The position numbers were made by a program, and so were the translations under genes. From Octopus vulgaris (taxonomy: Eukaryota), in NCBI GenBank assembly GCA_951406725.2, contig OX597814.1, positions 60,822,001-60,886,000 of the forward strand: DNA of 64,000 nucleotides. The letters run 5' to 3'. The notes beneath the pieces were generated by a model, which was not told where the DNA came from, ran no database searches, and saw only the letters and a list, made by a program, of their open reading frames with translations. Shown here piece after piece: positions 1-64,000 of the stretch. The stretch's first letter is position 1, and the number at the start of each line of letters is the position of its first letter.

Positions 1-65
1 AATAATGAAGAAATAAAACGATTTTTTTCCAAAATTCTGACAACTTTTTCTTCAATATATATACA

Positions 66-187
66 TATAAGAATTTTTTGCATAATGAGATAGAAAACCA
101 AGGCTGTGTAGATATTAGAACATTTATAAATGTTCTAATATTTACACAGCCTTGGTTTTTTATCTCATTACGCAAAAAATTCTTATA
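66..187. repeat. Near-perfect spacerless palindrome (about 60-bp arms)
   Basis: tataagaattt...aaccaaggctgtgtagatattagaacattta|taaatgttctaatatttacacagccttggtt...aaattcttata; centre at 126/127, few mismatches. Confidence 0.9.
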
Positions 188-379
188 TACACACGCTGAC
201 ATATGACCAACATTGAAACCCTTATTCGCAAAATTACCAAACCTGGAACTTAACTATGGTCTGTCTATAGCACTTATTCAGCATTACCTGACACATTTGG
301 GTCTCAATGACACCATTACTTCTTATAACCTACATACATATACAGATACATATACACATACCTATACATATATATATTA

Positions 380-760
380 TCATCATTGTCGTTTAACGTC
401 CACTTTTCATGCTGGCATGGGTTGGACGGTTTGACTGGGGGCTGGCAAGCCAGAAGGCTGTACCAGGCTCCAATCCGATCTGGCAAAGTTTCTACAGCTG
501 GATGCCCTTCCTAATGCCAAACACTCCAAGAGTGTAGTGGGCGCTTTTTATGTGCCGCTGGCACGAGAGCCAGTCAGGCTGTACTGGCATCAACCAAGCT
601 TGAATGAAGCTTTTTATGTACCACTGGCACAGGAGCCAGTCAGACAGTACTGGCAACGACCATGCCCAAATGGTGCTTTTTATGTGCCACCATTCGAACT
701 TGGTCATTACCATTACCGCCTGACTGACCCTCATGCAGGTGGCACATAAAAAGCACCCAC
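380..760 (-). mobile_element. RTE-LINE 3' UTR/tail fragment, (GAT)n-tailed family
   Basis: catcat..gtttaacgtcc..ttccatgctggcatgggttggac..ctggatgcccttcctaa; same sequence recurs more than 10 times in the window. Confidence 0.75.
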
Positions 761-859
761 GTGGTCACCTGGCCTTCGCCATAGTCTCTACTGTACTCAA
801 ATGTATTCATAAGGCATCTATCACAATGCCCATGTATCAGGTCATAGTTAAAGACTGCT

Positions 860-1330
860 AGTCACTACTGTTCATGAGAAAAAAGTTCTAAATTCCAACC
901 AGACTTGTCATTGCTCTGTTTCCTGTTCTCTGGAGTGAGCATTTCTGGCTGTGTTACCTTGAAGTTGTCCTGTTAACCTGTTCTCTTAAGCAGGCTTTTC
1001 TATCAGCCTTAGACACCAACCTCCATCGTTTCTACTCTGGTGTCTCATGTTTCGTCAAGCAAGATTGTCTATTGGTTCGAGACTCCAATCTCCATTTCTG
1101 CTCTAATTCCTCAAGCAGGCTTGCCTGACTGTTTTCAAACTGAACTTTTACTAATCATTTTATTGTGTTTGAAGGGTGTTTCGTTGTCTCTGAGATTGGA
1201 GCTTGTCTTGCCTTTCTTCTTGTTTCCCTTACCCTTTGGCTTATGGAGCTTCGGGCTTCAGATGATTGAAAAGTATTGAACTGAGAGACAAACTGCATGC
1301 ATCTATCCCCTCATCTATTGCCTATTTTCT
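860..1330 (-). mobile_element. Possible decayed Gypsy-like pol 3' (integrase C-terminal) remnant
   Basis: Minus-strand fragments weakly resemble SPAELLF, VET-GG and TRSGR-like motifs; multiple frame disruptions. Confidence 0.3.
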
Positions 1331-1856
1331 ACCCCCACATATTCCCACCATTTCATTCCTCCAGTAGTAAAAGTGAAAGTTGCACCATTTATTTGTGGAG
1401 TATTAAGTTCAATCAATAACAAAACAAAAAAAAGTCAGACCACGTCAACTGGTCAGACATCAAGAATGACAAGTGAGGGCTCCAAAACTTTTGCACTCCT
1501 TGAAACAACTTTTCTTCAAGAGGTAATTTCTATCCAAAGCCTTTAGTTAAGGTCTGGCAGCTAACACAACAAAAAGCAAATGTCAACAAAAACCAATAAC
1601 AACAGTAGTAGCAGTAGCAGTAGTAGTAGTGGAGGAGGCTTGTGGTGGTAGTAGTTGTCATGGAAATGGTTTCAATAATAGCCATTCTTCAACCAACTCT
1701 GATCAGTCCCATCCTTACTCTCTCCCCCACCTCCCTCTGTCTCTTCCCTTATTTTCTTCCCCTCCCTCTCACAAACAAGTACACACATAAGCACTGTCAT
1801 CAGAGAAGAGATATTGATAAATTTGAAAGATTTATGAATGAACATGTGATACCAGC

Positions 1857-1914
<58 letters not shown>

Positions 1915-2068
1915 CATAAGGGATAAAGCCATCTGAATATGGCTAGGGACAGGGCAGGGTGGTGGGGGTGTTACTGTTGCATTTAGCCCCAGGCGAACAT
2001 CGACGTCACTAGAAAGGCTAGACACCGTCACGGTGTCCTTATCCTGCAAAGGGAGGTAATTCCCCGAT

Positions 2069-2142
2069 GAAGCGGAAACCACACACGGACCATGGTTTCA
2101 AGGTGTATTGCCTATCGTCGGCGTGTGGTAGGCTTCCGCTTC
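2069..2142 (-). ncRNA. Type I hammerhead ribozyme candidate (left arm, CCGACGA variant)
   Basis: Reverse complement of 2451-2524. Confidence 0.7.
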
Positions 2143-2450
2143 CTCGACGAATTCTCACTCTGCAGGATTTTCACATATAGATTTTCAAGCAAAATACATT
2201 TGCTGATTTCGAAAATCTGTTCGAAAGCAATAATAATTCTCTAAAAGAGATATAGACAGTAACTGCTCGATAACATAAGGGACTAAAGCCATCTGAATAT
2301 GGCTAGGGACAGGGCAGGGTGGTGGGGGTGTTACTGTCTATATCTCTTTTAGAGAATTATTATTGCTTTCGAACAGATTTTCGAAATCAGCAAATGTATT
2401 TTGCTTGAAAATCTATATGTGAAAATCCTGCAGAGTGAGAATTCGTCGAG

Positions 2451-2524
2451 GAAGCGGAAGCCTACCACACGCCGACGATAGGCAATACACCTTGAAACCA
2501 TGGTCCGTGTGTGGTTTCCGCTTC
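2451..2524 (+). ncRNA. Type I hammerhead ribozyme candidate (right arm, CCGACGA variant)
   Basis: Stem I cacacg/cgtgtg extended by gaagcggaa/ttccgcttc; core CCGACGA 2472-2478; stem II agg-caataca-cct; GAAA 2494-2497; palindromic stem III ACCATGGT; GUC site ending 2505. Confidence 0.7.
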
Positions 2525-4690
2525 ATCGGGGAATTACCTCCCTTTGCAGGATAAGGACACCGTGACGGTGTCTAGCCTTTCTGGTGACGTCGATGTTCGC
2601 CTGGGGCTAAATGCAACAGTAACACCCCCACCACCCTGCCCTGTCCCTAGCCATATTCAGATGGCTTTAGTCCCTTATGTTATCGAGCAGTTACTGTCTA
2701 TATCTCTTTTAGAGAATTATTATTGCTATATATATATATATATATATGCATATATATCAGATACAAAACTATTTTAGCTACAAAAATACATTTACTATCA
2801 CCTCTACCACCCACCCCTTAACTATTTCCAAAAACCTAAAATGGAATGGAACCAATGCTTGTTATTTTTATGTTGTATCAAAGTCTGCATTGTATCAATG
2901 TATTTTGTTCAATATTTCGGACTTGTTTTTGGTTGTGATAGTGATTGGTTGAGGGAAGGAGGAGGTAGATAGTTTTTTTTTGTTTTCTTTTCTTTTTTTA
3001 TTGTTTCTTTCCTCTCATAGATTAATTTCAAAGCCAGCCACTGCAGCTTTATCCATTACCAAACATCTTAACTTAATGCATACAAACAAGAGGTGGGTAG
3101 CCTAATAGCAAAAGATAGCTAAAACATTAGCTTGAGTAAATATTAAAGGATACAAAGAGATTTCATCTAAAACACTTCTTGCCCAACAAGGCAATAAAAT
3201 CTAGTTCAATGAACATGAATGAGTTTAGCAAAGTACTTTTTTTTTTACATATGCTTGTTATCTATATAGATGTGTACTTGTATTTGGTTTTATGTGTGTG
3301 TGTGTTGGTAGATAAATAGATATGCATAATGCAAGTGTATATGAGAGTGTATGCATTGGTTTATTGCAATGTGTGTGTATGTGTGTGCGTGCGTGCATAT
3401 ACATACATAATTTGTGTTGTGAGTGGGACAGACAGACAGACAGATAGATAGATGAGCAGATAGAGAGACATCTAGATTGATTGACTGACAGAGACAGACA
3501 GATAGAGACAAATAGAAACAGACAAACAAAAAGATAGACAGAGACAGACAAACAGATAGATAGATAGATAGACAGACAAATTTACAAGATAAAAAGATTT
3601 TGTTTTCAGTTTGTGCTAGTGTACTTTAAAATTTTGTTGCCTCCGTGACTAAAAATGAAAGAATTCACTCAAAGAGAGAAAGATAAAGATGAAACAACAG
3701 TTGTTGCCCTACCTACCCAACAACAAATGAGTTGAAAGATGGCTAAAAATGGCAAACATGGATTGCCTAAATAAATAGACCTGCTCCAAACATTCACCTG
3801 TGAGTGAACAAAATAAATGTAGAGTTTTCTTTTTTTTTTAAATAATACTTTATTGAGGTTTCATTACCTTTCTCATTTTTCTGTAAAAACAGAAATACCT
3901 CAGTATCTCCATCCCTATTTCCCTCTCAAAGCTTAGCAGAAATTAAAGGAGAGACTTGACACAATGCAACAGGATTCGTCCAATGTAAGCTTCTGTGTGG
4001 TTACTCACTCTATCAGAAACAACAGCTGAAGCAACACCCTAAAATCTCAAAAAAAGAAAGGCACATAACTTAATGTAGTCCAGGATGCACTACACAGGAA
4101 GAGGAGGCAGGATAGGAACACCTGGAACAGTCTTGATCATAGGTATGTCAACTGTGGAGAAGTCAACAATTACTACTGGAATGATAGCAATTATTTTGTT
4201 GTCTGAAAAAGTTGTTTGAATATGTCCAGAAGAAAAATTGTACCTCCTTTACACAACTGTTCAAGAATCAAGATTTGCTATGACAGACTCTACTGTCAAC
4301 TTTGACACAAAAGCGTCCAGTAGTTGGATCAACTGAACAGCTAACTCATTGAATTAACATGTAAAGTGGCTAAGTACTCCACATACAGGAGTATCTTTAC
4401 TATAATTCTTAAGAAGAATCATGTGACAGAAAATGACTAGGCTAGATCATAGAATTACAACTACAGCTTAGGAGCTTCTACCGTTTCCATCAACCTACTT
4501 TCTCCTCATGAGATTTTGGTCAATCCATCATGCTTAACAAGTCACATAGTGGCATCAAACCTAGAATTTCAGGATTGTGAAGCTAACTTCACAACCATTC
4601 TGTCAAGCTTATGTTCAAGGCATGTTTTGCTGAAATATTAGTCAGCCTATCTTTAGTTATATACTAAAATATATTAATTACTCCATTGTG

Positions 4691-4917
4691 TTAACCCTTT
4701 AGTATTTAAATCAGCCATATCAGACACAAATATTCTACCTGTTTTACGTACAAACTGGCAAGATCCAGTCTCTCCATCAATACCCTACAATGTCATTCTA
4801 AAAATAAAGAAACACATCATCAAAATCTCAGATACAAAATAATGCCTGATGAATTCAAAATAATACGATTAAACAAGCATTACATTTGACAGAATCATCT
4901 TAATGCTAATGAGTTAA
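4691..4917. mobile_element. piggyBac-type MITE (family 1)
   Basis: TTAA-CCCTTTAG start and ctaatgag-TTAA end; related copies near 31170-31390, 49825-50011 and, inverted, 29972-30207 and 57918-58169. Confidence 0.7.
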
Positions 4918-5014
4918 ACATAGTGCAGAGATGCTAACCCATCAGTTTGCCTCATGTCTCTCAATTTTCCTTTGCCACAAATACCACCTACCAACACTAT
5001 ATAGTACTCTTCTA

Positions 5015-5527
5015 ACTAGGAATGTTTCAGGGTAGATCCAAGAAGACGTGGGACAAAGTGGTGAGAAACAATTTTCAGATGCTGGACCTCAATGAAGGGA
5101 TACTAAAGGACTGGGCATTGTGGCAACTTATCGTACTTGAGAAAACATATCAAGCTAGGTAAAACCATGGCCATTCATAGATACAAGCATATCCTTTATA
5201 GCCATGCCCACCTCTCTCTCTCTCTCCCAACTAGAGGTCTTTGTTTTACAGGTGTTGATGCCACATAAAATGCATTCATGGTGTCATGTAAAGTGCCCAC
5301 ATGCCAGTGCCACATAAAATGCTCTCATATTGATGCCACATAAAAGCACTCATGCCAGTAGCATATAAAAATCACCCAGCACACTCTGTAAAGTGGTTAG
5401 TGTTAGGAAGGGCATTCAGCCACAGAAACCATGCCAAAACAGACCATTGAAGCCTGGACAGCTCTCTGACTATCAAACCATTCAACCCATGCCAGCATGC
5501 AAAACGGATATTAAACGACGATGATGA
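5015..5527 (+). mobile_element. RTE LINE 3' end (ORF C-terminus, 3' UTR and GAT tail)
   Basis: Translates GRSKKTWDKVVRNNFQMLDLNEGILKDWALWQ (RTE GRPxKTW..DRxxW motif), then runs into the abundant tail family. Confidence 0.75.
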
Positions 5528-7213
5528 ACTGCACTGCTATGATTGTCTATCATGCACATATCACAGCAATTGGCTTTAATATTCATCCATTCTCTCTGCT
5601 CACTTGTGTTCTGTTGTTCCAAGCAAGTTAATAATTATGCACATTCAACAGACCATGCTTACTTTATTCCTCTCCAGCCAGCATAGCTCTTCCACATTCA
5701 ATGCCATGAAGCATCACACTTCTTACACATGCTTCACACATTTTGTCTTCCGCTTTACACTGGGCAAGAGAAATCCATTGTAGCTAATAGAGCCAATACT
5801 TCCATTATGCTTTGAAAATTTCTAACAGGCAATGCAGACCACACAAAGCATTTTTTGGCAATCTCAACAGCATTAGATACTCTTTCTGCAACATTAATTT
5901 TCATCTTTATTTTTTTCTCCCTTGTCTATTACTATAACGCTTTACTTATCATTCTTTACCAATCATTGCAATTATATTTTGCTTATTCTGGTTTCCCTTC
6001 TTTTCCTCATCACTTTCCCTACACATCTCTTTGGCTTATTGATTAAATTATTTATTCATCTACTTACAAAGATAGCTAAATAGCTGAATTCTATAACTTC
6101 TCAAAAGAGATAATGATATACATAGCATATGCATACCTAAAACTCTCTCTCTCTCTCACACACACACACACATACACACATACAAGTACATAAAAATAAC
6201 ACATGTATGCTGATACATGCATGGACACACAAACACAGCACTCAGGATGTGGGACTTAAGAAAAATGCTGTATTTCAGATATATCCAGCTCATGTGAACA
6301 TCAAAACAGAATATAAAAATGGTGGTGGTGGTGGTGGTGGTGGTGGTGGTGATAATGATGATGGAGTAGTGGTTATTGGTAGGATCATCAGAGCATCAGA
6401 CAGCATACCTCATAGTATTTATTATGGTTCCTTATGTTTTGAGTTCAAATCCCTCAATTTTACCCTTCATCGTTCCAAGCTTTGTAAAATAAAATACTTG
6501 CCAAGTACTCTAATCGATCCACGCACTTGTACTATATTTCAGTGACCTTGGAAGTAAGGAAGGCAAAGTTGACCTTGGCAGGGTTCAAACTCAGAATATA
6601 AAAAGCCAGAATAAATATCACAAGGAATTTTGTTTGATACTCGCATGATTCTACTAATCATCATCATCATTTTTATGCTCATTTCCATCTTCCCATGTGT
6701 TAAATCCATTTTTTTCCTCTCCCTAAGTCTATAAGGTGTGTGTGTGTGTACATATGTGTGTGTGCGTGTACATATGTGTGTGTGCATGTACATATGTGTG
6801 TGTGCATGTACATGTGTGTGTGTGTGCATGTGCGCACATGTGTGTGTACATATGTGTGTGTGTGTGTCTGAATGCTTACATTCTGTCATGTTCTCAGATT
6901 GAAATCACTTAATTAAAAGCAGTGATGGCATGTTCCCTGTGAGCAAATGGCTCTGTAGCTCTGCGCTTTCAAAAACAAGTAGAATTAAAATTCTTTGCTT
7001 AAAAAAGAATAAAAATCAGCAGAGGGTTAACAACAGGAATAGCAAAGAACATCTAACTGTAAAATAATGACTCAATAGTAGGTCTTTGTTCAACCCATGC
7101 TAGCACAGAAAAACAGATATTAAACAAAATGAACAACAAAATACATGTGTGGGGGGGTACATACATATGCACACATGAACACAAATACATACATACGTAT
7201 GTGTGAGTGAGTG

Positions 7214-8318
7214 TACAGGGTGTTTCAACTACATTTGGTAAATAGTTTTATGCCTCCCTTTTTCAGGAACAGCTTCATGTATTGGTGAACAATCAATGGC
7301 ATTGGAGAACAAAGATTAAAACTGTAATTGAGAAAATGTTAGCTGACATGGAGGACTGGAAGCCATTAGAATATTGGAAAAGAGTTACCTGTATCATGAT
7401 GGTTTGCACCAAGCATCAAATTGCTAACATCATGACTGCTGCCCAATGCTCTGTGGACAATGTAAAGGTTGTAAGACATGATACAGACAGCTGCAACAGA
7501 GATTATGAAGCCATAGCCAGCAGGAAGGGATACAGCAGGCATTCTGATAGTGTCTGCATTCCAGAATTCATCCTCACATCTTTGAATAGAGCCTTAGCCC
7601 TAATTCAGATGGCTATGTGAAGCTGCTGGAGACTATGCCAATCCCTAGCTAGAGAGGGTTGCTGTTGAGAGGCCATATGTGTGACAACAGAAAAGAGCCG
7701 ACAGTGGTTGTTGGAGAATTTCCATAACTTCATCAGCCCTAACTTCTGGCCTCCTAATGCCCCCATTTCTAATCCCATGGATTACTATGTGTGAGGCATG
7801 ATTGAGAAAGACACCAACTGCTCTACTTGCAACACCAAGGCTGAGCTAGAGGCCAAGATCAAGGAAGTGTTAAAAGGTCTTCCCAGGGACACAATGACGA
7901 ATGCATGCACCAGATTCCAGAGCCATCTTGAGGCTGTGGTGGCATTAGAAGGCAGCAACTTTGAGTAAGCTATTATCTCCCAGTCATAACCATCATCATC
8001 ATTTAACGTCTGTTCTCCAAGCTGGCACAAGTTGGACAGTTTGATAGGAACTGGCTGGCTGGAGAGCTGCCAGACTCCATTTGTTTGTTTGGTTTGGTTT
8101 TTATGGCTGGATGCTCTTCTTAATTCCATTTTACAGAGTGAACTGGGTGTTTTTTTTTTATGTGTCATTGGCATGGGTGCTTTTAGATGGCACCACCATA
8201 AGTATCTATTATATGGCACTAGCAGAAGCGCTTTACACAGCACTGGTACCAGCACTTGGGCCATTGTGTTTTCTTTCTCTTTTATACATACTGTCAAATT
8301 TAACTCTAATACCTTGTA
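7214..8318 (+). mobile_element. Tc1/mariner-superfamily transposon remnant with nested RTE tail (about 7990-8260)
   Basis: Ends TACAGGGTGTT / AATACCTTGTA; degenerate WPPNAPISNPMDY (WPPxSPDLNPxD) near 7747; sister copy at 39314-40145. Confidence 0.8.
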
Positions 8319-8639
8319 TATGCATACACATCTATGCTTCAGAAAAGTATTGTAAAGTGGTATATTGAGTCAAAAGGCATCTTAGTCGTTTCACAAATAT
8401 AGATCAATAAAATAAGTAGCAGAGTGAAGTAAGTACTAGGGTCGATATGATCAACTAAAAATGTGAAACACAGCTTGGTAACAGTCCAATGACTGAAATA
8501 AGTAGAAGAGTTTATGGTGCTATATGGTGATTTAGTTTAAATTGCTAGAAACTAGTTCAAGTCTGCTCCATCTTTCTCTCACTTATTTTATCTTATTTCA
8601 AGGACAAGCAATGACTGGTTCCCAACTTAATATATCCTA

Positions 8640-9070
8640 GAAACAGTTATAGTAGCATATGAAATTACACTTGCAATAGAGACTTCACTATAAGGCTATA
8701 TCAATTCATACATATGAGACAGGTCTTTTGCTATCTGTTTCATGCTAAACTGTTTAAATGCAACATTAAATCAATGGTATACGGGCTGCTGGTGTATCTT
8801 TACAATTCCAATACATTATAGATAATTTCTTATCCTCTTTTTCTCCAGACATTATAATTCAAGTTGCTGAGCTTACACTATATTCTCCTTGATGATATCC
8901 TCTTGACATTTAGCCTCTCTTCGATAGGTTTCATTATTCTCTTATAATGTCCCTGTTCCTTTAAGCAATATCTCCTTAATATAATACTCTTGTCTGTTAT
9001 TATGATATGTCACACAGAAACCACATTATGAATAACTATTATCTTTTGTAACCGAAACAAACATTTCAGT
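8640..9070 (-). mobile_element. Possible IS630/Tc1-like transposase remnant
   Basis: Minus-strand fragments resembling RLIVxH and PPYHxxLN motifs; heavily decayed. Confidence 0.35.
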
Positions 9071-9373
9071 TCATTCTTACTAGTTTCAGTACAGAATCTC
9101 ATTGACAAAATTCAAATTTTTTCTTCTTTCTTTATTAGGCTCAATAAAGTGATATAAAGCAGCACCCATGACATTTTTCAGAGCCTTCAAGACTGGTGGG
9201 AGGAAATTATCATCAAGCCAGAGACTTGACCCTTATGTTCACAATACAGTGAACTCCACAAAAAGAACAAAAAGCACCCAAGGGACAAATAGTAGTGTTC
9301 TTCTTTGACTAATCCATAACAAGATTATGAATGAAATGAAGGATAGGCAAAAAAATTAAAACAAAAAATAAGA

Positions 9374-9750
9374 AACAAGAAAGAGCACTCAGAGAGCACA
9401 AACCTCTGCCAAGGCAACACTACCATCCTCTCAACGATTAACCAGTGATGAGTTTTAAAATGAGAATATCTGAAATAAATTCAAATGCTCTCACAAACAA
9501 GAACACTAAAAATGAACCTGGCCGCTCACAAAAATTAAGTAAAAAAACAGGGAAAATAATCCAGAATCCATGTCTGGTACCAGATCAATCCCAAAATCTA
9601 ATCAGTTCATGCCAGTCACAAGGCCAACCATCCCTGAAACTTTAATCTGAATTCATCCAGTGGTTCTTGAGATATTTTGTCCACAGACAAACAAACAAAC
9701 AAACATGACTGAAAACAATACCTCCGCCTTCACTAAGGTGGAAGTAGTAA
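9374..9750 (+). mobile_element. Helentron-associated (HINE/DINE-like) non-autonomous element
   Basis: acctctgcc near 5' end repeated as acctccgcc in terminal stem-loop ctccgcctt-cact-aaggtggaag; (ACAA)n before the 3' end; A-rich flanks. Confidence 0.6.
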
Positions 9751-10574
9751 AAAAACAGAAGCTACGGAATTTGTGCTATTTCAGAGAGATTTAACAACCA
9801 AATTAAAAGATTCCTACAGAAAAATAAAGCCAGATTCCTTGATTCAATTTATATTACTACAATTACTACAATATTGACAGCAGTGCCACTGCATCATCAA
9901 AGCTAACTGGCAAGAACCAGCCAAAGAATATACCACAGCATTCACAACAAACACACAAAAATATATGTATTGTTGATTGAAAAGGACTTGAAAATCCTCT
10001 TGATGTTTGTCTTGCTAACTGGTAAGCAGACATTCAGAATGATTAGTTAAAATACTCGGCTCACTTGCTTAAGGATGTTCTAAGCCAAACATCATTATCA
10101 CCATGTCTCAAAAAGCACAGTTTTACATTTTAACTTCACACTTTCTTTTTGTTTTGTTCTTCTTTTTTTTTGGGGGGGGGGGGTCATTGGAAAAGAGTTT
10201 GTAGTTGAACCAGGAACATACAGAACTGAAACAGACGTCACAAGGCATCTTGTCCACTTCTCTAAAAAATTCTATCAATACCTTGGAGAGGTATTTTATT
10301 TATTGGCCTTAAAAGGATGAAAAGCAACGTTGGTTGACTGAGGCAGGATTTGAACTCAGAATCCACAGAGCTGGAACAAATACAGCAAGGCATCAATTCA
10401 ACATCATGCACAGGTGCAGGAATGGCTGTGCAATTTAGGAGTTCAGTTCCCAACCATGTAGTTTTGTGTTCAGTCCCATTGTGCAGCACCTTCTATAAGT
10501 GTTTTCTGCTATAGCCCAAGGCTGACAAAATCCTTAAGTGAATCTGTTAAACAGAAATGAAAACAAGCTAGCTC

Positions 10575-10605
<31 letters not shown>

Positions 10606-11329
10606 TCTTTTACACTTTTACTTCTTGTTTCAGTCATTTGACTGCAGCCATGCTGGAGCACTGCTTATAAATGTGTGTGCGTGTGTGTATTTATATATAA
10701 TGGGAGAGTGGAGGATTACACCTGCACTTGTTATTCAAGAGTCACTGAAGTGGTGGTGCTGTTAGCACTTCTGTCAGTAACTTGTCAGTTCATTTTGTAA
10801 CTTCAAAACTCTAAGAAGAGACGCCTTATTTGAAAAGCAGGCAGAGGTGAACATCAGGAAGGGCATCAAGCTGAAAATCAATGCCACATTCATTTTACCC
10901 ATGCTAGCATGGAAAAACAGACATAGAAACAAACTATCATACATATATGTATGTACATACACATATACATAGATCCTATACATGATTTCTTTCAAAAACA
11001 AACTTTTAGCTTCTCCTTAGCACAGGAAGTAAAATCATCCAATAAGAATAATGCTGATTAAAGAAGGTTTGTGAAGTGCAAGATTATTGTACATATTGTA
11101 CTAAGCTGAAATTTACAAAGCCATGCTATTGTATTCTTGAACAAAACACTTAATAATATTCATTCTATCCAATCCCCCCCAAAAAGTTCCGCATCTAATT
11201 CTGGAGATGAGTGGTTAGCATTAGGTAGGTCAGGAAACCAGCTGTGAAAGACTTGCAAGGCATTTTATCTGGTGCTCTACCAAGTCTACCATCTGCTGCC
11301 CTACAATATTGTCTTTTGTTTTTCTTTTT

Positions 11330-11915
11330 CATTTCTACTATAAGCACAGGCCCAAAATTCTGGGAAACTGGGGAGGGCTTAACTATTAGGATAAGCATCA
11401 GTTGAGCACTGGACTCAACTGGTACTTATTTTATTGAACCCAAAAGGATGAAATGCAAAGTTGACCTCGGCAGAATTTGAACTCAGTTGGAAGAAATGCT
11501 GCTAAGTATTTTGTCCAGCGTGCTGATGATTTTGCCAGTTCACTACTTTCTGATACCCTAATATAATATTAATAGTCAAATTCCACCGAAGTCCACTGTG
11601 CCTTTCATCCTTTTGGAGTCAATAAAATCAGTACCAGTTGGGTACAGAGGGTGATGTAATCAACTCACACCCTCTGCCAAAACTGCTGGCCTTGTGCCAA
11701 AATTTGAAATTACTACAATATTAATTGTAGTCATTTCTAATTTAGGCACAAGGCCAGCAATGTTTGAGAAGACGGTGTTATTACTTTGCTTTATTGGCTT
11801 CAAAAGGATAACAGGCAAAGTTGACTTCAAAGGGATTTGAATCCAGAATACAAAGACCAGTAACTAAATACTGCTAAGCATTTTTTTCACATGTTATAAG
11901 GATTCTTCTAATCCA
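11330..11915. mobile_element. Cluster of tRNA-derived Meta-domain-like SINE copies
   Basis: gagttcaaattc B-box and cctttcatcctt..gtcaataaaat.agtaccag core, in both orientations. Confidence 0.7.
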
Positions 11916-11996
11916 CCACCCCAAAAATTGTTTCTAAAAGCCCTGGGGCCTGATATTTAGTATGGAGAGGTTAGCCAAATCAAGCCTAGTACTTGT

Positions 11997-12473
11997 TATT
12001 AGGTTGCGGAAAAATTTTGTGTGCCATGTTAAAATAATGTTTTTTTTAATATTTTTTTGTGGTGTGTGTGTGTTCATTCAATTCATGTCATGTCCAATGG
12101 TGACTCACTGTGTTTGTCAAAAATGCGCTTTGTTTCAACAAGACAGTGCAAAGCCACATACCACTGGAAAGACCAGCAACAAGATTGATAGGCTGCCACA
12201 TCCAGCCTATAGTCCAGACATTGCTCCATCTGACTACGGTCTCTTCCGATCAATGCAGCACTTCGATGAAGCTGAAGGAGCCTGTCAAGAACTTTTCGAT
12301 TCAAAACTGAAGGATTGGTACTTTGACCAAATCAGAAAGCTTGCAGATCGTTGGGAGAAGGTTGTGAAAAATGTTGGTCTTTATTTTGAAGAATAGTTGT
12401 TATTTTTGAATAAATTCTTGCATAAAAAATCATTATTTTAATATGGCACATGAACTTATTCTTCAACCTAGTA
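11997..12473 (+). mobile_element. Internally deleted mariner element
   Basis: TIRs tattaggttg...gtgccat / atggcac...caacctagta; ORF fragment FQQDSAKPHT..LPHPAYSPDIAPSDYGLFRSM. Confidence 0.9.
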
Positions 12474-12594
12474 ATTTATCAATCCCATAAAAATGAAGCT
12501 GAAGTTGACCTCAGCAGGACTTAAACTCAAATGTAAAGAGTTAAAGGCATTTTCTCAAAAGCACTATCAATTTTACCAATCCATCACTCTAAGA

Positions 12595-12853
12595 CAGTGG
12601 TTCTCAACCAATTTTTGTCCTGTGAACCTATTGGATTCCTATTTTACTCAGGGAGAAAAATCCTCATAGCCATTCAATATCTAAAAACTCCCATTATATT
12701 TTTATAATTAAATATTATTAGGAATTGTATTAAAAAATTGTTTAAATATTTTGTATAATGTAGAAGTTTAATGAAATTATTACACACAAATTTTAACAAC
12801 AAAATCTTATATGGACCCCCAAGGGCCATATGGACTCTGGTTGAGAACTACTG
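12595..12853. mobile_element. hAT (Charlie-like) MITE
   Basis: TIR cagtggttctcaacc / ggttgagaactactg with exact 8-bp TSD ctctaaga (12587-12594, 12854-12861). Confidence 0.9.
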
Positions 12854-13685
12854 CTCTAAGATAATAATTGATATATAGAACAAGGCCCCCAAATTTGTTG
12901 GGAGAGGAGGCAGTTGATTAAATTGATTTCCTGGACTTGTATTTATTTATTGAAGGTAAAGTTGACTGCAGCAAGATTTGAGCTTGGAATGTAAAAAGGA
13001 AGAACAAATACTGCAAGGCACTTTTTCTGATGTTCTAATTCTGCCCCATAGCCAAAAGATCCCAAATTGAGGGAAACTGTCCAGAGATGAAACAGAAATA
13101 GAAAATACAAAAAGACATGCAGTGGGGATTTACAATATGTTAAGAGGGTGAGATCAGCCAAATAATAACGACATATTAGTAATTAGATAATAAATAGCAA
13201 TAGCAATGTAGGCTGACACAATAGAGACAAGAAAGACCCCCTAAAATAGGAGAAAGACAACTAGATGGGTGAACAGCCATGCACATCCACAGATTACCCT
13301 AATATTAATAATAATAACACATTTTAATTTAGAAATGTAAATATTCTATTTCAGAATGAAAAGAACTGGAATGAATGCATTTTGTTCGATGCTCTGACAA
13401 TTCTGCCAATACACTGCCTCAAATAATGACTTCCAATTTAGGTACAAGGCTAGCAGTTTTAGAGGGAAAGGGGTTAGCCAATAATAATCAACTACCGTAC
13501 TTGGCTGGTAGTCTTATTTTGGTTAGCCTAAGGCTATAGTAAAAGGCACTTGTCTAATCTGCCACACAGTGGGATTGAACCCAGAACCATGTGGTTGGGA
13601 ATCAAACAACTTAATAGATGATGATGATGATGATGAATACTTGGCTGGTAGCTTATTTTATTGAAAAAGAAAATATACATGAAGG

Positions 13686-13860
13686 CAGGCATGGATGTGT
13701 GGTTAAGAAGTTTGCTTCCCAACCACATGATTCTGGGTTCAATCTCACTGTGTGACAAATTGGGCAAGTGTCTTCTACGATGGCCTCAAGCCAACCAAAA
13801 CAGCATGTAGATTTGTTAGTTATATGGAAACTCAAAAAAGCCCATCATGTGTGTGTGTGT
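13686..13860 (+). mobile_element. tRNA-derived SINE with CORE-like ttgggcaagtg segment
   Basis: gcatggatgtgtggttaag (A-box), gggttcaatc (B-box); other copies near 10420, 25806, 36120, 43818, 56020(-), 57150, 58832. Confidence 0.7.
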
Positions 13861-14767
13861 ATAGAAACACGTGAGGGTTGGTGATGGGGAGAGCATCCAG
13901 CCACAGAAAATCTGCCTCAGTAAGAAATTTTGTTGGGTCATGCAAATACAGAAAAGTGGATGTCTAAAATGATGAAGTGGATGTTGAAGGGAAGTTTCAA
14001 AATGTCAAAGAACAGAACACCAAGCTACAAGACAACTTTATAATTCCTGCAACATTCAGGAGACTAGTGAGAGGGGGACAGAAAGGAAAGGAGGAGAAAG
14101 AGGAGAGAAGAAAGAAAGGAGAAGATAGAAACAACAAAAAGAAAAAAATTGGAAAGAAGGAAAAATTAAGAAAAAGTGAAAAAGAAAGAGAAAGAATATA
14201 GATGACAGATAGCGTTTTCTAGCACGATGAAGATGTATCATATATTTGGCATAGAAAATATGGACCCAACATGAAATAATAAAATGGTTTCACTCGCTAC
14301 ACACACACACACAAGCAATAAGAGTGTAATTTACAAAAATATTCTGGAATATTCAGCTGAATCTGTGATGATTGAGCCAAAATTCAATTTAGTAATACTC
14401 CAAACTTCAAAACCATATTAACAAGCGGTAATATTAATGCTTTTGAAGATGACACTCGAGTGTTCTAACACTTAACAGCTATCTCATTAAAGTTATGTAT
14501 TGAAGTCCCATGTATTTTCCAATTTTTTATTGCATGTTTTTTATGCTTTTTTTTCATGCTGTTGATTCTGATGTTGTTTTTCTTTTCTTTTTTTTTTGTA
14601 GTTCATTTAAAACAATATTGACAAATCTCATAGCAAGCAACATAAAATAGTGACATCCTTCTTCCAATCAGCTGAGTCCACAATGTGGTTCAGATTTTGT
14701 TTGAAGCTATTTCACTTCACAAACAACACCTCTAATTTACTAGCACCAGGAAAAATAAAAATTAATA

Positions 14768-14801
<34 letters not shown>

Positions 14802-14803
<2 letters not shown>

Positions 14804-15858
14804 CCTTTCTGCTATAGGCACAAGGCCTAAAATTGGGGGAGGGGCAGAGTCACTTACATCAACCTCAGTACTCAGCTGATACTTTTTTCATTGACTCCGA
14901 AATTATGAAAAGTAAAGTCAATCTTGGCAGAATTTGAACTCAGAACATAGTGACAGATGACATGTCGCTAAGCATTTTACCCAGTGTGCTAATGATTCTG
15001 CCAGCTCACAATCTTAAAAATAATGTCAATAACAATGATGATGATGATGATTGTGGTAGAAGGCCAGTAATTTGAGGGGAGGGGCAAATCAATTTCATCA
15101 ACCCCCAATAGGATGAAAAGCAGAGTCAATCTTGGCAGAATTTGACAGACAGATGAAATGTGACAAAGTATTTTCTTCAGTGTGCTAATGATTCTGTCAG
15201 CTTTCAACCTCAATAATAATAATAATAATAACAATCCTTCATACTATAGGCACAAGACCGGGAATTTGGGGGGAGGGGGGTTAAGCGATTATATTGATTC
15301 CAGTGCTTAACTGGTACTTATTTTATTGACCCCAAAAGGATGAAAAGCAAAGTTAATCTCAGTGTGAGTCGAACTCAGAATGTAAAGATGGGTGAAATAC
15401 TGCCAAGCATTTCGCCTGGCAATCTAATGATTCTACCAGCTTGCCACCTTAATAATAATAATAATAATCCTTTCTACTAAGGGCACAAAGCCTGAAATTT
15501 GTGAGGAAGTACTAGTCAACCCCAGCAGTTGATGGACACTTATTTCTTCGATCTCAAAAAGATGAAAGGCAAAATCGACCTTGACAGAATCTGAACTCAG
15601 AATATGATGACATATGAAATACTGCAAAGCATTTTGTCCAGCGTGCTAAAGATTCTGCCAGCTCACTATCATAATAATAATAATAATCCTTTCTATTAAA
15701 GGCACAAGGCCTGAAATTTGGTGGGAGGGATTAAGCCAATTACATTGACCTGAAAGGATGAAAGGCAATGTTGACCTCAGTGGAATTTGAACTCAGAATG
15801 TATTGGCAAACAAAATGCTACTAGGTATTTCACCAGGCATACTAATGATCGCTGCCTG
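14802..15858 (-). mobile_element. Five head-to-tail Meta-domain-like SINE copies separated by AAT-rich tracts
   Basis: Repeated ggcacaagg..gacccc.aaaggatgaaa.gcaaag..gaatttgaactcagaa..gattctgccagctc units of about 200 bp. Confidence 0.85.
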
Positions 15859-15904
15859 AATAATAATAATGATAATAATAATTTCTTTTATAACAATAAC
15901 AACA

Positions 15905-16330
15905 CTTGGCAGTGGCAGCTGTCCATCATAGGTCAATGCTGATTGTTCATGTTTAGTAATTATCTCTGCCATTCAGTAATCATCTTGTGGGCTACAAGGC
16001 CTGCAGAAGTGATGACAAGCTGCAGGCCAAGCTACTTGACTCAACAGAGGAGTGACATCTCACATCTACTTTTCCATAATCTCTCTTTCTCATCAATGGG
16101 TGGTATTACAAGCTTCAGCTATCAGTGCCATTCACTGAGTCACAGGGCTTTCTCCTTCAAGGTGTCTGGAGGGATGCCAAAGTTCTTCATATGTCTCTTC
16201 AGCACATCTCTGTATCACAACCTTTGGTCACCATGGCTGTGCCTGCCCTGACACAGATTAGCATAGAAAACTGCCTTTGGGAGCCTACAGCTATTGCAAA
16301 CATATCAAAATCAATGTCAAAACTTCCTAT
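15905..16330 (-). mobile_element. RTE (BovB-like) LINE 3' fragment
   Basis: Minus strand RLPKAVFYANLCQGRHSHGDQRL*YRDVLKRHMK. Confidence 0.75.
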
Positions 16331-17067
16331 TTGAATAACACCACCTTCACAGTATAGTCATTATCTGTTCCATCTCAACCACAAGCAAAGTAGAACATGC
16401 TATTGTTGTTGTTGGTAGTGGTGGTGTAGTTATTGATTTTTCAAGTCAACATTGAGTGAGTAGAACTTTGATAAGAAATGCTCAAACTCTTTCTTTAAAT
16501 TATAATATAGAGCAATTGAAAATTCCTTTTAGAATCTATATGAAATGACAACCAAATGAGGTTAGTTGAAGTTTCTAATGTATGCCTTCTCTCCCTGACC
16601 ACAGCCTTTCCCCACCACCCCACCTCATACACTAACCCATCTCTGATCCAAGTCAGGGATTTCCTATCATTCATGCTGTCAGCCACCCCCACCAGATGCC
16701 TTGACAATTGAACAGCATTACTATTATATTGTGCCACTGTTATGACAATGAATATTCTCACATCATCTACATACACTTTATTATATCATCATCAACAACA
16801 TCGTTTAACATCTTATTTCCATGCACACATGGGTCAGACAGCATGACATGACAAGCCAGAGGGCTCTTCCGGGTTCTATGTCTGCCTTAGCATGGGTTCT
16901 ACAGCTGGATGTCCTTTCTAACATCAACCACTTAACAGAGTGTAATGGGTGCTTTTTACATGACACCAATGCCAGTGAGGTTGTCAAATACCTGCAAGAT
17001 AAGTACATATGTGTGTGCATGTGCTTGAATATGTCGTGTGTCAGTCTGTCTGCCTGTGTGTATACAA

Positions 17068-17104
<37 letters not shown>

Positions 17105-17113
17105 CACAAGACA

Positions 17114-17351
17114 ATGATCATTACATATTTTTCTTTATTGTAGTAAATCTAACTTACAGCTGTTTCCAGTAAGCATTACAGGTTCATTATTGATAAGTTT
17201 ATTCAATCAGCCCATTGATCAGTTGAGAAAAATTGAACGACCTCGTTATATGGGTTGCTTGAGTAAACCTATCAATAACAAATTTATAATGACTACAGGA
17301 AACAGCTGTAAGCCAAATTTACAACAATTAATATAAATACATAATGACCAT
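17114..17351. repeat. Diverged fold-back (about 100-bp arms) with HHR-like GAAACAGCTGTA in each arm
   Basis: cttacagctgtttcc (17153) / ggaaacagctgtaag (17298); ttattgataagtttattcaa / ttgagtaaacctatcaataa; adjacent to (CA)n. Confidence 0.75.
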
Positions 17352-17596
17352 TATTAATACCATGCAATGTATATCACTCTGTGTAAAAACCAGTACAACT
17401 GGAGCACAACCACAGATTTACAATATAGAATGGTGATGAACTATAATCTCAGACTCTACCACAAGAACACACAGAGTTATTCACCAATCTAAACAATATT
17501 GTTAACTTGGTGTACTAATAGAGGGCTTATAAAGTATTTTGCCCTGATTGATAAAACATTTTAACAAGTACCCACAATACAAGGAAGGAGGCAGGT

Positions 17597-18418
17597 TGCT
17601 CTTGCAGGGTATATAATAACTGTCCAGTAGGAGGCTGATGCGAGGCTGAGAGGGTCATCTATGAAGCTATGGTGATACCTAGACCCGATATCAACAATAA
17701 CAGTAATGTACCATCAAACATCAATATTATTAGCAATTTAACCAGTTCTCACACCAATGCAATTGCCACACCCAGAGATAATAACCAGTCTGAGACCAGC
17801 ATCACAGAACATCGCTGAAGACCCCGGTACCACCGCCACGAATAATGAACAAACCATAGATACAGATAGTGACCAGGTCCACAATGTATATTACTACCAG
17901 TACAAAAGCCACACCTAGAAATAATGACCAGGACTAGTCACTTGGAGGAGGTATCCGCCGTTCCCAGTTCCACCACCTCAGAAGATGGACAAATATTTAT
18001 CTTCAACACCAATGGGATGACCAGCCCTCCACCATATATTACCAGTGATGTGAATAGGACCACATCCCATGTGTGTAAATATATTGGTTCCATGAGTATT
18101 TCATTCAAGGGACATTTTCTTAACCACCAGTCATCCTTCAGAGTCTCAGAAAGACAGCTTGTCATGTCCCTAGCCTGCCATGTATGGTACCTCAAAGATC
18201 AAGGGACCCCATATGACATCAGGTGGAAATTAATTGATGATTCGGGCCCATATATTAATGGAAGTGGCCATTGCAAGATTTGCATCGTGGAGAGAGCCAA
18301 AATTCTTAAGAACTATAAGAAACCTGGTGCATCAAATAGACGTAAAGAAGTGTTTTCTAAATGTATCCACTTCAAGTGCTACTTACTGGAAAATTGGATC
18401 TCCCCATTAGCTAGTTAG
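17597..18418 (+). pseudogene. Disrupted GIY-YIG endonuclease domain of Penelope-like element
   Basis: In-frame stops upstream; ORF 17924-18418 holds the YIG half (Y at 18080). Confidence 0.8.
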
Positions 18419-18561
18419 GCCTCTTCAGATCTATAAGGGTTTCTGCCCCCTCTGATTCAGGAGAGATAACCCATCTTCATTAATGTTTTTGTTAAGACTA
18501 ATTCCTTAAGTTCTGAGTGTTTCTTCGTGTCTGCAATGTAGATATTTTAGATTTTGTATTT

Positions 18562-18629
18562 ACATAGAGTCTGACGAGGTGTCCACAATGCTTTGCTTTG
18601 TGGATGTGAAACATTGGGTAACTCTATGT
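18562..18629 (+). ncRNA. Type I hammerhead ribozyme
   Basis: Perfect 9-bp stem I acatagagt/actctatgt; CTGACGA 18571-18577; stem II gtgtccacaa/ttgtggatgt; GAAA 18608-18611; short stem III; GUA site ending 18620. Confidence 0.85.
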
Positions 18630-18723
18630 CCAAGATATAAAATTTTTGTTGGAATAATTACTGCTGTATTCATTAGAGTGTGCTTCTTTCTGATATGTTT
18701 TTTTTATTAACTATTATAATAAG

Positions 18724-18754
<31 letters not shown>

Positions 18755-19855
18755 GGTTACCTCCCCTATTAATATATGTCTAGAGTTGCACTCTTCTTAC
18801 AGCATTAAGAGTATTTTAACTCTTATTTCTAGCAATGCAGGTGTTTCAGCACCCTTAGTCAGATTTAGTGATGATTGAAATTTTCCTTTAAGGTATCATA
18901 TTGCACCTGGTTGTTTATATTAATTTTTAGTATATATATATGATACTGCATGCAAATCATAAGCAAAAATGTCACCATACAAACAGTGATTTGTTTGTAA
19001 TCTTCTGGGGGGAAAAATTGTTTGGACAAGGGGAATATGTTAACTTGCTTGGAAACAGGTGAGAGTTGGTGACAGAAGGAGCAACCAGCCATAGAAAGTC
19101 TGTCTCACTGAATTTCGTCTGACCCATGCAGGCATGGTAAAGTAGACGTGCACATGTGAGTCTGTGTGTTAAGATATTGACAACAAAATAGTAAAGAAAG
19201 TATTAAAAATGTATAAAAACAAAATTTTAACAAAATATAAAGTAAAAATGTTATATATATCATTTTAATGGTAAAGGAATTACTGCATCACTACATATCT
19301 CATTCCCTTAAAAGACAGCAGAGAGTGATTTGAGAGAGAATTAACTGCTATTTCTAAAGGCTTAATTGACCATGTACATATAGGCCACCTCACTGGCTTG
19401 CTGCAGAGTATGTTGTATCAATAGGCAAGAAGGAAAAAAAATTAATAAAGAGTAGTACTAAAAGACTAAACAATTATTTCAAAGAATTTAATTTCACCCA
19501 ACTGTACTTTAAGTTAGTATCCTGTTGGGATTGATTTTTTGTCTTCTACGCTTCCTGAGTTGAAAAAAAAAATAAGTACCATAAATAAAGTAATGTCAAT
19601 TCAATCATCTATACATTTTTCTCTTACAATTTGTGGCATTACGCCAGTGTGAAAAGTGTTCATAAATATTTGAATTTATGGACAAATGTCCATAAAATGA
19701 GGTGCTTGTCTGCTTCACAGACACTCTGATATTAGTCATTCTATAATTGCCAGTATTAGCCTCAAACCATTTCACATTTCAAAGATATGGTAGGCAAACC
19801 ACAACACCTTTATTTTGTTTAACTACACTCTTACCAATAATGATAATGGTTTTTA

Positions 19856-19890
<35 letters not shown>

Positions 19891-19892
<2 letters not shown>

Positions 19893-20350
19893 GGTAGCGA
19901 GCTGGCAGAATTGTTAGCACGCCGGGCGAAATACTTAGTGGTATTTTGTCTGTCTTCACATTCTGAGTTCTAATTCCATCAAGGTCAATTTATATTTCAT
20001 CCTTTCAGGATCAATAAAATAAGTACTAGTTAAGTACTAGGATTGATGTAATCAACTTACCCCCTCCCCTGGAACTGCTGGCCTTCTGCCAAAATTTGAA
20101 ATCATTATTATTATTATTATTATTAAAATTATTGGATAGAGAACTGAAAGAAACATTAACATGTTGGACAAAAAATGCTTAGCAGCATTTCTTCTGACTC
20201 ATTACATTCTGCATTCAAATTCGCCAAGGTCAACTTTGCCTGTCATCCTTTCAGGGTCAATAAAATAAGTACCAGCTGCAAACTAGGGTTGATGTAATCA
20301 ATTTACTCCCTCAGCCCTTGAATTTAATGGCCTTGAGTCAAAATTTGAAA
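19891..20350 (+). mobile_element. Two Meta-domain-like tRNA SINE copies in (TTA)n
   Basis: aaggtagcgagctggcagaattgttagc (A-box), gagttc.aattc (B-box), cctttcagg..aataaaataagtac; further copies 21470-21869(-), 22636-22850(-), 25289-25790(+), 37428-37635(+), 63645-63857(-). Confidence 0.85.
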
Positions 20351-20364
20351 CTATTATTATTATC

Positions 20365-20550
20365 ATTGTTCTTTATATCTCAGGTTTTGTTGCAACTCCT
20401 GGAGTCTTGTATGTATAGCAGACTTGCTACCTGCAGCCTATGGTGCCATGCGATCTGTTCTTTTCAACTAATACATTCCTGGTTATTCTGGCTGCGCCAA
20501 GGAAACAAACCTTTTGTAACAGCTCTACTGGGCACTCTATTATTATTCCA
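20365..20550 (-). mobile_element. R4/Dong-clade LINE 3' end
   Basis: Reverse-complement homolog of 22450-22625. Confidence 0.7.
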
Positions 20551-21129
20551 ATACCTTTTTATATACATTTATTTTATAGATATCATTGAGGCATTGAAAT
20601 GGAAAGCAATGTGCTTTATTTTATATCTAGTTCAGAATCTGACTGTTTTACGTTTGAAATCTGCATGAATTTGCTGGTGCCATTGATAGGATAAGTAACA
20701 ATAATATACAGGGATTGATATAAAGAAAATAGCCTGCCCAACCATAGGCAGAGTCAAAAGAAATCAGTTAAACTAGTTAGTTAATGTACTGAATTACATG
20801 CTCTAAAGCAAGGAGCTGTAGCCTGAGAAGCGATACAATCAGGGTTGCTAAGAGAAAGATTTATACTCAGGGTGAAACTGATTTACAAGCCTCCAAACCA
20901 CAAATTATTAAAATCGAAACAATATGCAACATTTTTAATTATCTATTTATTTATTTAGAAAGATCATACAGTAACTACTCGTGTCTTCATTTTTCAGAAG
21001 TGTTTTGTGTGCCTCCTATGTGCAAAGTGTTCTATACTAATGATAGTAATAATCTTTTCAACTATAGGTACAAGGCATTAAATTTTGGGGGAGGAGTTAA
21101 GTCAATCACATTGACCCCAGTAATCTTGA

Positions 21130-21462
21130 AACCCCCTTCAGTCATGAACGACCATGGGATTGCACCTACAAATTTACACTCCAAGGCACAAGTCCAGGCA
21201 AGGTTGTTTATGGAAGGCCAGTAGTCGCCCATGCATACCAGCCTCCCCCGCTTCATGCCACTGATGTTATCCAAGGGAAAGGCAAAGGCCGATACAGCTT
21301 GGCACCAGTGACGTCGCAACTCATTTCTACAGCTGAGTGAACTGAAGCAACGTGAAATAAAGTGTCTTGCTCAAGAACACAACACGCAGCCCAGTCCGGG
21401 ATTCGAGCTCACAACCTCACGATAATAAGCTCGATGCTCTAACCACTGAGCCATGTGCCTTC
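21130..21462 (-). mobile_element. tRNA-derived SINE (full length), inserted into another SINE
   Basis: Head ggcacatggctcagtggttagagc..gctcgaatcccg, then gttcttgagcaagacac; homologous copy on + at 62830-63150. Confidence 0.85.
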
Positions 21463-21628
21463 ACAGTAATCAACTGTGCCCCAGTAAACTGGTACTTAAT
21501 TTATCGACCCTGAAAGAATGGAAGCCAAAGTCAACCTCAGTGGAATTTGACCTCAGAACATAAAGATGGACAAAATGCCATTAAGCATTTTGCCCTGCAT
21601 GCTAACAATTTTGCCAGCTTGCCACTTC

Positions 21629-21667
<39 letters not shown>

Positions 21668-21867
21668 GTTTCAAGTTTTGCCACAAGGGCAGCAGTTTTG
21701 GGGGAGGGGAATGAGTCGATTACATCAACCTCAGTATTTTATTGGTACTTAATTCATCGACCCCAAAAGGATGAAAGGTAAAGCCGACCTTGATGGAATT
21801 TGAACTCCGAACAAAGTACCACTACACATTTCGCCCAGCACGCTAACAATTCCGCCAGCTCACTACC

Positions 21868-21913
<46 letters not shown>

Positions 21914-21944
21914 CAATAATAATAATAATAACAATAATAATAAT

Positions 21945-22370
21945 GCTCAGTACAACGCATGCAGATTTACATGTTGGTTGCTTGACCTTGTGGCTGACAA
22001 TGTGTACATCTCTGATCACAAGCAGGAGAAGCAGGGGCAGCATCAAAATCAGGTGTCAAGTGGAGTTTTTGTGGGTTTGAATAATTCACCTCTGGAAACA
22101 GTATATTTTGTTCATCATCCTTAAACAACCCTTATTCAGGGACCTTTTGAGCAGGATGGGCTACCTGACCTGAAGAAATTTATAACTGAGCCCCACCCAC
22201 AAGGTCATGCACTCTTTATTTTGATATGAGGTCACCATGTCATGCACATATGGCTGTGATGCATATACTTGGTGAACCCTTACAAAACAAGTAGTCATAA
22301 TGGGTATATTGGACTTCATATAGTTGTACCCCAGTGTTATTTTGATGGCATGTACTACTCCCTCACTCAT
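21945..22370 (-). mobile_element. Unclassified interspersed repeat
   Basis: Homologous in opposite orientation to about 37654-38040 (gagtgag.gag..ccatcaaa..acactggg..ggtccctgaataagggttgtttaagga). Confidence 0.6.
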
Positions 22371-22384
22371 TAATAATAATAATA

Positions 22385-22625
22385 CCAATTATTGTTAGGT
22401 CCCTGGGGACAATAGCAGAAGGCATCAAGAGGAAAGTAAAGGAAATTGGAATAGAGTGGCCAGTAGAACTATAACAAAAGGTTTGCCAACTTGGCATGGC
22501 CAGAATAATTAGGAAAGTATTAGATAGTTGAAAAGAACAGATAGCATGGTACCATAGGCTGCAGGCAGCAAGCCCGCTGCACATGCAAGACACCAGGAGT
22601 TCCAACAAAATCTGAGATAAAAAGA
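22385..22625 (+). mobile_element. R4/Dong-clade LINE 3' end in (TAA)n
   Basis: VRSLGTIAEGIKRKVKEIGIEWPVEL*QKVCQLGMARIIRKVL matches the GALG..LQKxxLLGTARIxRKVL C-terminus; taataa flanks. Confidence 0.8.
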
Positions 22626-22889
22626 AATAATAATAATCTTTTCTACTATAGGCACAAGATCTGGAATTTGAGGGGAGTGGGGTAGTTGATCACATCGACC
22701 CCAGCACTTTACTGGTACTTAATTTATCAACCCTGAAATGATGAAAGGCAAAGTTGATCTTGGCAGAATTTGAACTCAGAATGTAAAGGTGAACGAAACA
22801 CGGCAAAGCATTTTGTTCAGTGTGCAAATGATTCTGCCAGTGCACCCCCTTAACAACAATAATCAGCATCATCATTTAATGTCCATCTG

Positions 22890-23950
22890 AGTTTCAGTTT
22901 GCAGTTAAATCAAGCTGAGCTCACCAAATGATCTTAGGACTTGTTTACTCTGAGATAGTTCTTTATCAGTTCAAGTTTACTGAATGAATATTCTGCTGAG
23001 ACTTGAAAGCTACAGGCATTTAGAAAATAATGTAGAGCAAGGCACAAATATGAGGAAACTTTACAGTTCAAATTGTACATCCCAAAAGTTACCACAGTGT
23101 ATCACACAATCACACATTTCATGTTGATTAATTTATTTGCAAGCTTTTTGCTGTTAATATCATTCATGTAAATTTCTGCAACTGACACATATGCTATGGG
23201 CAAAAGGTTTTCTAATATAGACGGGTATTTGCAAAGGAATAAAAAGTATCAGAAATTTTCTTGGCAACTTCAAATTTTCTCATTAGACAACCAATGACAG
23301 AATCAACAACAACATAAGAAGCAGATGTCCAAAATAATGATTCTATATGTGTCTGAATATTTTACCAAGCTTTCATCACTTGAGTGGTTCTCATCAAAAA
23401 AATTTCTTTAATTTTCTTTCATTTGCTTGTAGTTTAATTTCAGTTTACAAATTGTAAGAGAGATGTTTTGATCCTGTCAACAGAGTGTCAAACTGATCTC
23501 AGTTTTCTGCAGATTTTCTATAAGCATTTCAACATTGTCCACTTCAATATCAACAGTGGAATCAGTTGCCTCTAATAATATGTTGCAGATGTTAATAGGA
23601 GTAAGAATGTTTAACTAGATAGATGCCATGAGTATGTATCTGATAGAGGACATGTAGTTAACGTCTTTCATTACTGCCCTTCTTGTCTATAGTATTACAT
23701 CAAGTTTCAGAACATTTTGCAAGGCTAACTGGATGCCACTGACATTTTATGCAAATGATTTCATTTTATTGATTCTAGTTATTCCCGAGTAGTTGACATA
23801 TGAGGCAATGAATGACAACCTATGTAAAGGTAGCAGAAGAATCTGCCATTTTTGTGGAATATAGAAATATATATTACAGACACTTTCAATAGTTCTGAAA
23901 ATTGTAAATTAGATAAATCTACATATCATGTCAATGTTAGGAAATATTTC
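22890..23950 (-). mobile_element. hAT transposase remnant
   Basis: Minus strand VSAEYSFSKLELIKNYLR (about 22945-23000) matches the hAT dimerisation motif SAERSFSxLKxIKxxLR; upstream limit approximate. Confidence 0.7.
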
Positions 23951-26632
23951 TTTTCAAAGAAAGTTATTAGTTAGTAATAAAATGAATAAATATAGACACA
24001 TCTACCATCAAAAGACAAGCATATTTGGTGGCTTAATTTATCTTTGCTTATCAAAAGTACCAGAAAAAGCACACACAACATCCACCTGGTAAGGGGAACC
24101 CAACTTTCGTGTTTCCATATCTTTGTTTTAGAGTATGATACTAATTAAAGACTACTAACTGATTCATAAATTATGCAACCAAGTTTATATCAATACCAAT
24201 GGGGGACCAACTAATTTATATCACAGAATACTAACTTAATCATCCACCAAAATTTGATAGAAGTTGGGGTAGAGTTTAACTTGATAAATGTTTGGCTTAT
24301 TAAGTTACTTCATAAGTTCATCATAATATACCCTGCTATCAGCTTTCAAAATTGTTTTAAGTATTATGGGCTCCCAGGTTATTCAAAGGCCCCAGGATGC
24401 TGCCCCACCGTGTAATCAGTATAATTCTCAGTATAATGCAATAATGATAATTAATACGTTTATATATTAAAATATATATTTTATTGGCTAAACTGGCAAA
24501 ATGACCATTCCTAAATACAACAACAAGATAATTTAATAATTATCAATAATGATCAATATAATTCTTAGCATATAAAGCAATAGTGATAATTCTCCTCACC
24601 CTATTGTAGATTATCATTATTTTTAACACAGGCACAAGGCATAAAATTTAGGGAGCATGTATAGTTGACTTGACCAACCACACTCCCTGGCACTTATTTT
24701 GGTGAACCCAAGAAGGTCCAAAGGTAAAAGTAACTCTGGAGGGATTTTTTAACTTGGGACATAATTAAATACTATAAAGCATTTCAGACAATCCAATGAT
24801 AATTGATAACATGAGCAAGAAGTTATAAACTTTGAGAAAGGAGAATAAACAATTAACTCAACCTCAGACCTTCACTGATATAGAATAATAATGAATTTTA
24901 ACATTAGCACAATACTACAAAATTTGAGGAAAGGAGCATAGTCAACTTAACACCAAAAAAACAAAAAATGACACATACCTCAGCAGGATTAGGATTTAGA
25001 ATATATAGAAAATACTGAATATCACAATTCACTTATTCAGAACTCTATCATTTCTGTCATTGGAAGAATCATTAGAGCTTCTGACAAAATACAGAAGTGA
25101 TATTTCTTTGAAAACCTGCTGAAGCCAACTTCACGGTTTATCTGTTCTAGAGTTACACATTCTGAGGTCCAGTCATGTCATGGCATTAATGCAATCAACT
25201 GTTTCCCCTTACCCAAATTTCTGGCCATGTGCATATACTACAAATTATTATTACTTTTACCATGATTATTATTATTATTATTATTATTAAAGTGGTGAGT
25301 GGCAGAATCATTAGCACACCAGGCAGAATGCTTGGCAGCATTTCGTCTGTCTTTATGTTTTGAGTTCAAATTCCACTGAGGTTGACTTTGTCTTTCATCA
25401 TTTTGGGGTTGATAAAATTATCAATTATGATAAAAAGTACCAGATGAGTACTGGGGTCAATGTAATGGACTTACTCTCCCCAACCCAACCCAAAATTTCA
25501 TGTCTTGTGCCTATAGCAGAAAGGATGATTATTATTATCATTACTATCATTATTATTATTATTATTATTATTATTAAGGTGGTGAGCTAGCAGAATTGTT
25601 AGCATGCTGGTCAAGATGCTTAATGGTATTTCATCCATCTTTATGTTCTGAGTTCAAATTCTGCTAAAATCAACTTCACCTTTCATCCTTTAGAAGTTGA
25701 TACAATAAGTACCAGTTGAATCCTGAGGTCAATGTAATTGACTTACCTCCACCCCAAAAATTGCTGGCCTTGTGCCAAAATCTGAAATCATTATTATCAT
25801 TTTAAGGCATGACTGTGTGCTTAAGAAGTTTGTTTCTTAACCACATAGTTTCAGGTTCAGTCCTAGAGCATGGCACCTTGGGATAGTGTCTTCTACTACA
25901 GCCCTGAGCCAATCAAAGTCTGATGAGTAGATCTGGTAGGGGTGGGCTGAAGGAAAGCCATTGTTTATATGCATGTGTGTGTGTGTGTATTTCTTTGTCT
26001 TGACATCATGCAACAGTTGTGTTACTGTCATTCAAGTGGTGTCATTCATTTGCAATCAACTGTACAATCATGTCTGACCATGAGATGAGGGTTGGTGACA
26101 GAAAGGGCATCTGGGTGTATGAAATCTGCCATCATGAATTCTGACACAAGCAAGCATGGAAAAGCAGACATAAAAATGATGGTGGTGGTGGTGGTGGTGG
26201 TGGTGGTGATGATTTTGCTATCATCATTGTTATCTTCGCAGCCGTCATCCATTATCATTGCTGAATCAGATGCCATATTTATTTTCTGATTATGAAAGCT
26301 AAGACACAAGGCCATTCCATGGCTGATCAGCCTTCAGTAGTATTCATGTAAGTCAATTACACACATGCACACCTGCATGTACACACACACATATAAATGC
26401 ATACAAGTCAGGGATTTTCTTATAAAAATATGTGCATTTTAATGATGTCTTTTTAATCACTTGTCTACAAATTGCATTTGACAACATGAAATGTTTGGCT
26501 AAATTTTTTGTTCGGTGTTGTATGGTTTAATCCAGACAATGACCAGAAGAATCCATCATTTTCAATTGAAGACATGCAGCTCTTTCTGTTTTTCTTTTTT
26601 TTTTTTGTCTTTTTTTATGCATATAGGTAGAC

Positions 26633-27127
26633 ATCATCATCCTTTAATATCCATTTTCCATGCTGGCATGGGTTGGACAGTTTGACCAGAGTTAGCAAGC
26701 AGGAGAGCTACACCAGGCTCTTGTCTGATTTGGTTTGGTTTCTACAGCCGGATGCTGTTCCTAATGTCAATTACTTTACAGTGTGTGCTGGGTGCTAACA
26801 CTTTTACACAGCACCAGCAACAGACAGACAGACATCATTGTCATCATCATCGTCACTTAACATCCATGCTCCATGCTGAGATGGGTTGGATGGTTCGACT
26901 GTGGCTGGCCAGCTGAAGAGCTGCATCACGTTCTATTCTGACTTTGCTTGGTTTCTACAGCTGGATGCCCTTCCTCATGCCAACCAATTTACAGTATGTG
27001 CTAGGTGCTTTTAACGTGCCACCAGCATGAGCGCTTGTACATGGCACTAGCACAAGTTGTTTTTTATGTGGCACCAGCATATGAGAAAGATAGACAGACA
27101 GACAGACAGAGAGAGGGGAGAGAGATC

Positions 27128-27222
<95 letters not shown>

Positions 27223-27470
27223 CAATAGATAGACAGACAGACAGACAGATAGATAGACATCATCATCACTTAACATCCATGCTCCATGCTGGAATGGGTT
27301 GGACAGATTCACAAGAATCCAATGAGTCAAAGGTCTGCACTGTGCTCCAGAGTCTGCTTTGGCATGATTACAACAGCAGGATGCCCTTTCTTATACTAAC
27401 CACTTTACAGTGTGCGCTGGTGCTTTCTTCATGCTACTGAGGTCACCATGCAGCTCACAAGACTACAAGC
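26633..27470 (-). mobile_element. Three tandem RTE-tail copies separated by (GACA)n/(GATA)n
   Basis: catcatcat..ttaa.atcc..ccatgctg..atgggttgga at about 26633, 26843 and 27258; (GATA)n 27128-27220. Confidence 0.8.
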
Positions 27471-29419
27471 CAAGGAGAGAGGATGTTGCCTCCATGTGTT
27501 AGATGAAGGTTATGGTATGAGGGAAGAGGCTAGAGTAGAGAAGGTTCTTGTAGAAGAACTACACGGCTATTCATTTTTAGGAGAGAGACAGACAGAATGA
27601 ATGAATTAGAGATGTCTTCAAGAAGATAGACAGTGGTATGGAGGTGTCCAGGTGACACTTCACGAAGCATCAATGGTAGTAGATGGTGAGAGTGGGGGTT
27701 TTATATATACAGCTGTGTGCGACAGTGTATTTATGGTGTGTTTTGTCCCCACACCCACCACCACCACTAGACAACTGGCATTGATTTGTTTACATACCAA
27801 TAACATAGAAGTTCAACAAAAGAGACAGATAGAATAAGTACCAGGCTTAAAAATAAGTCCTGCAGTTGATTTGTTAAACTAAACCCTTTGAGGCAGTACT
27901 CCAGCATGGCCACAGTCCAATGACTGACACAAGTGAAAAATACAATACAAAAGATGACCTAACAGTTTCAGGCTACAAACTTACTGTTTTAAAGTGGTTT
28001 GTATTAACACCTTCTATCAAAATGTCATGTTAATTTATGTTCCAAACACCACCTTAGCAATGAAAAAGTTATTTTACTAAATTCTTCATAATTTTCACAT
28101 TTAATACTAACAAGAGTAGTGTATTTCAATAAAAATAAGACAAGAAGGGGGTTAATAAGGAAACAAGTCAGAAGCCACTGATTTTCAATGAGAGATGTTC
28201 ATCAGGAAAACAAGACATTGTTATTAAACAAATCTGACAAAAGGCCAACACAAGGACAGATAGCAAATTATTGTTATTACTGGTGCACACTTCTTTTGGT
28301 ACATATCAAGTTTAACTAAAATGGAAATGATCACAGACAACTTTAATATTTAACTCATTCTTGTATTAGACTGCAAATAAAATTACCTTCTGAAACTAAC
28401 AGAGTCGTCATGGCAAAATCCCCATTAGTTTCAGTTACAAAGTCAAATTTGCTTATCAGGTGCTATCTTTAATTATTTCCTTCAAAAAAAAAAAAAAGAA
28501 AGAAAGAAAAAGAAAAGGAAAGAAACATGAGGCATGTGATGCTTGTTTTAGATTTTTATATAGTAAGGAGGAAATGAAAAGTTAATGCATTCATGATTTT
28601 ATCAAACATATTAGTGATTTAAGTATGGTAATGGAAATATACATATTTCCATCAGTACTGTCTATTACTACCCTTACTTGAGTGGCTTTTAACTGGTCAC
28701 AATCTGTTATGAGCAGCCACTTTGCTTTCAGTGAACTCTGTACATAACATATGCTCTTGTCATGCTGTTGAAATAGGCTTTTTAAAAACTGGAATATGAG
28801 ACATGTATATAGCACATAAGTATAGCCATGCTAGTTTCATCATAATGTTCATGTCATACTATGCTTAACAACTTTCAAATGAATCCAATCTAACATAACC
28901 ATCATTTGGTGGCCTCAGCTTGACTTAACCTAAAATTGAAACTCAGTTGAAATATTGATTGCAGAAATGCTATGGTGGAATGGTTAAGAACTTCACTTCA
29001 CTTTATCATGAAGTAACAGTTTAATTCCACTGTGTGACATCTTGGGAAATATTGTTTTCTGTGTCCTTAGATCAGACCCATAGTTTGTGAGTAGAACTGA
29101 AATAGATGGAAATAGTGTAGAATCCTGTTAAATGGATTGCATCTGTAATTCAGTAGTCCACCTTTGTCACATTGTGTTACACTGTTTTCACCATTAAAGT
29201 TCAAGGAAGCAAGTGAGAGTCTATGTCAGGAAAAATTGAAGAGAAGAGAATCTTGGTATTTGAGACTTGGTGTTTGTGTTAGTGGCATAAATAAAGTCAT
29301 TTCCAACTTGCAATCAAATAATAAGTTTGGTGAACTGAGCTTTGTATGCTTACTCAGTTCATCAAGATGCACAATGGCCAACAAGCCATCTGTTGTTAGA
29401 ACTTCCATCTTGTCTGCAT

Positions 29420-29810
29420 TGTATTAAATGTGAAAAAAATGTCTTCATCAGATCCTTGGTGTCTCTGTACATGACCAAATCTCAAACAACATCTGAGAAC
29501 AATGCCAGGAGCAGCTGACTGCTGAAGGCCAAGTCCTACAGTGCAGGCTACAGTGGTTTGGCCATGCCTGATAGATGAGCACTGGAAGGCTACCACACCA
29601 ACTTTTGTGGTGGCAGTCACCCATACACTGGAGAATCCAGTGCAGCACACCAGAGAAGACATGGGCAAAACAAATTAAGGAAGACCTGAAGTCACAGTGC
29701 CTCAACCTCAAGCATGCTAAGGCTAATGCCATGGACTAGAAAGCATGGAATAACATCATCACTAAAGACTGTCATCCAGCAGCACCCAGCATATTGGTTT
29801 GAGAGGACAG
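29420..29810 (+). mobile_element. RTE-like LINE 3' fragment
   Basis: Frameshifted WFGH..RLPHQLLWWQ..KTWAKQIKEDLK..KAW motifs. Confidence 0.65.
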
Positions 29811-30671
29811 CCTTCCCCTTTAGTCGCCAGTTAGGGATTTTTACTTACTTAGTTCGTCAAAATGTTAGTTACAACATTGCATTGTAAGAAATGAATCGGC
29901 AACATAAAAGAATGAAATGAAAAACAAAAATAAACAAATGCTTCATTTTACTTCATGTCAGGAAATGAATATTAACCCTTTAGCTTTCAAATTACACAGT
30001 CAAACCTAATACTTATCCAATCATATTGCTTTGAATTAATCAGGTATTATCTTATAGCTTTGGGATTTCGATGTTACTGTTTACTTTTAGAATAACATTG
30101 TAGTTAAATAACAGGATAGGGGTGAGAGGTTTGATCTGGTTGGTTTCAACATAAAACAAGTAGAATATTTGGGCCGGATATTGCCAGTTTGAATGTCAAA
30201 GGGTTAAACATGAGTCATTAAGAGCTGATCAATGCCTGAGAGATATTTAGATTTACAAGAGCAAAATCTACAATATAATAGTGTACTGCCCAGGAAGAGA
30301 AGTACAGCAGATAAGCTTGAACACATTGCATTACTTGTTTTTAACAGCAGTGGATAAAGAGGGAAATAGTTGTTTTTAAATCAACTAAAGACTAAAAGAC
30401 TAAAGCTGAGGGAAGGTTAAAGTTGTATGCTTGATATGTATAAGTGTTGAAATCTGAAATTAAAAGTCATGAAAATTCTACTAGAATCAGCAAAAAAGTG
30501 AAAACATATAAAGTAAATGTTGTAGAGATAAGATAATAACAGCAGATTCTTTCAGTGAAGTGTGATTTCAGTGGAATGAAGCTCATTGGTTAGATAGAGT
30601 AAATGACAATGCTATAGATTAAATTGCCTCTCTGTTTCACCTTGAAGTAAGCTAGAACTATAACTTTCACT

Positions 30672-30865
30672 TTAACCCTTTCATTACCAACCTGGCTGAA
30701 ACTGGCTCTGGCTCTGAGTATAGATGTCTTGTTTACAGTCACAATTTATGTTCCTAACACTGGCTAAATGATAACTAAGTTATTTTACTAAATTCTTTGT
30801 TATATTTAAAACAATTGAAAGAAACACAGAGCATCTTAAAATAAATACACTAACGAAAGGGTTAA
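30672..30865. mobile_element. piggyBac-type MITE (family 2)
   Basis: TTAA-CCCTTTC...GAAAGGG-TTAA; longer copy 52498-52726, decayed copy about 28005-28155. Confidence 0.8.
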
Positions 30866-33800
30866 GTCAAGAAGGTTGAGAAAATCAGCTTTAGTAGGCA
30901 GCTCACATCCTATTGTTGTTGGTTTATTTTGTATGCAATCAAGACACTAATCAGTTAACATTCATATCCACTTAGTTGTAAGTGGGCACTGCAGTGACAG
31001 TCCCAAGGCTTACTATACCAAATTCAATTTATCCTATGGGAAAAAATCTACATTTGGTTGACTAGCATCCTATTCAGGAAGATTCATCAATCACCCAATG
31101 TTATTCACAAACTGGAGATAAGCACTATACTAGTTTGATAGACCCTTCTGATTCAGACAAAAAGTAACCCATTAATATTTCAAAATCCCCATATCAGACC
31201 TAAATATTCTACTAGCTTTATGTTCAAACTGACAAGATCTGGTCTCTCACACCTACCCTACAATGTCATTCTAAAAGAAACAATCACATCATCAAAATCT
31301 CAAAGGTATGAGATGATTCATGACTAATTCAAAATAATGTGAATAAATAAGCATTGCATTTGAAAGAGTAATCTGAATGTGAACTTCTAATGGATGTGAA
31401 TGAAATGACTGAGTACCAGATATAATGACAATGCTGTGGCAGAGTATACTGAATTAAAATAAGGAACTATAAAGGAGCGACTCATTGAGATATCACTGAA
31501 AATTTACTGGTATTGCAGGTCTGCCTTACAAATCCCTTCTTTCTCAGAGTTAAAATTGTAGACAGGAAGGCTATGCTCTTAGAAAAGATGAACATATGCC
31601 TAATAACATTGGTGAAATAAAGAAAATGAAATGATTTGTATTTCAGCCTCAGTGCATCAAGAACTAACCACTGCAATATGGGATTTAAATAGTTTCTTGA
31701 GATAGAGATCAATGACTTTCAATCTAAAGAGCAACAGTCTTTAAAAGAGGTCAACCAGTTTTTATGCCCTTGGTATCTGAGGAAGGAGAGGGCCTTTCAT
31801 AACTGATAGCAATTCTTTCAGATCAGGAGATTGGAAGGAAAGAGATTTGTGTAGTTAGTGCAGAGATCAAAACATGCAATGTAATTAAAGGAGAGAGTTG
31901 AATTCTACAGGAAGTGATATTTGTTGTGAGGTACAGAGAAAGAGAAATAGTTTAAGCTTATAGTAACATTAGAATAAAAAGAGAGAGCGTGTAAGTAGAA
32001 ATAGGAAGAATAAAGCTAAATTAGATACTCAATTCAATCTGAGTTACAACAGAAAAAAGAACTAAAGCAGTTTAGTATATCGAAAAATATGCAAATTTTC
32101 TCCCTGATTATTAGCAACTAGCTCTAAAGAATAACGATAGATCATTATCATTATCATTATCATTTAAAGTCTGTTTTCCATGCTGGCATTGGTTGACAGG
32201 AACTGGCAAGGCCAGGGGCCACACCAAGTTCCATAGTCTAATTTGGCCTGGTTTCTATGGCTGGATGCCCTACCTAACACCAACCACTCCACAGAATGAA
32301 CTGGATGCTTTTTATGTGACATCATTACCAGTGCTTTTTAAGTGGCACCATCATCAATAATTTTTATTTGACACCAGCACCCACACCATTGATTTTTATG
32401 TGGCACTTTGGTTTTAGAATTTCAATTCTGTTGTGGATCATTATTGGTACAATAAAATACACTCGGTCTGAATTGTAAAGTGGTTAGTGATATGAAGAGA
32501 ATCCTGTTATAAAACATAGCAAAGAAAGGGTGAAACAAATAGTGATGCCATATCTGCAAGCTACAGCATAGACAACCTGTCTGAAGGAGCAGAAACTCTG
32601 AATAAATACTAATGTAAAGATACTTTAGTTTTGTTGCAGATGAAATCTTTAATGCTAGCGGCATGCTCATCCATCCAGTAAAGGAGGTGGAGATAAGAAG
32701 GGTAGCCAGCTGTAAAATCCATGTGAAAAAAACACAACAAAGATGCTTCTGTGTATGTGTGTGTGTGAGTACCAGATGATGATAGACCATGAGAAGTAAA
32801 ATACTGAGACCCATACAGCCCATGCAAGAATGGAGAAACAGATATGATGGTGGTGGGAATGACTGACTTTTGACAGAAAAATGCTGAGAAACAACACTCT
32901 GCAGGAAGTATCAAAATAAAAAAATAAAGTCAAAATGTAATATAAACGATGTTGATAAATGATAGAAATGAGTGCTGGATGAAGAGGTTGCAGGTGTTGA
33001 TAGTGGAAGACAGACGCAGCTGAGATAGATGTGGGAAGATATGAGACAAGTGTGGTGCAGTCAGACATCTTACTGGGTTCACTGCTTCAGATGACAAAAT
33101 ATTAAAATGTTATACAGTAAAACTTATCCAACCTTTGCCAGCATCGAAAAACAGATATTAAAATGTTATTGTTGTAGATGACAATTATTATTATAACGAT
33201 GGTGATGGTGGTGGTTCTCTAAACATCATGAAACTGATGCCAAGAGTGCTGTTTAAAACAAAAAAAATAGCAAATGTTCTAAAAACTGCAAATGCAATGG
33301 ACTACTTGCATCCTCATCATTTTTCTGTTCCTTCTGCCCGAGTTGGATAGAACTTTTTGAGCTAGTGTTTTACAGCTGGATGCCCATTCTGTCACCACCC
33401 CTTTTGGTTACCTCATACATCGCTTACAACATGATGTAGCTATTCTAAAATTCTTGTAGACACATTTTGCCTCTAACCAAAGTACTTGATTATATTTTCT
33501 TCTCATTTTTCATCCATACCATCTTCTCTAACATATGGTAATCTCCTAGCAGACAGTTAATATAAGAGAGATAATGATTTCTTCATAATATTTGGTGGGA
33601 TTAAAACTGTGAATATGAAATTAAAGAAAGTAAAAGATGCGTAGGATGCACATATTTATTTTATTTTTTATTTTTTTATTATTTACGTATTGTTAACTTC
33701 TTAAAATTTCTAGCCAGTGATAATCATATGTAACACTATTTCATACTTATTAGATGCATGACACAACCCAAGGTAAATTAATTAACACATTAGCATTCAA

Positions 33801-34208
33801 ACTGAGCTTGGCCGTGGTCACTGTCACATCGAAATTTTTCCTCTGCTGTAAGGCTTAATTCTCGACATGCCAGCTGAATTCAATTCGTCTCCAGCCGAAA
33901 GACGCCTGTTGTTATGTCCTGTTATTATTATTATTATTGTTTTTTTGTATTATTTTTGTATTTATATTCGTGTAACATCGTCCGTTTTTCCGTCCTTGTT
34001 TCGTATACATTCAAAGCTTTTTTCTAAGGAATCTAATGCTCTTAGCTTAGTTTTTCCTTGGGGCTGGCCATATTGGAGCAATCTCAAGATTAATCAGCCA
34101 AAATTGAGAAGATGATCCAGTTCTTGACTGAAGATTAAAGACTTTGAATGACCCATCCGTGTTTTTTGTATCGTCTATCTGGATGTTTTGCGTTCTTGTC
34201 CCATTTTG

Positions 34209-34239
<31 letters not shown>

Positions 34240-34332
34240 TGGAAGGTTTGGAGATGATGTACAGGTATTATATATTTCATATATATATATACATAAACAC
34301 ATAAATATATAGATATATAAATACATATATAA

Positions 34333-34363
<31 letters not shown>

Positions 34364-34497
34364 CATTCATACATAAATACATATATATACATGTATAAAT
34401 ACATATATACATATATAGATACATATATACATATATAGATACATACATAAATACATATATATGTACATATATGGCTCAAATGGTAGTAACACTGGCT

Positions 34498-34550
<53 letters not shown>

Positions 34551-35122
34551 ATATACACACACACACATAAACAAACTCACAAACATCCACATACATGTAT
34601 ATATTCTGATAGTTATTAACTGACTTGTAAACTAGAATATATTTACAATGTGACAGAAAAAGTGAGCCAAGGTCAGGATAGAAACAGTGATCTTGCAGAA
34701 TAAATGTTGGTATCTAACAAACAATTCCATCAGAAAATAAAGACAACAGCCACAGAAGAGGAAAAGAGAGAAAAGGAAAGAAAACAAGAGAAATACAAAA
34801 AGAAACAGATACACTGAATGAAAAGAATGGTAAATGGACACAAATTGGAACACATAAAAGATGACACTCAACACACTCAGTAGTTGATATCTGTTTAGGT
34901 AAAAGACAAGCAGAAAATAAATGGATTTGTCATGCTAAAATACCACTGAAGTGATATGGCCATTGAGAGAAGGAGGATCCAACAGGTGCATTGTGCATCA
35001 TGCTCACTATTTCAACAATGGATAGAACACTTAAGGTTTGTTACTGCATACACACATGCTGTAAATCAACATGTACAAGACCAAGTCTGCTCCTCTTTCT
35101 GCCCTTTCCTCCCTCTCTTCCC

Positions 35123-35174
<52 letters not shown>

Positions 35175-36410
35175 TTAGTTCCTGCTATTTTACTTACTCA
35201 ACCACGGCAGACGTATATTATTTTACTGACTATCCATTTACAGAACAATATATTATTTACAAGCAATCAATACCTTCAGTGAAACATAAAAACCAACGTT
35301 TTGCAAACACACACACAATCATACATACACATACACACACATATTCATATGTGTGCATCAGATATTTTGCTGAACAATTCTTATCACCACCACCACCACT
35401 AACACGACCATCACCACTTACAATGTTATAAAGTTTTCTTTTCATTTTTACTTAAATTAACAACCAAACAACTGCAGCCTTTAGAAGGAGAGACAGAGAC
35501 AGACAGAGAGAGAGAGAGAGAGAAAGAAAAAGAGAAAGGGGGAGAGGGGGAGCAAACATAATAATATCAATAGGCTTTCTTTTTCTAAGACATAAAATGA
35601 ATCCAGAACAAAACAAAATCCTTAGAATTTAGCATTCCGAAATATATTGATTGCAAGCGCTAAAAACAGAAAGCACATTGCCCTATCTCTGATAAATAAC
35701 CTATCTTACTATGTTAATGATGTTAATTTTGAGAAAAGCTAATTTGACCTGGAGAAGAATTGAACACAATGCTCTAAGCTATGCAACACCACGGAATTCA
35801 CAGATTTGTATCTTTGTAGATAAATTATTATCCTCCATATACATTTATTTTTAAACATCTTTATTATAAAATTAGTGAACAATTATAAAAGCTGTAATTC
35901 CCTTTAAGCAAATCTAAATTCAATACAAAAATAGAAAGAAAAAACATTTAAATAAAGCATCTTAGCACGGGAAAAATGACCTTAAAATGCTTCTTGTTAC
36001 TAGAAGGAAGCATCTGCATAATACAGCAGATGATTCTCAGCTTAATATCTCATCACTGTGCCATCTCCAAAATAGTAACTGAACTGCACACAACAAGAAT
36101 TTAAAAAAAAAAAAAGACTTGTTTCTCAACCACTTGGTTTCGGCTTACGTCCCACTGTGTGGCAACTTAGGCAAGTGTTTTCTACTATAGCCTTGTGAAT
36201 GTATCTGGTAAACTGAGAGAAGCGTGTTGTGTGTGTGTGTGTGTGTGTGTGTGTGGACCGAAACAGTTTGATTCAAATTCCGTGGTACTTAAAGTTTCAA
36301 GTGTCTGTTTGATACATGTAACTCCCAATAAACATGTTGAGTGCCCTTCTTTCATTTGTCCACTCAGAGTTAATAAATGTTTATTATCAACAACAAATCA
36401 AACATTATAA

Positions 36411-36494
36411 TCTCTTACAGCTGTTTCGATTAATACTCAGTGAATTAATTAAATATTAAATTCATATGCTCCGAACATAATATCTTCAAGGGGA
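36411..36494 (-). ncRNA. Degenerate type I hammerhead
   Basis: Minus strand tcccc-TTGAAGA-long AT-rich stem II-GAAA-CAGCTG-TA-agaga; core and stem I mutated. Confidence 0.5.
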
Positions 36495-36504
36495 AAAAGA
36501 TATA

Positions 36505-36589
36505 CCCTTAGATGTTTTATGTGTTTATGGATTCATTATAGCAGACTGCTATAATGAATCCATAAACACACATAAAAAAAATCTAAGGG
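36505..36589. repeat. Palindrome (about 40-bp arms) beside degenerate HHR
   Basis: gtgtttatggattcattatagcag-a-ctgctataatgaatccataaacac; centre 36545. Confidence 0.9.
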
Positions 36590-39313
36590 CATACTAGCTT
36601 CGTTACAATCATTTAAATAATCTGTTGTTTCTTTGGGTTTATCATTATAGTGGTTAGAGCAGGGGAGGGGATACTTTTTAGTGCGGTGGGCAAAAGTTTC
36701 CTAAGAAAAAGGTCCGCGGACAGATCACAGGTTCTAACTCCATATCTGTGTATAATTTGATATACATTAATAAAGATAAGTTTAACACATAGTACCTTCA
36801 TTAACGCCACCACTGAATTTAGGACGTTTATATTACTTATGATGTATTCTATTTTTTTTTCAGCTGAAGTGTAGTTGGTCTCAAGGGGGTGGTATAAACC
36901 TAGTAATATGTGTTTTATAGTAAAAACAAAATTCCCATTCAAATGCCAATTACTGGACAATTTCTGACCATTTTAAGTCATTGTTGAAATGCAACCTGTG
37001 TCACAAATAGGTATATGAATATTGTATAAATTTTGATTGGAAAATTTACTATATTTTGTACATATGCATATATCAGCCTGCAGGCACAATAAAAAGATAT
37101 TGTGGGCGCAATTGCAGCCACAGACAGGGATGTCCCCACCCCTGGGTTAGAGTGTTGCACTCACAATCTAGCGACCATGATTTCAATTTCTAGACCTGGT
37201 GGTGCATTGTGTTCTTGGGCAAAACACTTCATCTCATGCTTCTCTACGATCACTTTGACACTTAGGGCGTGGCACACAGTGCACCTGTTCACACAACATT
37301 GATTTGCTGCAGAGAATGAGTTATTGTGCAGCACAAACATTTGATCACTATAAACAAATCATTTGTACAGGACACTTGGCAAAAGTTGGATGCTCATACA
37401 TTGTCTTCGCCGGTACAGTCCATTATCAAGGTGGCAAGCTGGCAGAATTATTAGCACACCTGGAGAAATGCTTAGCAGTATTTCATGTCTTCATGTTCTA
37501 AGTTCAATTCCGCCAAGATCAACCTTGCCTTTCATCCTTTTGGGGTCAATAAAGTATCAGTGAAATGCTGGGATTGATGTAATTGATTAGTTCCCTCTCA
37601 CCAAATTTCAGGCCTCATGCCTTTAGTAGAAAGGATTACTATTATTACAATTATTGAGTGAGAGAGCAGGACACACCATCAAAGAGACACTGGGTACAAA
37701 TACACCCATCATGACTACTCATCTGACAAGGGTACACCAGGTACGTGCATCACAATCATATGTGTGTGACATGGTAACCTTGTATCAAGATAAACAGATG
37801 GGACCCAGTTAGTATTTTCTTCAAGTTGAATAGTAGATCCCACACAAAAGGTCCCTGAATAAGGGTTGTTTAAGGACAATGAATGAAACATCCATGTTTT
37901 CAGAGGTAAATTATTCAAACTCCAAAGGTTTCCTCTCAATACATGCCTAAGATGCTTCCCCACTACTCCTGCTCATGATCAAAGATGCACATATCGACAG
38001 CAACTAAGGGACATGCTCGACTGCTTAAGGTCAAACAACTGACAAACAAATTTGTGGTACTGAGCAGAATATTTGCTGTAGCCCATCTTTTATACCAAAA
38101 CAAAACATGTACATGATAATATTTCCAATCAGTTAAGACCAGAAGCCATGAAAGCCACTGCCTGTTATTGCATCATACAAAAGATGAGAAGAGAACATTT
38201 GTAAACACCATTTGGTGAAAGGTGAGGCTGAGCCATAAAAGGATCAGAACCAGTGGTATAGATCACAAGTATACTTAATCAGGGCTTACACAGAAATTAG
38301 CAATGACAACAGCCCACTTTCATTTCAAAAGGCTGGAGTCAGACTGAAACTATTATAGAAGATACTCACCCAAAAATTTCAGTGGGACTGAAACTTGGAC
38401 CTCATGCACTTTTTAGCCATTTCGTCATGCTCATTCCCACAATGGGTTCTGATTTAGGTACAAGGCCATTCATTTTGTGGAGAGGGATTTAGTCAATACC
38501 ACTGACCCTGACACTGGACTGGAACTACATTTTATCAACCCCAAAAGTAGGAAAAGCAAAGATGATCTTGGCTGAATTTGATCCTAGAATATAAAGAGCC
38601 AAATGAAATGCTACAAGGTATTTTTTCTGATGTGCTAACAAGTCTGCCAGCCTGCCTTTCCACCCACATGCTTGTACTCATAATGAACATTATATAGAAT
38701 AAATAATATGATAAAAACTTTGAAGATAATAAATGTTGTTTTGTTGTTATACAACATAGTAAACGATTAAACTATATATGCACTGTGAAATAAACACATG
38801 TTCTTAATGATTCTCACAAAATTGTTCTGAAGAATATACACATAAAATTAAATTCAAATGATTCATTTAGAATAGTGTGGAATTACAAGATTTAAAGTAG
38901 AAGAAGCATTTCACCTATGCTAACATCAATGAAAATAAAATGTAAAATATTGATTTCTTACAAATGCACAAATCACAAAAATCAATATGACCAGTGTTTA
39001 TCTCCAGTTTCCATGGGGTTAAACAAATGAGGTAAAATTCTCCCCCACTGTATAAGATTGATGCTGGCCTAACCATAGGGAGTTTTCCATCCACAGAAAT
39101 CACAGCCTACACCGCATGCAGCTAACATGTCACTTTTCAGTTCTACAATACTGTCACTGCCTTATAGCAATGAACTATATCATCCCAAGGTATCTACTTA
39201 AATGTAGGTACACTTAGCCATCCATAACTAAGTTTTTGTGCTATGGACATAGCAAGATACCAGTCACAAGATAGAAAATGCTGGTTTCTCCAGGCTAACT
39301 AGGTGTACAGTAG

Positions 39314-40145
39314 TACAGAGTGTTCAGGCAAAATTTGACAATTTTTCTCTCCTTTTTTCAGGTACAGCTTGATATACTGGTGAACAATCAAAGGCATTGG
39401 AGAGCATAAAGATTAAAGTTGTAGTTCAGTAAAAGTTAGCTGACAGTGAGGACTGGAAGCTATCTAAATATGAGTAAAGAGTCAGCTGTATCGTGACAAT
39501 TAGCACCAGGTATCAAAATGCTGGCATCGTAACTGCTTCTCAATAAAGGCAGTAAGATGCAACATGAACAACTGTGATGGGTTTTGGGTGTGTCTCAAGT
39601 GAGGGTGATGTCATGCCACTCCACATCTTTAAATAGAGCTTTAGATTCAATTCAAATGGCTATGTAAAGCTAGAAGATAGTGGTCAAGCCCTGGCAGGAG
39701 ATGGTTGCTGCTGGAAGGCAATATGCATGGCAGCAGGATTTAGCTCCTTGCAATACCTCCAGAAAGAGTCAGAAGTGGTTGTCAGAGAATTTCCATGACT
39801 TCACCAATGCCGATTTCTGACTTCCTAATTCACTCAGTTGTAATCTCTAGCCCTAATTTCTCCAACTGTAATCCCCTGCAACACCAAGCAGAGCTGGTGG
39901 CCAAAATCAAGGTATTCAAAGCTCTTCCCAAAGACACAATGAGTTCATGCACCAGGTTCCAGAGCCATCTTCAAACCATAGTGGAAGCTGAGGGCAGCTA
40001 CTTTGAGTAAACAGTTACCTCCCAGCCATAATCTAGCTGATATATTTTTGATTTTTTTTCTTTTAAGTACTTTTATTTTTGGCTGGCCTATTGTGTTTTA
40101 TTTTCCTTTTATGCAAACTGTCAAATTTAACTTGAACACCCAGTA
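39314..40145 (+). mobile_element. Tc1/mariner-superfamily remnant (sister of 7214-8318)
   Basis: TIR tacagagtgttcaggcaaaatttgaca / tgtcaaatttaacttgaacacccagta; GCVSSEGDVMPLHIF and WQQDLAP motifs. Confidence 0.85.
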
Positions 40146-40914
40146 CATTACTGAACGCTTTCATATTATCAAAAGGAAGAAATGATTGTGTCTATGATGT
40201 TCATGCTTTGCTGAAACGCATTAGCAATGTAACTGAAGTGAAATGGCTTTCACCTCTACTTTATAATTCAGACAAAAACTGAATCACCATTTAGGTGGGT
40301 ATCTACAGAAAAATACCATGGTTTGATGTTCCATAACTTTAAGTGCAGCTTAACAGACATTATCTCTGCCCCAGATATGCAAAGAAGTATTACAAATCTT
40401 CTTCAAAGATTCTCAAAATCCACCCAACTGCAATAACAACAAAAATATTACAGTTAAAATATATTCAATAATAGCAATTCATCATTTTGGAAAAAAAAAA
40501 GTCTTTTTAAACCATGAATGGGAAAATATGAATAAAAATAACGATATAGCAACTCAAAAAATTACAAAGCTCACGAAAATATTGCTAAATTTCAATAAAG
40601 ATTACTTCAATAAAATTTATGCATTTAAATAACCAACCAGAATATGTGTACATGTGTGTATATGTAACTATACATGTGAAGAGAGATATGTGAGTGTGTG
40701 TGTATGTGTTTGTCTGCGTGTGTAAATATATATATTCAAATTCATATATATACATTTAAATACATATGTACGTAAATGTATTTAATATATATGTATATAC
40801 ACATGTGTATGTGTATATTTTTATATATCTATGTGTGTATAAATATATATGTAATATACATGCATACATGTAAATATATGTATATGTATGTTTTAATGTA
40901 TGCATGTATGTGTG

Positions 40915-40955
<41 letters not shown>

Positions 40956-41650
40956 ATACATGCAAATGGGTAGATATGTATGTACACACACACACATATA
41001 TATATGTATATATATATAGTACACTGTTCCATGATGGTAAGATGAACAAATATACATGTGTGTGTGTATGTATATATATATATATATATATATTGGGTTG
41101 GCCAAAAAGTCCGTTTGTTTTTTGTCAACGCTTATAACTCAAGCACTCTAATAAGTAGCTAACTACAGTCTGTTCTTTGCATAGGTGCAGTCATTAGATA
41201 CTTAACATAGTTCAACTTGAACTTACAATGACAGGTTGTATTATGTGTGCTTGGGATCACCTTGAAACCGGGGAACCAAAACAAACACTATCAACACCTC
41301 ATGCTTTTTTTTTATTTAAAAAAAAATAATTAAGAAAGCAGCACAAATCTACAAGAATATATGTACTGTGTATGGAGAGTATGTTGCTTCAGAAGTTGTA
41401 TACCTCAAATGGTTTCCAATCTCTCGATTTGGAAATTTTCCAACTCAAGAGACATCCTGCTCTTGCTGGCCAACTGAGATTAACAGCAACAAAACGAAGG
41501 AGTTAACTGACACCAAACCCCTGATATACAAAGAGGTATCAAAAGGTTTCTGCACTAGTTATGTTTGATAAAAAAATAACCTATTTACCTAAGTGACAGG
41601 GTGTGTTGTCATCATAAAGATTCCAATTCTTCACACTCCACAGATCCTGA

Positions 41651-42328
41651 TACATGAGGTGGTATCAAAAGGCTTCTGGACTAGTTATGTTTAATAAAAA
41701 ATAATTTATTTACCTAAGTTTTAACATCATCTCCTTTGGAGTAGTCACCTTGTGTGAGAAATTCATGAGTGAGGAGAGCTCAGTGACAGGGTGCCGTGTC
41801 ATCATGAAGAATCCAATTCTTCATGCTCCACAGATCCTGTCGCTTTCATCATATGTCCTCTCTGACATTTCAAACCATTGTAGTAGCATTCTTGATTGAT
41901 GGTCTGGCCATGGGAGATGAATTCTCGATGCACAATACCACATTTCCAGGGGTGGTGCTCACGGCAGGTCTTCCAGATCACTTATTGTTTTCCAGCGATG
42001 TCCTTCCACTTTTGAAGCACTCATGCTACTTGAAACATTATGTACGACCCGTTGTCTCATCACTATAAGCTTTCCAAAGCAGCTCAATGTCTCTGTAGCA
42101 GACCTCCTAAGTTAGGCCTTTGTTCATGTCCATGACTAAAATTGCGGACAACAACATACATGTGATCACAAAAACACAAATTTCACAAATTGAAGTAAAC
42201 ATAGCACTGCCATTCAGCACACTGCCTCATGAAGGTCAGTGCTAGCTCTCACTGTGAAAACAACTTTGTGCTGCCATCTGTGAGTATGCTGCAGAACTAG
42301 TCCGGGAACTTTTTGTTACCACATCATA
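41651..42328 (-). mobile_element. Second mariner remnant nested in 41091-43345
   Basis: TIR tgaggtggtatcaaaaggcttctggactagtt / aactagtccgggaactttttgttaccacatca; minus-strand WILHDDTAPCH and SGRP motifs. Confidence 0.75.
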
Positions 42329-42444
42329 CAACCACAATGATCACAAATATTCTCCAAATATCCAAACCTGCATCAACTTGGTTTCACCAGTAGGCTTGAT
42401 GTTTGGGTCTCACATCAATTGAATCAGGTTTGTTGTTTGTTCCT

Positions 42445-42738
42445 TCTCAAGCCAAGCCTGGCTCATAAGGGCCATTTTCCCGGTCTCCTTGGCGTATAGG
42501 TTCCCCACCTGGATGGGATGCTGGTCCGTCGCAGGTGAGCTGCAAGATGCAGGAGGAAAGAGTGAGAGAAAGTTGTGGCGAAAGAGTCAGCAGAAATTCG
42601 CCATTACCTTCTGCTGGAGCCGCATGGTGCTTAGGTGTTTCGCTCATAAACACACACACATCGCCAAGTCTGAGATTCGAACCCGTGATCCATCGACCAT
42701 AAGTCCGTTGCTCTAACGACTAGGCCATGTGCCTCCAC
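42445..42738 (-). mobile_element. tRNA-derived SINE with V-domain-like segment
   Basis: Head ggcacatggcctagtcgttagagc..gggttcgaatc; acctgcgacggaccagcatcccatccagg; CpG-rich, so probably young. Confidence 0.8.
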
Positions 42739-43973
42739 AATTGAATCAGGTTGACCTCACTCAATGGATTTCCATCTGAAATTTGCTGTAAGTGTGAAGA
42801 ATAAACAATCTTTTTTTGAAGAGAATGGTAATGGGAACAAAAAATGGAATGTGAAATATAAATAATCATGGAGTACCAGTGGCAAAGCACCTTTCCACAG
42901 ACAGGACTGCCAATTTAGATGCATACTGTGACCAGCTGGGTAAATTAAACACAGCAATCCAAAAGAAGTGTACGAGAATTGCTAATCATAAGAGAGTATT
43001 GTTTTTCATTATGATAATGCCAGATCACACACTTCTTTGTACATGTGGAAGAATTCTGTTGTTCCCTCCATATTCACCCAACTTTGCTTTCTCACATATC
43101 TACCTGTTTCTGTCCCTTCAAAATTCGTTGAATGGGCAAACCTTCAGCTCTCAGAGGATGTTAAAATTCACCTGGATTGCTTTTCCACCATTAAAGACAG
43201 CAAATTCTTTGAACAGGAAATAATGGATCTGTTCAAAAGGAGGTAGAAAATACTGGAACAAAATAGTAATTATAACACCGTGCTTAAAATTTGTGTCATA
43301 TTTTCGCTTAAAAAAATTCAAACCAATTTTTCAGCAAATCCAATATAATATATGTTGTACACACACATATATACATGTATATATATTTTTTGACATAGTT
43401 CCATTGTGTGATACTTCAGGCAAATGTTTTCTACACTAACCTTGAAGACCAACGTGAGTGAATGTGCTAGACAGCAATAAAAGAAAGCCAGTGTGTGTAT
43501 GTGTGTGTGTTTCTCTCTCTATTTACCTGTCATGACATCACATGACAATTGTACACAAGTGGTGCCATCATGCAAGCAGTATCATTCAATTCCAGTCTTC
43601 CATTAAAACACATCAGGCCAAGGAGATATTGCCTTCTTAGGAAGCAAATGAGTGATGGTGACAGCAACAAAATCCAGCTGAACAAAATCTGCCTTAACAA
43701 ATTCCATATAACTCATGCAGATATCGAACAGTGGACATCAAAACAATGATGATTATATATACATACACACACGCATGCACACACACATATATACATGCGC
43801 AATATATTTAGATCCAAGCATGGCTGTGTGGTTGAGCAGTTCCCTTTCCAGTGTCTTCTATGTTAAACCCAGGCCATCCAGAGACTTGTAAGTAAATTTG
43901 ATAGATAGAAACTGAAAGAAGCCTGTTGTGTAAATATGTATGTGTGCACATGTATGTATGTATATATATATAT

Positions 43974-44031
<58 letters not shown>

Positions 44032-44049
44032 TGGCTGTCTACTCCTTAT

Positions 44050-45430
44050 GTGGTTGTCTACCTCCTGTATCTACACCTTAGAACCATCATGGCATCTGAT
44101 GGCTTTTTAAACCAGACAATGTTCTGAAAAGACAATCACATAGATTGCATATCCAATTAGACCACCAAGAGCTGCAGATAAGTTGATCTTTGTGGATCTT
44201 AAAACGTCTTTTGAGGCATTCATTAGATTAGCAAACCTTCTGGTATACATTGCATTCAAAGGTGTGCACAGACATATAGGCAGAATAGTTGGTGGAGGTT
44301 TGCAAATGAGAATTGAGCCCAGCAAAAGAAAGGTATGGTCTATCACAAACTGTGCACACAAAAAGGTCATTGTGATTCACATTCTTCCTTAAATCTCTTT
44401 TGAGTCTTGCATGCAATTATCCTGGCCCCTTCAAACACTTTTGCTCTACTCCACACTTTTGTTCGCCATCCAGCTCAATCCAAAGCAAAGGTTTCTATGT
44501 CCTCTGGATCCATTCCAAGTAACTTCATAGTAGTCCTTATGCTGTCCTTAAACCTTTTTTTAGGTTTACACTGATAGTGTTTCCCCTCTGCAAGGTCACC
44601 ATAAAACAGCTGTTTTGGCATGTGTTCATCTGTCATTCAAACAATATGGCCACACCATCTCATTTGGTTTCTCATAATCATAGCTTAAATTCCACCAAAA
44701 ATGCCTTCATGGCATTTTAGAAAATAACACGAAGGCATTTTTGGTGAAATTGTTCTAACAATTTAAAATGTCTTTCATAACATATCCATGTTTCACAGGA
44801 ATACAACAGGAATGGTGACACAAATGATTTGTAAAGAGCCAGTTTTGTATTCCTTTTTATATGTCACTAGCATCAAGTACATGACTCCAAGCCACCAAAT
44901 GCTTTTGCTGCCCTTTGAATTCACAGATGTATTTCTGTATCAAGATTTCCATCATTATGTACAGAGCTTCCAAGGTAGATAAATGAATCAACAAGCTCAA
45001 GTAACTTACCCTTAACAATAATTTTAGTGGGTGGTTACAAACAGCACCATATGCAGGTTAATGCATTGCAACTGTTTTTTTCAAGTTGATAGTCAAGCCA
45101 AAATCATCACAAGCTGAGCCAAATGCAGATAAAGTGACTGCAGACCTGTTTCAGAATAACTGACAAGATTGCAATCTTCTGCGTATAAAAGTTCCCTAAT
45201 GAGTGAAGTAAAAACCATCGTTTTGAAGTTCAGTCTGGTCAGATTAAAAACATTCCTTGTTGTTTGATATTTTATGTAAATACCCTCCTCAGAGTTTTGG
45301 AAAGTGTGTGACAACACAACAGCAAAGTATAATGCAAATAGGGTGGGTACATCAATGTCTCCTAGCTTTACTCCATTTTGAATGGCAAAAGATTCAGACA
45401 ACTGCTCCAAAGTGGTGCCATCATGCAAGC
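44050..45430 (-). mobile_element. RTE (BovB-like) LINE remnant: RT to C-terminal zinc finger
   Basis: FAIQNGVKLGD..PTLF..IRELLYAEDC (GVKQG, LYADD); PKQLFYGDL; CTVCDRPYLSFAGLNSH. Confidence 0.9.
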
Positions 45431-45658
45431 AGTATTATTCAATTCCAGTCTTCCATGAAAACACATCAGGCCAAGGAGATATTACCTTCTAAAGAAGCAA
45501 ATGAGTGTTGGTGACAGCAACAACATCCAGCTGAACAAAATCTGCCTTAGCAAATTCCATCTAACTCATGCAGATATTGAAAAGTAAACATTAAAACAAT
45601 GACGCTTATATATATCTATATACACACACACACATATACACAAATAAACACACACACA

Positions 45659-45701
<43 letters not shown>

Positions 45702-46158
45702 GCATAATATACATTTTCATCATAATGCTTATGTATATACACAAAGAATGTGTGTGTGTGTGCGTGCATGCGTGTACACATTTATCAACCCCAGAACAAT
45801 TTGAACACAGAATGTAACAATTCACAGTGAAATACTATGAGCATATTCTTCAACACTTGCTACTGTCAATCCTCCACCAAAACAAAAAAACAATCAATAT
45901 TATCTTCTCATAGACACATTCTTATTTTGTTTCATACAGGCTCTACATTAATTTTGGGTAATATTTAAAATTAGTTTATTTGTCAGAGGAGGTCGTAAGA
46001 ATGGGACTTAAGCAAGTAAAACAAAAAAACAGAAAGTGCACTTGAATTACACAAATTAAATTCACATGACATTGGTTTAGATACGAAACCTAAATTCATA
46101 AATTAACACATAACTACTCTTAAGACGAAAATATTGATTTCTAAGACACGATGTCTTG

Positions 46159-46159
<1 letters not shown>

Positions 46160-46194
<35 letters not shown>

Positions 46195-46250
46195 TACGTA
46201 TATGTATATATATATATAGATACATATATATATATATGTACACACATACA

Positions 46251-46298
<48 letters not shown>

Positions 46299-46381
46299 TA
46301 CATATATCTATCAACCCATGCTAGCATTGAAAACGGACGTTAAACGATGATGATGATGATACTCATATACGTATATGTATA

Positions 46382-46417
<36 letters not shown>

Positions 46418-47390
46418 CATACATACATATATATATGCATACATACATCTATGTGTGTGTGTATGTATATATATATATATATAGAGAGAGAGAGATATAT
46501 ATATACACATACATACATACATGCACATATAGACACAAACTTCCACACACAGACACAAACACACTCACGTACACACACATACACAAGCACGTGCATACAT
46601 GCAACAAAACACACACATAACTCAACACATATCTCCACGTTCACACACATATACACACGAACACATACACACACATACGCACACACATATAGATGCACAT
46701 GCACACACGTACATGAATGCACACATACCTAACACTGACAACCCCACACATACACGTATACACATCCGCGTACACACACACGCACGCACATATGCACACA
46801 CAACTACACGCATATACACACACACACCTACACGTGCAAAAAAATCGCACGTATACCTCCTCACACAACCCCTCGTTCACACACACATGCACACAAAATA
46901 CACACCATACATACACACATGTACACATGCACATACACTCACATGCACACACATACACACACGCACATGCAAATGAACCCACACATACCTCCCATACACA
47001 TACAACACATGCTCATACACATACACACACAACACACACTCATACAGACACGCACTCAATTATACATACATGGACACACACACACACACAGAGTAACTTA
47101 CATTTACTCCACAGACACAACTCTACACATACTTCAAACTACCAGTTAAACACCTTTCTACTGACCATTCTCCTATGCACATGTGTAGGTAGACACACAA
47201 CAGACAGCCACTCCTACCAAAATTCTTACTATAAATTCTTCCTACGACCTTAAACGACATTAGTCCAACCACACACATACATAGACAGCCACAACCACAC
47301 ACAGACACACGCACATACACGTGCTGTCATTACACACATACACACACACAGACCTGCATGCACACACAAACCCACACGTACAAACACATA
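46160..47390. repeat. Complex (TA)/(CA)-rich low-complexity tract
   Basis: Direct inspection; source of many spurious H/T/Y/I/C/V ORFs. Confidence 0.9.
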
Positions 47391-47524
47391 CCTCCTCTTG
47401 CACTTTCTTGTCTTAGAAAGAACATTTTCTTCACCCATTCCCTTCCGGCCATTTCAATATGTGACCGCAAGTGTATTGTTGGCGATTTTCTTTCTCCATC
47501 TTCCCTTGTTTGGACTTTTACTAT

Positions 47525-47559
47525 ATTTCTGATGAAGAGATCTGCTCGAAATGTGAAAT
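47525..47559 (+). ncRNA. Degenerate minimal type I hammerhead in a Penelope-type terminal repeat (about 47390-47640)
   Basis: attt-CTGATGA-agag.atctg.ctc-GAAA-tgtg-aaat; cleavage triplet is GUG, so probably inactive. Confidence 0.6.
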
Positions 47560-50283
47560 CCTCCTCCTTTTCTTTCCATTCCTGAGCGTCCAATAACAGT
47601 ACTTGTTCGACGTCCTCGCATTGTTGTTTGGATTGACTATATACATACATCTATGTATACATATATATAAATATATGTAAGATGAATTAGTTTGGATAAG
47701 AGTGCAACTTTTATCTGATATAATGCAACTCTTGACATGCACAAAATATTTGAAAAGAGCCCCATCCTATGTAGCCTGGAGGGCACCAAGAATGTTAAAA
47801 GAAGAAAACTAGCTCATAAGAGCAGTTCAAGCCACATATGTAATAACTGAGAAAGGTAAGAATTGTGAGCAAATTTGGCAAGGTATTTTAGTGTACATTC
47901 CACTTCTAATTAATAACAGCTTTTTAATGTGATATCATAAGCATTCAAAATTGGATATCTTTGGAAACATCTTTATGCTTATAAGAACTGGTTCTTATTA
48001 CAGAATCTTTTGAAGAGCTGCCACTTTATTTGGTAAATTGAGGAACTAAGAGTAAACAAAGTTGTTAAGTACAGGGACCCAGCAGATAAGACACAATGAG
48101 AAAGATGGCAGAAGAATTTCATGTTTAGATGGAGGTGGTTTACAATCAGAGAGTTCAAAATGTCGATGTTGTTAAAGAAAAGACAGACATTCAGTCAAAA
48201 ACTTATTCAAAAAAAGAAAAAGATAGCAGATACTTCAAAGTTGAGAAAAAGTAGAATTTTAATAAAATGTTGGCTTATTTAGTTCCACATTTGATATGAT
48301 TTTTTTCTTTCTTTCTGTACATTCCATATCACTATGAAAAATATCTGAGATAGAATCAAAAGTGATATGATGAAAAAGGAAAGTCGAAGCAGCCATTATT
48401 GATTAATAGTTTCTCTATGAAGTTTACAATGCCAAAAATTGACTGAAAATACCTTAATAATATTATGCTTCTATCTCGAAAGAAATTAGCAGTAGAACTA
48501 TTCAGTTAACAGTTGTTATTGAGAAGTAGCTGTCTGTTAATGCTTTTAGTTATGTTCTAAAACACTGAGATAAGTAAACAGTTCAAAAGTATTTCCTCAT
48601 TTTTAACTATCATCATTAACTTAATGTTTCTTTATAGGCATATGCCAGAGGAATCTATTACATAGCTTCTCTCCATACAAATCTTCTATGGCATGGTACA
48701 TATCTTCTCATATTCTTTTTGCTGCCTTTTATCTCCAAGTATGCATTGTACATTCTGATCAAATGTCCATAACAGTTCATGTAATTTTTTTTTATACTTC
48801 CTCAGTCTTATTTTCATATTAGTTTAACTTGTCACACAAATTGACATCACACAAATTTTTATAGTGAATTCAGCGGAAGAAGGGCAGCACCCAAAGGACC
48901 TCTGTGACTGGTGAAGAAAGAGAATGTTTAAACTGGAGATTTGGTCTGAATGATCCAACAGAGTAAACTCCGGGTGGTTGTATTACTACTAGGAGACAGT
49001 TTAAATTTACTCCAAACTATAGTCTATCAGAGGGGCTTCTGCACAATTCTACACACAAAGCTTGAGTCACCTAGATAGATATAAGACACTTCTCAAAATC
49101 TCATGCAGTGGACATGCATGCATTTGCAAAGCAAACTTCTTAGCCATATAACTTTCCCTTCAACTAAATGCAACACTTTCCTCCATTAAATTTGTTCCCT
49201 AGCATTTATAGCACGACCTCATTAACTAGATTTCACTGCTATGCAACTGCATGCCTCCTTAACAATACGTTCATCCATCATGCAGAAAAAAAAATTCCAT
49301 TGCTGCAATCATTATATTAATGAGTTAAAGAAATACATAAAGAGGTTGTATAAGGAAAATTTTAGAATATCTTGTAAAAAGTTTGAGAAAATTGAGTTAT
49401 GATCCAAATTTAAATGCAAAACCATTATACTAAATTCCTGAACAAAGACAGCACACATCTCTGCTTGCTTGAACATCACAATCCAACAACTGGTTCTACC
49501 ACCACTACTTTTTAATTAGTGATCTGTAGAAGGAAGAGACACTCAGTTATATAAACAATTGGTCCAGTATTTTGCAAACTGTCATGTTTTGTTTTTCAAA
49601 TAAACATATATGGTAATCATCATCATCATCCTTCTCCTTGTTTAACATTTATTTTCCACACTGGCATATGCTGGACAGTTTGACAGGAGCTGGCCAATCA
49701 AGGAGCTATCCAGATTCTACAGCTGTATGCCCTTTCTAACACCAACCACTTTACAGAGTGCGCTGGGTATGTTTTACGTTCCACAAAGAAAAAACTGGGA
49801 AAATGTCTAAAAGTCTTTAACTTTTTAACCCATTAGTCATATCTGGCTCAAATATTTTATCGGTTCCATGTTCAACTGATGAAATCTTGCTTGCCTCACA
49901 CGCCTACCCTATAATGTTATTCTAAAACTAAACAATCACATCAAAATCTCAAAACAATATGAATAAGTAAGCAACACAGTTGACAGAGTAATTTGCATGC
50001 TAAAGAGTTAATCTTTTAGCATACATAACATTTATGGTGAAAGATATAAATGTGAGACTTTCTGTGTGATTTGTGGATGCACCATTTGATGTCCTTACAG
50101 CTGATCTTTACAGTGTTGTTGAATGTTAAAGTTAAACATAATCATTCACAGCCCATCAAGGGAGCCTATATATAGCCAGTTGACCTGCTGGTAATGGTAG
50201 ACAAATCTCACTCGATCACACCATTTTATCTAAAATCACACTCACATTTATGTTATGTGTGTGTGTATGAGAGAGAGAGAGAG

Positions 50284-50348
<65 letters not shown>

Positions 50349-50540
50349 GCACGCGCATGCATGTGTTTTAATACTCTCAGATTAAATGTACATGAAAAGA
50401 AGGGCTGATTACAGCTAGAATGCTTTTGATCATAGGATTAAAAAACAAAAATTCTGTCTCATTACTCTGAAGAATGTTTAAGCAACTATTGAAAAAGTGA
50501 ATGTGCATGGAAGTCATGCTAAATGGAAAAGAAAACGTTT

Positions 50541-50589
<49 letters not shown>

Positions 50590-50639
50590 GCAATTATGCA
50601 GATAAACAAATTGGATATATTAGATATAATATAATAGTT

Positions 50640-51200
50640 GGGGCATGAAACACAAAATATGTATATATGTATACATGAAAAATGAGGGAAGCAAAAAGCG
50701 GAGACTTTCAAACGTTGAGTCTGAGGCCATGTGGGAAGTGCAATATAAAGATATTTATATTAATAGATCCAACTTACATAGAGTACAAAAGACAGAGAAA
50801 ATTAAAGGCGAGAAAGAAAGGTGTTATAAGTCCAACAGCTGTTTCTGGGGGCTTGGAGATCCATAATGTTGGTAGATGTAGTTCATTTCAATATGCAGCC
50901 ATAACAGATGCAATCAACCTAGGATAAGACAAGCCTCCATCATCAGGGTAGAGATTTTACATTTCAGATCTTAATGCAGAGAAGTTCAAAGATTCCATCT
51001 TACTACATAGATCTCTGTTCATTGATTCAATGCATGTTAAATGATGAGGTGTTATAGATTTAGATAGCCAACTCAAAAGATTTTCATGTCCAAGTTTCCA
51101 AGAAATATTCACAGCTCTGGAAGAAACCTTCAGAAAGTATTTAATGAGCAATATTATTTATATGATATAAAATTAAATTTTGAATTAGGTGGAGCCAATA
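50640..51200 (-). mobile_element. Possible CR1/Jockey-group LINE RT remnant
   Basis: Minus-strand LGHENLLSWL and QLLDL-like fragments; similar purine-rich decayed sequence at about 31400-32100. Confidence 0.4.
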
Positions 51201-53559
51201 ACAAGCATCCAATATACTCTGTAAAGTGATTTGTGTTAGACAAGGCATCCAGCCACAGAAACCAAACCAAAACAGACTATGGAACATGGTGCAGTCACTG
51301 GCTTTGCCAGTTCCTGTCAAGCTGTACAACACCAGGCCAGCATGGAAAATGGACATTAAATGTTGATGTTGATGATGATGAAACAGGTCTAATAATGCAA
51401 ACATTACCAACATCACATACTTAATGTGTTTTGTTTATATGCTTTCTGGCTGTGGGATTTTGTCAAGGGAAATGTCCCTTTAAAATGTTGAGTATTAAAA
51501 AACCATCAAATACGTCAAACTAGACAAAATATATATCCCCATTTCACTCATTCACCAACAGCAAGATTTGTTTCACTTGATTCAAAGTTTACACTTGACT
51601 TCTTAAAGGGACGTCCCTGGACAAAACCCTGAAGCTAATAAGCACATAAGCAAGACACATACATTAAGTACGTGACATCGGTAATGTCTATATGATGTAA
51701 TAACGATGGGAAAAGTTCATTAAGCAAAATAAAAGATGATCAGCAATTTAAAGAGACATTATTTCACAAGAGACTTAGAATTATGTTTTGAATTGTAGCA
51801 GGTGTTAATAAATAAACATTAGTTAGATGTTATCACTTTGAGAGAAGCAACAATGATACAAAGTATTCATTGAGTGTATACAATCAATCAAATGGTAGTG
51901 TAAATTAAATACACACACACACACACACACATGAGAACTACTTGCAATGATGACTGATTCTGAAGATAAAAGAGACAGATGAATAACTACTAAAGTTAAT
52001 GAGCTGCTCATGTACAAAAAGTAAAATAAACAAAAACAAACAGGAAAACAAGAATAAACAGATTAGGTAGCTCTCTTGAGATGTTGTGATGTGTGCCGAG
52101 AGAATACCTTACTAATCAGAAGAAACTATTTAGAGAGATCATTAGTAACAACAAACACATGGTTATGGATTTAGAGAAGGGCAACAACAGGTGGAAACAA
52201 CAAATCTCAGGGAATTTTTGTATAGTGAAGTCATCAAGAACAAAAATACAAATTCTGAGATGATTAAAGTGGTTTGTATATTGATAAAGACTACATCTGA
52301 AAAAAAATTACTGCTTCTGTATTGATATGGATCAATAGTTTTGATTTTAGTCTCCTTAACTGATTTATTATATGTTGTTTTATTTATTTCCAATTTTATC
52401 AGTCAAGATGTTGTTGTTGTTTCTAACCACAACCAACAGTGGTTTTAAGGCTATATTTTCATCAGAACATGAGCAATATGGAATTTTTATGAGAGAATTA
52501 ATCCTTTCGTTACCAACCCGGCTGAAACCGGCTCTGGCTCTATAGTACAAATGTCTTGTTTTCATAAGTTTTGAATTAAAATCTTCCACCAAACCTTAGT
52601 CACAATTTATGTTCCTAACACTAACTTAATGATAACTAAGTTATTTTACTAAATTCTTTGTTATATTTAAAGTAATTGAAAGAAAGAGAAAGCATCTCAA
52701 CAGAAATATAGTAATGAAAGGGTTAATGCCAACTAAATATTTTCCCTTTTTTAATTTCTTTACATTTTATTTTTCTTCAACAAACTACCATGTTCTGCAA
52801 ACTCAGGTACTTTACACAAATCTTTCAGGGCAGGTATTTCAAAGACAGATAAGCAGATCCTTTCTAAAATTGACCAACCTTTAGATTTTGATATGTTAGA
52901 AGAATAAAATATCTTCCCCAGACATTATGATCTTTGATGCTTACTTATGTACATAATACACATCAGTGTATAGAGTCATTCTTTCATTACTAATCTGGCA
53001 AGCACATAGAAGATTATGCTTTGTTGAACTGAAACACGTAGAGTTGTCACTCTTGCTTGTCTATGCGAGATTTAATTAATATTAGTCATTGAACTATTAT
53101 TATCCTTTCTTATTATCAAGTATAATAACTCCAATCAGCTGCATAGATTGATGTCGTTTATTTCTTAAAGACACAATTTAATGTAAGTAACAATTTCAGA
53201 TGAATTACCTTTGGATGGATTGTTATTCCAATAGAATGCAGTGAGAAACAGAAATAATAGTGTTGAATGAAATAACTGTCGATAGATATGCTTCTTAACA
53301 TTCTGAATCCAAATCATATGAGGAGACAGGAATCAACAAAATAATAGCCAACACTCGTAAGTAAGTATGACTTGGCAGCATGCACAAATTCTTTTATGAC
53401 AGCTAGAGAAAGAGAGGTATACCAGCACCCATCTGGTATTCATTTTGAGCTGAGTAGAATGAAGCAACATAATATACAGGACACAACATGCTACCTGCTC
53501 TAGGAATTCAATCCTCGACCTTATTATCATGAGCACAAAACCCATATCACTAGGCCAAT

Positions 53560-54100
53560 CCTACAGAGAAGTTTAAGACTGAAGGTCCATGGAAACTCCT
53601 ATATGTTGATGATCTAGTTCTCGTAGCTGAATCTATATGAAACTTAGAGAGGAAATTCCAGGCATGGAAGCTAAACCTAGAATTGAGAGGCCTCAAAGTA
53701 AACTTAGCGAGATGAAGGTTTTAGAAAGTAGAAAAGAAGACAGGACCCTGGTATCTTCAAGGATATGGTCTTGCTTGATATGGAGGGCAAGAATAGATAT
53801 AAACTCTACATGCTCTACCCAATGTAAGCAATAGACACAAAAGAGATGTTGTGAAATCACAGGCAGAGTAGCAGAAAAAGTATGCTTCATATGTGACAGA
53901 TGCACTGGAGCATTATGTACTAAAAACAATCTAGAAATAGACTATTAAATGTTCTGGTGGTTCACTAGAAGTAGCCAATAGCTTTTGTTATATCGGAAAC
54001 ATAAATAGCAGAGGAGGTGGATGCTCCAAAAGAACAGATTGGAAAAATTTCATGGACATTCTAATGCTGCTGGTAACAAAGTGAAGTGTTGATTGTATGA
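53560..54100 (+). mobile_element. RTE LINE RT fragment with Cys/His-rich insert
   Basis: PWKLLYVDDLVLVAES..LKVNL..KVL then CL..CSTQCKQ*..KRCCEI..FICDRC, then LEVANSFCYIG. Confidence 0.75.
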
Positions 54101-55714
54101 CATGTTAAAACTGTGTTAGGGAGAGTATCCAGTCAATGAAAACATGCCACAGTAGACAGTGGAGCACAATGCAGTCCTTGGCCCTGTTAGATCCTTTCAA
54201 ACTATCCACCCCACACCGGTATGAAACAAGAACATTAAATGATGATGTTGATGATAATGAAGAATGCTTGCTTGTGAATATATGTAGAGTTACATGCAAA
54301 GTAAATAACACACACACACACACGTTCCCAGTACATAGAGTTTGTGAAAATATGTACGTGCATGTATATGTATGTCAGTGGTAGTGGATAACAACAAGAT
54401 TAATACTACGCCACTGGTTTCACACAGTTACATATATTAACTTGTAAAAGCTAATGATAGCTTTAACACTGGGAATTGTATGAAAGCTCTAGTAAGAGAC
54501 TGATAACCAACTGGTCTACCTTAGCATACACATAGTACTAGGAATGTTTACACATCCATTGAACTTCAATTATTCACATATAATGTCTCTTTTCATTTTT
54601 TTTTTTTTAAGATTTCTACAGATGCTGGGACTCACAGAGGGAGGAAAGGGGACCGAGACTCCTGGCAATCTGCAGTGCTTGTAAAGATTCATCAAACTTA
54701 GTAAAAGCATGGCTGCCCTTGCATACAGGCTCATCCCCTGCAACCCTCTCTAGCTGAGCATCACTACTCTTGCAGACTTGTAGGTGCTGGTACAACATAA
54801 AAGGCACCTGTGCCAGTGCTACATAAAAACACCCAGAACACTCTGTAAAGTGGTTGGCATTAGGGAGGGCATCGAGCTTTAGGAAACCAAGCCAAAACAG
54901 ATATAGAGTCTGAACAGCTCCTGTCAAACCATCCAACCCATACCAGTGTGGGAAATGGATGTTAAATGATGATGATGTTGATTTCTAAACTTAAAATCTA
55001 TGAGCACACCTTATACATGAGAACTAAGTGTTACTCATTTTCTGATTCTAAGTGTGTAGTTATATTCTGGATGACATAAGTTAAATCTAGTGTCCAAGCT
55101 TATTGATATGTAATGAAAAATTTAAATCACTACAATGTTACATTTTTCTATGAATAGTAATAATACATTAAAATATTCATTATGCTTCATAAGTGCACCC
55201 ATAAAATTGCAATGCCCATAGTTACTTTACTAACTCTGAAGCACTATCAACTCAGAAGTAAAATGTGAAACCAAAACAGAAATAGCAAAATGACAAAATG
55301 TACTAAGTTTCTGTTCAAACACAGTTACATCCTTTATTTACTTGTACTGCTATAAGAACATAGAGTTCTGAAAATTAATTTGTGTTCAATAACCTATTAT
55401 TTCAGTGTTCCAACCATGACCACCATATGAATACATATATTGTTTAATGCATTGAACTAGTTTAATAATTTGTCTTTCATCATTATCTTTTACTTGTTTC
55501 TCTTCCTGGATTGCAGCCATGCTAGGGCACTACCTTGTAGTATTTTAGTCAAACAAATTCACCCTAAGTACTATTTTTAAGCCTGATAGTTATTTTATCA
55601 CTCTCTTTTTTGCAGAACCACTAGCTTATAGGGATTTAAGCAAACCAGCACCAGTTGTCAAATGATGGTTTGGGACAAACACAAACACATAAACACACAC
55701 ACACACACATACAT

Positions 55715-55924
55715 ATTTGTGCATTAAGGCTACCGTTGGTTTCATGTTAAGAAAAATATGTTAATATCCTAATTTTTCAAGCCAATCACAAAGAGGAATG
55801 GTGTTCATCTTCATCCAAAATGGAGACAAACACCATTCCTCCATGTGTTTGAGTTGAAAAATTGTTAGGATATTAAGATATTTTTTCTTAACATGAAACC
55901 AACGGTAGCCTTAATACACAAATA
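55715..55924. repeat. Fold-back (about 100-bp arms) with degenerate HHR in each arm, between (CA)n and (TA)n
   Basis: ttaaggctaccgttggtttcatgttaagaaaaa / tttttcttaacatgaaaccaacggtagccttaa; inner gaggaatggtgtt / aacaccattcctc. Confidence 0.85.
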
Positions 55925-55969
55925 AAGAAATTTTATCCACTAATGCAGTGTTGAGCACTCATCATTGTT

Positions 55970-56022
<53 letters not shown>

Positions 56023-56673
56023 ACAGGCTTCATTTGGTTTCCATTTACCAAATCCACTCACAAGGCTTTGGCAAGCCTGGGGCTATAGTAAAAACACTTG
56101 CCCAGTGTGCCATGCAATGGGATTGAACCCAGAACCATGTGGTTGAGAAGTAAACTTATCACACAGCTTTGAGAGTGCCTAGACATGCCTGTGCAACACA
56201 ATTTATTCAAAAATATTTTCTTATATTTTATTAATTAATTTTAAGATTATGTGTAATTAATATTTATTTAATTTAAAATGATCTGCCAGATCCTAAATGA
56301 CTGATGTTCAAAATATCAAAAACCAAAGACAGCTTATGTTAGAGAAATCAAAATAGAGGAATTGGAAGGGTTTTACAGCAATCATCACTACAACATATTT
56401 TCCCTAGTGACAACATGTAATAAAATTCAATATATCATAATCAAAATCTTATTGATTTTATAAAAAAAAAAAGAGAAATAATAATTATACTCATGTGTTG
56501 ACTTTATACAACTGGTGCACTTTTAAAGTCAACACCAGTAAAGTTCAAGGTTAACTTTTTATGAAATGTAAACAAAAATACAATTATTTATTTAACAATT
56601 TGGGGAAAAGAAATTTATCACGATGTATGACTGTTCCACAAGAATTTAATAACATCAGTCAAAACAGCGCGAT

Positions 56674-56893
56674 ATAAAAGTGGGTGCTGAAAAGTTCTTG
56701 GCTTTAAGGTTATCACAAAGGCCTGGTGGAGGCCCAACCTTCTGAGTTCTTTTACAGGACTTAGAAAAACTGAAGGATTGCTGCAATAAGTGCGTGAATC
56801 TGAGAGGGGAACATGTTGGATAAAATCATAATTAACTGATCCTCCTGTATACTTTTTTACCCAAAGCCAGGAACTTTTCAGCACCCCTTTATA
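56674..56893. mobile_element. mariner-derived MITE
   Basis: TIR gggtgctgaaaagttcttggcttt / aaagccaggaacttttcagcaccc, TA flanks; internal mariner C-terminal remnant (KCVNLRGEHV). Confidence 0.85.
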
Positions 56894-59714
56894 TATTGTA
56901 TATAATATATATGTATATCATCATCATTTAACATACATGTTAAATGCTAGCATGGGTGGGTAGGTTGGTTTGAAAAGGCTCCAATTGGTCAAGGACTACA
57001 TCATGCTCCAGTGTCTGCTTTGGTATGGTTTCTACAGTTGGATGCCCTTTCTTATGTTAATTACTTGTACACTGGGTGCTTTTTTCGTGGCACCAGTACT
57101 ATTGAGGTCATCATGTAGCTTGTAATTCAACAAACCCAGGGAGGGAGGATAGTGTGGCTGTGTGGCAAATGGTAAGAAGCTTGCTTTACAATCACATAGT
57201 TCCAGGTTCAGTCCTACTGCATAACAGACCCAGCAAGTGCCTCCTATTAGACTTGTGAGAGAATTTGGTAGACAGAAACTGAAAAAATCCCACCATTTAT
57301 GTATATATCTGTGTGTGTGTAAGTGTCTTCATTTACATTGCACCACTGCTTGACAACTGGTGTTGGTTTGGTTACATCCTTCTAACTTAGCAGTTCAACA
57401 GAAGAAAACAATAGAATAAGTACAAAGCTTAATGAACTAAGAGCTGGGGTGTCCCAGTATGACCACAGTCCAATGACTGAAACAAATAAAAAATAAAGCG
57501 TTTTACAAGAGGAGTTAATAAAAATCCTTAGTAAAATATTATTTTTTCCTGTGACACTTTACCAAAACAAATAACTAGTTTCAAAAATAATTTTGTTATC
57601 AAATAAGGATTACATTTCTCAATACCATCATTAAAACATTTAGTTAACTTGTAAGCTAGCATTACTGAAAATAAGATATATTTCTTATCAAGAAAAGAAG
57701 TAACTTGTTACGAAAAAAGTAAACAAAAATACAATTATTTTGAAATTTTACAGAGAAGAAATTAATAAATGGAGGACCAGCAAAATTAAAAAGTGTAATG
57801 AAGTATAACATGACATCTCCAGCATTCAAAATTTAATAATCTAAGGACTGGTTTAGAGAAAAAAAGAAGAAAAATCAAAACTCTAAAAGCTAGAAGGTAA
57901 TGTAGGCGTCCCCTATTTTAACCCTTTAGCATTCAGATTACTCTCTCAAATGAAATGCTTATTTATTCACATTGTTTTGAATTAATCATGCATTATCTTG
58001 AAGCTAAAACATTTTCATGATGTGATTGCTTACTTTTTGAAGAACATTGTAGGGTAGGTGTGAGAGACTTGATCTGGCTAGTTTTAACATAGACATAGTA
58101 GGATATGTGTGAGAGACCATTGTGGCCAGTTTTAACATAAAACTGGTTGAATATTTAGGTCAGGGTTAAAGCATTTATTCATTTCAGCAACTGAGAGAAA
58201 CCAAATTTTTTTTTACACATTTCAGCATCCAGCTGTAAAAACCATGCCAAAACAGGCCTCACTTATGTTGATGCCATATAAAAAAGTACTCAGTCCACTC
58301 TGTAAGGTGGTTGGTGTTAGGAAGGGCATCCAGCCGTAAAACCTTCCAAAACAGAGAAGCCTTTAGCAGTCCTCTGGCTTGCCAGCTCATTCAAACTATT
58401 CAATCCATGCCAGCATGGAAACAGGCATTAAATGATGATGATAATGATGATTCCCCGTTATTGTTCGTTTTATTTTAAATTATACCACATAACTCAAGAT
58501 TACTCTTAGAGAAAGATAGTGCATATTATGTACAAAATATTTTTTTTCTTGCTTTTTGTTGCTCCAAAATGGAGTGTGCATATCAGAGAAACAAATTTGG
58601 TAAATGGAAAGTTGCCAAATTGTATATTCACAAAAGCAGACTGACTAGAGTAAACTCAGCAATACATTTTACCAAGCTACAGCAATACAATGGCTGGAGT
58701 AAGATTTGAACTTGGGACCTCATGGTCAGCTTTCCAATATGTTAGCCCCACAGATATTAGATACAGACTAATGTAGGTGAAGTAAAAGGTACTGTCTTCA
58801 AAAAAAGGAAGTGTACATTAGTGCACAGGTGCAAGCATGATTGTGTGGTAAGGTGTTTCTTTCCCAATCACACAGTTCTGGGTTCAATCCCATGGCATGG
58901 CACCTTGAGGAAGAGTCTTCCATAATAGTTGCAGGTCCACCAATGACTTATGAATGGATTTGGTAGATTGAAACTGAAAGAAGCACATCTATATGTGTGT
59001 ATGTTTGTCTCCTATCATCGCTTGACAACTGGTGTTGGTTTATGTCCCTGTAACTTGGTAGTTCAGCAAAAGAGATCACTAGAATAAGTACAAAGCTTAA
59101 AAAAAATTCCATGCTGGGGTTGATTCATTTTGACTAAAAACCTTTCAAAGAAGTGCCCCAGCATGGCCACAGTCCAGTGAATAAAACAAGTAAAAAGTAA
59201 AAGATAAAAATAAGACAAGCTACACTATAGAGATTGGATAATCATGGCTCAGGGCTCACAAGCAATTAAATAATGACAATAAAAACCACAGATAAAAAGG
59301 ACAAACATTTGATAGAATCTCCTCTAAATATTTGGATATTATATTTCAGACTAAAATATCAGTTATCAAAATCTTTCTCTAGCTATTATTACATACTTAG
59401 GAGGTTAAAAGATAGAATTAAACCCTGAATTTGTGGGTCTTCCAATTATTAGATATACGAACAGATATGGCTTTAAATAAAAAAATAAATAAAAGTTATA
59501 ATTCTCTGATAGACATAATACATAATTTATATGAGAAGTACAATATCAGAATAAATAAAATCTGGGCAACATATGACTATTGATTTTATTGACTACTAAA
59601 TCTCACAAGACAGATGGACAGATGAACCCAGAGACTCAAACAAACAAATATAGACTATGAATTACTTATACTAATGTTTACTTTATTCCATAGAAGGTGA
59701 TTGTGCATATGTGC

Positions 59715-59796
59715 ATATACATAAATATATATTTACATACATATACATAAATATATACATATTCATATACATAAATATACATATATATTTGTATAC

Positions 59797-59829
<33 letters not shown>

Positions 59830-61130
59830 AATATATATATATATTCATATAAAAAAATATATATATATTCATATACATATATATTTATATACATAAATAT
59901 ATATATATATTCATATACATATATATATATATATTCATATACATAAATATATATATATATTCATATACATAAATATATATATATTCATATACATAAATAT
60001 ATTTATATACATAAATATATTTATATACATAAATATATTTATATACATAAATATATATATATCTTTGTGGTACCAGTGCCGGTGGCACACAAGAAAACCA
60101 TCCGAACGTGGCCGTAGCCAGTACCGCACCGACTGGCCTCCGTGCTGTGGGCACGTAACAAACACCATCCGATCGTGGCCGTTCGCCAGCCTCATCTGGC
60201 ACCTGTGTCGGTGGCACATAAAAACACCATCCGAAGACCCGGCAAGACTAGTCAGGCCATAACCTGTGGCCCCTACCTGGGACGTAGTCAGTCCACCTGT
60301 GCATACCTTCCTTCTTGTGACACTTGTGAAGACCGAAGACCTGTTGAGGCAAGTGAAAATCAAACAAATCAAAATAGATGAACATCAATGGAATTTGTAT
60401 CTTTGTGGTACCAGTGCCGGTGGCACGTGGCACACAAGAAAACCATCCGAACGTGGCCGTAGCCAGTACCGCATCGACTGGCCTCCGTGCTGTGGGCACG
60501 TAACAAACACCATCCGATCGTGGCCGTTTGCCAGCCTCATCTGGCACCTGTGTCGGTGGCACATAAAAACACCATCCGAGCGTGGCCGTCTGCCAGCCTC
60601 GTCTGGCACCTGTGTCGGTGGCACATAAAAAACACCATCCGAGCGTGGCCGTTTGCTAGCCTCGTCTGGCACCTGTGTCGGTGGCACATAAAATCACCCA
60701 CTACACTCTCGGAGTGGTTGGCGTTAGGAAGGGCATCCAGCTGTAGAAACACTGCCAGATCTGACTAGACTGGTGCAGCTTTCGGGCTCCCCAGACCCCA
60801 GTTTAACCGTCCAACCCATGCTAGCATGGAAAGCGGACGTTAAATGATGATGATGATGATGATGATATACATAAATATATATATATTTATATACATAAAT
60901 ATATATATATTTGTATACATAAATATATATATATATTTATATACATAAATATATATATATTTATATACATAAATATATATATATTTGTATACATAAATAT
61001 ATATATATTTGTATACATAAATATATATATATATTTATATACAAAAATATATATACATTTATATACATAAATATATATATATATTCATATACATAAATAT
61101 ATATATATATTCATATACATAAATATATAT
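59715..61130. repeat. AT-rich minisatellite (atacataaat(at)n) interrupted by a young RTE tail
   Basis: Units of about 18-24 bp on both sides of 60062-60865. Confidence 0.85.
60062..60865 (+). mobile_element. Young RTE-family 3' tail with internal tandem repeats
   Basis: CpG-rich; about 338-bp period duplication (60061/60399); about 62-bp units aacaccatccga.cgtggccgt..gccagcctc.tctggcacctgtgtcggtggcacataaaa; ends gacgttaaa(tga)n. Confidence 0.85.
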
Positions 61131-62829
61131 CAGTTGTGGTGTGCAAGAGAGACGTTTGCGCTGGTATGGTCATATGGCGAGAATGGATGAAGATAGCATT
61201 CTATGAATAATAACCAAATATCCTTCAAATCATACATACCACTTACAAAAACAGGCTAGAATGAGTAGCATAGTCCTTGAAACCATGATGGCTGGACTAC
61301 TTTGGCCATAGAAGTCTACTTGATCAAAAACAAAATTATTCTTCTGGTGTAATAAAAAAGTGGTAAATATTTCCAGGCTCAATGGACTTAAGCAAACAGA
61401 ATATGCACTATCTTACTTAAGACTACAATATAGTCCTAGTTTCTTACATATCATTTGTAATGCAACACGCTTCTTAAGTCCTGAGGTGATTTTAAGGGTT
61501 GGTGCTTAGCAATCATTAAGCAGGTATGAGATAAATTTTACCCTTCATAACACACAAGTACATTCCAAAGAGATGTCTACTTAATAGACTTTCAATGGCT
61601 ACTGAGAACAGTCCAGTTAAAAGACAGGAGACATTGGGAAAGCTAAATAGACTTGAGGCTCACAACCAAGATTCATTATTAATCTTGCTACAGAGCCAGA
61701 TAAAGGAAAATGCCCTCGGGATTCAATGAAACTAGGGGAGAACAATAAAACCCAAGATGATAAGCAAGAACAGACCCAAACAGCACAAGGACTATGATCC
61801 CTGAACAATGAATGGAATAGCCATGTGTGTGGGCAGATATCATCTCCCCAAAAATGGAATGAAGATCTATGAGACAAAGATAAGATGTACCTTTCAACCA
61901 ACAGCTCTGGAGCAACACTTTGTGTATACATGTAAGATGTCAGAATACCAGAGCCTGGACAAAATCCACAGTGTTGAGCAAATGGTACCTCTGATGAGAC
62001 ACAAATCAAGTTTCCCAGAATTAGTTTCCCCAAATGGTACAATTTGCCAAGCACTGCACAAAGAAGAACTGAGTAAAATGCAGTGCAATAAGCAGTTGGA
62101 AGCTTTGTGGAGATAATTAGCATTTCAAAAACAATAGAATGATACCCAGAAGTCAGTATCTAATTGGACCCAACTCCCTTAGGGTGTCAGAAACTAATGG
62201 GCCAAAACACTTGCGTGACAAGAATTGTTCCTCTGAAAGTTACTACTGGTGTGCAGTCACCCTTGAGCGAGTACCTTCTTCTATAACCCCAGGCCAACCA
62301 AAGCCTTATGAGTGGATTTGGTAGATGGAAACTGAAAGAAGCACATTATACATATGCATGTGTATGTACCCTTGTCTAGACATCACTTGATGATTAAAAA
62401 CAAGTTTATATGTTGTACAAGCAATGCTGTTTATTTCCATGGAAAACATGTCTGGTCTTGGAATTATTACTTTGTATGGAAAAAGGTGAAGGTTGGTGAC
62501 AGGACAGGTATCTGGCTGTAGAAAATCTACCTCAACAAATTAAATTCTGTTTGACCCATGCAAGAATAGAAAAATAGGCATTAGATGAAGATGGTGAAGG
62601 TGAGTGCAGAAATACTGTTTAATTAATAATGAGCCATGTAAAGCACAAATATACAAATTAAGTTATCCATCATAGTGGTATCCCAATTCTTGACTGCTTT
62701 ATATAGCAGCTGAATACTCTTTATGATCATTTGGGGAATGAGATTAGGTAATTCTTCAGAGTGGTGAACAAATTATAAAATGTTCTGTCAGGAAACTACC
62801 CACTCATTTTCCACACATTTAATGCATAT

Positions 62830-63150
62830 ACATGGCTAAGTGGTCAGGGCATTGGACTCACAATCATGAGACAGTGGGTTCGATTCTCAGACCAGACTGT
62901 GTGCTGTGTTCTTGAATAAGACATTTTATTTCATGTTGCTCCAGTTCACTCAGCTATAGAGTTGCAATGTCACTGGTACCAAGCTGTCTCGGCCTTTGTC
63001 TTTCCTTTGGATAATACCGGTGGCATGGAAAGGGGAGGTATGCATGGGTGACTGCTGGTCTTCCATAATCAATCTTGCCTGGACTTGTGCCACAGAGGGG
63101 AACTTTCTAGGGGCAATCCCATGGTCATTCATGACTGAAGGATGTCTTTA
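62830..63150 (+). mobile_element. tRNA-derived SINE (same family as 21130-21462)
   Basis: catggctaagtggtcagggc..gggttcgattc..gttcttgaataagac..catggtcattcatgactgaagg. Confidence 0.85.
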
Positions 63151-64000
63151 CCCTTTTTTAATGCATAGAACAAATGTGTTGACATTGTTAATGCTCATTA
63201 TCACAGCTAAGACTTTGTAAAATTTAAATGTATTTTCATTCATCTTAATGTTCAGAGTTCAAATTCCACCAAAGTCAGCTCATCTTTTCAGGATCAATAA
63301 TATAAGTACCAGTGAAGCAATGGAGTCGATGTAGTCAACATTCCCACCTTTCCTAAAATTGCTCAGCTTGTGTTAAAAAGAAAAAACTTGAAGCCTATAT
63401 TTAAATGTACTTCAACACATCTAATTGACATTGTATTGTGTATAAATATATATTAATAGCATATGTATTTAAGGTTTGAGTTTTCATGCTATTTGTGTTG
63501 CGTGACTGAAATCTCAACCAAAATAGATACAATGCATATTTTGGTCACAACATCCCTGTGAAGAAGGAAGTATTATATGCTAAAAATAACAACAAAATCT
63601 CTCTCAAATTACACCATGTTATCTTGAATAAGGAAGAATAAATTGGTTTCAAATTTAGGCACAAGGCCAGCAATTTTGGGGGAGTGGTTATGTCAAGTGC
63701 ATCAACCCCAATGCTCAACTGACATTTATTTTAATGACCTGAAAAGGGGGAAAAGTAAAGTAGAGCTTGATGGAATTTGAACTCAGATTGTAAAGACAGA
63801 CAAAATGCCACTAAGCATTTGCCTGGTATACCAATGACCGTGCCAGCTCACTGCCTTGATAAGAAAGAATATATTAGGAAACATTTGCTTTAGATATACT
63901 GTCTCACACAAAAAAATATAAAAACAATAATAACTGAAAGACTTCTGATCATAGTTTTACTCAATCAAGGCTGACTTGTGGCTAAACAACGAATTCACCA

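Follow-up and report, generated by a model that had tools for sequence, protein, structure and literature searches.

The closest described systems are the small non-LTR retrozymes of animals, which include mussel retrozymes of 350-390 bp and the axolotl element Rtz_353 (Cervera and de la Pena, 2020; PMC7229834). In that work, reverse transcription (RT) on circular RNAs by Penelope-like elements (PLEs) was proposed as a hypothesis. Vertebrate retrozymes have been interpreted as PLE derivatives, an argument made from pLTR homology (Li, Clavereau and Pollet, 2026; bioRxiv 10.64898/2026.07.22.740005). PLE insertions often carry an extension at one end only, termed the 'tail' (PMC8557442), which in vitro work places between two internal sites of RT initiation by a protein predicted to act as a dimer (Frangieh, 2024; PMC11167929). 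The same work reports start-site use without a difference between strands, and uncleaved RNA as the dominant substrate (PMC11167929).

Layout of the window copy

The window analyzed here is a stretch of 64,000 nucleotides of the Octopus vulgaris genome (contig OX597814.1, positions 60,822,001 to 60,886,000 of the forward strand). Two head-to-head arms of a 360-nt unit sit within a (TA)n microsatellite in this window, a structure that an initial annotation had read as a young hammerhead-bearing retrozyme or the fossil of a viroid-like circular RNA. The features are given below in window coordinates, with m denoting the position in the monomer (window 2330-2689 = m1-360).

1861..1910, no strand: (TA)n microsatellite target, left flank
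1911..2337, minus: arm A, RNA-sense (m287-360 followed by m1-354); ending 3' at the upstream RT start m354, without tail
2079..2130, minus: type I hammerhead of arm A, with cleavage predicted between 2088 and 2087
2330..2337, no strand: 8-nt microhomology linking the 5' ends of the arms (m287-294 complementary to m1-8)
2330..2727, plus: arm B, RNA-sense (m1-360 followed by m1-38); ending 3' at the downstream RT start m38, with tail
2330..2689, plus: 360-nt monomer (predicted circular RNA sequence, permuted), non-coding and highly self-paired
2463..2514, plus: type I hammerhead of arm B, helix I 2466-2471/2506-2511, GUC cut after 2505
2684..2727, plus: 44-nt Penelope-type 'tail' (m355-m38), bounded by the two RT start sites, at that end only
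2728..2757, no strand: (TA)n microsatellite target, right flank

The plus arm (2330-2727) comprises 1.11 units with a period of exactly 360, and the minus arm (2337 to 1911) comprises 1.19 units, so that the two opposed arms stand as first described. They differ by G/A at window 2010 and by a 1-nt deletion at approximately 1923, in agreement with the estimate of about two differences. The monomer has a GC content of 46% compared to 36% for the window, and ATG-started frames on the circularised unit reach 50 aa at most, confirming a GC-richer, non-coding unit. Its circular fold has a predicted energy of -121 kcal/mol (z = -7.1 relative to 100 dinucleotide shuffles). As the initial annotation had stated, each arm holds one hammerhead and the terminal redundancy does not include it; the type I motif could be placed on the RNA strand. 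With a single ribozyme per arm, the window copy cannot release a monomer and is therefore a dead-end daughter. The strand with the hammerhead, the plus strand of the unit, is the RNA, and the outer ends of the arms are thus 3' ends. The proposal that each arm has its own permutation endpoints holds for the inner (5') ends, which are free, and fails for the outer (3') ends, which are fixed at m354 and m38 throughout the family. An assembly artefact, named at the outset as a possible source of the inversion, is very unlikely: insertions with this two-end architecture are seen at dozens of independent loci.

Elsewhere in the window, positions 65-188 form a near-perfect 62-bp hairpin (arms 95% complementary), which may be the end of another small element; similar sequence adjoins a PLE-rich locus (L230, near 1330-1400). 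Two opposed copies of a common SINE-like repeat (window 380-760 and 5247-5527), which we take to be typical of octopus genomes, flank the locus.

The ribozyme, its family and a candidate driver

Read by eye, the plus-strand hammerhead (2463-2514) has the core CCGACGA at 2472-2478, GAAA at 2494-2497 and a GUC cut; in arm B the core is a U4C variant, with U.U at the base of helix II and a palindromic helix III (ACCAUGGU). An Rfam scan of window 1-6000 returned 13 weak matches, with no hammerhead family among them. For an alignment we picked 16 of the 37 distinct variants from the fetched loci to span the subfamilies, leaving out junction-truncated and most singleton forms. In this alignment 94.5% of cells were paired and 0 of 500 shuffles scored as high, although related sequences inflate such scores. 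The 3-8 pair varies between CG, UG and UA, one helix I pair switches from CG to UA, and the self-complementarity of helix III is kept. This covariation across subfamilies supports a real plus-strand hammerhead that Rfam missed, and the maintained pairing, compensatory changes and helix III palindrome suggest that the ribozyme is under selection.

The U4C change weakens hammerhead activity in vitro, yet leaves enough of it in a viroid (Perreault, 2011; PMC3088659). An RT and GIY-YIG encoding PLE of the same genome likewise has a U4C-type core (CCGAAGA). In the predicted circle, the active ribozyme fold lies 8.8 kcal/mol above the rod fold, which hides the ribozyme. Given this difference, the U4C core and the U.U at the base of helix II, cleavage by the young ribozyme may be slow. 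Among 81 insertions, 43 have an arm with two whole ribozymes, able to release monomers if these cleave; the window copy is not one of them. A CCGAUGA..GAAAC motif on the minus strand was rejected as a ribozyme, as its helix II is 4 nt long, helix I is missing, and the GAAA is lost in an older relative of 80% identity. Twister and HDV-like readings, considered by eye inspection, were dropped after the plus-strand hammerhead was found.

A genome search with the monomer gave 1042 candidates, of which 40 were scored; a 20-mer taken from the ribozyme has 1384 matches (control 0). Exact matches to the border between the unit and (TA)n were found 731 times for m354 (control 1) and 760 times for m38 (control 0), and the family comprises roughly 700 or more dispersed insertions. 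Every unit has one type I hammerhead; genome-wide there are 1209 young cores and 305 older UUGANRA variants, as well as 40 further canonical-core hammerheads that mostly belong to more distant families. Singleton substitutions affect 84 of 66,995 multi-copy positions (0.13%), which makes the family very young and upholds the initial view of a recent multicopy family. Older subfamilies at 95%, 87% and 80% identity use the same ends. At least four more families of hammerhead repeats occur at loci L117-L146. They have a canonical core and share the ACCAUGGU helix III; some are inverted, and some are weakly related to the 360-nt family. We regard these as a retrozyme radiation within the genome.

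The two fixed outer sites lie 44 nt apart and neither coincides with the ribozyme cut. On contig 1 and the first 120 Mb of contig 2 (97 + 100 junctions), all 56 outward-facing, that is inverted, pairs consist of one of each end (p 3e-17 for the 197 listed junctions); 41 and 44 junctions were unpaired, and one pair of 5.9 kb was left out of inspection. We mapped 101 loci, made up of the best-scoring matches, a chromosome-ordered set, picks of unpaired ends and 12 loci picked for length, and set aside 20 of them as older or multi-segment. Clean young two-arm insertions were found at 58 of the 101 loci: 54 have one of each end and four have one atypical end. Four of the 23 'solo' arms were actually two-armed, their second arm falling below the 94% cut. 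The flanks are (AT)n at both ends in 53 of the 58 two-arm insertions. One insertion among the 20 set aside (L039:1760-2563) is the sole one seen with m38 at both ends; several small deletions interrupt its shorter arm and the junction is near-palindromic, resembling error-prone fold-back. A de novo origin of the (AT)n flanks by telomerase-like synthesis is not favored: the m38 site has no UAU template, and one insertion with empty-like sites, a single and weak case, has (TA)n there already.

The mapped two-arm insertions consist of monomer sequence only, from (TA)n to (TA)n, and no LTR, PBS or PPT was recognized in their content. They contain no ORF, and hence not the RT and GIY-YIG frame of an autonomous PLE. 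Fixed ends attached to a coding Penelope ORF had been named as evidence against the initial reading; the ends are fixed, yet the ORF is absent from the mapped two-arm insertions. Multimers and scattered permutations had been named as support for a circular template; multimers and scattered inner ends were observed, but the outer ends fall at two fixed sites. Two fixed 3' ends, a tail at one end, 5'-truncated head-to-head inversions and a microsatellite target are hallmarks of PLE insertions, and this end pair, tail and target agree with the Penelope-like machinery proposed initially. We are highly confident that the element is a retrozyme mobilised by a PLE.

A literature search, with most subscription papers outside its reach, found neither a cephalopod retrozyme nor tail-paired insertions of a retrozyme described, and the words 'ribozyme' and 'retrozyme' are absent from the main text of a 2026 paper on octopus repeats. 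The family may already be present in Dfam or Repbase as an unclassified or Penelope consensus. Among the sequence holders on record there was no RNA entry. Contigs from four sequencing runs, the kind of which was guessed, included one cyclic contig of 390 nt (in X6), which tandem DNA fits equally; as contigs cannot tell a circle from tandem DNA, nothing is concluded on expression.

The genome contains many GIY-YIG PLE copies. One PLE family has intact 781-aa frames with RT and GIY-YIG domains in many copies, and a CxxxxCxxC linker by which it would be defined as Neptune- or Nematis-type. Its copies are mostly 96-99% alike and inserted in (TA)n, and they have two 3' ends approximately 38 nt apart, one of each being present in all three inverted copies with both ends seen. 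In its 3' UTR (L197-L216) we identified a hammerhead-like core, UUGAUAA, as in the older retrozyme, with a weak helix I. Repeated GATTGG/TGACGTC motifs also occur in this UTR. By age and design, the 781-aa PLE is a plausible candidate driver. No sequence common to the monomer and a PLE was found in the 50 GIY-YIG loci fetched (150 scored of 6136 candidates), the similarity of the tail to the 781-aa PLE is at chance level (P 0.5), and the 781-aa protein had no relative among the viral contigs searched. A second young PLE family, at L207:2300-5480 and in the flank of L088, is inverted in (TA)n, with a tail of approximately 30 nt and a CCGAAGA (U4C) hammerhead. Two apparent links to a partner were rejected: a 46-nt tail match in L207 sits in a separate non-coding sister fragment outside the PLE, and a retrozyme 1.9 kb upstream of a GIY-YIG match proved to be a separate insertion.

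The template of the arms and competing explanations

Both arms are identical at segregating sites in 40 of the 48 insertions with at least eight shared sites (6 of 54 had fewer). Between insertions such identity occurs in 7.8% of 5060 pairs, or in 22.6% of 1080 similar-identity pairs. The window copy is one of the eight discordant insertions, by one site. Eight alleles were found in one sampled insertion each and are fixed in all copies there, six of them spanning both arms; these 'private' alleles may also occur in unsampled insertions. We consider it very probable that both arms derive from one RNA. Neither arm was copied from the other, since their lengths are uncorrelated and the longer reach is found in either arm (25 vs 24). 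Fold-back-like junctions exceed expectation (5/54 vs 1.5, p 0.015), but fold-back was rejected as the general origin of the inverted arm, because 49 of 54 insertions show no relation between the 5' ends of their arms. Overlap at 49 junctions averages 1.9 nt vs 0.67 by chance, and 9 of 58 junctions have inserted bases. At one inversion junction (L035:1997-2002) these are a few TA bases.

The spectrum of variants bears on the stage at which haplotypes arise. Among alleles present in at least two copies within an insertion, A>G leads (13/47), whereas singletons are strand-symmetric (C>T 20/83, G>A 22/83, A>G 6; Fisher p 0.003). This difference suggests that haplotypes arise or are filtered at the RNA level. 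Eight of the 13 A>G sites pair with U; A-to-I editing would fit the spectrum, and selection for changes from A-U to G.U pairs would fit it equally.

Copying went through the unit more than once, as the initial annotation had proposed: arms reach 14.7 units and are seamless across the cut site, where all 233 spans have normal length. The length allowed by a cut monomer is exceeded by 115 of 135 arms. The 5' ends are not enriched near the cut (3/139 vs 2.7 expected) and are not fully uniform (p 0.026, excess at m211-240). The largest insertion has 14.7 + 8.4 units of one haplotype, so that arrays extend to 23 units. We distinguished 26 haplotypes in 65 insertions; 20 of the 31 multi-unit insertions are nevertheless homogeneous, which speaks for a monomer bottleneck, and 11 are mosaic, several of these at a single site. 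In two insertions (L112 and L222) a variant is confined to the first unit of both arms, in register, and absent from the other units, which together with the mosaics suggests that multimeric templates are used at times. Linear copying, however, neither lengthens arrays nor spreads an allele to all units, and a step from monomer to multimer must therefore recur. RT round a circle would be the simplest such step, and we lean towards a template that is mostly a monomer circle. Terminal redundancy alone does not imply a circular template; of the initial proposal, multi-round copying was observed, some arrays look copied from multimers, and the circle is the likeliest template by inference.

Several arrays deserve separate mention. 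One haplotype (L084, L097, L109/L217, L218) has 3-15 units per arm compared to a family median of 1.4, reflecting either a better circle or a long donor (L218 was picked for length). Mosaic arrays (L050, L111, L038, L090) vary in many cases at A/G sites, and in L090 a variant alternates as if copied from a dimer. Locus L107:1600-2500 (contig 1, near 132,676,500) has many small deletions, most of them AT/TATA-filled, interleaved with (TA)n; possible causes are several rounds of cutting and repair, slippage of the RT or a local fault in the assembly.

The same two-site priming by a PLE could have used an uncleaved linear multimer, or a multimeric circle, from tandem donors, with a slow and mostly dispensable hammerhead. 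The two in-register variants common to both arms and the 11 mosaics among 31 arrays fit such a template, as do the U4C core, the blocked ribozyme fold and the consistently long arrays of one haplotype, which are expected of a long donor; an anole PLE needs no ribozyme cleavage and has unprocessed RNA as its main substrate (PMC11167929). However, many haplotypes have homogeneous arms of at least three units, which linear copying cannot yield, and 54 of the 56 minor alleles at positions covered by both arms occur in one arm only. The 5' ends lack the sharp pile-up of a transcription start, with a mild excess at m211-240 only, and the ribozyme is conserved with compensatory changes. We regard a template of this kind, the main rival, as rather unlikely. 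Linear self-cleaved monomers, joined by R2-like end-to-end template jumps, would mimic a circle and account for the tandem arms and for occasional haplotype switches (L050, L111 and L038), but the cut site shows neither stops nor indels (0 deletions in 2305 base calls) and jumps within a mixed pool should leave most arrays mosaic, which makes them improbable.

An endogenised infectious viroid-like RNA, replicating from RNA to RNA and captured by a PLE by chance, would explain the rod-like, highly paired unit, a template-level variant spectrum unlike that of genomic singletons, and the near-identical words found under several organism labels. It is very hard to reconcile with a ribozyme in a single polarity (the minus-strand look-alike lacks proper helices and is not conserved), with subfamilies graded from 100% to 80% beside sister families that use the same ends, all within one genome, and with a dedicated PLE tail. 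A DNA form of the element is abundant. The viroid-like fossil of the initial annotation was abandoned as a separate origin on the grounds of this one-polarity ribozyme, the PLE hallmarks and the graded older subfamilies, and the data do not call for a viroid-like infection. Equally improbable is a reading as ordinary pLTR pieces of a coding PLE, in which fold-back self-priming would have produced the inverted arm and later unequal crossing-over the tandems. An inverted arm with a tail at one end is the textbook PLE layout, and the few fold-back-like junctions point the same way, but the mapped two-arm insertions are all monomer between (TA)n tracts with no space for an ORF, the arms have unrelated 5' ends in most insertions with either one longer, and both can be multimeric with the same alleles. 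An origin of the family from an old pLTR is possible.

Proposed cycle and comparison with known systems

Taken together, the sequence data favor a further non-LTR retrozyme of the metazoan type, PLE-mobilised and not a viroid fossil, for which cleavage and a circular RNA are predicted. The initial assignment to the hammerhead-bearing non-LTR retrozymes agrees with the short non-coding unit, the tandem arrays of up to 14.7 units and the single type I hammerhead in each. In the proposed cycle, the driver acting in trans would be an endonuclease-positive (EN+) PLE, probably of Neptune type. Plus-strand transcription of loci with two or more hammerheads per arm would yield RNAs from which the hammerheads, likely as dimers, free 360-nt monomers, and a host ligase would circularise these as in the mussel and axolotl retrozymes. 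The GIY-YIG/RT protein, probably a dimer, would nick both strands of the (TA)n at which the insertions are found. The nicked strands would prime internally, one at m354 and the other at m38, in keeping with the fixed ends and their one-of-each pairing; judging from the haplotypes shared by the arms, both primings would use the same RNA, presumably the same molecule. Each RT would move upstream past the ribozyme site, where the arms (0.2 to 15 units) show no stop or scar, most simply round a circle with strand displacement. Microhomology, as seen at the junctions, would join the two cDNA ends, leaving a head-to-head insertion in which one end bears the 44-nt tail.

This reading as a whole, a young non-autonomous retrozyme driven by a PLE from two internal RT starts on one RNA, likely a circle, is the one we favor, with some reserve. 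A more specific version is tentative and on balance doubtful: a PLE dimer would twin-prime on one closed RNA circle, one subunit and one fixed start per strand, both rolling and displacing for up to 23 units, with haplotypes born at the RNA stage, possibly by cephalopod A-to-I editing of the circle in its double-stranded form that is written back into DNA. If twin priming on a circle is true, it would explain the inverted-repeat and tail structure of PLEs, and its footprint would be the first to show rolling-circle retrotransposition by animal retrozymes directly; editing would be shown to drive the evolution of an element. The footprints can be counted (strict start-site pairing, one haplotype across arms, seamless multi-round copying) and bear on how the inverted and tail structures of PLEs form, on retrozyme circles as RT templates and on PLEs as their driver. 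Mussel, coral and amphibian retrozymes can be examined for the same footprint, and the family offers a 360-nt substrate, together with intact RT/EN proteins as candidates, for a direct in vitro test.

The octopus family resembles other metazoan non-LTR retrozymes, which are non-coding tandem units of 150-450 bp with a GC content below 50% and one type I hammerhead (PMC7229834). It shares with them the short palindromic helix III and, with the axolotl HHR_Amex2, the U.U at the base of helix II (PMC7229834). In contrast, its hammerhead core has U4C or U3-A8, unlike those retrozymes, and dispersed two-armed inversions with PLE tail ends in (TA)n are absent from the main text of that study (PMC7229834). 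The predicted octopus circle buries the ribozyme in a rod, whereas most metazoan circles are said to leave it free, and the family is known from DNA alone, whereas RNA circles are described for metazoan retrozymes (PMC7229834). Hammerhead viroids are set apart by ribozymes in both polarities; the minus-strand motif found here is without helices I and II.

Like the vertebrate retrozymes, the family is non-autonomous and co-occurs with PLEs (bioRxiv 10.64898/2026.07.22.740005). In its main text, that report includes no mollusc, discusses local tandem amplification and draws the link from pLTR homology (bioRxiv 10.64898/2026.07.22.740005). In the octopus, the insertion footprint is the link to PLEs, no pLTR homology was found, and the arms are multimeric from insertion on.

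The Chlamys non-autonomous elements, such as MRC1, are also non-coding and PLE-mobilised with multicopy head-to-tail insertions, but the Chlamys clade is described as lacking canonical hammerheads, and its non-autonomous elements share the 3' sequence of their partners (PMC8557442). With EN+ PLEs (Poseidon PAc, PMC11167929; Neptune and Naiad, PMC8557442; Adineta Penelope, PMC3846280) the family shares two internal RT starts that delimit a tail, as well as 5'-truncated head-to-head inversions, AT-rich or (TA)n targets and a hammerhead near the end. It differs from these in having no ORF, a tail of 44 nt rather than 30-40 nt and many units per arm. A further difference is the strict one-of-each use of the start sites counted here. 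In L1 twin priming, two target strands prime on one RNA and the products are joined by microhomology. The octopus family departs from that scheme: each start is internal and at a fixed site, and its two cDNAs span the same sequence, for which strand displacement would be needed.
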